In this document: in pieces, positions 1 to 64,000 of the stretch | How positions within the stretch are numbered: position 1 is the stretch's first letter | Layout of the letters: each line of letters starts with the position of its first letter | Position numbers and translations under genes: made by a program | Assembly (NCBI GenBank): GCA_051362555.1 | Contig: CM120641.1 | Location: 23,256,401 to 23,320,400 of the forward strand | DNA length: 64,000 nt | Reading direction: 5' to 3' | DNA from: Lingula anatina | Lineage: Eukaryota; Animalia; Brachiopoda | The notes under the pieces: generated by a model | Databases searched by the model: none | What the model was told of the DNA's origin: nothing | What the model saw: only the letters and a program-made list of their open reading frames with translations

Positions 1-514
1 AATCCATGTTTCAAATTTTTTCACCAAAGTTTGGTGAAAACGCTGATTGGTTGACCGTCAATCGGCAATCCTCGGCTGATTCCGCAAGCTCCATACTAAC
101 AACAAAGTTATTGTCGAGTGCGGAGACATCCGAGTAGTTCCGAGTGCATAACCGAACACAAAGAAAGCATGGCGTCTCCTACGAGTGACTACGTAAAATA
201 ATGTGTTAAGTTATCTCTTGATTCTTTGCAAAATATGAGTATATCGGAATTGAAACCAGAGCAGTTTGAGGCCCTGCATCATTATCTACTGAGGGATGAT
301 GTATTTTGCGTGCTGCCCACAGGTTACGGCAAGTCCCTGATATTCAGCCTTATCTTTGATTGGTCCGGATTTGAACAAAGCGCGCTTTGACTCGTTCGCG
401 TTCATTGGCTAGATCGTTCAATGAGTCATTGAGTGCGGGCTTTAAATTTGATTGGCGGGCGGCGGGGGCTATCGAATGTGGTCAGAGGTAACTTGACACG
501 ATGAAGATAGGCTA
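1..514 (+). mobile_element. Right end of a probable non-autonomous Academ(H)-like DNA transposon in the last eIF4E intron, carrying a RecQ-type helicase fragment
   Basis: CpG-rich block distinct from its flank. From ATG 235 it translates MSISELKPEQFEALHHYLLRDDVFCVLPTGYGKSLIF (RecQ-like motif 0/I) and stops shortly after. The block ends ...GATAGGCTA at 514, matching TAG...CTA Academ-type termini. Left end and TSD are outside the window. Confidence 0.55.
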
Positions 515-748
515 TAGTGAAGAGGTTAGTGGCAAGTTATCTCTGAAGCTCAGGGTGCTGTATACAGTTTTAAGCTTCAAAACTCAGTTGCTACATTATA
601 AATTTATTTCTAAATACTATCCAATACTGAAATATTTGCATCTTCCCTTGCCTTAGGCTATTAAATGCATCAACCCCCCCCCCCCCCCCCAGAAACACAT
701 GCACCCACACACACACCCAACTCAAAGCCCATTTATATCAAAGCATAC

Positions 749-3700
749 CCTATTTTAACTGTGGCTTCTGATTTCCATGCATCACTTGTCCACAAGCCCA
801 GCTTGTCACCCTTGTTTCTGATATTGACTACAGCACCACACACCTCATCACTGCTCTCCTCGAAAGCTTCACCTATTAGGCACAGGAGCTGTGAAAGATA
901 TGAAATATTTGAAAGATTAACAGTTTCAACAAGCATAAGGTCTGAATCATATACAACCTGCTGCAGAAATAGTTCAATTGTACAATTCAAAAAGAACATT
1001 AAGTCTACAACTTACAAAGAAATGCTAAACTGCAGGTAATAAAATATAGCTTATGTCAGTTTAAATCTGCTATGTTTTATATGCTTGATTACACTTTATC
1101 AACAGCATCTTAGTCAACCCTTGCTTTAAATGGCAATGTTATGACATTCTATTTCCAAATATTATTACTCCATTGAAAAAAATCATTGCAGACTATCAAA
1201 AATTCTTATTTTGGTCCACTTACTGTTTCTAGCCAGAACTTGTCTAGATCTGTATGCCTCTGTTGTTTGTTTAGGTTTATTAACCATCTTCCCCCTTTTT
1301 TATTCCTAGCATCTTCCCACATTGGCTGAATACCATCCTGGAGAAGATATTAATGTAATGAATGATTCACAGGAAATGAAATGCAGTTTATGACTGAAGT
1401 ACAGAAGACATTTTTATCTAAGAAAAATGTACTAAAACTGTAAGCAATTCATTTGTAAAACTTGTCAATGTGTGTAAACTGTTTGTACTTATTGTTCCAT
1501 GTCCACCTGACTTGACACCAGAGCCATGTCAAGGTAGCCAGGACCTTAAGAAAACTTCCCATTTACTATTTATATCTGCCAAGACCTTATTTCTAGGTCA
1601 GCACATACTATCCTAGTCTACTACTGTAAATGCACAATCATTTGTTAAAAACATATTCAGTAATTCATCTTAACATCTTAAAACAAAAGCCCAACACATC
1701 CTGTGCCATTAACTTTTCAGCTTACCAGTTTCACCAGATTCCCAAAATCAACTGGTCCTAATTAAGAATCACTGGTCAAAAAAAAAAAAAAAAATTCACT
1801 CAGATCCCTATTACAAATTAATAATAGTAATGACAAGACCTTGATTTTGTCAAATCTTTTAGGAATGCTTCCACCCATGGAGACGCACTCAAAAATATCT
1901 ATTGTAAATTGTGGAAAAAGTCAGTTAAAAAAAAATGCCATGTCAGACCACTTGATTCACACATTCTAAAAAATCTACTAGCCCACACAAAACTTTACTA
2001 TTTTTGGACGCCAGACCACTGGCTAGAGTCGCAGACTGCCAACAATACAAGTCAAAGGATGGTTTCATTCCATAATTTGCAATGCCTTTAGTCAGTCTGG
2101 GCTAAAGACAATAAAACCTTTGTTTATCTGACCTCAGGTCATACTGATCTTAACTTGGAAGGTAAAAGAAATCCTGTGACCTTTGTTTATTCAACCTGAG
2201 GTCACTGACCTTAAAATCAGATGGCAAAAGTGACATCAATCATAAGTCAATTACGGGCAATGTTCCAACAGACAAAGCTGACTTTCAAAAATATAAATAT
2301 ATGAACTCTTCAGTCTTATCCTCTTCCATATATAACTTACAATGTCCCAGTTACTTAACTGTGTTACAAGAATTCAAATTATCCCCATTTAAACTCGAGA
2401 CGTCCCACACCTGTCACATCAAACCTTCCTTAAATCACATTTTCCAAGGAAATATATGAATATTTAGTTCTAAATGGACTGTCAAATTATGAGTAGAGCA
2501 CATACCAAAGAGACTTTCAAATAACCTTATGGGTTAAGCAATTCTGTTAATCTCAGATATCTAAGAGTATAGAAGAGCAAAGTTGGCTTGAAGAAATCTA
2601 TTTCAACAGAAAAGAACTTCCATCTATTTGGGCCACAAGGCTGTAAAAATGCTTTTCTCCTAAGGATGCAAAACGTAATAAAATCCTTACAATGTCATAG
2701 TCTAGACAGAGCATGTGATTTTCATTTAAGTTGTTTCCAGATTACCTCTCTCGAGTAAAGGGCATGCCAAAAACAGCTTGCAGGGCAAGAAGGATATTGC
2801 ACTACCAAAAAAAAAAAATGCCTGCTGAAAAATGTCTTGTTAAAAAACCCAGTTAACCCATTTTATCACTTCAATCCTGAATAATTTTCATACTTTTGAA
2901 CAGTCAGAAAAATAAGTAAATGGCAATCTTAGAAAATTATCTATGTTTGTGTCTGTGAATTTTGTTTTCCCTTTTCATGGACTGGACCTAGACAGCTTTC
3001 CCATTCTCAACAGTGAGCCAGAACTGCCTAGTTAAGTAGCAGTAGATCACACAATTAGCTATAGTACTCGGCATATTTCAGCTAAACGACCCATATATCA
3101 AACACTGAATCAAGAATAGACCACTTCTAGAGATGCATACAGAATAACAAACAGTGCATGTGCCATAATATATTCAGGCATATTACATTTTAAAACACAA
3201 TAATATAATTGTAACCATACAGCACATACAACCAAGTATCAGCCATTTTTGTCATGATATTTACCTTAAATAATGAGTAATCACAGCCTGACGGTAATTT
3301 ACTAGCCGGTTGTATATGGTTATATAACCTACGGATAGAAAATACTCATGTTAAAACACCACAATACAAATGTGGATAGGCAGAGGCAGCAGGAAGTATG
3401 AACCCATACATTTTTAGTAAACATACTTCCCACTCATGACCTCATGGCAGGAAAAAGATGGAAACAACACCTTCTGCTGATCCAAATGGGAACAGCAACT
3501 ACATGGGCTATGTCAGAGGAGAGGGCAGACAATTTACTGCAAAAAGCAATTGTTTCCATCTTCTGTCCCCATCATACAACAGCCTTGTCCGTGTGTTAAG
3601 ACATATAGTGCCTGAATGGTGAACATCAGTAAAGAAATGGTCATTTTTTACTAAAGACTACTAGCATCACGTACCCAACCCCACTGACCTTAATGTACAC

Positions 3701-5827
3701 CAAAAATGCCAGTGCTATTTCCCTCAGCATTAAAAAGTATGTCCTCAATTTCCCCCATCCATGTTTTATATGTCTAAACACACAGCAACACTGACCAAAT
3801 GTTCTCAAACCATTACCTTGAATAAGGAATAATCACAGCCAGCTGACAGTTTACTACATGGCTTAATATTTTTATACACCCTGAAGCCGAAAACATATAA
3901 TTAGCAAAATAATTGAAAGGACAAAAATGTTTCTCATTACCAAATAGTTTGCTGGTTTAGGCTCTGACAACTACACATACCGAGTAAACCCAGTGATATC
4001 ATGCCACTGTGTTATTACACTGTAACTAATGTATTACAAAGGGATACACATCTTACATTTTGAAGTAATTTTAAGTGTAAACAGAGTGAGGAAAAAGCCC
4101 AGCCTTAAGGTCAGTAAAACTGCAGCTGTGCTTCAAAATCTAAATGGATATAAAGGGGTAGTAATACTTTGTTTTAACCCTATATCATTCACGTTGGGTC
4201 AGAAACTTGCAATCATTTGACTAGGATGACCCATGAAAATTATGGGAACATTATAAAATTGTGTGAAGTAGCTATCAGCACAATCACTCAACTCCTCTCA
4301 ATTTAACTTTTATGTGTTTATATGTATTCAAAATACAGGGGATGGAAATTATCCAGTGTTAAAATAAAAGGTGGCAAAATTTCACAAAATTATATTTCAC
4401 ATTTTTTTAATTCAGTTTGTCCTCTTCTTCAATTGTCTGCATAAGAAAAATTATGAAACTTACGCCCAGAAGTCCTCAACTGTATCAAATGATGTTATTA
4501 ACTTGAGATTAGATGCCCAGTCTTTTGCCTTGTCATTTTTGAAGAACCAAAGTGCCCATCTGTTTTGGAGTGGATGTTTAATGATAATTTCTGGGGTCAT
4601 TTCCTGGTCATCTTCAGCTTGATCACCTTTATCCGTTGAATTTTCAGGTTGTCGCTATAATGGATAACCAGAGATTTAATACAACATAATATCCATTATT
4701 AAGTTACTGATATAGTAGAATATATGCAAATGGAACATTTTTGTCATTTTCATTAAAAAGTACTAGTATGTAAGCAAATTGTGTTCTATTGATCTCTCAG
4801 TCATGTTTGGCTGCATACAAACTTTTTCAGTTCATGTTAATGTTTGACCCCTATCCATGTTAAATGGTATGTGTGCAATAATTGTCCAGCTCCAGACAGT
4901 TCACCAAAAATATAAACATTTCTAATTGGATCTCTAACTTAAAATGTTATTTATAAAAAAAATCAGCATTAGGCTAAACAGGCCCCACAGGTCATCATTT
5001 CAATTTAAAAAAAAATTACAATTATTTCAAATTTCTGCAAAAGCAAGTTTATGTGGTCTACTTAAATTCTTAGACATCTAATGTTAACAAATATAAACCT
5101 TGCCCATTAACTAAAAAGATACCTAAAGACCACATAAAAAGATCTTGTTAAGCTTAGTATTACTAGGAAAATATTGTACTAGCTGGAATAAACTGTAAAT
5201 GAAATACAAAGGCAATTTTTGAATGATACATGTACAGGCATACAATAATATATCTGACTAAATAAATAGTTTTTGAATGGATAACCTTTATGTAGGATAA
5301 GTCTTTTTTTAATATAAGGGTATTGGAAGAATTTTTCTTGTTCTAAAAAAGAGCATAACTGATCCATATGTTTTCCAGTCCTGCTTACTATCATAACAAG
5401 TTAATTAGTCATGAAAATTAAATCCAATTTAGTTTGAATAACTGTGGCAGTAGTCAAAAGTTCTCGTTTTCGTAACTAGTCTTTTATCATTTAATTACAG
5501 TTTCCTCTTTTTTTCGTTTCACACTCACTTTCCCAAAGAGGGTACTTGTTTAAGTTACATAACCGTTCAGTGGCCAATTATGGCATTCTTTCACTCGTGA
5601 ACCCATGCCTACCAAAGTCACACGGGGCCACGGCGCCAAACAGCTGGCAAGAAATATTTCAACAGAATAGTTACTAAAAACAAACCGTGTAATATCAAAT
5701 AAGTAATTATTTATGATAACGCTGATATAGGTTTTTCATTGACAGCGATTTAGACAACCTGACTGGTGTGAGTATGTCAAATATCCATATCATTTACCTC
5801 GTTTATTTCGGCCTGCTCGGAAGCCAT
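749..5827 (-). CDS. eIF4E: Eukaryotic translation initiation factor 4E, class I (3' exon lies left of the window)
   Basis: GT-AG exons 5798-5827 (MASEQAEINE), 4464-4654 (..KHPLQNRWALWFFKNDKAKDWASNLKLITSFDTVEDFWA), either 3817-3880 or 3265-3328 (64 nt), 1224-1337 (DGIQPMWEDARNKKGGRW..FWLET) and 749-888 (LLCLIGEAF..CGAVVNIRNKGDKLGLWT). Phases are consistent. Trp at the W43/W56-equivalent positions indicates class I. Confidence 0.97.
3265..3328 (-). CDS. eIF4E: eIF4E alternative exon 3b (canonical variant) LYNHIQPASKLPSGCDYSLFK
   Basis: 64 nt, acceptor ttctatccgtAG, donor AAG|GTaaat. Matches the canonical ALYNHI..GCDYSLFK segment. Confidence 0.95.
3817..3880 (-). CDS. eIF4E: eIF4E alternative exon 3a (divergent variant) VYKNIKPCSKLSAGCDYSLFK
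   Basis: 64 nt, acceptor ttcggcttcAG, donor AAG|GTaatg, phase 2 to 0, no stop codon, homologous to exon 3b. Confidence 0.88.
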
Positions 5828-5850
5828 GATAGTGCCTTTCTCTTCTGAGT

Positions 5851-5860
5851 GTCACGTGGT
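5851..5860. promoter_or_regulatory. E-box GTCACGTGGT about 25 nt upstream of the eIF4E ATG
   Basis: CACGTG core in a Myc/USF-type context. A related GTCACATG lies about 80 nt upstream of the unk ATG (7484-7491). Motif match only. Confidence 0.45.
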
Positions 5861-6136
5861 ACCGGCGTATTGGAACGAGGCTGAAAGGACCTGGAAAGGA
5901 CTGATGTGTTTGATGTGAATCCAGCACAACGCTCATTGCTCATCACTGGCTAATCTTGGAAGATAACAATAACTGCTAGAGGGTTGGGGATTTACAAGGT
6001 CATTGCAAAAAAGAAAATAAATAAATAAAAATAAATAAATAAACAACACATTTTTACCGTTCTTTATACATGTGACATTGAGAATTATTGCATCATTTTA
6101 CAAAAGGCTAAGCATGAAGAAAATGAATACAGATAC

Positions 6137-6412
6137 AACTAGAAAAGCACTCAGAGAGCGCAGACCTCCGCCAAGGCGGCAAAGTCTCCACCCAATGCCG
6201 TTTCACCCCTAAATTTTCGATTTTTTTATTATTGATTGATTATTGACCCGAATCACCACCATAAACTAACCATCTGTTCCTTGGCTCACTTCTGACAGTT
6301 CCTGAAAATTTCATCAAAATCGGTCAATAACTTTTTGAGTTATGTTGATGACAGACGGACAAACAGACAAACAAACAGGGGTGAAAAACATAACCTCCTT
6401 GGCGGAGGTAAT
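6137..6412 (+). mobile_element. Helentron-associated non-autonomous element (HINE / DINE-1 / Pearl-like)
   Basis: Subterminal inverted repeat ACCTCCGCCAAGG 6164-6176 / CCTTGGCGGAGGT 6397-6409, GACA/AACA microsatellite at about 6348-6377 and 3' hairpin ACCTCC-ttggc-GGAGGT. AATGAATACAGA occurs on both flanks. Confidence 0.75.
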
Positions 6413-6811
6413 TAATGAATACAGAGTCATATAAAAGATTGCATATATACTCAAAATGATAATGAGCCTGTACATGAAAAGCATTAGTACTTATATTTTA
6501 TTAGCATCTATATTTCTTAATTTTGAAATTCCATGTAAGGCAGCTCTCCTCACTCCACTGGATCCATATAAAGAATGTTAAACATGTATATATAACATTA
6601 ATCATTAATATATAACATTAATCAGAAATAATCACAGAAACCTAAATACCTATATACAATATAAAGACAGATTAAAGCTTCTATTGGAAAAAATTGAAAA
6701 ATTGAAAAGGGGTCTGTATTATACATTTTTTTCAGATTAAATATTTAAACTTTACAAAAATTCCAACTGTCGTGGATTCCAAGTACATTCTATATATTAC
6801 ACACATTAAAT

Positions 6812-6812
6812 G

Positions 6813-6882
<70 letters not shown>
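6812..6882. repeat. (AAT)n immediately followed by (ATT)n: a self-complementary microsatellite
   Basis: Directly visible; it produces the spurious poly-Ile ORF 6806..7003. Confidence 0.95.
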
Positions 6883-6883
<1 letters not shown>

Positions 6884-7567
6884 AGTAACAATTAACAACA
6901 ACAACAACAATATATGATGGTGATAATGATGGTGATAAAATCCTGAAAAATTTAAATTACAGGAAAAAAAATCAATCAACCAGTTGTATCCTTTGTCATG
7001 CAACGATTAAAGATGTTAATTGCTACTGCACGTATACAATGTACATGTAGTACGTACAACTGTTAAATCAATCTAACGTACTGCCCTTCAGAAAATCAAA
7101 CAGTCGCGCAGTGCTTACGCATGGTAAGAATTCAAGACTGTTTGTTTTCCACTGGGAGTGCTTACGTGTGAAAACCTGCTTCCGATCGAGCTTATCAGTT
7201 CATTTCACTGTGCAAACTATTTAGAAATAAGGAGAAATAACGTTTAATGTATGCGCCACCGGTGGATTTTTGTCTAATTTTGGTATTTCAATAGCAATGG
7301 CTGTCCTCAGTTTTTTATAATTTCAGTGTTTTTTTTTTTTTTCTTTTTTTTTTTCTTATTAAGGTTAAACACTCTTAATAGCATTTCACTTTTGTAAAAT
7401 CACCTTTACGGTAGATTACTTGAGAACAGAAAAGGGGGGATTCCGTCTCGCAGTTCACTCGGGACAACCACAGGGGGCTTTCCCGTCACATGGTCAAAAT
7501 TGGCCAATTAGGGCTAAGGAAATAGATGTGCGATTTAGATGCGCAGTGGATCATTATTGACATCAAA

Positions 7568-10500
7568 ATGCCGTCGGAGGCTCCAGTTTTACCCACACAA
7601 CCAGAAAAACCTCACCATTATACGTAAGTAGCATAACATGCAACTCGATTTACTTTTTTTACGTCTTCAATAAAAAAAGATCTTCGTATTGTCTTGTTGT
7701 ACTGATTTTATGCGTTGATTTTCAGATATTTGAAGGAGTTTAGAACACAACAATGTCCCCTCTTCCTGCAACATAAGTGCACGCAACATCGGCCGTTCAC
7801 ATGTTTTCATTGGCACTTTATGAATCAAAGGCGCAGGAGACCGATCCGGAAGAGAGACGGAACGTTCAGTTATAGCCCAGATATATATTGTACAAAATTT
7901 GATGAAACTACAGGCATTTGTCAAGATGGCGATGAGTAAGTACTTGCTGATGTTTGAATTTTGGTGGGAAAAGTGGCTAAAATCAAAGCATGCTTAAACC
8001 TGCAACTTGCAGAAGCAGAAACTTCTTCAATAGAGAATATTTTATCAACACGTCATATATAAGGGGTAAACGCACACAGGTATTATATCTAAAATGTTAT
8101 CTTGAAAGGAATGTTTAATTTGAGTGTTCTCGTACCTGACAGAAGTCAAGTATATAAACAATCATGGCGGCCATTTCTTGTTTACATCCAGTCTTATGGA
8201 CATCATGAGGGGATAACAACTTAGCATCTTAAAGACAGTGGTTAGATCAAAGCACATTCAATCAAAGGGTGATATAAAATATGCCTAGTATTTTCGTTTA
8301 ATTTGCAATGTGTTTATTTGTGGATTCCTAAATCGAAAGAACTAAAAGTGATACCCTTGACCTATTTATAGATTTCAAGTATGGCAGTATTTGCCCAATA
8401 CAATAAAAGAGAAACAAAAAAAAATTAAAAAAGAAAAGAAACAATTAACGGGGAAAAAACAAAATTTTGTGATTGTTTTTGGATCAATTTGATATTGACA
8501 GTAAATAACAGACATTAAATTTGACTAAAATTACTTTTATAAATCATTTTCAAAGCTTATAATATGATGTCCAAAATATTTTTATTTTCGATGGTTCATT
8601 AAAGACATATATAAAATGTGATTAAAGTATCTATAAAAAGAATTATGATGCAATTCATTAGTAAGTAACAGTTCATCATAAATATAAAAGTACTTAAGGT
8701 TGAGCATAAGCTTGGGTTTTAACAAATTCTGCAGTGTTCTGTCCCCATGCTCATACCAAATGATTTTATCAAACATCAAGTTTATTTCTAAGGATGCGTT
8801 CACAATAAATCTTTATTCTTGGTATTGAGTAAAATATGGGAAAGCTAGTGATTATTTGAGTACATTGAAAACAATAGGCAGTAATGCAGAATGTTAGTCT
8901 TTTCTTTCTAGTTGTTTCTCCATTGCCCTATCTCAGGAAGGGACTAGCCTGGATATCTGGAAATCTGATTTATCGCGACAACTCAACTTCCAAACATTGA
9001 TATTTTAGAGGCTTATACTACTTAATGATGTTTCTATTGATACTCTTCCTTATCTCCCTTCTGTCTATCTGTCCTGTCTTATGTTAGATAATTTTACCTT
9101 TCGTAATATCAACAAAGATACCTGACTACACATTCAGTAAAGTAAACGACACTTTAAGACATAATGAACTTCATAATTTTCATGTTTTGTTTCACAATTT
9201 AATCACTATATATCATTGTAGGTATGCAGTTTTTGTTACCTTGTGCAATTTCTATTTTAAGAATTTTATAGCAGTATATATATAAAAACAGCATTCCGCT
9301 TATCACAATTATGAAAATTTCATCTCATAATACACTAGCTATGATGTTGAATATTGTTATTGAGGCAAGTTGACTAAATGTAAAGATGGCTGTCACAACA
9401 TATGTTTTCATTGCATTATTTATGTAAAATATTAAGTTTGTTATCTTACTGCTAAATGTAATGCATTGAGAAGAGGTATAGTTATTATCAAAACACAAAT
9501 GCTATATATTATGACATGTTTTTAGTGAAAATACAAAATAGACACTTCTTTATGGTCCCACAAGTATGAGCTCATCCTGTGGGATAGTCGTGATTGCTTT
9601 TATTTCTGAAAGAATCCTGGGATTATCAGTTGAAATTTATCAATTTCATATCATATATTTTGCATGCTTTTTTTCTTCAAACATTTCTCTTAGTTTCATT
9701 TGTAAGAATTATGGGGTTGAACTCAAACTCTGATAAAATGACTTTTAAACAAAGATTTATATATATTAGAAAAAAAATAAGTTGACTATTTAAAGTATTT
9801 TATGAATATAGTTATTTGAGAAAATGTTTTCTTTTACTACCATTTGATCTGCTGTCCACAGATATTACATGTGGGCAATCTGTATGAGGTACAGAATATA
9901 ATTGTTTATCTGAGGTGATTCACCATGGCACAAAAAGTTTGACAACCTATTGCAGTTTTAGTTTACTTTTTTATTTTTTATGATGTCAGTTTGAGATCAT
10001 TGTAACTTTGTATGGCTGTTTTATTGGATACCACATGACTTAGTTTACATTTTGAATGTTAAAGGGATAATAACTCTTCGTATGAGATCTATATTTCTCA
10101 ATAAAAACATTGTGAATAACTCACAGAAATATAATATATTCTGTTTTACCACAAAAACGGCAGTTATAGCTATTATTCTGATATCTGAGCTTGTCTTTAG
10201 ACCACGTGACCTCCATTGATGGCTATACTCTGTTAAAATCTCTTAAGAGATTTTAACAAAAAACCAAACTTTTTAGAAAAAAAACCAGGGACTAACTTCG
10301 AATGTAAAAATGGATTCATTAACCATTGGTAAGTATGGGAAAATTGTTGTTTACTCCAGGAAAATTCATTTTTTGGCCGAAACGAAGAGTTATTATCCCT
10401 TTAACATTAAGTAAGCCTCAGTTATGAAATTTTACAGTTCACAAAAGAATTATGAAATTTAGATTCTCAGTATAAATATTTGATTTGTTATGTTATAGGT

Positions 10501-12898
10501 CTGCATTGAAATAAAAGTGATTCATTAGTATTTAAATTATATCCCTTTTATTCCCTTCTTTCTTAAGCATATTTAAAATTATCCTTGGCTGCTCTCCTTT
10601 TACATTATTATAGGCATGCAGAAATGGGTCCTTTTTCTTACTCTCTGGATTTAGTTAAATTATTTTGGTTTTTTTTTTTTACAGCTGCCCATTTTTACAC
10701 AGAACTGCAGGTGATACAGAGAGACGATATCATTTACGTTACTACAAAACAGGAACTTGTGTGTATGAAACGGATGCCAAAGGCTGTTGTGTTAAGAACG
10801 GGCCACACTGTGCATTTGCACATGGTGCACAGGACTTGCGTGCCCCAGTCTATGATATCAGAGAGTTGCAGAATCTAGACCAGCCGCCACCTGTAGGACC
10901 AGAAAAACCAACCAATGGAAGCCTGGGATCTTCTGGGAGTTTAGAAAAGGACAAGATACTAACAGAAGACCCCAGATGGAATGGTAAGTGGCCTGGTTTT
11001 GATGTCATTACTATGGGATGATATTTAGAAAAGGTAATATCATTGGTTATGAAAACTTCTTTTTTGTTTCTTTTTCATTTTGGCATGTTTTCCTATTGTC
11101 ATTGATATTTTAATGAATAAATGGGGTTAAAATTAATTATAAGTTCAACAGTTAACATCTGGGTCCAGTTTTATGTGCATCATAATCAGTGTATGCATAT
11201 TGTATTTTTTACTTATTAACTCTGCATTAACAGGTAATTTACCATCCATTTTGGTCTTATTTAGCTATATCCCTTTTATAGTATATATAAGCTTTGCACA
11301 GTGTATTGCCGGTTTATTAGATGGACTGCTAATAAATGATTACTTACTTAACACATGGAAAGCAAACCAACCCATGTATGTTAGCACAAAATTAATTCAG
11401 CTTAAAAGAGTGACAACTTGTCATTTTGGTGAGAAAAGTGCCTAAGAGCAGATTTTCCTAGGGTAAACCACAATTTTTCCATGCTTTCCAAAGGTTAATG
11501 AATCCATTTCAACATTAAAATTAAGTTCAATGTTTTTTTTTCTTTTCTTTTCTTTTTTTTTTCCTAAAATGTGGTTTTTGCAATCATCTCTAAAGATAAA
11601 TTATTGTGATAACTGCCATTTTGGTAATAAAAAGGAATTGATTATATTTCTTTATGTTGTTCACAATGTATTTATTTATTGTGGAATTTTGAATCTCATA
11701 TAAAGAGTTGTTATCCCTTTAACGGTTGAATGTTGAAAAGGTATTATACACCTATAGATGAAAAATTTTCAAAAATCTAGATATTTTTGTGTTGCACTTA
11801 GTCCCTTACCCCGAGCCCTCACCCTTTTTCCTCCCCCATTAAGAGCTGTATCTCTTTGGCACTTGAATTTTGTTTTTATGTCCACTCATCTCTGTATGCC
11901 TCTGTGTTGTTTGTAAATGTCTGCTAAGTCACATTGTTTTTCTTTGCAGACACAAATTTTGTTTTAGCAAATTATAAAACAGAGCAGTGCAAGCGGCCAC
12001 CACGGTTATGTAGACAAGGCTATGCATGTCCCCAGTTCCACAACACACGTGACCGGAGACGTAGCCCCAAGGTGTTCAAATACAGGTCCACACCTTGTCC
12101 TAATGTGAAACATGGGGATGACTGGGGTGACCCCTCTGTCTGTGAGGCAGGAGACAACTGCCCCTACTGTCATACTAGGACAGAACAGCAGTTTCACCCA
12201 GAGGTAAGAAAATTACATAAGAATATGAAATGAAACTAATTCATTAGATTTCAGGACTCTAAGGACACTTTGACTTGATTAGTTACAAGGTAAAATGCAG
12301 ATTTAGAATCTTAAAAAGTAAGTTCCAAATCTTTATAATCAGATGTGTGTGTGTGTGTGTGTGTAGTTGGTTATCATGATGTTAGTTGTTGTATATATAC
12401 TCAACATTCTAAGTTCCATCATGATTATGCATATAAACAATGATTGATGATATTTTATGACACTTAAATTGACATTGCACTACCTTTCCTTTCCCCAGAT
12501 CTACAAGTCTACCAAATGCAATGATATGGTGCAAACTGGATACTGTCCTCGTGGATCTTTTTGTGCTTTTGCTCATGTGGAACGTAAGTTGCTTTAATGA
12601 AGACAGAAGACTGAAGTGGATTTGAAACCAACACAGTTAATGTTTATCATGCGTCAAGATGGCTTATAAGTGCATTAAAATTAAACACTTTTACTAAATT
12701 AGGGCAAAAAAAAATTCCTCTTTTCATTGTTTTATTCTCAACCTCATGCTCTTGTCCTTTAAAGCTCCACCCCCATTTATCATCAATTTGACTGCTTCAG
12801 GAAATTATTGTGATAATGTAGCTTAATGTATCTACCTTTTACCATTTTCATTAAATGTAGTTACTTGGGCATGGGTGTTAACTGTAATAATGTACTAT

Positions 12899-12945
<47 letters not shown>

Positions 12946-15900
12946 TACTTAAAATGTCAGTTCTTTGTAAGTTATTTATAACATCTTCAAATTATCTGTT
13001 CTTTTAGAGGAAATGGTAAGCCAGAGGGATATAGCAGCAACAACAACTAGTAGTTCACTAGCAGCTTTTCTGCCAAATGAGCTGCAAAAGCAGACATCTA
13101 TAGATAACACACAAAGTGAAAAAAGGGATAGCAATTTGGAATCAAGTATTGAACACCAAGTAAGTGGTTGTCTGTCATTGTTACTTGTACAGTTAAACTT
13201 TAATAAAATGAATATTTGATAAATGAAAATGTCAAAGGGAAACTGATAGGGTATTACATTGAAGTATGCTAACAAACACTTTTACACAGCTATTTTTCTT
13301 GAATATCTTTATTTTTTTCATAAATTTCAGGACAGTATAGCTTTATCCAAAGATGTAACAGCTGATCATGTTGATTATAAAGTGCCAGCACCTATTGGGA
13401 AAGAAAGAGCAGATAGCTCTCCAGTGACACCTCCAGTAAGTACCTATGCCCCCCTGTAGTTCTGCTTTTAAAATACAGTCATGCTATCTTGCATTAAGTT
13501 TGAAACACTGCCCCAATTGAAAAGGTTGTGACCCAGCTTCACAGAAAGAGAGAGAGAGAGTTTATTTAAAAGTGTCTGTATTGATGTACATAGCTTTGAG
13601 GAGAAAATGACTTAGATATGGCCAGATTTACATCTCCTCTCAGATTGTCCTTCCTATTCCTTTATTAAACAATTTTATCATGAGGCACCTAAAGCCTGAA
13701 AATCAATTTTATTGTGAAGTTATAAAAAGAAAAAGCATGAAATGTTTTTTAAACTATACCAAGGACTCTGGGATACATAGTTAACCTATTCATCCAGAGA
13801 GAGATATATATGGTCCAATAAAACACTACTGAGCTTTGCCTTAACCTGAAATTTACCTCTGAAACATGAGTTGATCATATTCCAGATTACAGGTCAGATG
13901 TCCTCTCCAGTTTTTATTGGCCACGGTGTACCTGGTCCTATAGGGAAAGGACGCTCTAGTAGCACTTCCAGCAGTATTAGTACTTCAGATAGCGGGTTCT
14001 ATCAAAGAACACCAGGAATTGGGAGAGAAGATACTCAGGTAACTTGTGTAATCTCTCAAACACATCAAATGCAGGGAATAGATTGGTTTAAATTGTAATA
14101 ATAAGCATCCATTTGAGCTTTTAGTATAAACAGGTGTAAATTATCATGTAAATGTGAAAGGTGTCTTAAAAAACAAAATTACATAAACATTCTGAAATAA
14201 TACTCTTTGAACCTAGATGTAAAATTTAGATATTGGCCTGTAAATATGTGCCATTTTGTTCCCTTGTTTTCCAGCCACAGACAGTCATGTCTCAGGCCAA
14301 GCTTAGGCAGCAGTTACAAGCTATAGAAAATGATCCCAGTTTGGACACTTCTGAAAAGGCTAAGAGAAAACAAAATCTAATACTAATCCATACGCTAAAT
14401 GGGAGTAATAGCTCAGCAACATCTAATAATAGCTCAGTACCATCAGCTACATCCACTATGTCGCCACTTGCACCGCCTTTCTTTCCCCCTGGTGATACTG
14501 TGGAGTCTGTTATAGGTAGGTGTCTAAGAAAACTTCCTTTGATCATTGAGAACAACAGCTAGAGTCACATGCACCCCATTCTCCTAATGGTGTACACACA
14601 CTGTAACTGTCAGCATCCACTGCACAACCGTGTGCACCAGTTTACTTCCACTTCCCTTCCCAAACCCAAAATAAAATGTTTGCACTATCCACTTCTTGGA
14701 GTTGGTATTAACAGCCAATTAGTAGCAACCTGCATTCCACTCCCCATCCTTTCCAACCCTGATTTGTGCTTAATTTAAGTGTTGGATATAGTAGTATTCC
14801 TCTTCATTAAGTAATAAAGACCAGATTTTTAACCCCACTCAGTAGAAAGATATTATGAGAATCTTTACAATAAGTAATTTATGTAATCAATATTTTATTT
14901 CAGGCAATGCACTGGAAGATCTCAATTTGGAAGATTTTGACCTTTCCTCTATAGACAAGGAACTAGAGAAGGATAATGACAACAACTCCGTGTGCAGTTC
15001 AATAAGTGCAGGGTTTTCCTCTAGTAAGTTATGTTTTATTAATTGATACCTGAAAAAAGTACGGACAGTGGTTATGTCATTTATAGGATGGGACACTGGC
15101 TGTCAAGTTTTGTTTTTCTTTTTTATATCAAGTAAAACGTCTTCTGAAACAAAAATACTACTAAGTTACCTAGACATCTTTGATTTTTAACATATACATG
15201 TTCCGTAAATCCACTTGGAACATCCCATACTCTAGTGGTCAGATCCAATATCATAGGTTACCAGTACAATATATTGCTGTTGTTCCTAATATTCCAGATT
15301 ATCTAGGATCATCATCTGGGCCTGTCAATATCCCAGATGGCGGTGTATCCCGAGGCAGTGCAGGCAGTCTGGACTCGCCTGTATCTTCTTTAGGTAGTTT
15401 GCCCCCAGCTTTTGTACCACAACAGATGCAGCTGCAACAGAAACAAGAGCAACAGCTAGAACAGGTTTGTGTTTACATTTTCTCGGCAATCAGATTTTCC
15501 AGTTAACACCACCTTAAAACTTAGAGAACCAAAGATACCATAAAATCACGATGGGCATTTTCTTTGTAGAAATTATTGTATTCATTTTAAACTGATCTAA
15601 AGAGTATTGTTTCACATAATTATTATTATCTTGTCTAGTAGTTATTATGATAACAGTTAATATAACTGGATCAAACCAACCCATAACATATATGTGACTG
15701 CTTTGTTTCATATTTTAAGATAATTGACGAACCCAGCAATAGTTTAGACTCAGAATGTGTATTGTAATTGCATTCTACGCTATATTTGCAGGCTGCAGCT
15801 GCTTTCCTGAGTCAACCCAATCCAGGAAAGTACCACATGCCAGGGTTCTCAGACTATACCAATAACTCCCCCAGGAGCAGTACAGGTGGGGCATTATCCC

Positions 15901-17084
15901 CCCTGGTGGCACCTTCACCAACCTTCAGCTCAAATAGTGAGATGCACAGGCTTCGAGAGGAGCTGATGGCCAATAAGTCCAAGCTGCATTCTTGGGAGGA
16001 GGGTATTTCGCAAGCCAGGAGTGTAAGTTGTAATTATGTTTTCTAAAATGAGTGAATAAAAGAATGAATAGTTTAATAAAAGTCTTCTGCATCTACTTTT
16101 ATTGCTTGTTAAGTTGGATTATGGAAATTTTAGTTAAATTTGGTTAACTGAGAAGGTTATAATGAAATTTGATTTAAAGCATAACTGATGATTCTTATGT
16201 AATTTTAGGCTTGTGATGCTTGGAAAAAAGAGGCAGAAGAATCTTTAAAGAAGGCAAAAATTGCAGAAGCAGAGAAATTAGAAATTATGAGGCAAAGAGA
16301 TGAGGTAATGCAGTCTTATGAAATGTGCGATCGACAAGTGCATAGGTGTAAATTTACTTCTGCAGTGATTATATTGTTCACTTCAGTAATGAAACAAGTA
16401 AACCCAATTTATACTGCATATTTTAAGAGAATAATATACACTATTAATTTAAATTAACGGGTTCTATTACTTTCTTTTCAGGCATTGGGTCAAGTTGTGA
16501 AATTAACACAAGAAGTAGAACGGCTAAATGGAGGACCCTTTTTACACTGTTTAAAACGTATCAATGAACTGGAAAACTTGCCAATAGCTCAGTTGAAAAA
16601 TTTGCAGACTCAGCTACGATTAGATTTAGATAGATTAGATAAAGTAAGTCTGATAAAATAGTAAAACCACTTATTGTACATTATTGGGAGGCATGGATGG
16701 TGATCAAGTTGAAAAAATTAATTATATAGTATACTCGCGATAATTGTAAATATTACAAGGAGTTGCTATTTTTAAGTATGCATGCATATTCAAAGAAGAG
16801 AAGGGAACATAGAATAGGATGAACATTAAGGCTCAATTTTGTTAATTATTATTATATTTATTTATTTTAATTATTATTTTTTTTTTATTTATTTTTTTTT
16901 TTTTCAGATCGTATATCAGTATACAGCCATGAAATGCCTAGTATGTCAAGACAAGAACCGAAGTGTAGCTGTTATGCCTTGTAATCACTATGTACTGTGT
17001 GATAGCTGCTCCAGTCTAACCACAGAATGTCCGTACTGCCATGCCCCTATAACACAGAGATCCAGCATTGTACTGCCTCTATAA
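7568..17084 (+). CDS. unk: RING finger / tandem CCCH zinc-finger RNA-binding protein Unkempt
   Basis: Exons 7568-7623, 7726-7935, 10685-10983, 11950-12203, 12499-12583, 13008-13159, 13331-13435, 13886-14038, 14275(or 14281)-14515, 14904-15023, 15298-15464, 15792-16022, 16209-16304, 16482-16643 and 16908-17084. They encode EKPHHYTYLKEFRTQQCPLF..., DTERRYHLRYYKT, CKRPPRLCRQGYACP, HTRTEQQFHPEIYKSTKC, a coiled coil and a C-terminal RING (CLVC..PCNH..C..C..CPYC). AATAAA near 18155. Confidence 0.97.
8163..8176. promoter_or_regulatory. YY1-like element in the unk intron following exon 7726-7935
   Basis: CATGGCGGCCATTT, overlapping GCCAT cores on both strands; motif match only. Confidence 0.4.
10063..10400 (+). 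mobile_element. Non-autonomous TTAA-targeting DNA transposon (Kolobok-like), copy 1
   Basis: Perfect 19-bp TIR AGGGATAATAACTCTTCGT / ACGAAGAGTTATTATCCCT, flanked by TTAA at 10059-10062 and 10401-10404. Confidence 0.85.
11406..11718 (-). mobile_element. Decayed copy 2 of the same TTAA element, opposite orientation
   Basis: Ends AAGAGTTGTTATCCCT|TTAA. Internal about 11451-11510 is the reverse-complement homologue of about 10308-10368. Confidence 0.75.
12897..12944. repeat. (ATTT)n microsatellite
   Basis: Directly visible. Confidence 0.9.
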
Positions 17085-19049
17085 TCATCTCTCTCGTTAG
17101 TCATTTTAACCATACATTTTATAAAATAAGGGGAGAAAGGTGCTGATTTTTTTTTCTTGGGAGAAAAGGAGCTTTAACAGATTACAAATACAGGATGGTG
17201 GATCAGGTTCTCATATAAGGATTATACTATACAGTTATATATGCCAAGATGGTAGCAGAGGATGATTTCCCAATAGACGATTGTAATCAAATGACATTGC
17301 AGTTGCTTTCTTTCATGCCTGGAGATGGTATTTCAAGTACACTTTACTTCATATCAATGATTGTGAATGGACATCAAAAAAGCATTGGTGCATTACAAAA
17401 ATGACAATCGGGATGTTTAAATCTGAACTTTTTGGAAGTCAGAGTTTAGCTTGATGCAGTTATGCATTACATTGCAATATTTTCTTATATGATTGACTAA
17501 GTAATTGAGGGAGAAGGTGGTATATTGTGTCTAATTAGACCATTCTTATAGAGGCAATATTGAAGATTAGACTTGTAACTTGATTTCCTTCATAATCACA
17601 AACCTGTTTTCACAGCTTCAAGAATTGGACTTTACATGACTATCATTTCATTTTTGAGAGACCTCTCTTTGTGCCCATTGTTTTAAATATATATTATTAT
17701 AATTGGTTTACATTGAATTTGATTATGTTTTGAGTACTATTGATCCTTCTTTACCTATAAGGTATGATTATTTCTGTTGATGATTGATTGTAGGCACAAA
17801 TTTACACCAGGCAGAGCTGGCTCTTGCTTCCACTAGAACAGGCATTATGAAATGAGAAAGTTTTCTTCATTCTCCTTTTGTAAATTTTACCATTGTCATG
17901 AAATGTCATAGTAAATGGAAAATCTATTAAAGAAAAGCATCCCTCCATTTTTTTTTTCTTTTTTTAAGTTTGAATAAGGTACCTGGTTGTTGGTTTTTGT
18001 ATATTATTAAATATTTCTCAAAGCTTAAAAATTGGTTTGCTTTTATTCATTTTCTCTTATTTCTTACGTTTTTGTAATTAAAAATTGTGGGGCCCTTCAT
18101 GCTGTGCTGACACGTGCAAACAAGTAAATTATCAACTTCCTAGACTTTGAATCCAAATAAATGTTTTCATTTGTTCAACAAATTTTTAAACTGAGTAAAC
18201 AGCAGTAATTGGAGTAAAAGTCTGAAAATAATATTGAAATGTTTTACAGATAGAGAGGTCTGTGGTGACATGCAATGATTGTTTATTTTACTAAATGCTT
18301 AATTAATTCAATGATAATGAATCCTTTCACAGGCTCTTGGTGCTTACTAGTAAATACGACCAATCTTGATTGGAAGCAGACAATCAGACTACTATTTTCG
18401 TATATCAAGGTAAAAGATGTATTTTAAGTAGGTGCTTTAGGGAAGTATTGAAACTCAGTACATGGGAATTGAAATGCATGCCCCCCTCCAAAAATAAATA
18501 AATAACGAAGGGAAAAAAAGGAGCTCAATGCCTGCATTGCATAGGCTATGCACTGTAATCTGGTTCAGGATTAGCTTGTATTGCGTGACTGGTTTCTCTT
18601 TCGACTGTCATTCCATATTAGGCGAAGCCTTATCCTTATATTTGAAAGATATGTAGTCTACTGGATTGTCAAAACGAATCTGTGAAGACAAACTACTTCA
18701 AAGATTTGAATGATTTCAATATTTTTCATGTTTTCATTGTTTTGTCATGATGACATCAAAGAGTTGAGTGGCATAATTAGATTTTGTGGCATGCATATAG
18801 TAGATTGATTCATTGACGGGTCAACGTGATAGCTACAGATACGAAATAGACTACATATCAAAGCACATATCCCTGTTTCTTGCAACATGAAAAGTAATAG
18901 GTAAGGCAATAAAATGTGTTCTTATAAGATAAATAACATCTGCAAAACAGATCGAGTAAATTCAACTTTTCTTTATGCCGTCCTCACAACACAAACTCGC
19001 TCGGTGCCGTGGAATATGCAGGTGCGCGGATCTAGTGCTGCATACGATT

Positions 19050-19205
19050 AGCCAATCAGAAGCATGTTCATCGTCCAATCAGAACTCGGATAGCGCATCC
19101 AATTGAAAATAAAACAGGGGCGAAATCTCGACCAATAAGAAAGCAACTTATTCGTCCAATGAGAATTAAGTAGGTCAGGCCAAAAATGTCAGATTTGCTC
19201 CAATC
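19050..19205 (+). promoter_or_regulatory. H3.3 promoter with six same-strand CCAAT boxes
   Basis: CCAAT at 19052, 19075, 19099, 19132, 19156 and 19200, followed by TATTTATA at about 19229. Non-coding exon donor AAG|GTAAGA at 19316; YY1-like CGCCATTTT at about 19469 and 19497 in intron 1. Confidence 0.75.
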
Positions 19206-19772
19206 AGCATTTTTCATACATTGAAAGTTATTTATAGAATCTGGGAAGCGAAGTCTGTACCGTCTTCTATTATCATTGAAACACTCGACGTCGACTTAAG
19301 TCTACCTCGTGAAAAGGTAAGAATTTTGACAAACCTGAATTAAAAAAGTTATTAAAAACTATTTAAACTCCATTTTCAATTTATGTGGAATACAACGATA
19401 TAAAATTTACACATGGTTTAATTCTGCTTTTTAAGAAAAATTTGAATTTATTTCATAAGAAATTTGACCGCCATTTTTGTTTAGAGTTACCGGTGACGCC
19501 ATTTTCTCATTGATGAGTAATACATTCCAAATTTAACCATTTGAGAAATTCCTCTGAAGTTTTTAATATCAGAACCATTACACAACATTAAAAGTTACCT
19601 TATGCTGTACTCGTATTTTAATATAACTTTTTTCATACTAGAATTATTTGACTGTAGATTTTGAACAAAGCGCTAAGGTTAGTAGGTCAAGATGCCATGA
19701 GGTTCATCCAAACAAAGTAACGACGAACACAGTTGTCAGTGGGATTTCTATCTTTAAGTAAAGTCATTTTAA

Positions 19773-20403
<631 letters not shown>

Positions 20404-21908
20404 CATGTTCATATTGACTGACTTTTTAGACTTCATGTTTCAACAATCTCACCAATCATGAGACCAAACGCATCATCAATTTATCCACATTTCTAGGAGG
20501 GATTTTATACTGCATAGTGGAATATTTCCTTTAGTGCGTGTCTAGTAGCATTTTTAATGGACTATTCTTCTTAACTTATTGTGCTGCTTTCGTCTTGTGG
20601 CTGTATTTTGAAATGAGGTGGCCAAATGTGCACGGAAGAATGTGAAACTACATCGACCATTCGAGAGTGATTGGAGAGCCACAATTTCAAACTATGTGTA
20701 TGATAGCGTAAAAAAAAGTATATTTTATTTTGTACAATCTTTGTTAGTAAACTATTTAACCATAGATGATTCTTTTGATATTACAAATTTTCAGTGTAGG
20801 TTAACCAGGAGATTTAGCAATAACATATGACCTCAAAATGGAAGATCTCATGAAATAAAAAAAATCCTCACTGAATAAGACCAGATTTAAAAGTGAGTAC
20901 GGGTACCTGCACGTGACTCCACGGAAATTTCCAAAAGTGACCAACATTTCGATTGTATTTGGAATAAATTTCTTTTACCCTGACGATGTTGTACATTTCA
21001 GTTCTTCGTTACTTGAAAAAGACGAGTTGATGCCCTGTTCATCCACAAGAAAAAAAGCTCTCCGATTGTTTTTGCCCGATTTTCGTTTGGTTGATATGAC
21101 ACCACTTCGTAATGGTACGTTACGTACTTTGTAGCTTGCAGTAATGTGGAGGGTGGTACTTAAGTTTTTTCATTTTCCTTTGATAGAATTATGTCAAAAC
21201 CACCTTTGAAATCGTTTTATCCAGACGTTTTCTAGGTCTATTCGAAAGTTCTATTTGGTCCTAGCTAAATCGTGTTTCTGTATATTATAGCGACTTTTTA
21301 AAACAATTATCATATATGATATGAAGGGTCCAAATTGATAGTTATACCCAGTTACTGGTGTCACCGACTTCGTTTGGTGGTTGTCAAAAAATAAAATTTA
21401 GTTGGACTGCTATGGAATCAGAAAATGGATTGGAGAGGGTGGAGCTTTTGTTAATTGACACAGAATGCAACGCGTGATCCGTGAACACCCGAAACCAGTT
21501 TCAATGTTATAAATATACCTCTGCGTTGGGGGATGGGAATGTATCAAGAATGCAAATCTCAGATAGGAAAATTGCCATTTGACCAAATGACACAGGTCGT
21601 GATTTCTAAATAATGCGTTTCATTGTAAAGAGTGTGGGAATAGTACATTACGCTACATTTCAATTAACATGTACTTACAAGGCAAGAAAGATGTAAATGT
21701 GTTATCACAGCAAGGATTGTCTGTTAACTTAGCGTTAAAGTCATAGAGAGAGACTAAAAAGTAATTTAGTAAAACAGACTGACAGAAAAGACGACGGCAT
21801 TGCAGTTGTTGAGATTCTTATCTGCAGCATTCCAATTACTGCATCTTTACAGCAGTGCCAAGCATGATACTGGAGCCGAGTGGAAGATAAGTTGAAAAGA
21901 TGGGTAAT

Positions 21909-22082
21909 GGGGGCGTCTCGATAGTCCGAAGGTTCATTGGTCCGAAGGTTCATTGGTCCGAAAAGTGGTAACATTTTTATCGATTTTTTAATCAAGGGTT
22001 CATTGGTCCGAAGGTTCTATAGTGAACATTCGGACCAATGAACCTTCGGACTATTGAACCTTCGGACTATCGCTACGGTCCC
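21909..22082 (+). mobile_element. MITE with GGG termini, 16-nt subterminal repeats and 8-bp TSD
   Basis: TSD TGGGTAAT at 21901-21908 and 22083-22090. Arms built from GTCCGAAGGTTCATTG repeats, inverted on the right (CAATGAACCTTCGGAC). Confidence 0.88.
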
Positions 22083-24489
22083 TGGGTAATCCTGACATTT
22101 TTATTTTATTTTTTATTTTACATAGAATACACTCAAGATGCATGATACTTGCACAGAGTAATTGCATATCTTGGCATGCCTTCTAATATGTGCCCACAGA
22201 ATAAGGGCCCAGTGCTGGTCTACTGAATGCATTGGAAGGCTCAACAAAGCAACTGCACCAAATATTATTTTGAGTGCGCAAAAAAGACACAAAAAAATTC
22301 CTGGGTCCCATATAATATAATGTTATATGAACAGTGCTAAGGTTAACAGTGCTAAGGTTAGCCAAAAGTATCGAGGTAAGTATATGGGGCGAATGTCACC
22401 TAAACAAAGTAAAGCCAGAGAAAACGGACTGGCGTTCCTGTCGGTGCAGTTTGTTATCCAAAGGGACCACTGCTGTTTAATTTAAGTCAAAGTAAATTTT
22501 TGGTCTAATTGCATAGAACTATTTTCTACATCGAAAGTTCTTAATATAAAAGGCCCCAGGTAACTACAAGTCAAGTCACTATTAGGCTCACATTTTGAAG
22601 GGATGTAAAAACACGGAGAGCATTGAATATGAAAAGATTTGTTTTAAATTTAATAATGAAGAAAGAAAATGTATGAACTGGAAAAATAAATATAAAGCAA
22701 TGCACACATATAAACGAGATGATGTCAATGAACTCACAATCATAAACCTTATTACACATTTGGACAATAAAGCCCCTTGCAGTCATCAATTATCACTTAT
22801 TATAATAGCTGTTTAAAGCACTTTGAATAAAACGGCATTCAAAGCCAAAAAAATATATGGAAAGCAGACCAAAATCCAACGTGAAATCTCTTTATACGAA
22901 AAATATACAACTTTGGGGACTACTCCTTTTTTTCATGGACATACACCTTTCGCCACAGACGATTTGGACCTTTTGTCAACGCGCCTTATGACAAGGCCTA
23001 GTCTATGACAGTATCTAATAAACGGTGAAAAGACGCTGGGAGCGTGGTTGTGCCTAATAAAAAAGACCAGGAGATAGGTAAACCTGTTCAGGAGGATAAA
23101 AAAATCCTATGATAAAACTAATCGTGAGCTAACATATAGATAAAATGCCCCGGTATAGAGGCTTTAGGCGTGTCAGCGGAAGCTCTGTTCGTAATTAGAT
23201 TCACCACAGCACGCGTTCTCCACGCGTCCGCACGAGTCCGGCACGCGGGGAGTGGACAAACAGCAGCTAATTACTTCAAACAAAAGCCAAGTTTAGCGCG
23301 GTCAGAGGCGAAGATAATTGGCGTATCACTTTCATTCCTGTTGAAAATAAATATTGTTCCATTCTCTATCTTCTGTTGCAATTGTGATACAACCGCTTCC
23401 TGAAATCTTAGCACAGCTGCGATGTCGCAAAGTGAATTTAAACAACGTTTCATTTTTAATCAAAATACTATTGAATTTATCAATATGTTGTCCTTCTCCG
23501 GCAAAACACACTGATATCGAAGAGTACGCTTCTACTTTCAAATTAAGTTAAAGGTCACATCAGCATAAACATAAAACCCTGGATTTTATAGATATTGCGT
23601 TTTATAATAACGTTTACCCTTATAATTATTTGATTCTTGGATTAATATTAATAAATCTGTCTCATGAAATATATCACCGTGTTTTTGCCAATCAGTATAT
23701 ATACAGTATATATATATATATATATATATGAAAAGAAAACAAGAAAAGAAAAAAAATCACTAGGCTTACAAGAAGTTGAGAGTTAAGGATGACGGAAATA
23801 ACCTTGAACATGAAATCGACGGAGCAAACTCATTGCCACTGAAGCAAAAACATTTTATGCATTACTCACACTTTAAGTTTTTTTCCTGTAATCAACTTAA
23901 TTGTTGGTTATGTGGTTGAGGCGTGGTGTTACCTATCTGCACAGCGGGGACTATTAACCGCTGCTCAGCAATTTCTGGCGAAGCACCGTCGCTTCTTGTC
24001 CAGCAACAGTGGGCGGTGACGCCATGTTACTTACGTTTTCAAATCATTTCAATTTCTAAAAACTTTGCATTTTTGCTTATTTTCTCCATATATTAATTAA
24101 ATAAGGAATTCGACAGCATTGTCATTTACAGCACCTACTAATGTTTCGTCTGTGCTTTCAAATCTCCTGGGGCCCATACTCTATTGTCAGCATGAGCCAG
24201 TTTTTCTCTATCTTTGTGCAGGACTTTCGTCATTTCGCCAAGTTGTCGATACAAATTTTCAAGCTAGCGCAATCTAATCTCTCCACTTCAAGATAAAGTA
24301 ATTTGACTCAAATTAAACATGGCCCACGAGCTCCTCTGCTGGGCGTCTCTTTTGTGTCTAGACTCGGAAACTTTATCACTTCAAAAGAGAAGACATGCAG
24401 AAAACGCTGTTGGATTTAAAGCGCGCTACCTCAAGAAGAGGAGTAGTTTTACAACCAGAACTCCAAGAACACGGACACCTTCTACAAAG

Positions 24490-25329
24490 ATGGCACTGAT
24501 GGATAATTCACTGAATGCTTTTGGTCTTACACCGCCGACGGGACAAGCTCCTTGGACGCGCACGGACTGCAGTTTGCAGCAGCCGGCATTTGAAAACGCA
24601 ATTGACTACCAAAATTTAGCGCAAAATAATGGAGACAGCCAAACCGTTTTGTACTACCAGATAAACTATAACAATAACATGGTTTGCTCTGCGCCACAGT
24701 GGGACGGAAACAATTTCCATGAGTACACAGGCGCACGTGAAATTCTGACCATTGAAACCAACACCGCAGAGCACTCCGTTGGCAGTTACAGCAGCCTTCC
24801 CCAGCAGAATCCTCATCCCAAGCAACAGTACCCGTGTGTCCACGGTGAACACGGGGATAATAAGTTGGTGCAGTACTCGCGCGGGGGAGCCACAGAACGC
24901 GAGAGAAACCGTATGCACTTGCTAAACGATGCGTTTGAGGAGCTGAGGAAGGTTGTCCCCAAGTCAAATCTCAGTGAGCACCAAAGGCTGTCGAAGATAG
25001 CCACCCTGCGTCTGGCGATCCACTACATTTCAGCTCTGACCAGCATACTGAAAAGTTCTGGCGCCGAGATCCGGCGGATTCAAGACATTCCAGCTCCAGA
25101 GCCAAGGCGTAAACGGGGGAGGTGCACCAGGAGAAAAATTCATAATTGCCACAGCTTCGACGCTCATTCATACGGTGGCAAAACTGGACGTGTTCAAAAG
25201 AAAAATAGACATTCCCAGCACATAAGCTATGAAGGTTTATCACATGACACGGAGGAAAGGAGCCAGTTTCCACTAACAATAGAAGCAGAAACCACTCCTA
25301 ACTGCGTAAGAAATGAAACTGTGCGTTGA
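24490..25329 (+). CDS. Intronless group-A (atonal/twist superfamily-like) bHLH transcription factor; ORF is open from ATG 24319
   Basis: [57 protein letters not shown] is a complete bHLH domain. Start uncertain: 24490 (AAGATGG context) is preferred over 24319. Confidence 0.9.
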
Positions 25330-27163
25330 AATGGGATGTAAAATTTAAATGATATAATCTTCAAAGATAGATACAAATTTTGACAAATTTCAACATATAA
25401 AGAAAACAAGGTTTTCATTATCAAAATGAAAGCATATATTTAATTTGCGTGGTTAAAAAAGTATGAAATTCATTATGAATATTCGGTTTCAGAAATTATT
25501 GTTTGATTATTGAATTAAGGAAGATTTCGACCAATTCTAATATACAGAGAGCACGCAGTTTATTTAAATGTTACGATGTTATGTTATGTTATATTATATT
25601 ATATTGTTTATTAAAATATTGACATAGGTTGAGTTTGTTTACAGAAAATTAATTGGATAATTTAAAATATGATGCTAATTTTTTAATTGATTGTTATTGT
25701 TTTTTGTCTTTTTAGCATGGGACTGGGTATCAGTGAATTTTCTTTTTTTTTCTTTTACTTTTAAAGAAATAAAGAAATCTTGCTTACTATGAAATGTTCT
25801 ACTTTTCATTATCAGTCATCCAGTTATTTTATTCTGATATTAAGAATAAATATTTCAAGAATGCGTTGTGATTTAAAGATATAATTTCAATTAAAAGTCA
25901 ACACTTAAAAGTAGCCGTTACAGAAGGGCATTCTATCTTCTGCTTTTCTACATCTGATGGAAAGAGTCTTCCTAAGCAGTCATTCTTTGCTAGTGGTGCA
26001 CTGCAGGGGGGCCATAACAAGAATGTTATTTAAATTTAGATAGCCAACCAAATTCTCATGACATCGTTGTGTATGTTTCAATAACAAATCAAAGAAGCTG
26101 CATGAGCAAGGAGGATGTTGTTATAAAAGCAAAAAAATAGAAAAAGCAGAAAATATATCGAAATAACCCTCAAAATGGCGTCCTTTTTTGTGGAATTTTG
26201 ACCCTACCTCTATTTAAGAACAGTTTGTTTAGGGTTTGAATGGATTATTGAAGCAAGAAATACATCTACTGCAAGAAGATATAATAAACAGAATGTGCAA
26301 ATTGTTATTTAAATAAAAACTTATTTGAAGTCACTGAAAAATGATCACAAAATTAGCTTAACTTACGATACATGCGGTGTCCCACCCCGATGAAAATTTC
26401 ATCTAATCCTATCTTTCCGTATTAAAACTGTTCAATCGTCCAAAGTAGTATTTCGGTTAGTTTGTGTCACGAAGTCCATGATAATATCAGGTTTCTGAAG
26501 AATTTCACATTTATTGCTCAGCAAGGTCGATTTTTCTTCACCGCGTCCCAATATAACGTTCGCAACGCTGAAACTTCAGAGATCGATTTTTATCAGACGA
26601 CTTTAAAATGCCGCGTGAAAATTATACATCGATAGCGATCTTCTTCCATACTCACTAACTGATGACGTCTTACACACGAATGGCTTCTTTTGCACACTAA
26701 AAAAACCAGCTCAAACTGGCGGGTGGCCCATTCTGATAACATATCACGCAATGACGCTGTCGAGATAGGATGCAGGGCACAGGTGTAATTCCCTCGATTT
26801 AACCGTCACAGGATTGTTTATTGGGATCTTCTTTGTATGAAGGTGAGAAATAATGAGTTTCGTTTCATTTTTCTTCAATTGTTTCAACATATTTGTGTAC
26901 CGATTGATTTTTACCATTCTATAAGTAGGGTGACTTCGTCTGAACTTTCGTTTTGCGTCTGTTTCACATGGGGGACTAAAGGTCATATTGAACATGGTGA
27001 CGCGGTGATACCGTATTCATGTTCTCTTGTTCTCGAGAACTCAATCATCGAAATTGAATTACTTTTTTTTAGTTTTGTCTTAAATTAAGCTGCTACACTG
27101 TATTCCGTGCGTTTAAAATTTAACCGTCTGTAAAAACAGCAATAATGGATTACTAGCAACACT

Positions 27164-28116
27164 CAGGCCTTCCCAACTACCAGACTCGGCACCTACGGGT
27201 CCAGAATAAACCGGTATATCTGACCATACTACCCGTTTTCAAGGTGTGTGTCAGATCGCATAAAAGAGTATCATACCCTATCACAAATTCTGTAAGCCTA
27301 CCTATCGCGCCTCGTTTTCGTCAAGTAGGAGTCGTATGAATACAACAGACGACTCCCTCAATCAGGGGGTGGAAACGCGCTACTTATATGATTAAGACGA
27401 GCCTAGCCGTCAGTACCGGTTATTGTTTTGTGACCTTGAGGAGCAATTAGGTTTGGTCGTTGCGGCACGCATGAACAGTAGTTGAACTACCACACCTGGG
27501 TCTTTTGTTTTTGACAACTGTTCACTCGTCATCGAGGCGCTTGTTCAAGACTACAGGCTGATATCTACTAGTACTACCAGTGGCTTCATTAGTAACGTTC
27601 CCACAATACTTAAGTTTTCTGTCCGTGCGTACAAACCCTGAAAAAGAACAGCCTCGCTGACGAGAACAATGGACGTTTCTCACCCCTCTCTAGGATTACC
27701 CCTGCCCTCAATCTCGTCCATCCCGGTAGTCATGAAAATATTTAACCCCCGACAGAATATGCTTCCGCTATCAAAATTAGGTCTACTTTTCTAAATTAAT
27801 ATATAAGTTTGCAAGTTCTTATTTACAAAACATCATTGGCTATGTCCGAACCTAAATTTTATGTTAAAAATTGCGGTACTGTCAGATTTTAGCATAAACA
27901 GAGAAAATTGCAGCAGCGCATGAATCTAGATGAGATGCACTACTTTCCAACCCCGCTTAGGATCATTGTTATCACATCGCCCACCAGGCAAAATCGGTGT
28001 GGTGGCTGATACTCTGTAATGCGATCTGACACACACCTTGAAAACGGGTAGTGTTGTCTGATAAACCGGTTTATACTGGACCCGTAGGTGCCGAGTCTGG
28101 TAGTTGGGAAGGCCTG
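27164..28116. mobile_element. Non-autonomous DNA transposon with 110-bp TIRs and 6-bp TSD
   Basis: 27164-27273 and 28007-28116 are reverse complements (7 mismatches by my count) starting CAGGCCTTCCCAAC. AACACT directly flanks both ends. Confidence 0.88.
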
Positions 28117-31100
28117 AACACTTACGTTACGCAATGAAGCACCGAAAATGGGTGAAGAAAATGTGTCTCAGTAATGCGTGTTTGCCACTCATAATGCACT
28201 GTACTTTGTTTGAATAAGCAATAAACTATTTGTGATCTTAGGTTATCCATTGTTCGTTATCAGAGTTAACAGATTCTTTGTGTGATTTTTTTTCAGAATC
28301 CCAAGAGTGGATGCCTTAGTGAGCACAGAACAGATATCACCATTGGTCTACATATGTCAGGAAGAATGTTATAATTATGAACTTTGTGTTACACTGAACT
28401 TCATTTTGTTAAATTTTGTATTTAACTGAACTTTATTGTGTTAAAATAATAATAAAAAAATAATAGTTCTGATAAAAAACTACAATCTGGAACATTCTTT
28501 AGATCAACTTTGTTCAGTGTGTGTCCCATATGACAGAGTTACAGTAAATAAAATATGTGCATTATTCCTCTGTGTTTGTCAATTCCATTTTAAAAGCATG
28601 TGAAAGTGGTGTGCTCCTCATGAATGAAGTGTGTATGGATAATAGCAAAAATATTGTTATTATTTACATGATTATTAAAAGTTTTTGTACCCGCGTCAAT
28701 AACGTTACCGTGACCCACATATTCACCATTTTTATTAATTATGAAATGTGGATTAAATTCTTCAAAACCAGTTTTGAAGCATTGAGACAACACCCCCTTA
28801 TGATTTAAACTAAAACTGAAAACATTCCATTAGACTTTCATTAGTTTGTGCAAAATATATTACCCAGGGTAACGGCGTCTTGGATTTGGTGGGTATAGCT
28901 GTTCAACTCTCCTGTGTGCCCTAAAAAGGGCAGCTGCTGTTTCCCTTTTTATGAAATGATAAACTGTGATGGTGTAGCTATCACATCGCAAAATTACAGC
29001 TTCCCAGAGAAAGTTTGAAATTTTCGGTCAAATTCAACATTTGGTAACCACTAGCAAAGAATGACAGTATTAAGATAAATATCGCGTAGCTTTTCTCTTC
29101 GCGCTCTTCGCCCGCTCTCTTTTACTACAATTCAAGACAGAATCATGTTCTGAGTGGGAGTTTTTCAGAGCAACTTTGTGACTACTCTCCTTCAATCGAC
29201 TCCTCTATAAACACCTATCGTTGCATTTTGTAACAACTCGAATAAAATAAGTGACCCGATCAAAGAGGGACTGCTGCTCCCAGAACACTAAATTGCACAG
29301 GAGGCAAAGACTGAATCGAATGAGTGCAAAGAAAAAAGTTCTGAGACCGGTTCTTCTTGTTGGTCATGGAATGAAGGGTCAGAGAGTGTGCGAGGTCACT
29401 CAGATAAGCACGAGCAGGGTCACACATCAACTACGCCGGGGCATACATCAGCCTCGAGGTGATCGAATATTTTGTTCAAATCTGTTTATATAAGTCAAAA
29501 ATATCCAGTTGTGAATAAAGAATCAAAGCAAATGTTGTTTATGTTGCACCCCAACCACGGGTACGTGGCGGGCCAAGACTACCGGGTTGTCCTCGTCTCG
29601 CTTTGATCCTTTTTGCGGGTGTGTTTCTCTTTCTTTTCCAAATTTTGCGTGTATAATGTGATTTAAAACGCGTTTTATTTCTATCCCCTAACCAGTTATG
29701 AAAACAAGAGAAATATCTTTACCTCCTTCAGTTTTTAAAAATTAGAATATTTATCCTCTACTAAGGTATGTTGCTTTTGCTGTATTTTATTCGTTTATCT
29801 GTTTTGCAGGGATATTTCCTTTACACACGATAACTTCAGATATAATACTTCACGCAAAAAGTTTGCCGAGTTTTGAGTGCATTTCCGTTGGTCCCACCAG
29901 GAGAAGGGATTGTCCTTGTTTGCTACTTTAGTTCAATTTCCATGTTGACTTTTATTATGTTTTGTATTATTCTATTAATTTTCTGTTTTGCTTTACGGAG
30001 ACTTGAATAACTGCTAAACAATATCTGGTGACATACACCCGGTGCCAGCATAATGCATTTTGTGACTGATAAAAGCTCGCTCACAACACAAAAAAACGTG
30101 ACCGAGGAAACATCAAAAATATTTTTCGGCAGTATTTCATATTGAATGGTGCTTTGTCCTTACCCTTCACAGTACTGGGGTCTGTTCTGCAACGTGGTGT
30201 CATGATACATGGGGTTGTTTACTTCGCTCAGAATGTTGATATTAGAGGCGAAGGCGGTTGTTTCTCTCACCTTTAAAACATCGACTGTTTGTCCACCTGG
30301 CGTCACAGTATAAGGAGAGAAAAGCGGAGTTATCAGCGCTGACCGCGTCGGTAATTTAATTTGACGCGTCACGGTACGTCAATCTCCAGCGTAGATGTCT
30401 TTCAGAAGGTTCGTGACCTGTGCTGCCTGACCGGCTACCGTTGCTGAATATATTACTTCCACATATTATAGGCGACTATACGGACACATTCAAGTTTGTA
30501 ACAGGCGATTACTTAACATTCAATAACCTTTATAATACTCGATCCATTTGTGCTGCACGATATTTCTGCCTCACTTACCCAATAAAATATAATTAGTCTG
30601 CGAACTTGTACGTTTAACTCATAAGGACCAAGAACGACGAAGGATAACAAGGTCCGTGTGCATGTTGCACGAAAATTTGTGGTAAGTTTCAAGATATTTG
30701 ATTAGAAGGAAATCCAATCCCGAAATTAAATTTCATGTTTAAAAAGGGCGATTTTTAAGGTTAGGTATCATTAAGAGAGAGAGAGAGATAAAGAAAAGCT
30801 ATGTGTACTACCATCCTGCGGTTGTCAATTTGTTAATTTTTTTATTCGTTTTCCGTTGTAATTGCTCATTTTGATGAAATTTATGTTGCAATTAGTGAGG
30901 GAGAAAGTTTTTTTTTTCAAAATGAAGCGAGTCATAATTAACATGCACAGAAATTCGAGCTCACTCACAGTAACACATAACGACGACAGCCGAACAATCT
31001 TGATTTTTAAAAGTGGTCAAGAAATTTTTTTATATACATAAATCTTAAGTTGATAATTGTCACTTGTTGGTGTCGAAAGGGTAGACAATTGCAGTCAAAA

Positions 31101-31780
31101 TCGATTCAAATCGCCTCCTCGCTTCTCAGGCAGAGGAGATATTGCGTGTCCCTCCATTGACTCAGAATATACACACAGGGAATTATTTTCCTAAAGCAGA
31201 GTTAGGATGTGTTTTAAAGTTTTGCAATCCCACTAAACGCCACGACTGCTGCTGTTCTATAGTTTTTGTTGAGACTGAAATGAAAGTGGTAGGGTTATTT
31301 TCTTAGACAAATTACCGTCCTTCTAAACAAAAAAGTGTGTTGTCTTGTGCAAAGCGAAGTTAGTCATGCCGATTCACTCATTTATTAATTCACATAAACA
31401 ATATTTTGATTGCCTTACCTGCTTCAGCGTCAGTGTTACGCAATATGGCTTACAAATATTCGACCTGTAAGATTTTCGTACATGTGGAATATAAATTAAT
31501 AATTGCATTTCATACATGTAAGAAACCGAAGAATTCGTACCTGATCCGATTGTTAGTGCCTTTTATGTTTACACCAGCTTTAATCATTCCAGCTCTAGGA
31601 GCATCTCAGATCAGAATTAATCCCACATCGCCACACCGAAACCTCCTCAAAGTACAGATAATGTAAATGGTACACAACGGTTGCAAAAGTTCGCAATAAG
31701 TAATTCTCTACAGGAATGACTTAAGTTCTGCGACACGATGCCATTACTCGATTCTTGTGAGAGCTGAACTTTTACTAGTC

Positions 31781-32311
31781 ATGTCGCATGACAGATACGC
31801 AAGGGCTGTGGCCGTGAGTGCTGAACAAGAACGCTTGTTGCAGTTGAAACAAAATGAACTTTCCAAAGACAGAAAGTCAACAATACAATATTTCGAACGC
31901 GAGCGCCATGCTCTGCAGCAAGAATTGCGGGACATTCGAGCTAAAACGCCATATTTAAAGGAGGCTATTATAGCTGGAAAAGAGAGCGCACATGTCGATG
32001 ACAGTGGACGCAGTTCGCCGAGAATCCAACCAACAGAAAGAGCACAGTCACGCCGAGCCAGAACTTCTCCCGCAGCGACCACATGTCTCCAGGGCCCGGC
32101 GTCTCGCCCATACTCTAGAGGCCAGCTGCAACACCCCCTGGCGAATACATTGAATGACAAAGTGACACAAGGGACGTTGAAGAGACTACGCCAGGCTGAA
32201 CACATTTCTAAATCAATAGAAAGTGTGATAAGGCAGAAACTGGAACACAGACATACTCTGGCGAATTTGGTCAAAGAACACGCACAAACCACGAAAGCGC
32301 TAGACTCCTAG
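31781..32311 (+). CDS. Small coiled-coil protein, CCDC190-like N-terminus (tentative)
   Basis: 176-codon GC-richer ORF from ATG 31781. AEQERLLQLKQNELSKDRKSTIQYFERERHALQQELRDIR is an amphipathic helix patterned like CCDC190 as I recall it. Acceptor ctacAG at about 31713 and upstream donors (about 29765 and 30681) suggest non-coding 5' exons. Confidence 0.6.
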   Translation: MSHDRYARAVAVSAEQERLLQLKQNELSKDRKSTIQYFERERHALQQELRDIRAKTPYLKEAIIAGKESAHVDDSGRSSPRIQPTERAQSRRARTSPAATTCLQGPASRPYSRGQLQHPLANTLNDKVTQGTLKRLRQAEHISKSIESVIRQKLEHRHTLANLVKEHAQTTKALDS

Positions 32312-32767
32312 ACGTCTTTCCCCTGCACCGTATTTTTGATTAGCAATCAGTGTAACAAACACGTTGGCACACACTCAGGATCAAATACTTGAAGAGTTAT
32401 TTTTGCAAATTCGATTTGCAGGGAATGCACTGATCAAAGCAATGACAATCATGGGATATACCCCGAAGCACCGAAGCAATTGGATGTTGAAGTATGTCTC
32501 CTCTATCACATCAGAAGCAATTTCATGACAATCAGAGTGATGCTAGTAATATATCACTTTTCACCCAGTTCAATAGGTTTTCCCACCGAAGTTGACTACA
32601 ACTTGCCTAGAACTTGCCACTTGCCTAGAACTTGCCGTCATTTGTCTGTCAACGAATTAAGCAACTACGTTTTACTAAATAAATACTGAAAATCCACAAA
32701 ATGGTGTGCTTTATTTAACCGTTTTTCCTTTTTTTATTACCTTAGTTGCATTTTGTATTAATACATT

Positions 32768-32769
<2 letters not shown>

Positions 32770-32844
<75 letters not shown>
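32770..32844. repeat. Compound (TG)n(AG)n microsatellite
   Basis: Directly visible. Confidence 0.95.
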
Positions 32845-32850
<6 letters not shown>

Positions 32851-33711
32851 ATTGACTCTATAGAGAAAATTACAAAAAAGGAAGTAAAGACATCTAGTTA
32901 ATGGTCAGTTGCTGAACTGAACTTCTTGATCCCACTCCTACGACTATAATGGGTTGTAAATAATGGAATATTGATCGCTGAATGTTTTTCACACAGGTTT
33001 TTGGCAAGGAAAACTGGTCTGGAAAATGTGCACATAATATTCCGAAAAGTAACACTCAATATACGTATATTGGGTCTGAGATGAAAAACACTCTAAAAGT
33101 GAGACCGATTAAATAAATCCCGTGTTTGCCAATAGGGACGGTTTTCTGATATTTCTGACCTTTCACATTTAAGTGGATCCATAAATGCGCCGAATAATAA
33201 GCATCGCTTCCTGTTTGGGTCAGTAACTAACACGATGAACGCATTTCTTGGAATTCTACAACCATGTGTATGAGTGAATAGCCATATATACATATATATC
33301 TATTTTATTAACAGATACAGGTAAATTATGTAAACTGGCCATGTAGATATGGATCAATCATTCACAATATTGTAGGAGTACTGAGACATATTAACGGGAC
33401 AAGAAGCAGTAGAACGATGTGGAATTACGTACAAGGAAACAAAAGCAAATGCCATAGAAACGCTGCCAGTATTCTAAGCCTTTTCGATCGCTTATTTGTG
33501 AAGTACAGCAGCTTATGAGAGTGACTGGCGTGAGACGCCAGCTAGAACGCCGTAGTAATCGATCATCTTTCCATAGCTGATATTTAAAGAGAGTTCGTCT
33601 TTGATTTCTACATTTTCTTATCATTGACCGCTAAGAGCTAAACGCTTACGAGGAAATGTATTAGTTTGACCGTCCCGGCCTGAAGGTAGATGAAGTAACA
33701 ACCACGGCCTA

Positions 33712-36700
33712 ATGCAGGCGATCATAGCGGCCGTGGTGGGCCTGTCCATATTCCACCTGGTGCTTGGGGCCGTAAGCGTCTGTCTAGGGGTGGTTGCCAG
33801 TATCCAGGCAGAGGTATGGCTTGCCCACAGTGTCTCACCCATATGGAGCGGGGGATTTGTAAGTATTTCAGCCACCTATACCCAGGGGAATACAGTGTAA
33901 ATTGAGGGGCGGGAGAGTCGATCTCAGATCGATGAAATGTTATATAAACCTTGTAATGTTATTAATTGGTAATAGTGAAACTTACTGTCGTTTGCCAGCA
34001 TTCTAACAGTAATGTTCGGATAGATGAGTGGAGAAAAAGTAGATTAAATGAATATGATATACCCCAGTATATACATATTACATTGTACGACTTCAGGTAC
34101 GAAGTACATTTTCTGATCCTTATTGAAAATTTTTGGCAAAAATACTTATATCACCGTGTCCAAGGAACATAAGATACAGAATTTATTGCCTTTAGTACAC
34201 AGGCTTTCCTCCGACCCTTATTCCTGATTATTTGCATTCGTCAAAGATATATTACCATTACTACATGAATATGTAACTTTGTCTGAACAAAATACTTAGC
34301 CATAAGCAACATTAATAAAACATATATACAGTTTAAATATCAAATTCAAACAGCTCGATTCTCCATTTTATGATGACTTATATAAGATATTCTGAATAGT
34401 GACATCGCAACCTTTGAATCATTTGTGAGGCTAATGGGTATAACAGAGATTAGAAAACTGAGAAAAATAGCCAAGTACATGTTAAAGACATGTACAGCTA
34501 ATCGTGGACAAGGGGATTATTACATCCATTACATGTATTATTTTTCTCACTTTGTCGGGTACTCTGCTTGACACGAGAAAGAACTAATATCCGCTGTAAT
34601 AACCAGATAATGAAGTTTTAAAAGTAGATGACGTGTATCAGTGAAGTCCTAGTAAGTCCTTATCAGTATTATCTGGCAACGTGACGACTGCTGTTTTGGA
34701 GACAATGCAAACCTGAAATTAATGCCCCACCTTTCTGGAAAGGTAGGGATTGTTGGATGTAAGACACGTTAAATAAAGCGTACAAACATGGGTCCTATAT
34801 CGATCGATCTATAGATATATCTGTTGTTTGAACATCCTTTGCCACAATATTTTTAGATAACCATTACAGACCACAAATTAAACGGCTAAACTGGCATGGC
34901 AGACTTTATTAACTACAACAAGACCTGGCAAAAGGACCGTCTGGCTATCTACACACGTTGGTGCATACGAACAGCGTACGAAGTCGATAATTTCTATTGA
35001 ATACGGCTCTCAGCAGAACTAGAGCAGTTGGATCCAATACGCCCTAGCATGTTTTCCAACTGCTTTGTGTTAATGAGAAATGTCGAAAATCAATTGTGCA
35101 TGTTTGGTCTCGCATATCACAAGGGTTATTCATTAACAGGAAAATGTCAAAGAGAGAGAGAGAGAGTTGAAAAACTACCTCAAACAGGCAATCATGCTGT
35201 GTTTTAGTTTTCATTACAAGTCTTGTTTATTTGTGTCTTGTTTATTTGTTTTTCATGAAGACAACTGAAACACACGCCAAACATTACACAACATGATGTT
35301 ACAAAACATGATGCACAACTCATATAGGGTAGAGACAAGAGACTTTAAGCACGGAATGAACATTCCAGATATGTAATGTAAGAAACACACGATAATCAAA
35401 GGCAGAGTAAGACTACACCAAGGCAAGATGCAAAGATGCATGCATTATGAGATGGAATCCATTTCATTGTGACTCTCTCAGACAAAGGTTGGCACAAAAG
35501 ATGATCTGCCACTTTGTCACAGGTTCTCCGAAGAAATGCATGTTCATGTGTATCTAAAGTTTATCTAAAGTTCACCAGATTTTCTAAGCTTTCCCTCATT
35601 CCATTTTCAGAAAAGAGAGCGATAAGACGTGTTGAGTTGGCGTTGCCTTCTCTTTACACATAGGCCTATATGAAAAGGACGGCATATTGTCTGGTTTCCC
35701 GTGTTCAGCGTTTAAAGGACTTCTTCCCTATCCTGTGTTAAATTTGAATCACCAAGCCCTGTTTGGTTGCGACTTTCTCACCTACGTTCGTTCCCAGCTT
35801 TCCCTCACATCCCCCTTCACATACACGCCATTACGACCTTTGACGGGTATCGCATTCTTTTAGCGACATGCCAAGTCAATTACAGTCGATAACATTCATA
35901 ATGTCAATGTAAATGCACTGGAAAGACAGTCAGAATTATAATAAAATCGATCACTTTCCCATCCTGACAGTTTAATCAAAACAAAGATATTCATAAAAAA
36001 TGTACAATTTTCCTCGTTACCAAGAGGCATTTTCCTGGGGTCTCCATCCGACAACGCTCGGCAGCTTCAAATAATCAGGACTTATTTTTCACAACAGTTT
36101 CTCTCTAGAAATGCCAAAACAAATCAAGACATTTATATTACATTATGAGTCCATTTCAAATCGCTTGAACATGTGCTTTCAACTCTCCGAGGAACCATCC
36201 TCTATCTGATCCGCTCCCATACATTGACAATAAAACACGAAAGGCGCCGGTCTCGCCGATATTTCATTTAACCGAAGTGGTGTTTATGGGAAATCACGAA
36301 TGGAGAAGGACTCTGTTATAAAACCATGCACAATGAGAATATGAATATTTAATGTTCACAATTTTTCTAAAAAAGGAAAAGAATGGTAAACGTATGAGAA
36401 TAATAACGCAAATAATGATGCATTAATAAATTATTAATGCAAAAAAGAATGCATTTTCAATATATATTTTTTTAATTTTCAGCACTGCGTTTTCCGTTTC
36501 CTATAACCAAAAATAAGTGCCGCTGCTAGAATGTAATATAGCTCCTTGAAAGACATTGTGAAGTCCAATTACAGTAAACCACACTAATGAATTACAGCCT
36601 AATGGACAAATTAATGTTTCGTTCCCATACAATACAAGCCAAAATAATGAACGCCAAATTAATGATCCAACTTATGTTTCGTTTCATATCACATGTTGAC

Positions 36701-38553
36701 GTCTAAATAGATTGTATCAATACGTATGATGTTTGTGAAGAAAATATGCTGCACGTCGGGCTGATTTATGAAGGACTGGTTTGCATAACTATCCTGGGAT
36801 TTGAAATTTTCAATTAAGGTTAAAAATAAGATAAGTTTGAGTACAAAGAATATTATCAGGTTTTTGACATACAAACTCCGTGGTAAATGAATCCCTTGAG
36901 AATATCAAGCAGAAAAATGAGAATAAATGTAGGAAGATGCCCTATAAATGCGGTAAAAATGAAAACGTGACAGTCTGGATGAGGTGACAGTTTTCAACCA
37001 CATGCTGCCTTGCTATCTTGTCTGCAAATAGGCTGTGGCTAGCATGATGTGATATTCTATTGAAACTGAACAATACGTTTCCGCTTTTCTGCGATAAAAC
37101 TCAATCTTGCGATTCTTATTAGTGCACTGAATGAGATCGCGTTTATCATTATTATTGCAGTGGAAGATGAGAATTTCTGCAGTTACCGCGACAGTCTTTG
37201 CAGAAAATTGCGGCTGACGTTTTCAGAGTGTCATTTAATCAAGGAAAGCTACATGATGGAATTGGACTAAAAATGATGAATGTGATCAGAGCTGAAAAAG
37301 GCCAATTTCATTTATATGTAAATTGCGCATGGGGAGTATTTTTAATGTTATATCCTATCGTTTAGCATACTGATGTGAATAGAATGAAAAATGTCTTTTA
37401 TTTTAGTTGCTTCTCACTCTTTTCTATCTGTCTGTCTGTCCGTCCGTCTGTCTGTCCCCCATCATGCTACTGATTTACTTAACGTTTGATTCCTTGGTCT
37501 TATTTCAGTTTATCCTCACTGGAATTCTTGGTTTCGCCTGCGCGAAGAAGAAATCCGCATACTTGGTAAGATTACGTAAAGTACATGGTGTACACGCAAA
37601 CGCTACTGAATGTCAGTGTTTATTTTTAAAGAGAAATATCATGTTAAGTTCTGATGATATCGTTACAATCATGGTATTATGCGTCCGCTGACTAAAACTA
37701 ACGTCTACAGAGGGTAGTAAAAAACATCAGTGTAAAGCACCTTTCAGCTAAGTTGGGGAATTAAAGTGCTATGTAAAACTTTTAAATCCTTTGACACTTT
37801 AGATTAAAGTACGCCCTTTGCGTATATAAATCTATGTTATGTATTTGATTTATCATAATATCTGTCGTGCAGTTAAATAATTTTCCATGTCTCTTTTTTT
37901 GTGTGTAATATTTAATCTGATAGGGTGTTATTACGCCTACGACATGTTTCAGCAGTTAAGTTAGTCTTGCAATGGACTCCCTCACTAAAGTCAATTTACA
38001 ACTGTCAATCAAATTGCGATAATAGAACCCTTTTTTCTTTTTTTGTTGATAAAATATCTGTATTTTCAGTAAAAAGCTTGATGAGATAGAGAAGAAAATT
38101 AAAATGAATGAGGAAAGCGATACATGTTACTTACGCAAAGCAAAATATTTGTTAAAGCATTACATCAAATACTTCAAAAAGAATTATCTTGATTTTCAGA
38201 TCCTGTGTTTTACTGCCTTTTCTGTGGTCTCCTTGGTGACGGCAGTGGTCAGTATACAACTACTTCGTCTCGGACTGGTTAATCACACCAACGATGGGAA
38301 TACCTTTCAAAAGGAAAAGAAGGACTTCTTAATTATCGTTGCCTTGGCAACAGCCGGAACCGAGTGCCTCATATGTATCATATCGTCCTTTGTTAGTTGT
38401 CGGGTGGCCAGAGCAGCCAAGAAAGAACTTTTCAAAAAGAGAGAGGGAACGTTCAGCGTACAGGTACTGGGAGAGAAAGACATTGTTGTCGCCTTCACTA
38501 AAACTTCCAGTGGAAGTGACGAACGAGACAGGTGTACGTCGGAAACTGAATGA
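33712..38553 (+). CDS. TMEM196: TMEM196-like four-pass membrane protein
   Basis: Phase-0 exons 33712-33858, 37509-37565 and 38200-38553. The motifs SPIWSGGF, FILTGILGFACAKKKS and ISSFVSCRVA parallel TMEM196 (SPVWSGVC, GILCAKKKS, SSWLTCRLA); four hydrophobic segments. Confidence 0.88.
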
Positions 38554-39139
38554 CCGGCTTGTTCAATGTTGTAAAACCTTCAAAATTTATAGAATTGTTC
38601 TTGGACTGACATTCCAGTTTTTGCAAAAGTGTCTGTCGTATTGTAATGTAGCCTATAGGAAGATATGAAGAGCATTTAGCAATAACGCTATACTCCAAAA
38701 ACGTTCAGGTGTTACAGCCAAGAATCCAGTCGATGTGTGCGTCTATTCTAGATAGTGTTAGCAAAAGTCTTCCAGTGTTCATGTTGTGGTCTCAATCCTG
38801 TCCGCAAACTGACGTATCATGTAAGTTGCTTTTTTGTCACTTATTCTCTTCTGCACAATATAGCTGTATATTTGTCGCCACCCCGATTAATCAATTTCAG
38901 CAATAGTTATTATTTTATTATTTTTTTTACTTATTTATGCTTTCGTGAAGCTTCTGGTGTTCTTTATTGACCTTTGTTGTCACATCCGTGTGTCTTTTCA
39001 TATTCCAAAATAAAAATGAAAAAATAATAATTACAATAAAGGAAGCAGTCCATTTTGAAATATGTCTAAACACCTCAATTGCCAGTATATTGTTGTTTGT
39101 TATAAACGATTTTAATGCTTTATTCCCGTGTTTCTCCAG

Positions 39140-40678
39140 GACATATGTGTGAATGAAGACCAGTTTATGAGCAACTCGGATTTGGGAGAACTGAACCCTG
39201 CTATGGAGGGTAATGGAATTCTTGAGAGAGAATGCCAGCCGTCTGAATGTGGAAACATGTGGACGACATACTTTGGACAGGTGACGCCCACTATGATTGA
39301 CGTCCAAGGTAAAGATAGTCACCCTAGTCACCTTAAAATTGACACCCCACACACACTTCCTGATGTACGCCTTCAGCCCCCATCTGGTTTACCTGACAAA
39401 CTAGGCGACAGAATTGTCTCAGAGGCGTTACGAAGTCACGGAGGTAGCATACGTGGGAATGAGAATACCATGAATACTTCATTATGTGGTGACGAAAAGG
39501 AAGCTTCAAATTCTGTTTCGAAGTGTCGTCACGACATGGGATCGATAGGTATGGAGAACGACAACACGCGGACTGCGCTAGCTAACTCGGTTGAAGCAAG
39601 TGCCGAATCGCTTGAAGATGTTTTATTTTCTTTGTCCGAAGACAAATCGATTGTGTCCCCATCCCCATCCCCAGACATTGTGATTAACGGCGCAGATGGA
39701 AAGACACAAATAAAAGTATCTTTTACTGAAATGTCACTGCAATCTGGATACATCGCTCAAAGTAGAAGGCAAAGATCCTTCCAAACCAACTTTCACAAAA
39801 GAAAACACGAAGTTAAGGATGAAAAGAGAAAACCAACGAGTCTAAAAGACATAAATCAAATTAAAGATGAAAATCATTGTGCCGTAAACGATAATCATAT
39901 TTCTGGGGAAAGAAAAAAGCGAAAGTTACCTGTCGTCTCTACGCCCAACGGTGAGAGTGCGTTGGCGTCAAGTGAAGCGTCTTCAACGACAGCTAAAAAA
40001 CGATCAAGCGCTGAAGTAAATATTGCTGAGGATCAAAGTACAGAGCACATGACTTCTAATTCCGCACAAATAAATCAACTCGAAACTTACAAGAACGCCG
40101 ATTCCAAGCGCCAGACAATTCCTGCTAGTGATTTGTCTGTTTCCAAGAGAAACTCTCGCTACATTTTTACTCAGGTCCAAGATGAAGGTGAATATCCAAA
40201 ACCCAAGTCAAAAATCAACAGGTTGTCCGGCAGTAAGAGCTCTCATGGGGCGAAGGAGAGACGCTCGACCCAATCGGCAGAAACCAAGGTCGCATCGAGA
40301 CACATGGGCATGATTTCAATACCGAACCCTTCTATTAAAAAGCATAGACGTCACTCTCTTCACACAGCCCTCGACCCTATCGTCGAGAACCCGGCTGACA
40401 TGAACGAGCCGAGTATGCCGTCCATACGGAGCAGCCCGAACCTGACGGAGGCAATAACAGAAATCAGCGTCAATGTCCCACCAACTGCATGGAGCGACAT
40501 TCCTGACGTAAACGAAGAACAAAATGTATCGCCTGGTGACGCTAAAAACCGTTTGATTGACAGACCTGGGCGTTCACCCCGAGTTTTCTCCGAAGAGTTT
40601 TCGTGTGTTGTTCACGAACCCCCGTATGTGGAAGATAACGGCGCACATTCTCAAAACTATGTGACTAGTTGGCACTGA
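39140..40678 (+). CDS. Large terminal exon (512 codons) encoding a Ser/charged disordered region; probably an alternative last exon of TMEM196
   Basis: 1.5 kb open frame in AT-rich DNA, beginning at the strong acceptor gtgtttctccAG|GAC. No recognisable domain. Confidence 0.75.
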   Translation, partial: DICVNEDQFMSNSDLGELNPAMEGNGILERECQPSECGNMWTTYFGQVTPTMIDVQGKDSHPSHLKIDTPHTLPDVRLQPPSGLPDKLGDRIVSEALRSHGGSIRGNENTMNTSLCGDEKEASNSVSKCRHDMGSIGMENDNTRTALANSVEASAESLEDVLFSLSEDKSIVSPSPSPDIVINGADGKTQIKVSFTEMSLQSGYIAQSRRQRSFQTNFHKRKHEVKDEKRKPTSLKDINQIKDENHCAVNDNHISGERKKRKLPVVSTPNGESALASSEASSTTAKKRSSAEVNIAEDQSTEHMTSNSAQINQLETYKNADSKRQTIPASDLSVSKRNSRYIFTQVQDEGEYPKPKSKINRLSGSKSSHGAKERRSTQSAETKVASRHMGMISIPNPSIKKHRRHSLHTALDPIVENPADMNEPSMPSIRSSPNLTEAITEISVNVPPTAWSDIPDVNEEQNVSPGDAKNRLIDRPGRSPRVFSEEFSCVVHEPPYVEDNGAHSQNYVTSWH

Positions 40679-42621
40679 ATTGGAGAAAATGTTATACATT
40701 TTATTAAGATTGGACAGCAGCCCAAAAATGAACAACCTCGTACAATGCATGCTGCAAAAAAAATATCGGACGATTATTAAAAAATATCATTTAGGTATAA
40801 TTAAACTTGTTGGGGTGTTTTACATCTTTGCTATTCGGTATAGCATAGTAAACAGTTACAACAACGTACGTGTGCATTTTGTTTTATTACCAAGAAAAGG
40901 AAATGCATTGGATGAACCTTCTAGTTGTATTTTCTCAAAAAACCCTCCATTTTAATTAACAAAATCGCACATTTGCCCCTGACCCCCACCTGTTACACAA
41001 ATCCCAGCCCTATAAAGTATTGGCCTTTATTTTGCCTCCAGGGTCACTCCTTTCTCGGCCAGGGCTGCCAGCATATAGTGACCAGTAAATATTGCACTAT
41101 ATCCTGGGAGTTATGAATACGACATCCTCCGTGATCAATTCTGACAACCAGTTCAAAACATCGCGACCTTTATCTTGAGCTAGACAAAATTGATATAAAT
41201 TGCTACACCAGAGTGAGCGACTGAGCTTAATTTTGAGGAAATAAGATTTTTTAAATAAATAAATAAATAAATAAATGGATAAATGAAAAATTTAAACAAT
41301 AAATGGCTCGACCCTATATGCAGGGAGTTTATCTCAGAATTGCTATTAAAATCATATTTATATTTAAAGCTACATGAATCTTGTAAAAACTACTGAACAA
41401 AACTTTAATGTGGTAAGTGTAATATTTGTGCAGTAAATTTAAATGAAATTGCATTAAATAATGGTAAATACCATCTGGAAAATCAAAGTTTAAAGTTTGG
41501 TAAATCTTGTTTTAATGATTTAACAGGTAAATGTTAAAATAAGTTCACAATAACAGTTATGCATTTATTGCACAGTGCACAAAATAGGTTTTCTGTTAAT
41601 TTTGATGGAATATTACATAACAGTCTACTGCATAACCACAAGCACTTTTAAATAATGTGATACTGTCAATGTGGGCATTCAGAATACATTATTGACATAG
41701 TGAATCGGGCCAACGGGAGTTCAAAGTTACACCATGAACATGCCAATTTGTGAAAAATGAAAAATTCACAAACAACTCCATAACATGTACACAAAAAAAA
41801 AAGGAAAATTTTAATTGCTCATTCAAATAAAGCAATGCTTTATTAATATGATCTACATTTAGTTATTTTCACCTCATAATGGCACAATGCAATCAAGCAC
41901 TATTCATTAAAGATATCAATTATTTTAGGAATTAACACACCACTTTACTATTTAAATTTTCTATGCATTTTTTCTTCTGCCTGATCCAATAATTTTTCTA
42001 ACACAACAATTCTGAGAAAATACTTTCAGGTCAGATCAAGTAATTATTTAGCATGAGACAATAGAAACAGACCTACAATTACAAAAACATTCACAAACAG
42101 CCTACTATCTTCATGATTTATAAAAACAGTGACTGCCACAGAGACAAGAAGTCAGTTTTGCAAAGAGACGTCTTTTTAATAAGATGTGCATGTTTTAACA
42201 TCCTCTGAAGAAAAAAAAAACACATCTGTCCAGCTGCATGAAAAAATATCCCTTATCAAATACATAAGATGACAGTTCATTTAATTTAAAAAAGAATACC
42301 ATTCCACTATACATCTGACTTAGCTATAATTGCACTTGATGGATTAACTTTTGTATATGTATTGATAGTTCCTTCACAGTATTACAGATAGGTACTCAAT
42401 ACATGCTCATTACTCATTCTCATTTGAATATCATTCTGAGGTCTTTAATCTAAGTCATGCTGGTTTTAATTTCCACAAAGGATTAAGCTTTCCTTCTAGA
42501 CATCATAAGGTTCTCATACTTAGAATTAGCTGCTGCAGTCTGTAAACTGCTGAAACTTGGGCTTCAAATTCAGAAGAAGACGTAGTGGGTGAGAAACAAT
42601 CAATCCTTGCTGCATGGCTGA

Positions 42622-44192
42622 TTACCTCTTGCGCTTGGCAGTTTGTAAATTGGGTGCTGAGACTTTCACTTTCCCAGGCATGTTTCGAGAAAGATCATTA
42701 TCCTGAAAAAAAAAAACATACAAAGCTTCAGTCATCGATTGCTGTAAATCAAACCAGCAAAACCAGAAATCCAAAAACTGTATTCAAAAATATGCGACAT
42801 CTTTGACAGAATGTGCTATCTACCAGGGTACTTAATAAAGCTCTGAAATTGCCAATTTATGAAACATGAAATGCTGATCTCCCTTGGATCAATTCTACTG
42901 CTTCCCTTAATCTATAGCTATAAGATGGAACCAGCTTGCCGCACCAATAGAAATACTAAATTAAGATCTAATCCTTAATGTATCGAGGCAACAAATTAAA
43001 TCTCTTTTGACATTTCAGGACAAAGGACATCTGAGAATCTATTAAACTAGATAACTGGGAAAAAATTTAGTTTGCATTATATTGAACAGCAGGGCTGATA
43101 TACCGATAATGCAATCCAGGGAGCATTCATAATTCTCTCCTTGGAAAGCACACATCTACCTACTTACAACCTTGTCAACATAGAGAAAATGGTGCAATTC
43201 TCAGCGTTATTGATTTTGGATCTGGTGCTCTAGCGACATGTATTCAGCAATATAATTAAACTTGAGCAAGATGTACACAAAGCTGCCACATTGGCTTTAT
43301 ATCCAACTAAATCAGACCTTTGTTCTGATTCAATAAACATGAGAACTACATTAAGGGACTATAAGATATTTTATGTACGGTAATAGATCAGAACACAGAC
43401 TTCAATATGACATTTTCAATCTGCCTGTCACATCCAAGTCCAATAAGTATCAACAGAGGCAGCCACATCACTACATAAATCAATATATAAATCGATGAGT
43501 TTTGCTTAAACTAAAAGCCATATAAGAGATCTACATAAATCAAAGCATAACTGCTGAATATGAAGGTCATGTATGTGTTAAGGCCATTGTCTTCATTCTA
43601 GATATACTGATTGAACTGACAAAGCTAGATTAAGGCGGTGTTACACAGGCCCGAAGGAACCAATTTCCGTGAAATTAATCCTCAGAATATGACAGGAAAC
43701 ACATTGTATCTGATAAAACTGTTAATGTGGCATTAACTATGGGAGAATGTGAGAGTCTTCAAACTTGGCAGTTTCCTGCATTGTGAAAATGATTATGAAC
43801 ACACTCACACATGGTCAACTCCCAATATTGCAGAATGGATAAGAACCAAGAAAATTAGAGAATATGGATTTCAAACTAGCTCTTTTTTAGTAACATAAAT
43901 CTTACATTGACGTCAAACTGGTTACATGATCATAATTATAAGATAATGATATTTCTTAGGACATCCTCCTTTTATTTGTTCAAAGAATAAGGAAAATGAA
44001 GGTGCATGCATCTCTGGCATTTTCAAAATTAACTAGAGCTATCTATAAATACCAATCAAATAAGATTTCTTTTTTCTAGTAGTCAAAAAATCTCACTGCA
44101 AAGTCTGGGGAACTATTTCTTTCAATAAAACAACTAGATATGTAAAAAATTCACTTACATTTTACAAAGTATATATGTCAGCTTTCTCTCTC

Positions 44193-44231
<39 letters not shown>

Positions 44232-47200
44232 ATGCTTGTGTGCATGTGCATGCAATCTTGTGAGTGAATATGAGCATGCAAATTGGTGTCAGCTTCCCTC
44301 TAAGTTTGAAAAAAGAGGAGCATAACAAAAGTGAACAAAATGCACAAAATCCACATTGGCCTTACTTTGACTACTCTCAATAGTTCTCTTTCTCTGGGTG
44401 TTGCTGTTTTCTCATGAAGAAACATATTCAGTGCAGTCTGGACAGCTGCAAAACATGAAACAATTTAGACAGTTATCTTTCATGTTAAGTTCCTCAACAA
44501 AGATAAAAACATTAACATTGCAGTAACTTTCTTGCTAAGATATTTAAAAAGACTTAATCTTTCTACATGGGTAGTCAAAACAAAATCTTATTTTTCAAAG
44601 AAATGAGACAGCATACCTTTTCCTCTTTTTTGTGTGCCTGGTGTCAACTTTACTTTATATCTAAAAAAATGAGAAAAATAATAACCTGCAAAAACCTTAA
44701 AACCTTTAAAATACATTATGTCCACAGAAGGGTTCAAATGAGCACATAATTATTCCTGACAACATTTTGAAAGTGATTTTTTAACTAAAAAACTTTCAAT
44801 GTTTTAAAGCAAGTTCAGAAACCATGCAATGTATTTATCGAGAGGATAATATGGGACCTAGGTTGATTTTCACTGTGAAAGTCAGAATCCATCTTACTTG
44901 TAGTTGACTATGGCAGTGTAAGGAGCACACACAGGGATGGCATAGAGTAGCTCGTCCTCTACCACAGGGCATCCAGTTAAGGTGTCTATAGCGCTCACAT
45001 CCTACAGAACCAATTATGAGATATAACGGTGTAAATTCAATATCAACTTACATCTATGTAAATAAACTGACATTTTCTTTTTCCAAATTAATACAGATGC
45101 TGTTGCGGATAATGGAAGAAAAGGCACAATATGCAATATAACAAAACTGTCTCTAAGAAATCATTTATAATTGTTTGAAATATGACGCAATAATAAAGAG
45201 GCAACTATACATGAAAATACATGTGCTGCAGAGTATCACATACCTCTAATATCTGTACATTTTCCTCTTCAAGCACAGCTTTTTCTTCAGCAGTAACCTA
45301 AAATCAACCAAACACATAATAAACTAGAGGATAACCCAAGAATGCAGACATACACCAAAGAAAAAGGGCCACAAAAAGTCTTGTAAAATTATAAGGAAAC
45401 TAGGATTAAGTAAAAATTGTAAACCTGTGGAAAAAATTTTGAGGTATCTTGTCTATTAACCAACTCCAATGAAAAAACAACACCCAATATAAGCAGAGGT
45501 GACTAATGCATGTTAAACTCTACAAAATGAAAAGATGTACAATATCTGTCTACCTGCTCCTCTTCTTCTAAGGCCTTATGGTGGCGTTTGGCTTGGTCCA
45601 TATCTACATCCAAGAGAAAAGAGAAAAATAAAAATCTATAATCAAAGACAGAATTTTATGTGAAATAAATAATTATAACATGTGTTTAGTTCCATGAATA
45701 TTTCTTAAAATTAAAATGCAATAAACTTAATTACTTCTATCAGATTTGAAATTCATAACAAATCATATTTACTAGTAAAAATGTATCTGTTCTATATGCC
45801 CAATGTCAGACTCATCTTTATTTGAGGTTGAGGTATCGAATTAACCAAAAAGTAACTTAATCAACAATGTAGTTTTCTTTTTTTATCTATTTTTCTTTCT
45901 AACTGCACTTTTCTCTCCTTGGTTCAGTGGTTGTACCAGTCATGTCTAAGGAAGCTTTACAAGTAAAGCTTTCTGAGGTCCCACCTTGTGTGAACTGGGG
46001 GTCTCCCTGAGGCACCTCTAGGTGCTGGTGTTGCTGCTTTATCACTGGCTGCTGCTTCTGGAGCTGTTTTTGTTTCTGTTTGTTCATCTGATGCTGGTGG
46101 CCACCTTTCTTGTCTTTTTTCTTCTCTTCCTTGGGTTCCCCTGCAGACTAGTGGGGGAAAGGAGATCAGTGAAATAAAACAAACATCCCAAACCAATCCT
46201 ATTTAACCTTTGGTAAATAAAATAACATACCTTGAGATGGGAAGCATTCCTTAAAAAAAAAAGAAGATATTGCACATTGAATAAATAATAAATACTTTTT
46301 GATTTGATTTGAAAAAACTATGACCAAGACACCATATAACGTAATACTTTTCAATTTTGATATCATAAGAGTTAACTCTCTACTCACTGCTAATAATTCC
46401 ATTCTTAGTCTCCTTTCCTCCTCATCTTGGTCTTTATACTTTTCCTTGATTTTCTTCATTTTGGCCTGGATATGATCATAGTTTATTAACAACTTATTAA
46501 AAGAATATTTTTTCCAAAACGTTCTAACAAACACATGTGACAAACATCAATCAAAGTAATAAAAGAAATGTAATGTTAAAAATAATGTCTCACTTGAACA
46601 AAACACATTTCAATAACATACTTTTTGCCCTCGTTTAGGCTGTGGGCGCTCCTCTTCTGCTTGCTGTTGCTTTTGTTGTTTATGTCGTTGCTTCTACAAT
46701 TACAATAAAAGATGAGGCACAAATAAAGAAACAATTGATTAAAAAGGCATTTAAGGCATGAAATAATTTGGCAGCATAAAGTTCCTTTTTCATCTTAGAA
46801 AGAAGTGAATTTATCAACTAAAAGCTTTATAATTGCAATCATTTAGAGAATTGAAGAAAAAAAATCACTGAATACATGTTTTCTTCTCAGTTATCAAGTC
46901 GAATTAAACTTACTTCTGACTTCAGAAGGTCATCCATTTCTGCTATTAAACTGTCAGATTCATCTTCCACTGGTGCTTCAGAGGTCTGCTTGGATTTTTT
47001 CTTCAATTCTCTAAAAAATAAAACAAGTGAAATGATAAAAATGGAGCAAGTCACTGCTGCATAAACAATTAAACAAGTCATTACCTTTTAAAAAGAATTA
47101 TATGAGGTAAACACCTAACAGTAATACAATTTAAATCAATTTATCTACCTTCTTTGTTTGGCTGTTAATCTAGAAGATCCCTTCCTCTCCACCTACAAAT

Positions 47201-48528
47201 AAAAAATTCAAGAATTGCTTTCCTTTTTGGGAGGGTAATTTTTGCCAACATCCACTTTATTCAACCAATCTATACTTTCAAGACACTGAATACATTGTCA
47301 AACAAATCAGATAAACTAGTAAAATGTACCTGCTCTATATGCCCAATGTCAGACTCATCTTTATCTGAGGTTGAGCTGCCTCTGCCCTGAGTGGACTGGA
47401 ACCTGGAGAACAATGTATGAATATTACGCATACAAATCATTCAAAGGTTTTATCAATGTCTTTAAAAAATTTAACGACAACAACAAATCTTTTGAGGCTC
47501 ATTCAAATTATTTCATGTTTGTCTTTACCCTAGATTGGTTGACAACTTCTTGTTTGGTTAAAGTATGTCTCATGTAAAACTGTAAAACAGGCGTTCAGAA
47601 TATGGCATAAATCCATGTTGAACAAGAAAACATGCTTAAAAGAAAGAAACACAGCGATCTACTGACTACCACAAAGTCATGTGCTGAGTATGCAAGTTAA
47701 ACTAAACGGGTTTTATCAATACTATAAAACAATGCAACATGCCTCAGTCTTGAATGTTTGAAGCAGTGCCATGTATGTAAAGGCTTTCATTATAGATTAG
47801 CATAGATAGTCACTATTGTACTTTATTATTATTATTATGAGGTCAAAGCCATAAAAATGTGCAAGAACCAATAATTATTATCATAAATTCATACTAACAT
47901 TTCGCCTCTGATATGTTTTAAATCTATCTGTGTGTCAGGATAGGCACTCTCCTCCTCACTGCTGCTACTACTACTACTTTCCTGCCCTAAAGTCTCCGGG
48001 GCAACTCCCTCTGCTTTAAAATTTATCCCATCTGGACTGTTCAGTGCAGGTGCCTCCTTGTCTTGAGAGTCCTCTGATTTCTTTTGGACCCCAGAGTCAC
48101 CCTGTTTTTTTGTCCCTAGTAAAGCCAGTTTCTCACTGCTGGAGTAACAGTCAGTAGTACTAGAGTAACACTCTGTGGTGTCCGATTCCATCATTTCACT
48201 GTCACTGCCATTGTTTAGAGATGCAGTGTCACCGTCAATTGACACCATTGAGTCTGTCATTGATGCCGTGTCCTCGTCGTCTGCACCGTGAGCCTTCCTC
48301 TCCCCCTGGTGGCGATACACAGAACCTTCCTCCAACTGTGGTAGGATATAAAATGTACCTTTTTGTCACTTTTTCCCAATTTTATTGATTCAAGATATTA
48401 AATTTTGTAAAATAAATCTCAAATTTCTATCCCTTTAAGAATATTATTTCATATTCTCTTCTGACTATTGTTGGATAAATTGTTGCCGCATGGTTGTGGT
48501 AGAAATGTCTCAAATTTCTATGTGTTTA

Positions 48529-48560
<32 letters not shown>

Positions 48561-51500
48561 TAAAATTAAAATTCAACATATTAAATCTAATTTCATATTC
48601 TTCAAGGTAATTTTTCTTGGACCATCTTAACCACATTTGCTAAATTTTCATGAGCACAGAACATCATTTCATAACAGTAACTCACCTTGAAGAGAAACCC
48701 AAACCCATATATTAAATAACATGGAGGCACATAGTTCTTCTTTCCTGCAATTAAAACATTACCGGAATCAGTGAAGGTGATTATATTCAAAGCACATATT
48801 TTCCTTTCTATCTCAACTAATTGTAATACATACACTTTGGTAATTTCAAAATTGTGATAAAATACTCTAACTTATATACTTTGTGTAGGCGCCACATAAA
48901 ATATTGAAAGAGAGTTGGGATGTTTACCTCTGATCATAAAGCTCCCGGTGGTCAGGTACTCTCCCGTGGGGGCAGTTTTGGACACCTGGTCATGGTAGAC
49001 CCACCACGCACTAGTGACCACCTTGGCATCCCAGGCAGCACTATTACAAACTGCCATTGTACCAGCCTCGTTCAGTGTCTTAGGGGGGACTGGCTCACCT
49101 GTGCGATAGTTTTATTTGTGAATGTGTGTGTCATCATGGTCATCTACAGTTATCTCTCAATACTGAATTTTTCTTTTTCAGTAACAGGGGTTAATAGTAA
49201 AAGATTAAGGGACAACAAAAAATGACTGTGATACCACATATATTCATGAAAATTTAGCCTGAATGCAATAAACAATCATAACTATCATTGTACTAGGAGT
49301 GTAATATAATATTTATGAATAGCTCAAATATTAAAATTGCATGGAGAATGTAAAATTAATTATAATACATCATTCTTCATTTTCCATTTACAGTTAAGTA
49401 GGAAATATTACAGACAGTGGGTTGGAGTTAGTGCTTACCTGTGGGATTTTTTATAACTACACTACTAGCACCATGTAAATCAGCATGTACATAGATATCA
49501 CCTGAAACAGATTTTAACAGCTGATGATCTATAAAAAATTTAACTAAATTATATACACATTTCATGTCTATGTGTGCATTTATTTATGAGTGTCTTGGAG
49601 GGGAAAATAATAAAACTGATGCTTATTAAGCTAAATCACCTACCAGCTGTTAGATATCTCTTCACCAGCAATTCATTCTGTTGCTGATCACGACCACCTA
49701 TCACCAAATAGTTCTCTGAGCTGATGAAATACAAGAACTTCTCAAACCTGGAAACAAACAATTCAGACTTCAGATTTAGTAAAGCACTTAATTGTGATGG
49801 TGAATATGGGCATTACTAGACAACCATAGGTTAAGGGCTAACTTTTTCTTTCTCTGAATTCAAATTGCAATAAAAATCCAACTCACCACGCTGTCTTGCG
49901 GGTCCTGTTTATACTGGCTAAAGTGGCGACCTCTTTTAAGGTCTGCTTGGTTTTTCTTTCAGCTGATTTTAAAGCCTATTGATAAAGAACAAAACAGAGA
50001 TAGTTGGTTTATAAGACAAAAATGTATGGTGATGCTGGTGAGCATTTGAGCATTGATAAAATAAATAATGCTAATACTGTCTTTGTAACTTCATTGTATG
50101 AACATTCTGTCCCACTGTTGCCAATTCAACTGATAGTGAAAAATGAAGAAATACACTACACTGACCTTTGCAGATGCGTCTATTGTTTTTTGCTCTTTAT
50201 GGGCAGCAAAACGCTTCATATCATAATATCTGAACAAAAAATTGACAAAGTTGGTAATAAAAACAAGATTGGTCATAAAAATGAGATATTAAGTTATGAC
50301 AAAGATAAGGATTTTACAAAATAAACAGGCTTTTATCTTAGGATGTAGTAATAATAATAATAATAATAATAATTAAATGCTAAAAATTTTCATTTAGCTC
50401 TCAAGTATAAAAGCAGTCTTGGTAACAGATAATCAAAGAAAGTTTCAACAAATGATGTACAGATAGCTGTTCATCTGTTCTTACTCACTTCCTAGCATTA
50501 GCATATGCAGTCAGTCCTAAATCTATGTCAACTTTGAGAGGTTTAAGATTCTCACTGCTCTCTTCATCTTCCTCCTCCTCATCACTGTCGGGTATTGCAT
50601 ATGGGTTGCTTGTATTGTGGAAAAATATGCCATACAGTTATACATCCAGTAAGACATTTCAATATGTGCTGATTACAGTTTCATTAACAAATTGATGCAG
50701 AAAAGAACAGAGACTATTATAAAATATTATAAGCAAAAGAACTCTTGAAAAATTGACTCCATTTTTCTCCATTTTTAAGTATAGCTTTTCCTTAAATCAA
50801 AACAAACTTCTTAAAAGAGTCCAGATATTTAAAGAGGGTGCAAACCTAGCCAAACAGAATTTCTCTTACCTCAACAACATGGTAATATGGTTAGTATCCA
50901 GTTTGAGAGCTTTTATTGCTATGGCAACAGGATCTCCCTGAAGTTGTGCCTCCTTGACCAGGTCCTTGATCTCATCCCAGTCTATCTGGTTAGCCACTGC
51001 ACTCTGGACCACCAGGATGGCACGGTCCACCTGGGGCATTGGGAAATGATCAATTTTAAGAAAAACTGGACACAATACTTAATAACATATACCAGACATT
51101 AAATAAAGTAGTGCATAGAAACAGATTCAATGAAGTGTAACGAAGATGCCAGATGAAAGAGTAGAAAAAACCTCAATAGTTCAGCAATTTTCACTTCTTC
51201 ACTATAACAAATATGATGTAAATTTAATGAACTGTTACTGCATGCAAATGCTATGTCTGATGAACACTTGCATACTTTAGAATATTGATATGTTTCATGT
51301 AAAATACTACCTAAATATTATTAAATAATTCTTACTGCTACATAATCTTATGAGAAATATGATCTTTTCTTTACAATACACACACTACATAAAAAACAAT
51401 AAATTACCAAATCTAAATTAATTTCAATAAGTTCAGCTTTCCTAATGTCCTGTTCCTGCTCTTTCTGCAGAGTCTCTAATCTCTTCTCGTGGTCTTTCTT

Positions 51501-54500
51501 CACATTTTCCAATTTCTTGACCACTACTTTTTCCTGAAACATCACTGACATTTTATTCCATAGGAAACTATACCATAACAATTCAAATTATCTTAGAATG
51601 TAAGGCACAGGTACTTACACAAATGAACATCATTGCACAATATAGGCAATATAAAATAGAGAACTGTTAAACAGCATTTTGAATAAAGCATACCTTTTGA
51701 AGAACCTTCATGTCAAGTTTTTGACTTTCAATTTTTGAATAAAACTCATCCACAGCCTGAAATACAACCACAATACTAAATATAACTCATAATTAGCCAA
51801 ATAGATTTTTCAAAAATGAAAAGTACGAAATTAAATAAAATTATTTTTCAAAAACTATCATTCTGAACTTTTGTAGAAACCGGCTTTTAAAGAGGGTTAT
51901 GTTTATAGAAAGAATAATTTTGAATACTGACAAAGATATACCCTGTATGTATAATATAAACAAAGAACATCTGCTGAATTATAGGACTCCACTGTTTTAC
52001 CTTGTTGAAGGAAGGCAGTTCCACAAAACTTTTGTTTTCATATTGCTTGAATAAATATGGGTGAAATTCATCATATCTAAAATTAGAAGTACAACATATA
52101 GATGTACACATAATTGGGTAAGTAGTGAGTAAAAAATTCAGAAAGCCAGATAACCTGCAAAATTTTCGTCACATTGTCCTTGTTACATAGTCCTTTAACA
52201 GTATATAAGAAAGCTTTGCTCACGTCAATAGCTCAGCAGATTCACCTTCCTGTGGGTTCACCTTCTTATCTTTTTTCTGTGTTATAAAACCCTAGAATAA
52301 TAATAAGATGGTATTTACAAATGATAATATTCACACCTAATTGTTTAAAATATCAAACAGAATTTCATTTCAGCTCAAAATTTGATATGAAATGGACCTG
52401 TAGCTAACTCAACAGATGTAATGGTAACACAGTTTCATACATACCCTACTAACACTGTCTTTCATCTGCTGAAAGAGTTTTTCAGCATCCTCAAGAGCAA
52501 CCATGAGCTTTGGCAAATCTGAAGTTGAAATATACAGAAGCATTTATTTTAGATAGTTTCCATTGTTGCATGGTTTTGCACATCACTCAAGTTTTCAGAA
52601 CTGAATTAAAAACACTACTCATGGATTAAATGGAATCTATCTACACTCTACTTTAATGGCCTTCAAGACACTTCAACTTACAGATACCACTTTGCTTCGT
52701 GAAGACAAGATATTTCTTTTTACTGCATTTTGAAAAATATATGGTCTTTTACCTTGTCCTATATCAAATCCTTTCCCAAGTTTGACGTTCTCAGCAAGCC
52801 CAGCAGATGTCAGTGAGTGTTCAATCAGTGCAGGGCCATATACTGAAAGAGAAAACCAATACAATTATAAGAGGATCAGAGAGGCACTACCACTTCCTGG
52901 GTATGTACCACTGCATATAACCAAAACTGTCAAAAATTTAGACACTATTTCTGTATTTACAACTTTTTTTATTGTATTTCTTTTTCTGGTTTTAACCAAA
53001 TTAAAAAGAAAAAGTACTTAAAAAAAGTTTAAAAATGTTAAAATTTTGAATACAGGTTTAAATTTTCCATCCATCTAACCTAATTTTGGATTCAGAATTT
53101 TTTTTACAGGATCTCCTTCTTGGCCACTTAAAAGCATCCCTCGTAATCTGAAAAAGAAAGAAAAAATATTGATAATAACTTTACCAATTATAGGTAAATA
53201 ATTCTACCAATCATCAGTAAATATTTCATTCCTCGTCTTTCCTTATGCAATCTAGAAACTATGCAGTTTAAATAACAGAAATCAGCACCAGCCCATAAAA
53301 CCATTACATCTTATCCCACACTCTGGCACCTGAAGGCAAATATAGGAAAGCAAAGCAACGAAAAAAATCTGGAGAAGAACAGCAGAAAGGACGAGGAACA
53401 AGATTGGGTGGCTGGGCTAGAGAATAGTGGAAGAAGTTGCCAGGGACAGGGCAAGGTGGAGAGATCTCAACCTCACCTAATGTTCTACAAAGACTCAAGA
53501 TGACAGGTCCTATAAAAATTCAGCCCATTCTGGCTAAAATATCCCTGGCATACCTTTCTATGGTGAGAGGGGGGTCTGGCTGCCTGGCTGCCTCTATGGG
53601 GTAGGTCTCTCTCACAGCATACTTGACATCCTGGCTGTCATCTGTCCGTGGTCTCAAGATGTTCAATATTGTGTATTCAAAGTCTGTCAGGATGATGTTG
53701 CCCTGGAAGGAATTCACAGTGATGTCATGGTAAAATGGACCCGCTGAGAATTTGAATTTGAATGAATGATTACCCAATCAATAAAATAGGAAATTATATT
53801 AATTAAATGACACCTGGAAACAAAACTATAAATGGACCTACTCTGTCATAGAGTTCTAGTATCACATGGTATGCAGCTTCTCCTGAACCAAACTGAAGAT
53901 CTACAATCCTGTCAACTCCAAGCTGTGTCACACTCTCCAGTCTACGCGCTCTTAGATGCTTCCTCAGCTGAATTGTAAAAATAAAGAGAACAATTGAAAC
54001 ATCAAAATAAAGGCTGACAAAATGACAAAATTTAATTTAAAATCCAAAACCTTGAATAAACATTGGACTAATTTTCTTTATATGTCACATTTAATCTTCA
54101 ACCTTCATCCAAACCTCATACCATAAATCAACTCATATTATTAAGCAAAACTTGATAAGTTTACCTTCATTGCAAACCCAGATGGACTCATGTTTTTTGG
54201 CCAGTCAAACTCTGTGCCATGCAGTCTAATACCAGACTCTAGGAGGAGAACAGCTTTTAGATCTGGTCTGAAATATAGAAATAATTAACATCGTAATGAT
54301 CATACGACCCAATTTCAGATTATAAACAATAAGAAATGTATATCACTCTAAATATATTGTGAATTATAATTTTTGTAAATACATTATTTTGGACTACTTA
54401 TATTATTGAAGTAATAATGAAAAATGTAAAGTACTAAAAATAAAATGTTACCTCAATTTTAATCTAAAACAAATGCAGTAATTGAAAATACCTTTAAACT

Positions 54501-55352
54501 TTTTACTCACTTTGCAAGTTTGATGAGGTATGTTTTGTTATCAATATCATAGATATTTACCACCCTCATTCCAAGAAACCTGAAGGCAAGATAAAATAGA
54601 AATTAAATACAATGTTGAATATGTTATCACTGTAATGACATTCATTCTCTGAATCACAAAACCAGTATTTATAAAGCAACATGTAATGTGTGAAGGACCC
54701 TTTAAAGTGAGAAACAGAGATGAGGAACAACAGTTTTGATCCAAACAGACTAACAAGACAGTCTCAATGTAGATAAACTGGAGCCATAGCAATAATCTGA
54801 GGGTTCAATAGTCCAAAGGTTCATTGGTCCGATTGTTCACTATAGAACCTTTGGACCAATAAACCCTTGATTAAAAAACTGATTAAAATGTTACCATTTT
54901 TCGGACCAAGACCCTTCAGACTATCGATATGCCCATGATAAACCAAGGAGGTCGAACTTTCTTGGAACTCCTTGGATAAAAAATGCTGTATCAGCTGGAG
55001 ACGTCATATTTTGAAATAATTTAAAAGAAAAATAAACCTGTCAAAAATTAGGGGTGGGGAGACCTCTAAACTGAATCATGTTAACTCGTCGTTAATCGGC
55101 GCCTTAGAATGACATCCTAAGATGTTAAACATGTCCCTCGTCAAACATTATGATCGGATGACTCATTCATCATTCATTCGTTCATTTTTTTTTCAAACGA
55201 CTACGTCATGTTGTGCAACTTGACCATTAAAATAATTAATGGGAATCAGATGTTGGTCGTTTGTTTGCATAATCATGGTGCTTCAAACCTCACCTTTCAT
55301 TAATTTCAAAAACAACAGCTGCAATATCTATCGTGCTGAACCTGGTCTTCAT
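42622..55352 (-). CDS. NEMF: Ribosome quality-control complex subunit NEMF (Rqc2/Tae2/Caliban)
   Basis: About 33 GT-AG exons. First 55294-55352 ([10 protein letters not shown]), 54511-54579 ([18 protein letters not shown]), 54165-54267 ([17 protein letters not shown]), 53842-53967 ([13 protein letters not shown]). Later exons encode [67 protein letters not shown] and IPVCAPY. Last exon 42622-42702 ([15 protein letters not shown]). Confidence 0.97.
44185..44229. repeat. (CT)n/(TG)n microsatellite
   Basis: Directly visible. Confidence 0.9.
45771..45832 (-). pseudogene. Intronic partial duplicate of NEMF exon 47330-47403 with an inactivated donor
   Basis: Near-identical to 47315-47375. Donor CAG|GTACAT has become CAG|ATACAT and the acceptor half is missing. 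Confidence 0.85.
54780..54934 (-). mobile_element. Older, inverted copy of the 21909-22082 MITE family in NEMF intron 1
   Basis: Shares GGTTCATTGGTCCGA, GTTCACTATAGAACCTT, CCCTTGATTAAAAAA and AAAATGTTACCA with the reverse complement of 21909-22082. GATAAAC occurs on both flanks. Confidence 0.8.
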
Positions 55353-55701
55353 CTTGGTATGCTATATGACAAAAATTTAACTAGTAAAAAACATCACATG
55401 CATGTACTACGAACCCTACAGCAAGATCATGCTGTGGAGAAGTGCAGACGTAAACTGTCTTAATCAAGACGCTCCTTCAAGGTTCCTTCGAGGTTCTGTC
55501 AAACAAGTATTTACGACATATATCTTATTTATTTTTGTGCTTCAGTTTTCTGCTTTGAATTTTTATTTGAGTTATAAATATTATTTGATCATTATAATAC
55601 TACTTGAAGTGCGCTAGAATGTAGCTTATCATGGAAATAATTTTGGTAAACAGACGTGACTGCTCCTAAACACCGAAAGCGTGTGGTGAAGGTCAGAGAA
55701 A
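55353..55701. promoter_or_regulatory. Compact bidirectional promoter region between NEMF and the HEAT-repeat gene
   Basis: Divergent ATGs at 55352 (-) and 55702 (+) are only about 350 bp apart. Confidence 0.7.
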
Positions 55702-58700
55702 ATGACGGAAGCAATTTTAACAAAACTACACAGTTCTAAGAAATTAGAACGCGATAGGGGGCTTAATGAACTAAAAGAACACCTAAAATCTACAGATGAA
55801 GCTGGAATTTCTGCTTTAAAGGAAACTTTCACAGGATATTTGAAAGATGAGTCTAGCACATGGGAGATAAAGCATGCAGGTTTGATGGGTTCTTCTGTGT
55901 TATTGTCTCTGTGTGACTGTGGGGAGGATTACGGTACAACCATGCAAGAAGAAGCACTGAGGCTTTTAGAAGATGAGGAGTTTCGAGTGAGATTAGCTGC
56001 AGGTTAATAATTCCGACTCGTATAATCACTAGGCTTTTGGTTTTTAATTGACTTTGGAAATGAAAACAATTAATTTTGCTCCATTTATTTTAGCTTGAGT
56101 ATCTGACGAATCCTGTCTGTGCTACAAACACGATTTTGTCTGACTTAAATTTGTAGCCTGATTTTATTTTAGGCAGTTTTCCATTTTCCATGGCCCCTAG
56201 AACCCTAATCATTTCTTTCTTTTTTCTAGTGTGAATTTAAGAGACCATTCCCAGAGACTATCGTACTAACTTTGGATCGAACTATCTCCAAGGGGATTCT
56301 TGTTTAATTGCAATTAACTTAAACAATTAGATGTCTAGCTGTCACACCTACTGAAGCTGATAGGGGGTAATTAACTATCATTTAGCAGCTTTAGTAGGCG
56401 TCGCAGACATCTAAGCCACTTAAGCTGAAAGCAATTTAGCGAGAAACCCTGTGGATATGGACCAATCCTGTTAGATCGATCTAGGGATGGGAACCCAGTC
56501 TCATTGTTTTTTATCATTTTGTTCCAAAATGATTTTCATAAATTGATCTCGTATATAAAGGGTGCCAATATCATCATTTCAACTAGAAGGGCAAAATCAG
56601 CTTATAGAAATAAAGAAAGACCTTTTACGTATGGAAATGTTATTTTGTTGTTCTTTCACAAAATTAATTTCTGTAACCAGGTGAAGTAATGGGAGCTCTT
56701 TGCCATCGCTTTGGTCCAGTTATCTATGCCAACACCAAACAAACCACACTGCAAGGTATTAGAGATAACCTGGAAAGACAGCCACGTGGATTTGGAAGTG
56801 AGAAAGAGAAAGAAGAGGCAGACAGGCTGATGCAGAAATTGTACAACTCTTGTACTTCTTCCTCAGATTCTGACTCAGATGATGACCATGGTGGGGGTGG
56901 TTTTAAGTTAGAAAGGGTATGTGATTATCCTTTTTCAATTGAATTTTATGTGATTTATAAGTGACTAAAAATAAAAAACTTTACCTAAGGTGAGGAAAAC
57001 AGCTAACATTAGTAGCTTAAAACAGTTGACAGTTATTTATTTGCTGAAATGACCATATGCATATCTAATTTATTAATTATGATGAGATATAGATAAATAA
57101 AGTTTTAATATCTGACATTTTATTATCAGCAAAACAGCACTGATTCTGCACAGATATTCCATGACACAGCAGGATGGAAATCCCTAGAAACATGGATGAA
57201 GTAAGTTTGTTTTATGTTATAAAAAACACAAATACAAGAGATGATTTTAGTCTAAAATAATAGTTTTCCCTCCTCATAACAATTTTTTCATCAAAAAATA
57301 TTATTTTCAGCTCCTTTTTTTCTATCAGTTTACCTAATGTGTGTTAAAATGAGATCCAAACAGTATTTAGATTTCACAATCATTTGGAATGTTTTTAAAG
57401 ATGAGTGAGTTTTATTTTGGGGGTAAAGGCGGTTACAGGGTTAAAAATCTGGAAGTAAGGTTTCATTGTGGAGTTTTGTTTCATGTCATAAACAATATTT
57501 TGTTCCATGCCCTAAACAATATTAAATATTAAACTATCTAGATTTTATAGACATTTGATACGTATGTCATCAGTTTTAAAAAAGAAGCCTACCTGTTTTA
57601 TTTTGATACAGGTGTTTGCAGTGCATGTTAGAGAACTGTGGCTACAGCTTCAACCCTTACATTGACCAAGAACTACTGGACCTTGTTTTTGACACTCTCA
57701 ACCACACCAATAGATTTGTCAGGGAGACGGGGTACTATGTGTGCGGTACCCTTGTCAGCTGTGGACTAGATGATACTGGTAGGTATATTAAGGTAAAGTA
57801 GATAGTGTATTGAAAGCAATGCTTTGGCACACTTTCCATTCAAAAATATCAGAGGCTATAAAACCTTGTATTTTCATTTTTTTTTACAAGCATTTACTTT
57901 TATTCATTTGAGATGTTTCAATTTCAATGAGACACCTTCTGCAGTTCGTTGCACTCCTTAATGTTTTTGAAAAGAGAAAATGTAAGGCCTTTAAATTTAC
58001 AAAAACAGACTAATGTATATTAAACAAAATATCAGAGGCTTATATTGAAAAAAAATTAATTTATAGCCCCAGCTGGTACAGAATTGACCAATGAAAATGC
58101 AATTTATCGTCATGGTCAGCAATTTGCTGAATACCTTGGAAAAGGCTTAGCAGATAATTGGAGTCAGGTATGTAATTTTAACTTGGCTTATATAGTTTAG
58201 AAACAGTAATTTATTATGGCAATTGTTTCAATGAGACTTTCTACTAAGCATTTCACTATCTTGCATTTGTTTTGCATTTTTGTCCCCCCAGTTAGAGGCT
58301 ACTATAACAGCTATAGCCTCATTCCCTGATTAAGATGTCTTGTGAGGCATTAAAATTTTGGAGTGGTTCATGATTTAATACTTTGTCTTTATGCTTTAAG
58401 ACAATTTGAAAATGCTTTTTATCATCACTTAACTCTGGATTATTCAGGTCAGACTTGCAGCATCTGTGGCAACACGGAAATTTCTGGAAAGTATCCACTC
58501 TGAGAAGGCCAGAGAACCATTTTACCCAATTCTAATTCCTAGAATGTGTCTCAACAGGTAGATTGATAATGCACTGTTCAGGGTTTGATGTTTGACATGT
58601 AAAGTAAGACAATGGTTAGTGCACTGCATGTCACTGAGTAAGGTTCTTACATATACTAATTAACATTACTTTATTGGAGTCATTCAAAGTAGTGGTTGTT

Positions 58701-61700
58701 GAATGTATGTTTCAAGGCATAAATGGACAATCATGTTCATATGTGTTTATTCTTTAGATACTATGTTGCTGAGGGAGTTCGGATATACAACCAGGAAACC
58801 TGGAAACGAGTCACTGCAGGAGAAGGCAAACATTTAGTAGAAAGATGTATCAAAGAAACAGTATGTACATCGTTACACATGGTCATAATTTTAGCAATAA
58901 AAACTAATAATAATAATAATAAGATTCTTATAGGGTGCCTTACATTCTATCTCAAGGCGCCTTACAATAATGGCTAATATACTAAATCATGAAAATGACT
59001 ACAATATTTTAATCTAAAACATTTGTTGGAAACCATTTAAAATTTACACTACTAAAAATCAATCCTGTTAAAATACATATACATATTAAAAAAATCTAAG
59101 AGATATAGACAGAATTAAAAATGTGGGTCTTTAAAAGAAATTAAAAATTGTCAAAGTCTTCTGTTTTTCTAATAAAATTTGGTAGGGCATTCCACACTTT
59201 TGGGGCGTAGATTATAAAAGCACAATCTTCATAACTTTTAAGGCACCCCTTCTCTAAAACAGAATGTTCTAAAATAAGATCATTCTCAGTATTAAAACAT
59301 GCGGACCGCTGTGTTAGCTAAAACAGATAAGATCGGATATATATATAATGGTCCTTGTGAATGGATCGCCTTAAAAATAATACAAAGTACTTTAAAATCA
59401 ATCCTCTGCTTCACAGGCAGCCAGTGTAATTCCAGTCTAATTCATGGTGTGGTTCTAAATGATATTTCTCTGTTTTTAATCTTCAAAAGGCTGGTTTCAT
59501 TATATTTCATCAAACCACATTGTTTTTACCCAAAAGTAGGTCTAATCTGTTTTTCATCTCTTTGTATTTTTTGCCTAGGTTGATTTCTACATAACGGAGA
59601 CAGAGGCAGATAACCATGCAGTAAGAGAAGCTGCCTGCGCTTGCATTGCTGAACTAGGACATAAGGTACACTGCATGCATTACACTGGAAAGAAAATTGT
59701 CAGTTGTTATAATTAATAGATGAGTTAAACTCATCAACACATCCTAGTTTTGTTCACTTTTGGACTGCAGTTGACTCTGCTAGTTGCAATGAACAATTGT
59801 TAGTGTTTTTTGTTAGATGAATCAAAGTGACAATCTTTACTGCAGATTGACAAAGATGTAGTGCGTCCCCATGTCTCCAGACTTCTAGATGCATTGTTGG
59901 TATGTTTTGCAGACCAAAGTTGGCCTGTTAGGGATGGTATGTATGGGTTACTTGTGTACTGATTTTAATCAGAAAACAAATAAAAATGTGTTACTTTGTT
60001 ACATTCAGTATATCTATTTCTGGCAAAATGTACCAAATAAGATCGATTTGAAAGGTGGTCTTTTTTAAATAATCTAAAAATGTAAAAGAAGTTAATATTT
60101 TTTGTTCAGGTTTGTCATTTTCTTTTCTGAGACAAAGTTCCTATGGTGTGAACATATTCATCACTTTCCCTTTCCTTTTTCCCCCAGCTGCCTGTATTGC
60201 ATGTGGCAACTTTGTTCTGTGTTTCCCAGAAGAGTCAAGGTAAGTGCTCAATTCTGTAACACGTGATCTCAAATTAATAGCTGTACTAAATATCTTATGA
60301 GCTTGAATGGGATAAAGACCATGATTTTAATGTTGTGCACATTACACATTTTGCCTCTTTTGATGATCTGAAAGTTATTATGGATTGACGGAGATAGGTC
60401 AGATTTTTATCTTAAAATGTGCTTTGGTAATTTCAGAGACAGCATACCAGCACTTTATCCTTTGTTTTATGAAAATCTTCAAGACAACATACCTTCAGTA
60501 AGGCAGGGGGCAGCCATTGCTCTAGGGAATGTGGTGAAGGCATATGGTAAGTTTTCAAAATAACTGCTCTGCTTTGATGGTGTACATCCTGTCACTTGAC
60601 TGAATCCACTTTGAAAGTTTGTGGAACAGCCATCATATTATCAACTCCACTCTTACACAATTCCCACTGGTAAATTCTTTCTTCTCCCACAGGTGCTGAA
60701 GCTGCCGCGATAGTGATTGACAAGATCAAAGAGGGCCTCCAGGGGGTTGAGAAACAAACCGAAAACGCAGAGAGATATGGTGGACTGGACAAGTCTCCAG
60801 CCACATTTGGTGTGGTCAAAAAAGCAAGGGACAATGATATGGACCTTCATACTAACCAAACAGTGAGAATTGAGTGCATTTTATTCATCTGTTGTAATAA
60901 TAGCTTAATAATTGCAATTGCATGGACATTTATTAAAATTTCGAATGAATTTCTCAATTTGGTTGAATTAAACTTCATTTAAATTACATTTATAAATAAT
61001 TTTAATGAGCATTTAGTTAAACACAGTAACAATAAGAAATTTAACTTTTCAAAGTTATCTATAAATGTGAATTGATTTCCTTTAGATGTACTCATGTGGC
61101 TCACTGGCCCCTAAGATGGGGCGTGGTAAGAGGGGCGGGGGCTGCATGGACCACCAGTTTAAGAGGCCCTCAGAACCCTGGGAGCTAGGCGAGGGCTGTG
61201 TACACTTGATGGCAGAGATGAGCCACATAACTCAATATCAGAAAGATGTCTGTAATCTCCTCCCTGTGCTGGCTAAGGCCATGTCACATCAACACTACAC
61301 ACAACATGTGGTCTTCACGGAAACTGTGTGTAAACAGGTGATAATTGCTTAAGGTGTTTGTAGATCTTGCATGGTAACATGGCCTATAAACTGATTATCA
61401 GATTCTGCACATGGGTTAAGGATGTAAACAAGTATGTTGATACCAGACAACAAGTTTGTAGCATATTTTTCAGTTGGATAAGTTTTCTGATGCTGTAATT
61501 TAAATTTGGATTTCCAAGTTTTTTAATTGCACCTTTCAGTTACCAAGAATAGCGACAGGAGTTGGAAAAAGACCATTTAAAATGTACTTGGAATACTTCT
61601 TGGACTACATATTTTATGGTTTGGTATGTTTATATTATATAACATAGCATACTGATCACTTAACTAGACAATTGTAATGTAGCCTTTTCAAGACATTTCT

Positions 61701-62672
61701 GTTGCCATTTTTCCAAGTAGAAATGGGAAATTATAGTTATGCTAAGCATTTGCCATTAGAAATATTTGGTGTCACTATTGCATGCTAAGTCATGGTTATG
61801 TATATTGAAACATCCTACCTTACCCATTTACTCCTTTGTTGCTCATCTAGCAAAATTAACCTCTTTTTCCTAATATTTATTCACAGAAATGTGAGAATGC
61901 ACTGACGTCCAGTGCTGCCAGTCAGTGCTTACAGGACCTTGCCAAGCTACTGGGACCGAACATCTTACGAGGAAGAGTGGAACATCTTAACCCAAGGTAA
62001 AGATAACAGAAAGGCAGACATGATAAAACTGTCAAGGGCAGTTTAGAATATTTGTGTTTAGTATATATGTCATCTTCAGTGTATATTTTGAATATTTAAT
62101 TATATCGAATTATTTCAAGTTGCATATGAAGGTGTAGATTCCCTGTAATGCTTGTAAAGCACTACTACCAGTATCTCACACAAATCAAAGTTCACATGGC
62201 AAATAAACCAAATTAATAACCCAATCAGCCAAAATGACACTTTTACCATGAATTTATGGTTATAAATTTAGCCTACTTATCTGTCCCTCTAGTTTGTAAA
62301 AGTCTGCCAAATGATGTAGTAATGTATAATACATTACTGTGCACAATAGCATAATTATTCAAATAAGGTTTGGTGAAAACTACCAAGGGCTATACATAGC
62401 ACAGAAAGAAAGCTGAAAATGTTTGTTCAGACATCATTTTAGGGGAGTATGGAATGATGCCGTTTGGTATTTCTATAAGTTGTGCTATTTGAAACTATAT
62501 GGTGGCATATGGTTTGAGTTCAGGAGCAAAGATTTGACATGTCAACTCGCTTCAAATAGATCTTGAACTGATAAATAAAGTCTCAAAATTACATCATTCA
62601 CTTTCCAGATACCTGGAGGACTTTGATGCTAATGTGATGCAGATGCCACCCTATCCTGGACCCCCAGTGTGA
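55702..62672 (+). CDS. Uncharacterised HEAT/ARM-repeat protein
   Basis: 16 GT-AG exons: 55702-56002, 56681-56916, 57130-57200, 57612-57778, about 58067-58167, 58448-58557, 58758-58860, 59579-59665, 59846-59936, 60188-60239, 60436-60546, 60693-60862, 61086-61337, 61540-61623, 61887-61995 and 62609-62672. Recurrent HEAT signatures DEEFRVRLAA, NRFVRETG, DNWSQVRLAA, DNHAVREAA, DQSWPVRDAA and DNIPSVRQGA. Confidence 0.9.
56241..56502. repeat. Decayed fold-back palindrome (probable MITE) in HEAT gene intron 1
   Basis: Nested arms GAGAC/GTCTC, GGATCGAACTA/TAGATCGATCT, AATTGC/GCAATT, TTAGATGTCT 56327-56336 / AGACATCTAA 56405-56414 and CCTACTGAAGCTG 56347-56359 / CAGCTTTAGTAGG 56386-56398. Confidence 0.7.
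58905..59436 (-). mobile_element. 5'-truncated L2/CR1-group LINE 3' end
   Basis: Minus strand reads LELHWLPVKQRIDFKVLCIIFKAIHSQGPLYISDL..*..AFIIYAPKVWNALPNFIR..LKTHIF (typical L2 ORF2 C-terminus, with stops), then a GTAAGGCGCCTTGAG 3' motif and a (TTA)n tail. Confidence 0.88.
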
Positions 62673-63646
62673 AGTACACAGAGATCTGGTGATATTGATC
62701 TTATGTGGATGTGCATGTGGATGTGTGACCATCATCCTAGTTCAGATTGTGATGCGATTGTAAACAAGGGCTTTTTATGAACATTTGAGACAAGTGCATC
62801 AAGAGATATTATTCCAGTAGTACTTTTTTACCTTAATAACTATAATCAGTAAATGTTGTTAAGTATTTATTGTGTAGATGTTGTTTTGACTTACAGTGCA
62901 AGGTTGAAACCTGGTTTTGATCTACATGTCATTGTGCGTTATAGTCTGTGTATTAGAATGTACCACTGGAATGACTTTTCTTTGAATACTGGTCTGCAAA
63001 GCAGATTAAAAAATAAATAAAAATAAATAAAATATCAGATAGTTTTCACCTGATTTGAATGCAAAAACATTTGAAAATGCATTTAATAAAATGTTTCAAG
63101 TATTTTCATTTGAAATAATCAAAATATTAAAATTTTGTTTTGAAATATTCTGTTACTTTTATTAGAACTGTGTCAAAATAATAAAAATAACAATAATAAC
63201 TGAAGGCTTTCTTTTTATTTAAGATTTGAAGCAACCGTGGTAATAGTGTAATTTAACCTTCACATCAGCATCTAACTTCTATGTGCTAAGTCACATATTA
63301 ATAAAATGATTGTTTCATTATTATTACCAATGTTTAACTAGCCACCTTATAATCATTGCATATAAAATCTTGAGAGAGAGTTTTAGGGTCTGGTTCTTTC
63401 TGTTGATATGTTCTTAAATAGTGAAAGCTTTAATCTTCCCTGAATTTTTATATGAATAACAGGTAGTACTTGTCAGATCTCATTGGATAATTTCCAAAGT
63501 TTTGGGGAATGTCAAAACTGGAATCTCAAGAACATCATCCTTTCACTTAAATCTCACCAGATCTGACGCATCTGCTTCTGTCATGTGTGGCGTCTCTGGC
63601 TAATTTTTGATTTAGAAAAATTGTTTTCTCCAAACCAACAGTTCTT

Positions 63647-63756
63647 TCATCTACTTTGTCTGCTTTTCCTCAGTCCTTTCAAACCAGGTGAGGTCTGAGT
63701 TGCTATGCTGGACTTGGTCACCGTCTTCCTAACCTGCTTGCTTACTTTCTTCTTTG
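63647..63756 (-). CDS. Probable last coding exon of a convergent gene continuing beyond the window
   Basis: Acceptor ttattttgttttAG. Only one frame is open: KKKVSKQVRKTVTKSSIATQTSPGLKGLRKSRQSR*. The upstream exon was not identified. Confidence 0.45.
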
Positions 63757-64000
63757 CTAAAACAAAATAAGGTCTAGATATATTTGCTTTACTCTATACA
63801 ATACATGCCAACACAAAATAATAACACAGTGGGTGATAAGTATCAAAGTGGAAATGTTATCAAGCAAGTAGCTGCTGGCAAGGCAAGCTCCTAAGTATTC
63901 AAACTACTGGCCGAAGTTTGATCAAGCATCTGGAGTTGGACAGATAGTTTGAGTATGAGTTAGGTACACAGCCAACATAGAGTCAGTGCCTACAGTTGTC

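Follow-up and report, generated by a model that had tools for sequence, protein, structure and literature searches.

The gene for eIF4E, the factor that grips the mRNA cap and so starts translation, lies on the minus strand of the window, the 64,000-nt stretch of Lingula anatina DNA that was analysed; all features described below are on that strand. Coding exon 1 (5798..5827; 30 nt, with the ATG at 5827) is supported by its frame and by the junction 5798>4654, which was read in all four RNA runs used. Exon 2 (4464..4654) is supported by junction reads, aligns with residues 13–73 of human eIF4E and is 100% identical to P0003, the protein named Lingula anatina eIF4E at NCBI; it encodes H37, P38, W43, W56 and the segment TVEDFW73. 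Exon 3 is present in two copies. The divergent copy, 3a (3817..3880; V75, K77, N78, K80, C82, S86 and A87), was identified by its sequence and by selection tests, and no junction was listed for it. The ancestral-type copy, 3b (3265..3328), is the dominant form, with junction reads and with the same peptide in homologues of other animals. Exon 4 (1224..1337; W102 and E103) has junctions in all four runs, and exon 5 (749..888; W166) is the last within the window, the next exon falling beyond it.

Class I eIF4E proteins are characterized by W43, W56 and the (S/T)VxxFW73 motif, and bind the m7G cap, eIF4G and 4E-BPs (PMC1260017). Exon 2 has Trp at positions 43 and 56 in the alignment to human eIF4E, and the class I set is complete in the constitutive exons 2, 4 and 5 ((S/T)VxxFW73, H37, P38, W102, E103 and W166); judged by these residues, the gene is a class I eIF4E. 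The original prediction had spoken of other mollusc/lophotrochozoan loci; the nearest named match is a brachiopod and not a mollusc (among the matches listed, 120 of 356 for the exon 2 query).

The two copies of exon 3 are homologous, each 64 nt long, flanked by AG and GTAA and free of stops, with the positions and translations that had been claimed for them. They agree at 45 of 64 nucleotides and at 13 of 21 residues. The likeness stops at the splice sites (a 70-nt match, E 1.3e-6), and the flanks are unrelated and unalignable. When a profile built from 32 exon peptides was run between exons 2 and 4, the two copies scored 93 and 75 and every other position 11 or less, so the likeness is no chance effect; a third copy was looked for in the window and was not found. 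The GCDYSLFK core is the same in both as protein, with the three silent differences originally reported. All eight replacements fall on the 3a side and cluster at residues 75–87, sparing the core G88–K95, which is nearly invariant among homologues, and 3a carries no stop, indel or splice-site damage. The sequence comparison supports an old tandem duplication of exon 3 as the origin of the pair. Gene conversion as the source of the likeness was ruled out, since the silent sites are saturated.

Either copy alone keeps the frame into exons 4 and 5, while both or neither lead to a premature stop, as had been predicted; with 3a and 3b together, the stop falls three codons into 3b. Splicing was seen for 3b only, and the description of the pair as mutually exclusive is an interpretation. 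Steric exclusion needs a very short spacer between the first donor and the second branch point, and the U2/U12 type needs mixed spliceosome signals. Both were rejected: the intron between 3a and 3b is 488 nt long, every site is GT–AG and the donors are GTAA. The predicted hairpins of this intron would leave about 85 unpaired nucleotides, by a hand count from a guessed branch point.

Between the copies there are 11 silent differences at 14.1 sites and eight replacements at 48.9 sites. In a codon model, omega on the 3a branch is about 0.2, and omega = 1 was rejected under four of four settings (p 0.015–0.035). Under neutral simulation, both counts were attained by no more than 0.28% of 6000 runs, whichever of nine ages was assumed, and by no more than 0.08% when AG/GT were kept and stops disallowed. 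The 3b peptide equals the homologue consensus. The computations support the proposal of purifying selection on both copies, and the view that the protein sequence of 3a has been preserved by such selection; the tests cover only 21 codons, assume equal silent rates, have modest power, and average over the whole 3a branch, which makes them blind to recent relaxation.

The numbering used in the original prediction is right, in that residues 2–21 of 3a align with human eIF4E 76–95, and the part of the surface that it named is also correct: N77, H78 and I79 contact the elbow loop and non-canonical motif of 4E-BP1 (PMC5538437). W73, Y76 and I79 are unchanged in the 3a form, which therefore retains the principal residues of the dorsal and lateral binding surfaces. 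A possible effect of N77K in 3a has a precedent in 4EHP, where the residue equivalent to N77 is Ser and the contact to R63 of 4E-BP1 is lost (PMC5538437). From these substitutions we infer that the partner selectivity of the 3a protein may be altered. Certain functional class I eIF4Es of plants and fungi have Asn at position 78, so the 3a change at 78 may be mild.

Homologues offer no counterpart of 3a in the collections searched. A metagenome scan yielded 119 loci from 51 of 64 collection parts; 32 without an AG-flanked open exon were discarded, and 59 of the 87 kept failed to span both neighbouring exons, leaving 28 spanning loci. The second exon 3 copy that the original prediction had proposed to look for in relatives was found in none of these 28, all of which come from distant animals outside the brachiopods and phoronids. 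Neither K77 nor N78 occurs in 75 distinct homologous segments or in 30 exon peptides; position 77 is Asn in 74 of the 75 segments, and position 78 is His or Tyr in all 75. A 3a-type protein was absent from 208 homologues that include the exon 3 segment, and none turned up among the matches listed for the exon 2 query (120 of 356), among the cluster members, or among the matches listed for a two-row profile that included the 3a peptide (120 of 1596). The 31-residue open stretch around 3a gave four matches in the 50% library, none of 3a type: three were unrelated repeat proteins and the fourth an unnamed model. A literature search found no paper on exon 3 duplicates in eIF4E, in keeping with the initial impression that the case had not been described for this gene.

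RNA evidence was drawn from four of nine listed runs, each partly read, with depth at 174-nt resolution; a junction was listed from three reads with two starts upwards. Five reads across 3a should have given a listed junction. Across the four runs, 168 reads join 4464>3328 and 184 join 3265>1337, with 29–55 reads for each junction per run, and 3b is the dominant spliced form in the runs examined. The proposed junction check thus returned abundant reads for 3b, whereas none of the junctions entering or leaving 3a (4464>3880, 3817>1337) was listed at this threshold in any of the four runs. The joints 3817>3328 and 4464>1337 were not listed in these runs either, 3a being too rare to probe exclusion. 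The bin that holds most of 3a reaches a summed depth of 5.9, whereas the deepest of 20 purely intronic bins reaches 3.15. In three of the four runs the 3a bin lies above every such bin; one run has zero depth on 3a. This raised depth is ambiguous: it can be unspliced RNA, because scattered reads occur throughout the intron that separates exon 2 from 3b, which has more reads than the remaining introns.

An intronic element upstream of 3a, U (4101..4132), is predicted to pair with 3a over 19 bp, or with 3679–3693 and 2204–2214. The predicted helix with 3a joins 4132–4112 to 3856–3837 with a mean pair probability of 0.89 and −27.3 kcal/mol, compared with −19.7 kcal/mol for U and 3b. Behind 3a, the site S1 (3683..3693) is an 11-nt exact complement to part of U (duplex −26.4 kcal/mol), and this pairing would loop out 3a; a second copy of the same 11-mer, S2 (2204..2214), lies behind 3b and is possibly there by chance. 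U ranks second of 12,784 overlapping window segments as a partner for the 3a core, and its strength with 3a was matched by two of 96 control segments (p about 0.03, for a pairing found post hoc). The U site with 3b is nearly as unusual (5 of 96 controls), and a comparable triple of 11-mers occurs in two of 36 overlapping control segments, both within one tandem repeat. No activating partner between U and 3a appeared among the eight best duplexes, and the predicted pairings favour 3b only. Through pairing with 3a or with S1, U is predicted to silence 3a by default. The 3a–3b intron is itself predicted to form three long hairpins (3389..3793; 3793–3580, 3569–3449 and 3433–3389), with a fold z of −3.94 that none of 100 shuffles equalled and one of 47 window segments matched. 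Rfam gave no matches over 1300–4500. As the hairpins have no second copy in the window, a transposon origin was rejected as far as this stretch is concerned.

On balance, we lean towards 3a being a minor mutually exclusive exon, restricted to its lineage, which changes the 4E-BP elbow-loop contacts. Its use would probably be restricted by tissue or stage. Whether U paired with the central part of 3a or with S1, the outcome would favour 3b, and nonsense-mediated decay would clear mRNAs with both or neither exon, so that surviving mRNAs would carry one copy. The 3a protein, with W56, W102, E103, W73 and I79 retained, should bind the cap and canonical YxxxxL motifs; N77K and H78N would take away side chains by which the 4E-BP1 linker is held and so may shift the balance of partners. 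When made, it would be a cap-binding eIF4E with a looser hold on the 4E-BP elbow loop. A bolder version, which we consider unlikely, is that the exon swap at N77/H78 is regulated and gives this brachiopod a second eIF4E, 4E-BP-resistant or shifted in partners, switched by an intronic antisense element that pairs with the coding sequence of 3a itself. In that event, melting one RNA helix could release translation from control by TOR/4E-BP in a particular tissue or at a particular stage.

A tentative alternative is that 3a worked for long as an alternative exon and is now nearly unused, with selection relaxed and the U pairing as the means of its shut-off. The lack of listed 3a junctions in the four runs fits this account, as does the placing of all eight replacements on the 3a side, the near-fixed N77 and H78 included; the two strong pairings predicted for U are both repressive for 3a, with no activating one found, and recent relaxation is what the whole-branch tests cannot detect. 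However, a decaying exon would sit poorly with the absence of stops, indels and splice-site damage and with replacements grouped at 75–87 beside an untouched core, and the RNA sample is small.

It is rather improbable that 3a serves mainly for unproductive splicing, in which joint inclusion with 3b or hold-up of the intron would lower eIF4E output through decay or retention. The early stop of the joint product, the richness in reads of the exon 2–3b intron and the strong structure between the copies all point that way. A poison exon, though, need not conserve residues, yet 3a retains an eight-residue core across three silent changes; the 3a>3b junction is also absent from the listings, although decay would hide such a product.

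That 3a is a pseudo-exon adrift since the duplication is very improbable. Such drift agrees with the absence of spliced 3a reads from the listings, with the failure to find an orthologue or protein model and with the limited power of 21 codons, but it is rejected by the codon model (p 0.015–0.035) and by simulation (≤0.0028, or ≤0.0008 if intact splice sites and an open frame are required), and the exons are still alike where their flanks are unalignable. An assembly artefact, or an allele put in tandem, is scarcely credible: assemblies of the locus do differ, since P0003 departs from the window within the intron that follows 3b, but the copies are 30% different with unrelated flanks, only seven exonic sites are listed at which RNA of the species departs from the window, and the window contains no N.

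If 3a is used as a minor alternative exon, as we favour, one gene would supply a natural protein pair that differs at seven core positions (75–87), two of which, 77 and 78, are known to contact the linker and hardly vary otherwise among the animals sampled. Since eIF4E is the control point of the competition between eIF4G and 4E-BPs, the pair would offer a clean test of the weight of the elbow loop in that choice. The diversification of eIF4E described in PMC1260017 and PMC5006505 proceeds by gene duplication and terminal splicing (classes I–III, Drosophila eIF4E-1 to -7, human eIF4E1_1/1_3). Those variants differ in eIF4G and 4E-BP binding, as proposed for the 3a form, but are paralogous genes or have altered N- or C-termini, whereas the exchange proposed for Lingula would replace part of the core domain, with a single gene as the source of both forms. 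The annotated X1 and X2 isoforms of one Littorina saxatilis eIF4E (P0159 and P0062; 208 aa each) are likewise a lophotrochozoan pair with a homologous-looking differing stretch, but it comprises the last 16 residues rather than exon 3.

Tandem duplicated exons are a well-known class of mechanism, and the eIF4E case may be confined to one lineage. FYN, ATE1 7a/7b and U2AF1 3/Ab are tandem duplicated, homologous, mutually exclusive exons (PMC9741552; PMC8373072). Like 3a and 3b, they are adjacent internal exons, matched in length and phase, that keep core residues and swap part of a domain; unlike them, the eIF4E event looks lineage-restricted and only 3b was seen spliced. The supplement of the human exon-duplication catalogue, in which ATE1, FYN and U2AF1 occur, has no entry for EIF4 (PMC8373072). 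Docker–selector RNA pairing acts in Dscam exon 6, 14-3-3zeta, Mhc, srp and ATE1 (PMC6071210). The predicted role of U resembles these systems in that a single left-intron element has several complementary sites further downstream, and in that pairing with the middle intron would loop out the first exon, as U–S1 would; it differs in that no 3a-activating pairing was found for U, and in that its best predicted partner is the coding sequence of the first exon instead of an intronic selector before it.

The eIF4E gene has five coding exons within 749–5827 on the − strand of the window. Its exon 2 matches P0003 (NCBI name Lingula anatina eIF4E) at 100% identity, and the exon translations contain W43, W56, TVEDFW73, W102, E103 and W166 (human numbering throughout); by the criteria in PMC1260017, the protein is therefore classified from its sequence as class I. 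Two homologous 64-nt copies of exon 3, stop-free and with whole splice sites, had been predicted in tandem, and both are present: exon 3a (3817–3880, − strand) and exon 3b (3265–3328, − strand), each with AG/GTAA flanks. They are identical at 45/64 nucleotides and 13/21 residues, the likeness ends at the splice sites, and the segment aligns with human residues 75–95. The proposed frame dependence also holds, as either exon alone keeps the reading frame, while both or neither lead to an early stop. The public 185-residue model P0003 reads from 3b into the intron, without exons 4 and 5; it is probably mispredicted, because reads from all four RNA runs join 3265>1337 and 1224>888 (donor > acceptor).

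Four of nine raw-read runs were sampled (about 6% of the reads in X1, X3 and X4 each, about 25% in X7). Exon 2 is joined to 3b (4464>3328) by 34, 38, 55 and 41 reads in X1, X3, X4 and X7 (total 168), and 3b to exon 4 (3265>1337) by 49, 55, 51 and 29 reads (total 184). At a threshold of three reads from two starts, no 3a entry, 3a exit, 3a–3b or double-skip junction is listed for these partly read runs, in a listing that covers all but four loose-end rows; of the junctions originally predicted, those of 3b were recovered and those of 3a were not. Therefore, 3a usage in these samples is a few percent at most, unless all its reads have one start. The bin 3832–4005 has a summed depth of 5.9 (maximum 3.15 and mean 0.52 in 20 purely intronic bins), and the depth ratio of the two bins sharing 3a is 0.27 in X1 and 0.31 in X7, where exon-only reads would give 0.31. 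Splicing of 3a into mRNA is unproven, because depth at 3a is zero in X4, the ratio of 0.82 in X3 requires a contribution from intronic reads, the X1 and X7 ratios could come from one or two unspliced pairs, and five reads spanning 3a should have yielded a listed junction. With that proviso, we consider it somewhat better than an even chance that 3a is a minor regulated isoform exon. At the end of exon 5 (window 749), five X4 reads pass to other sequence, against 27 for the usual next exon; neither continuation was found in the window, and the five-read one is possibly an alternative downstream exon.

Between 3a and 3b, 11 silent changes at 14.1 sites (saturation) and 8 replacement changes at 48.9 sites were counted. 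With 3b constrained, a codon model estimated omega for the 3a branch at about 0.2 and rejected omega = 1 (p 0.015–0.035, 4/4 settings). Both counts were attained in ≤0.28% of 6000 simulated neutral decay runs at each of nine ages, and in ≤0.08% with frame and AG/GT retained. The model and the simulation alike cover 21 codons, take silent rates to be equal and are blind to recent relaxation. The purifying selection on 3a envisaged in the original prediction is supported; the duplicate is real and old, and probably maintained by selection. That 3a is a lapsed exon is unlikely but the foremost alternative. Unproductive splicing, which the early stops would allow and for which no 3a–3b junction was listed, is rather improbable. 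A neutral relic, opposed by the codon model and the simulation, is very improbable, and an artefactual second copy is extremely improbable.

The homologue set comprised 233 proteins, mostly from animals (best 120 of 356 and best 120 of 1596 matches). The segment is present in 208 of these, in 75 distinct versions, none nearer to 3a than to 3b, and sequence comparison identifies 3b as the ancestral type. Among these 75 best-match segments, Asn occupies position 77 in 74, and all have either His or Tyr at position 78; K77, N78 and K80 of 3a each occur in none, V75 in eight, C82 and S86 in one each, and A87 in six. Drosophila has Lys at position 80 in the alignment.

A metagenome contig scan with the end of exon 3 gave 119 loci, 87 with an open AG-64-GT exon; this exon boundary is therefore widely common. 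Both neighbouring exons are present in 28 loci (24 distinct exons), whose exon peptides are distinct from both window copies. An orthologous second exon was found in 0/28 of these animal loci, none known as brachiopod (best second score 21.9, versus 75 for 3a), which argues that the duplication is not general among animals. Read-through of eIF4E exon 3 in P0178, an ENA model, reveals a partial degenerate second copy about 110 residues downstream, absent from its cluster mates P0181 and P0182. LYNHI, five residues matching the 3b start, lies directly behind the exon 3 donor in three similar loci (L020, L082 and L098), probably by chance. Two annotated 208-residue Littorina saxatilis isoforms (P0159 and P0062) are unlike only in their final 16, homologous-looking residues, and possibly arose from duplicated last exons; L. 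saxatilis X2 has lost the Ser aligned with the vertebrate C-terminal Ser, the Mnk site S209.

The predicted position of N77, H78 and I79 at the 4E-BP1 contact surface agrees with PMC5538437: the N77 side chain is at hydrogen-bonding distance from R63 and T68 of 4E-BP1, the H78 equivalent packs against P71, and I79 lines the lateral pocket with F47 and I63; 4EHP has Ser at 77 and loses the R63 contact. Residues 77–85 are in a region rearranged by ligands favouring 4E-BP1 over eIF4G (preprint 10.64898/2025.12.23.696204). Exon 3a alters 77 and 78 and retains Y76, I79, L85 and G88–K95, and the cap and dorsal residues are encoded in exons common to both forms. The 3a product would likely bind cap and canonical motifs and grip the linker less, with the gaining partner not predictable. 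Asn occupies position 78 in certain functional eIF4Es of plants and fungi; the effect of this substitution may therefore be small.

The 488-nt 3a–3b intron folds better than shuffles (z −3.94, 0/100 as good) and than 46/47 other window segments, into three long predicted hairpins; an AAT/ATT simple repeat (about 6840–6900) probably accounts for the single better control. Folding predictions place element U of the upstream intron (4101–4132, − strand) in a 19-bp helix with the central part of 3a (mean probability 0.89; −27.3 kcal/mol, versus −19.7 kcal/mol with 3b). Unselected controls temper this: 2/96 window segments match the upstream intron's pairing with 3a and 5/96 that with 3b, which also has this site as its best partner. 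Part of U is the exact complement of an 11-mer found in the 64 kb only at 3683 (S1, 3683–3693) and 2204 (S2, 2204–2214); such a triple occurs in 2/36 overlapping control segments, and a single tandem repeat accounts for both. A two-copy short repeat with TGACCT motifs (2116–2204) adjoins S2. By pairing with 3a, U would mask that exon, and a U–S1 duplex would leave it in a loop; either outcome is consistent with the dominance of 3b.

Outside subscription papers, bioRxiv supplements and MetazExp, the literature searched contained no account of internal exon duplication in eIF4E, and no paper on Lingula and eIF4E. EIF4E is not in the main text of PMC9741552, in the PMC8373072 supplement (where ATE1, FYN and U2AF1 occur) or in 10 supplements of PMC5740500, a weak check with ATE1 in one sheet only. 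Deposited eIF4E transcripts vary mainly in terminal exons, according to PMC5006505. The label of docker–selector system is not given to the predicted pairings, because no pairing activating 3a was found and U–S2 would loop out both exons. The putative U–S1 looping resembles the left-docker model, as described in PMC6071210. The mechanism class is well known, and eIF4E is, as far as searched, new to it.

Follow-up and report, generated by a model that had tools for sequence, protein, structure and literature searches.

Duplicated exons 3a and 3b in the eIF4E gene of Lingula anatina and a predicted three-stem intron that may dampen their joining

INTRODUCTION

Dscam1 exons 4 and 6, 14-3-3zeta, srp and human ATE1 are known examples of RNA structure in introns next to duplicated alternative exons. 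In the accounts given in PMC6071210, PMC4691838 and PMC7797038, the helices of these genes compete, and they either link separate introns or lie over an acceptor; for Dscam1 and 14-3-3zeta the competing pairings are described between different introns (PMC6071210). In OGDH (exons 4a and 4b) and Dscam1 exon 17, exactly two exons are involved and the block lies in the intervening intron, and the OGDH branch points described in PMC7969005 lie 25-41 nt from the donor on the linear RNA. The steric limit between donor and branch point is placed near 50 nt in PMC5740500 and PMC7969005, and limits of 50-60 nt are those used in PMC5740500 and PMC13762713. The human frameshifting duplicated exon pairs treated in PMC5740500 share length and phase, lie in a folded domain, include one ubiquitous exon and have a length that is not a multiple of three. 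Finally, the zipper stems of yeast RPL7B and RPS17B lie within one intron, shorten the distance from donor to branch point and, in the cases these sources present, enhance splicing of constitutive introns (PMC12311795; PMC2536676). A literature search found no report of a duplicated exclusive exon pair in eIF4E.

The eIF4E gene of Lingula anatina, on the minus strand of the 64-kb stretch of DNA analysed here (the window), contains two neighbouring copies of exon 3 that resemble the human pairs in all the features listed above and differ from them in that use of the minor exon, 3a, comes without listed junction reads. Like OGDH and Dscam1 exon 17, the locus has two exons and a single intron between them, but its 3a donor lies 465 nt, not 25-41 nt, from the predicted 3b branch point. 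Unlike the helices of the Dscam1 type, the significant ones in this intron are local and mutually compatible. They share their placement within one intron with the yeast zipper stems, whereas removal of the Lingula intron would give a frameshifted RNA.

LAYOUT OF THE LOCUS AND USE OF THE TWO EXONS

The 63-aa translation of exon 2 matches P0001 (label: Lingula anatina eIF4E) at 100% identity, and the analysed gene bears the same species label; the exons after exon 5 fall beyond the window edge (Table 1). Exons 3a and 3b are identical at 45/64 positions, bounded by AG and GT splice sites and free of stops, and are thus homologous neighbours in the sense of tandem duplicated exons.

Table 1. Features of the eIF4E locus and of its 3a-3b intron (window coordinates)
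Feature	Position	Strand	Basis
Coding exon 1, from the ATG to the first donor	5798..5827	-	e1-e2 junction covered by 28/57/20/13 reads in four RNA runs
Exon 2, 191 nt, with a phase-2 end	4464..4654	-	translation match and junction reads
Upstream-intron stretch, predicted partner of the 3a interior (3856-3840) or of 3693-3676; weak lead	4098..4128	-	duplex -24.2 kcal/mol
Exon 3a, a diverged 64-nt copy with an open frame and intact AG/GT sites	3817..3880	-	sequence
Predicted 11-bp exon-intron hairpin over the 3a donor	3808..3834	-	-6.7 kcal/mol
Intron 3a-3b, 488 nt, GT-AG, three stem domains in tandem	3329..3816	-	sequence and predicted fold
Domain 1: outer helix of 19 bp (3785-3767/3607-3589, with one U-U), then a 5x5 loop, a 7-bp helix and inner arms	3589..3785	-	predicted, p 0.97-0.99
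Domain 2: 16-bp helix 3564-3549/3468-3453 and 8 bp rich in G-U	3453..3564	-	predicted, p 0.93
Domain 3: 13-bp helix 3434-3422/3400-3388	3388..3434	-	predicted, p 0.99
Predicted 3b branch point, A at 3351, mostly unpaired	3350..3356	-	motif match alone
Exon 3b, canonical 64-nt eIF4E exon, default choice	3265..3328	-	junction reads
Exon 4	1224..1337	-	sequence and junction reads
Exon 5	749..888	-	sequence and junction reads

Expression was followed in raw-read RNA runs bearing the Lingula anatina label, with junctions listed from 3 reads up. Exon 3b is the default exon 3 in the RNA examined, with 171 reads across the e2-3b junction and 175 across the 3b-e4 junction in four runs, and loose 3b ends in two further runs. 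At the 3-read threshold the 6 RNA runs list neither a junction row for exon 3a nor a 3a-3b junction, and in run X14 exon 3a appears as a depth step only. Exon 3a is likely a rare substitute for 3b, and because its junction rows are absent from all 6 runs, mutual exclusion of the two exons stands as a candidate only. The pair agrees with the definition of tandem duplicated exons in that the joined product is unlisted and, if made, is frameshifted: inclusion of both exons leads to a stop at codon 98, while skipping of both leads to a stop at codon 93, and both premature stops precede further exon junctions.

THE INTRON BETWEEN 3A AND 3B IS PREDICTED TO FOLD INTO THREE STEMS

A sequence-only reading of the locus had described this intron as largely folded into nested stems. 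Letter-by-letter checking found the complementary arms where it had placed them, at 3392-3400/3422-3430 (9/9), 3455-3467/3550-3562 (13/13), 3591-3607/3767-3783 (16/17) and 3617-3626/3693-3702 (9/10), and 340 nt of the intron lie within the three outer stems. In the sense RNA, G-U pairs lengthen these stems to 19, 16 (+8) and 13 bp, with pair probabilities >0.9. The inner details fared less well: the stem 3617-3626/3693-3702 and a hairpin at 3628-3652 are present in the sequence and in the antisense minimum-energy fold, but the sense fold has neither and pairs 3761-3755/3619-3613, 3688-3679/3634-3625 and 3666-3661/3654-3649 instead. The helices contain 10 G-U against 0 A-C oppositions, a count without evidential weight, the helices having been chosen on the sense strand.

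The sense fold reaches -155.4 kcal/mol (z -3.94), a value equalled by 0/100 shuffles, and the antisense fold is weaker (z -2.04). When 10 tiles of the gene's introns were compared, this intron was the strongest (z -4.67), the 9 others ranging from -1.94 to +0.81. Across the window its tile ranks 4/130, behind an AAT/TTA repeat, an inverted-repeat element and one unexplained tile. Dinucleotide shuffling of the intron, repeated 2000 times, produced a perfect 13-bp stem in 0.2% of cases, 16 matches with one mismatch in 0.05% and both together in none; a perfect 9-mer stem is common (39%), and the 9/9 and 9/10 stems therefore carry little weight alone. The three-stem fold is a model prediction. 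Since, among the gene's introns, the folding excess is found only in the one that would have to be spliced out for 3a and 3b to be joined, it was counted in favour of a role for the stems. Nor are stems of 13-19 bp leftovers of the exon duplication, because that duplication is old, judging from the silent sites (11/12.5 differ between 3a and 3b) and from flanks that have diverged until their similarity is gone.

COPY NUMBER AND VARIATION OF THE INTRON

The possibility that the arms belong to a multicopy MITE remnant was addressed with contigs of two DNA runs, X10 and X6. One contig covered the intron in each at 80% likeness, a search that older, more diverged copies would escape and that was sensitive enough to pick up a 37-nt foreign piece nearby. 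No copy of the intron was found elsewhere in the 64-kb window. The intron is single-copy by these measures.

Run X10 represents a diverged individual, and comparisons were made among individuals of the same label only; on this scale the intron shows 11 substitutions, zero of them compensatory. Of these, three lie within the 208 strongly paired positions (p 0.37); the number disrupting a strong pair is 2, compared with 3.1 expected (p 0.34). Counting all events, the intron has 13 in 488 nt and the upstream intron 15 in 256 (p 0.04; substitutions alone, p 0.17). The outer helices of domain 1 are unchanged in X10 and X6. In domain 2 of X10 a change at 3550 turns A-U into G-U and a 7-nt insertion sits in the enclosed loop region; in domain 3 a change at 3388 destroys the terminal pair. 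Selection may have kept the stems, as we infer.

Beyond Lingula, a metagenome scan for the end of exon 3 and its donor gave 68 loci, of which 37 had an eIF4E match and 31 were dropped as chance. A second exon-3 copy was found in 0/36 of the other animal eIF4E loci scored, the best score being 27 against 116 in the window; only 15 of these loci span both flanking exons, several come from the same animal, and none was usable as an intron orthologue. No exon-3 isoforms were found among the cluster members of 10 eIF4E proteins, and a search with the 31-aa frame of 3a gave 4 weak matches. A partial second exon copy in P0170 was discounted, as it is absent from its two cluster mates and probably arose during assembly.

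These data bear on the possibility that the stems do not influence which exon is chosen, being decayed elements or inverted duplications that are old and single-copy, with splice-site strength and RNA-binding proteins choosing the exon and decay removing double inclusions. X10 shows neither covariation nor significant avoidance of the stems, stronger folding is found in 3/130 window tiles, and z also falls below -3 in 2 others. Moreover, mutual exclusion is possible without stems, since double inclusion shifts the frame and nonsense-mediated decay alone could suffice; the frameshifting type makes up 60% of human exon clusters in the set given in PMC5740500. Against inert stems, three separate long ones tile just the 3a-3b intron, in single copy, and the transcribed strand folds better. 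We regard inert stems as the most serious alternative, though an unlikely one.

Translation-factor genes are often hosts of snoRNAs, and the stems might belong to a structured non-coding RNA, snoRNA-like or a stable intronic RNA. A few intron reads are present (depth 2.7 at 3432-3608 in X15 and 2 at 3497-3624 in X14), but their ends do not pile up, the best Rfam match has E 0.97 and 21.7 bits against a gathering threshold of 47, and neither the hairpin sizes nor the ACA spacing match the usual H/ACA layout. A hosted RNA is the least credible of the explanations considered.

DISTANCE BETWEEN THE 3A DONOR AND THE 3B BRANCH POINT

The predicted 3b branch point, TTTTAAC, was found at 3356-3350 as proposed, its A lying 22 nt before the 3b acceptor. 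On the linear RNA its separation from the 3a donor exceeds the ~50 nt of steric-hindrance pairs. Counting strong stems only, the predicted path is 112 nt and 3 crossings, about 115-121 nt; adding weak flanking helices, it becomes 63 nt and 3 crossings, about 66-72 nt. The proposed approach of donor and branch point corresponds to a predicted compaction from 465 to about 66-121 nt, a path that stays above the ~50-nt limit. A distant branch point near the 3a donor was ruled out, as no yUnAy lies within 85 nt and the nearest, 86 nt off, is paired.

In the strict form of the proposal, folding leaves no more than about 50 nt between the 3a donor and the 3b branch point, which makes U1/U2 assembly across the intron impossible. 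The path with the flanking helices comes near the 50-60 nt limits, and with splice sites held open the ensemble path is <50 in 94.5% of samples. However, ensemble paths are equally short in shuffled introns (36-44 in the intron, 28-33 in shuffles, hence not shorter than chance), the strong helices alone leave the longer path, the weak closing helix has its pair 3344-3800 broken in X10, X6 and X20, and the known steric cases rest on linear distances. Strict steric hindrance is improbable on this balance.

Compaction could also act the other way, with stems promoting 3a-3b joining, the frameshifted RNA being destroyed and the eIF4E level thereby tuned. Yeast intron stems that shorten the donor-to-branch distance enhance splicing and serve autoregulation in the examples of PMC12311795, and RNA with the premature stop of double inclusion would be scarce in steady-state reads. 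What speaks against such an enhancer is the lack of a listed 3a-3b junction in the 6 RNA runs and the fact that 3a has preserved its eIF4E-frame amino acids, an indication that it is used in place of 3b; we hold the enhancer to be rather more improbable than strict hindrance.

Besides distance, the predicted fold bears on the splice sites themselves. Positions -3..+6 of the 3a donor have an unpaired value of 0.15, the lowest (most paired) of 6 donors, and the fold gives no strong masking of the predicted 3b branch point or of the 3b acceptor.

LONG-RANGE PAIRING

The sequence-only reading had likened the locus to Dscam1 and 14-3-3zeta. Its core held, in that the intron lies between duplicated eIF4E exons and withstood two of the refuting checks set by that reading, since it folds far above the gene's other introns and is not multicopy; the likeness found no support. 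In a model of competing pairings (Dscam1, srp, ATE1 type), 4122-4105/3693-3676 would loop out 3a and 3617-3591/3198-3172 would loop out 3b, each against the local stems. Both duplexes exist (-21.0 and -22.1 kcal/mol), in the arrangement required by the bidirectional model as set out in PMC4691838. Nevertheless, the intron's best duplexes with the flanking introns were equalled by 40/74 and 48/74 random targets, 3617-3589 pairs far more strongly with its local partner (-31.7), and neither long-range helix reaches probability 0.05 in a 1414-nt fold, which makes the model very improbable. As a weak lead, the 4098..4128 duplex, one of five pairings tried, was matched by 4/128 random targets, and 4089-4136 is substitution-free in X10 and X6.

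A DAMPER ON EXON JOINING, WITH DECAY AS A BACKSTOP

The reading that we favour, tentatively and with less than even confidence, is that the stems are a damper on 3a-3b joining and decay is the backstop, and that the locus is not a docking-site switch. The eIF4E pre-mRNA carries two 64-nt copies of exon 3, 3b being the copy spliced in the RNA examined and 3a probably its rare substitute; the three local intron stems would likely dampen joining of the 3a donor to the 3b acceptor, perhaps through crowding and masking of the 3a donor; and transcripts with both exons, frameshifted, would likely be cleared by nonsense-mediated decay. The junction lists, the missing compensatory changes and the ensemble distances all count against a damper. 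So do the yeast stems that draw the donor towards the branch point and enhance splicing, in the cases treated in PMC12311795 and PMC2536676, and fly Rdl, where exon choice is described in PMC13762713 as not controlled by the predicted structure.

EXON 3A AS PROTEIN AND IMPLICATIONS

In human numbering, 3a differs from 3b by L75V, N77K, H78N, Q80K, A82C, P86S and S87A. The comparison of the two exons gives pS 0.88 and pN 0.16 (p 7e-6), so that 3a looks constrained as protein, and this excess of silent changes suggests that it is translated somewhere; exon 3a is unchanged in X10. Two of the three residues N77, H78 and Q80 contact 4E-BP1, and N77 is found in 140/140 homologues scored. The nearest parallel is 4EHP (eIF4E2), in which S99 stands for N77 and the Asn that binds R63 of 4E-BP1 is likewise lost; the measurements reported in PMC5538437 give 10-fold weaker binding of a 4E-BP1 peptide, restored by S99N. 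Unlike 4EHP, a separate gene, the Lingula changes N77K/H78N/Q80K would come via exon choice in a class I gene. It is conceivable, though doubtful, that 3a yields a 4E-BP-resistant eIF4E by replacing the near-invariant N77/H78/Q80 that grip the 4E-BP linker, its use being governed by the three-tandem-stem intron through a steric hindrance made by structure rather than by short sequence.

If 3a is unused or the stems are inert, the locus reduces to a commonplace exon duplication kept in check by decay. With its local, non-competing stems, the single-copy two-exon cassette of ~1,100 nt lends itself to a compact trial of folding as the sole block to splicing across an intron. Cap-dependent translation is controlled at eIF4E, whose core hardly varies; an alternative exon that alters precisely the 4E-BP contact patch would provide a natural means of freeing translation from its repressor at some stage or in some tissue. 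If true, this would mean mutual exclusion without docking sites together with a splice-level bypass of mTOR/4E-BP control.

The eIF4E gene and its duplicated exon 3

A class I eIF4E is encoded on the minus strand (749-5827). Its e1-e2, e2-3b, 3b-e4 and e4-e5 junctions, all GT-AG, are confirmed by RNA reads, and the 63 residues translated from exon 2 match P0001, a protein labelled Lingula anatina eIF4E, at 100% identity. Two copies of exon 3, 3a and 3b, lie 552 nt apart and are identical at 45 of 64 nt; a third copy was not found within the window. The intron between them spans exactly 3329-3816, the stretch singled out by the sequence-only reading. The P0001 model (185 aa; window 3122-3328, minus strand) runs from 3b into the intron that follows it, without exon 3a, 4 or 5; it contradicts the RNA reads, where 3b, e4 and e5 splice normally, and is likely a mis-annotation.

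The duplication looks lineage-restricted, because a second exon 3 is absent from all 36 animal eIF4E loci that could be scored in metagenomes (15 spanning both flanking exons). P0170, an arthropod-like eIF4E fragment, has a partial second exon-3 peptide about 105 residues on, absent from both of its cluster mates. Isoforms X1 and X2 of eIF4E from Littorina saxatilis, another lophotrochozoan (P0060 and P0163, each 208 aa), differ only at 192-208, which suggests putative duplicated alternative last exons.

Coordinates of the exon 3 copies and of the window tiles that fold more strongly than the intervening intron
Feature	Position	Strand	Length	Remark
Exon 3a	3817-3880	minus	64 nt	
Exon 3b	3265-3328	minus	64 nt	
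Stronger-folding tile	21873-22360			inverted-repeat element; z -7.5, strongest of window
Stronger-folding tile	6745-7232			AAT/TTA repeat
Stronger-folding tile	56033-56520			sequence inspected, cause of folding not found; z -4.8

RNA evidence on the use of the two exons

For exon 3b, four RNA runs from three studies give 171 junction reads on the upstream side and 175 on the downstream side, and two further RNA runs add loose ends (57/25 and 17/6). No junction of 3a, including 3a-3b, reached the reporting threshold of 3 reads in the six of nine RNA runs covered (tissues unstated; 6-30% of each run examined). In the RNA run X14, depth climbs at the boundary of the 3a donor (4.06 to 6.69) and drops at its acceptor (6.0 to 3.38); these steps fit one or two spliced 3a reads over unspliced ones, without being proof. 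Within 3329-4463, unspliced reads near 3a and in the intervening intron occur in five of six RNA runs at a depth of 1-4, and intron 1, equal in length, has almost none. The cassette is possibly slowly spliced, although the reads are few and may be duplicates. RNA reads from another locus cover 1818-1852, and this stretch is therefore repeated elsewhere in the transcriptome.

Predicted fold and variation of the intervening intron

The four arm pairs proposed from the sequence were all recovered. The 13/13 stem arises by chance in 0.2% and the 16/17 stem in 0.05% of 2000 shuffles; four perfect stems of at least 9 arise in 0.1%, and one perfect 9-mer in 39%. The predicted folding energy of the sense strand is -155.4 kcal/mol, compared with -132.6 +/- 5.8 in 100 shuffles (z -3.94; antisense, z -2.04), and nine tiles from the gene's other introns gave z -1.94 to +0.81 (15 shuffles each). 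Among the 130 minus-strand window tiles (4 shuffles each, pooled SD) the intron ranks fourth. Short tandem units make up the long inverted arms of the strongest tile, which resembles a miniature inverted-repeat element; at 6810-6880 a run of AAT abuts a run of TTA and the two make a perfect fold-back, and 54569-55056 also folds well (z -3.7). In a 1414-nt context the intron is predicted to form three tandem domains whose closing helices measure 19, 16 and 13 bp (probabilities 0.93-0.99). The arms proposed for an inner 9/10 stem and a small hairpin exist in the sequence, but other inner helices take their place on the sense strand.

The intron is not a multicopy element: the whole contig sets of the DNA runs X10 and X6 (2 of 11 DNA or unclassified runs) hold one contig each over the intron at 80% likeness, and BLAST returned no copy elsewhere in the window. 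The contig comparison caught a foreign 37-nt piece at 3900-3936, so short copies are detectable, though older and more diverged ones would escape it.

Conservation was assessed between individuals of the same species label, as the metagenome eIF4E loci gave no orthologous intron. Relative to the window, the intervening intron of X10 shows 11 substitutions with 2 indels and 256 nt of its upstream intron show 11 with 4, whereas the 128 exon bases of 3a and 3b are unchanged; the intervening intron is the less changed of the two when every event is counted (p 0.04) but not by substitutions alone (p 0.17). Of its 11 substitutions, three hit the 208 positions with strong pairing (p 0.37): the first leaves G-U pairing in place, the second disrupts the last pair of a helix and the third an inner 6-bp helix. 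None of the 11 is compensatory, the strong pairs broken number 2 against 3.1 expected (p 0.34), and domain 1 keeps its outer helices intact. This variation is compatible with constraint on the stems and does not demonstrate it.

Splicing mechanism

A transcript that joins 3a to 3b meets a stop at codon 98, and one that lacks both exons meets it at codon 93. Further junctions lie downstream of either stop, and therefore decay would hide double inclusion and skipping. Such a frame-type situation is described as the commonest in human exon clusters (60%; PMC5740500). We tentatively favour, somewhat short of an even chance, stems that would damp 3a-3b joining, with decay as a backstop; this weight and those of the alternatives derive from the combined structural, distance, decay and literature evidence.

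In Dscam1, 14-3-3zeta, srp and ATE1, exclusion is guided by competing pairings between introns (PMC6071210, PMC4691838, PMC7797038, PMC12962786). The likeness drawn to Dscam1 and 14-3-3zeta was not supported: the predicted Lingula stems are local and non-competing, unlike docking sites. Candidate inter-intron pairings of the right shape exist, but 40/74 and 48/74 random 583-nt targets pair equally well, which makes competing long-range pairing very unlikely.

Linear steric hindrance, with a reported limit near 50 nt from donor to branch point (PMC7969005), was rejected, as 465 nt separate the donor from the predicted branch point and no motif lies within 85 nt of the donor. Folding shortens the path to 112 nt plus three crossings (strong helices) or 63 plus three (with weak flanking helices), and the ensemble distance is 36-44; shuffled introns give distances as short, and strict steric exclusion by folding is improbable. 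The branch point predicted for 3b stays largely accessible (unpaired, 0.71). The 3a donor is the least accessible of six donors (unpaired, 0.15-0.16), as it lies within a predicted 11-bp hairpin between exon and intron. The body of 3a is predicted to pair with 4128-4108, one of five pairings tried, and 4/128 random targets equalled it. These two features, beyond those listed originally, may be weak leads to the mechanism.

Two known systems count against a blocking role. The choice of fly Rdl exon 3 is reportedly not governed by its predicted structure (PMC13762713), and yeast intron stems alike in geometry are reported to enhance splicing (PMC12311795, PMC2536676). Stems without any splicing role are an unlikely but serious alternative here. 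There is a small chance that the Lingula stems are enhancers with a poison outcome. An RNA hosted in the intron is the least probable reading, the Rfam search being negative.

Possible consequences for the protein

Exon 3a has intact splice sites, and its differences from 3b affect 11 of 12.5 silent sites against 8 of 50.5 for replacement (p 7e-6), which argues that it is translated now or was for long in the past. Its K77, N78, K80 and C82 (human eIF4E numbering) occur in 0/140 homologues (140 of 168 proteins scorable, many near-duplicates). N77 hydrogen-bonds R63 and T68 of 4E-BP1, H78 contacts P71, and a Ser at the place of N77 in 4EHP lowers affinity 10-fold (PMC5538437); in simulations, L641 of eIF4G is contacted also by H78 and Q80 (bioRxiv 10.64898/2025.12.23.696204). 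Since 3a changes these contact residues, it could alter 4E-BP binding or eIF4G binding, or represent a decaying protein.

The pair is a candidate for a duplicated-exon pair of familiar type; among the best 25 of 132 matches for eIF4E with mutually exclusive exons in openly available full texts, titles and abstract openings make no mention of it. The 3a/3b cassette is real and testable, its function is putative, and the swap strikes the regulatory surface of eIF4E.
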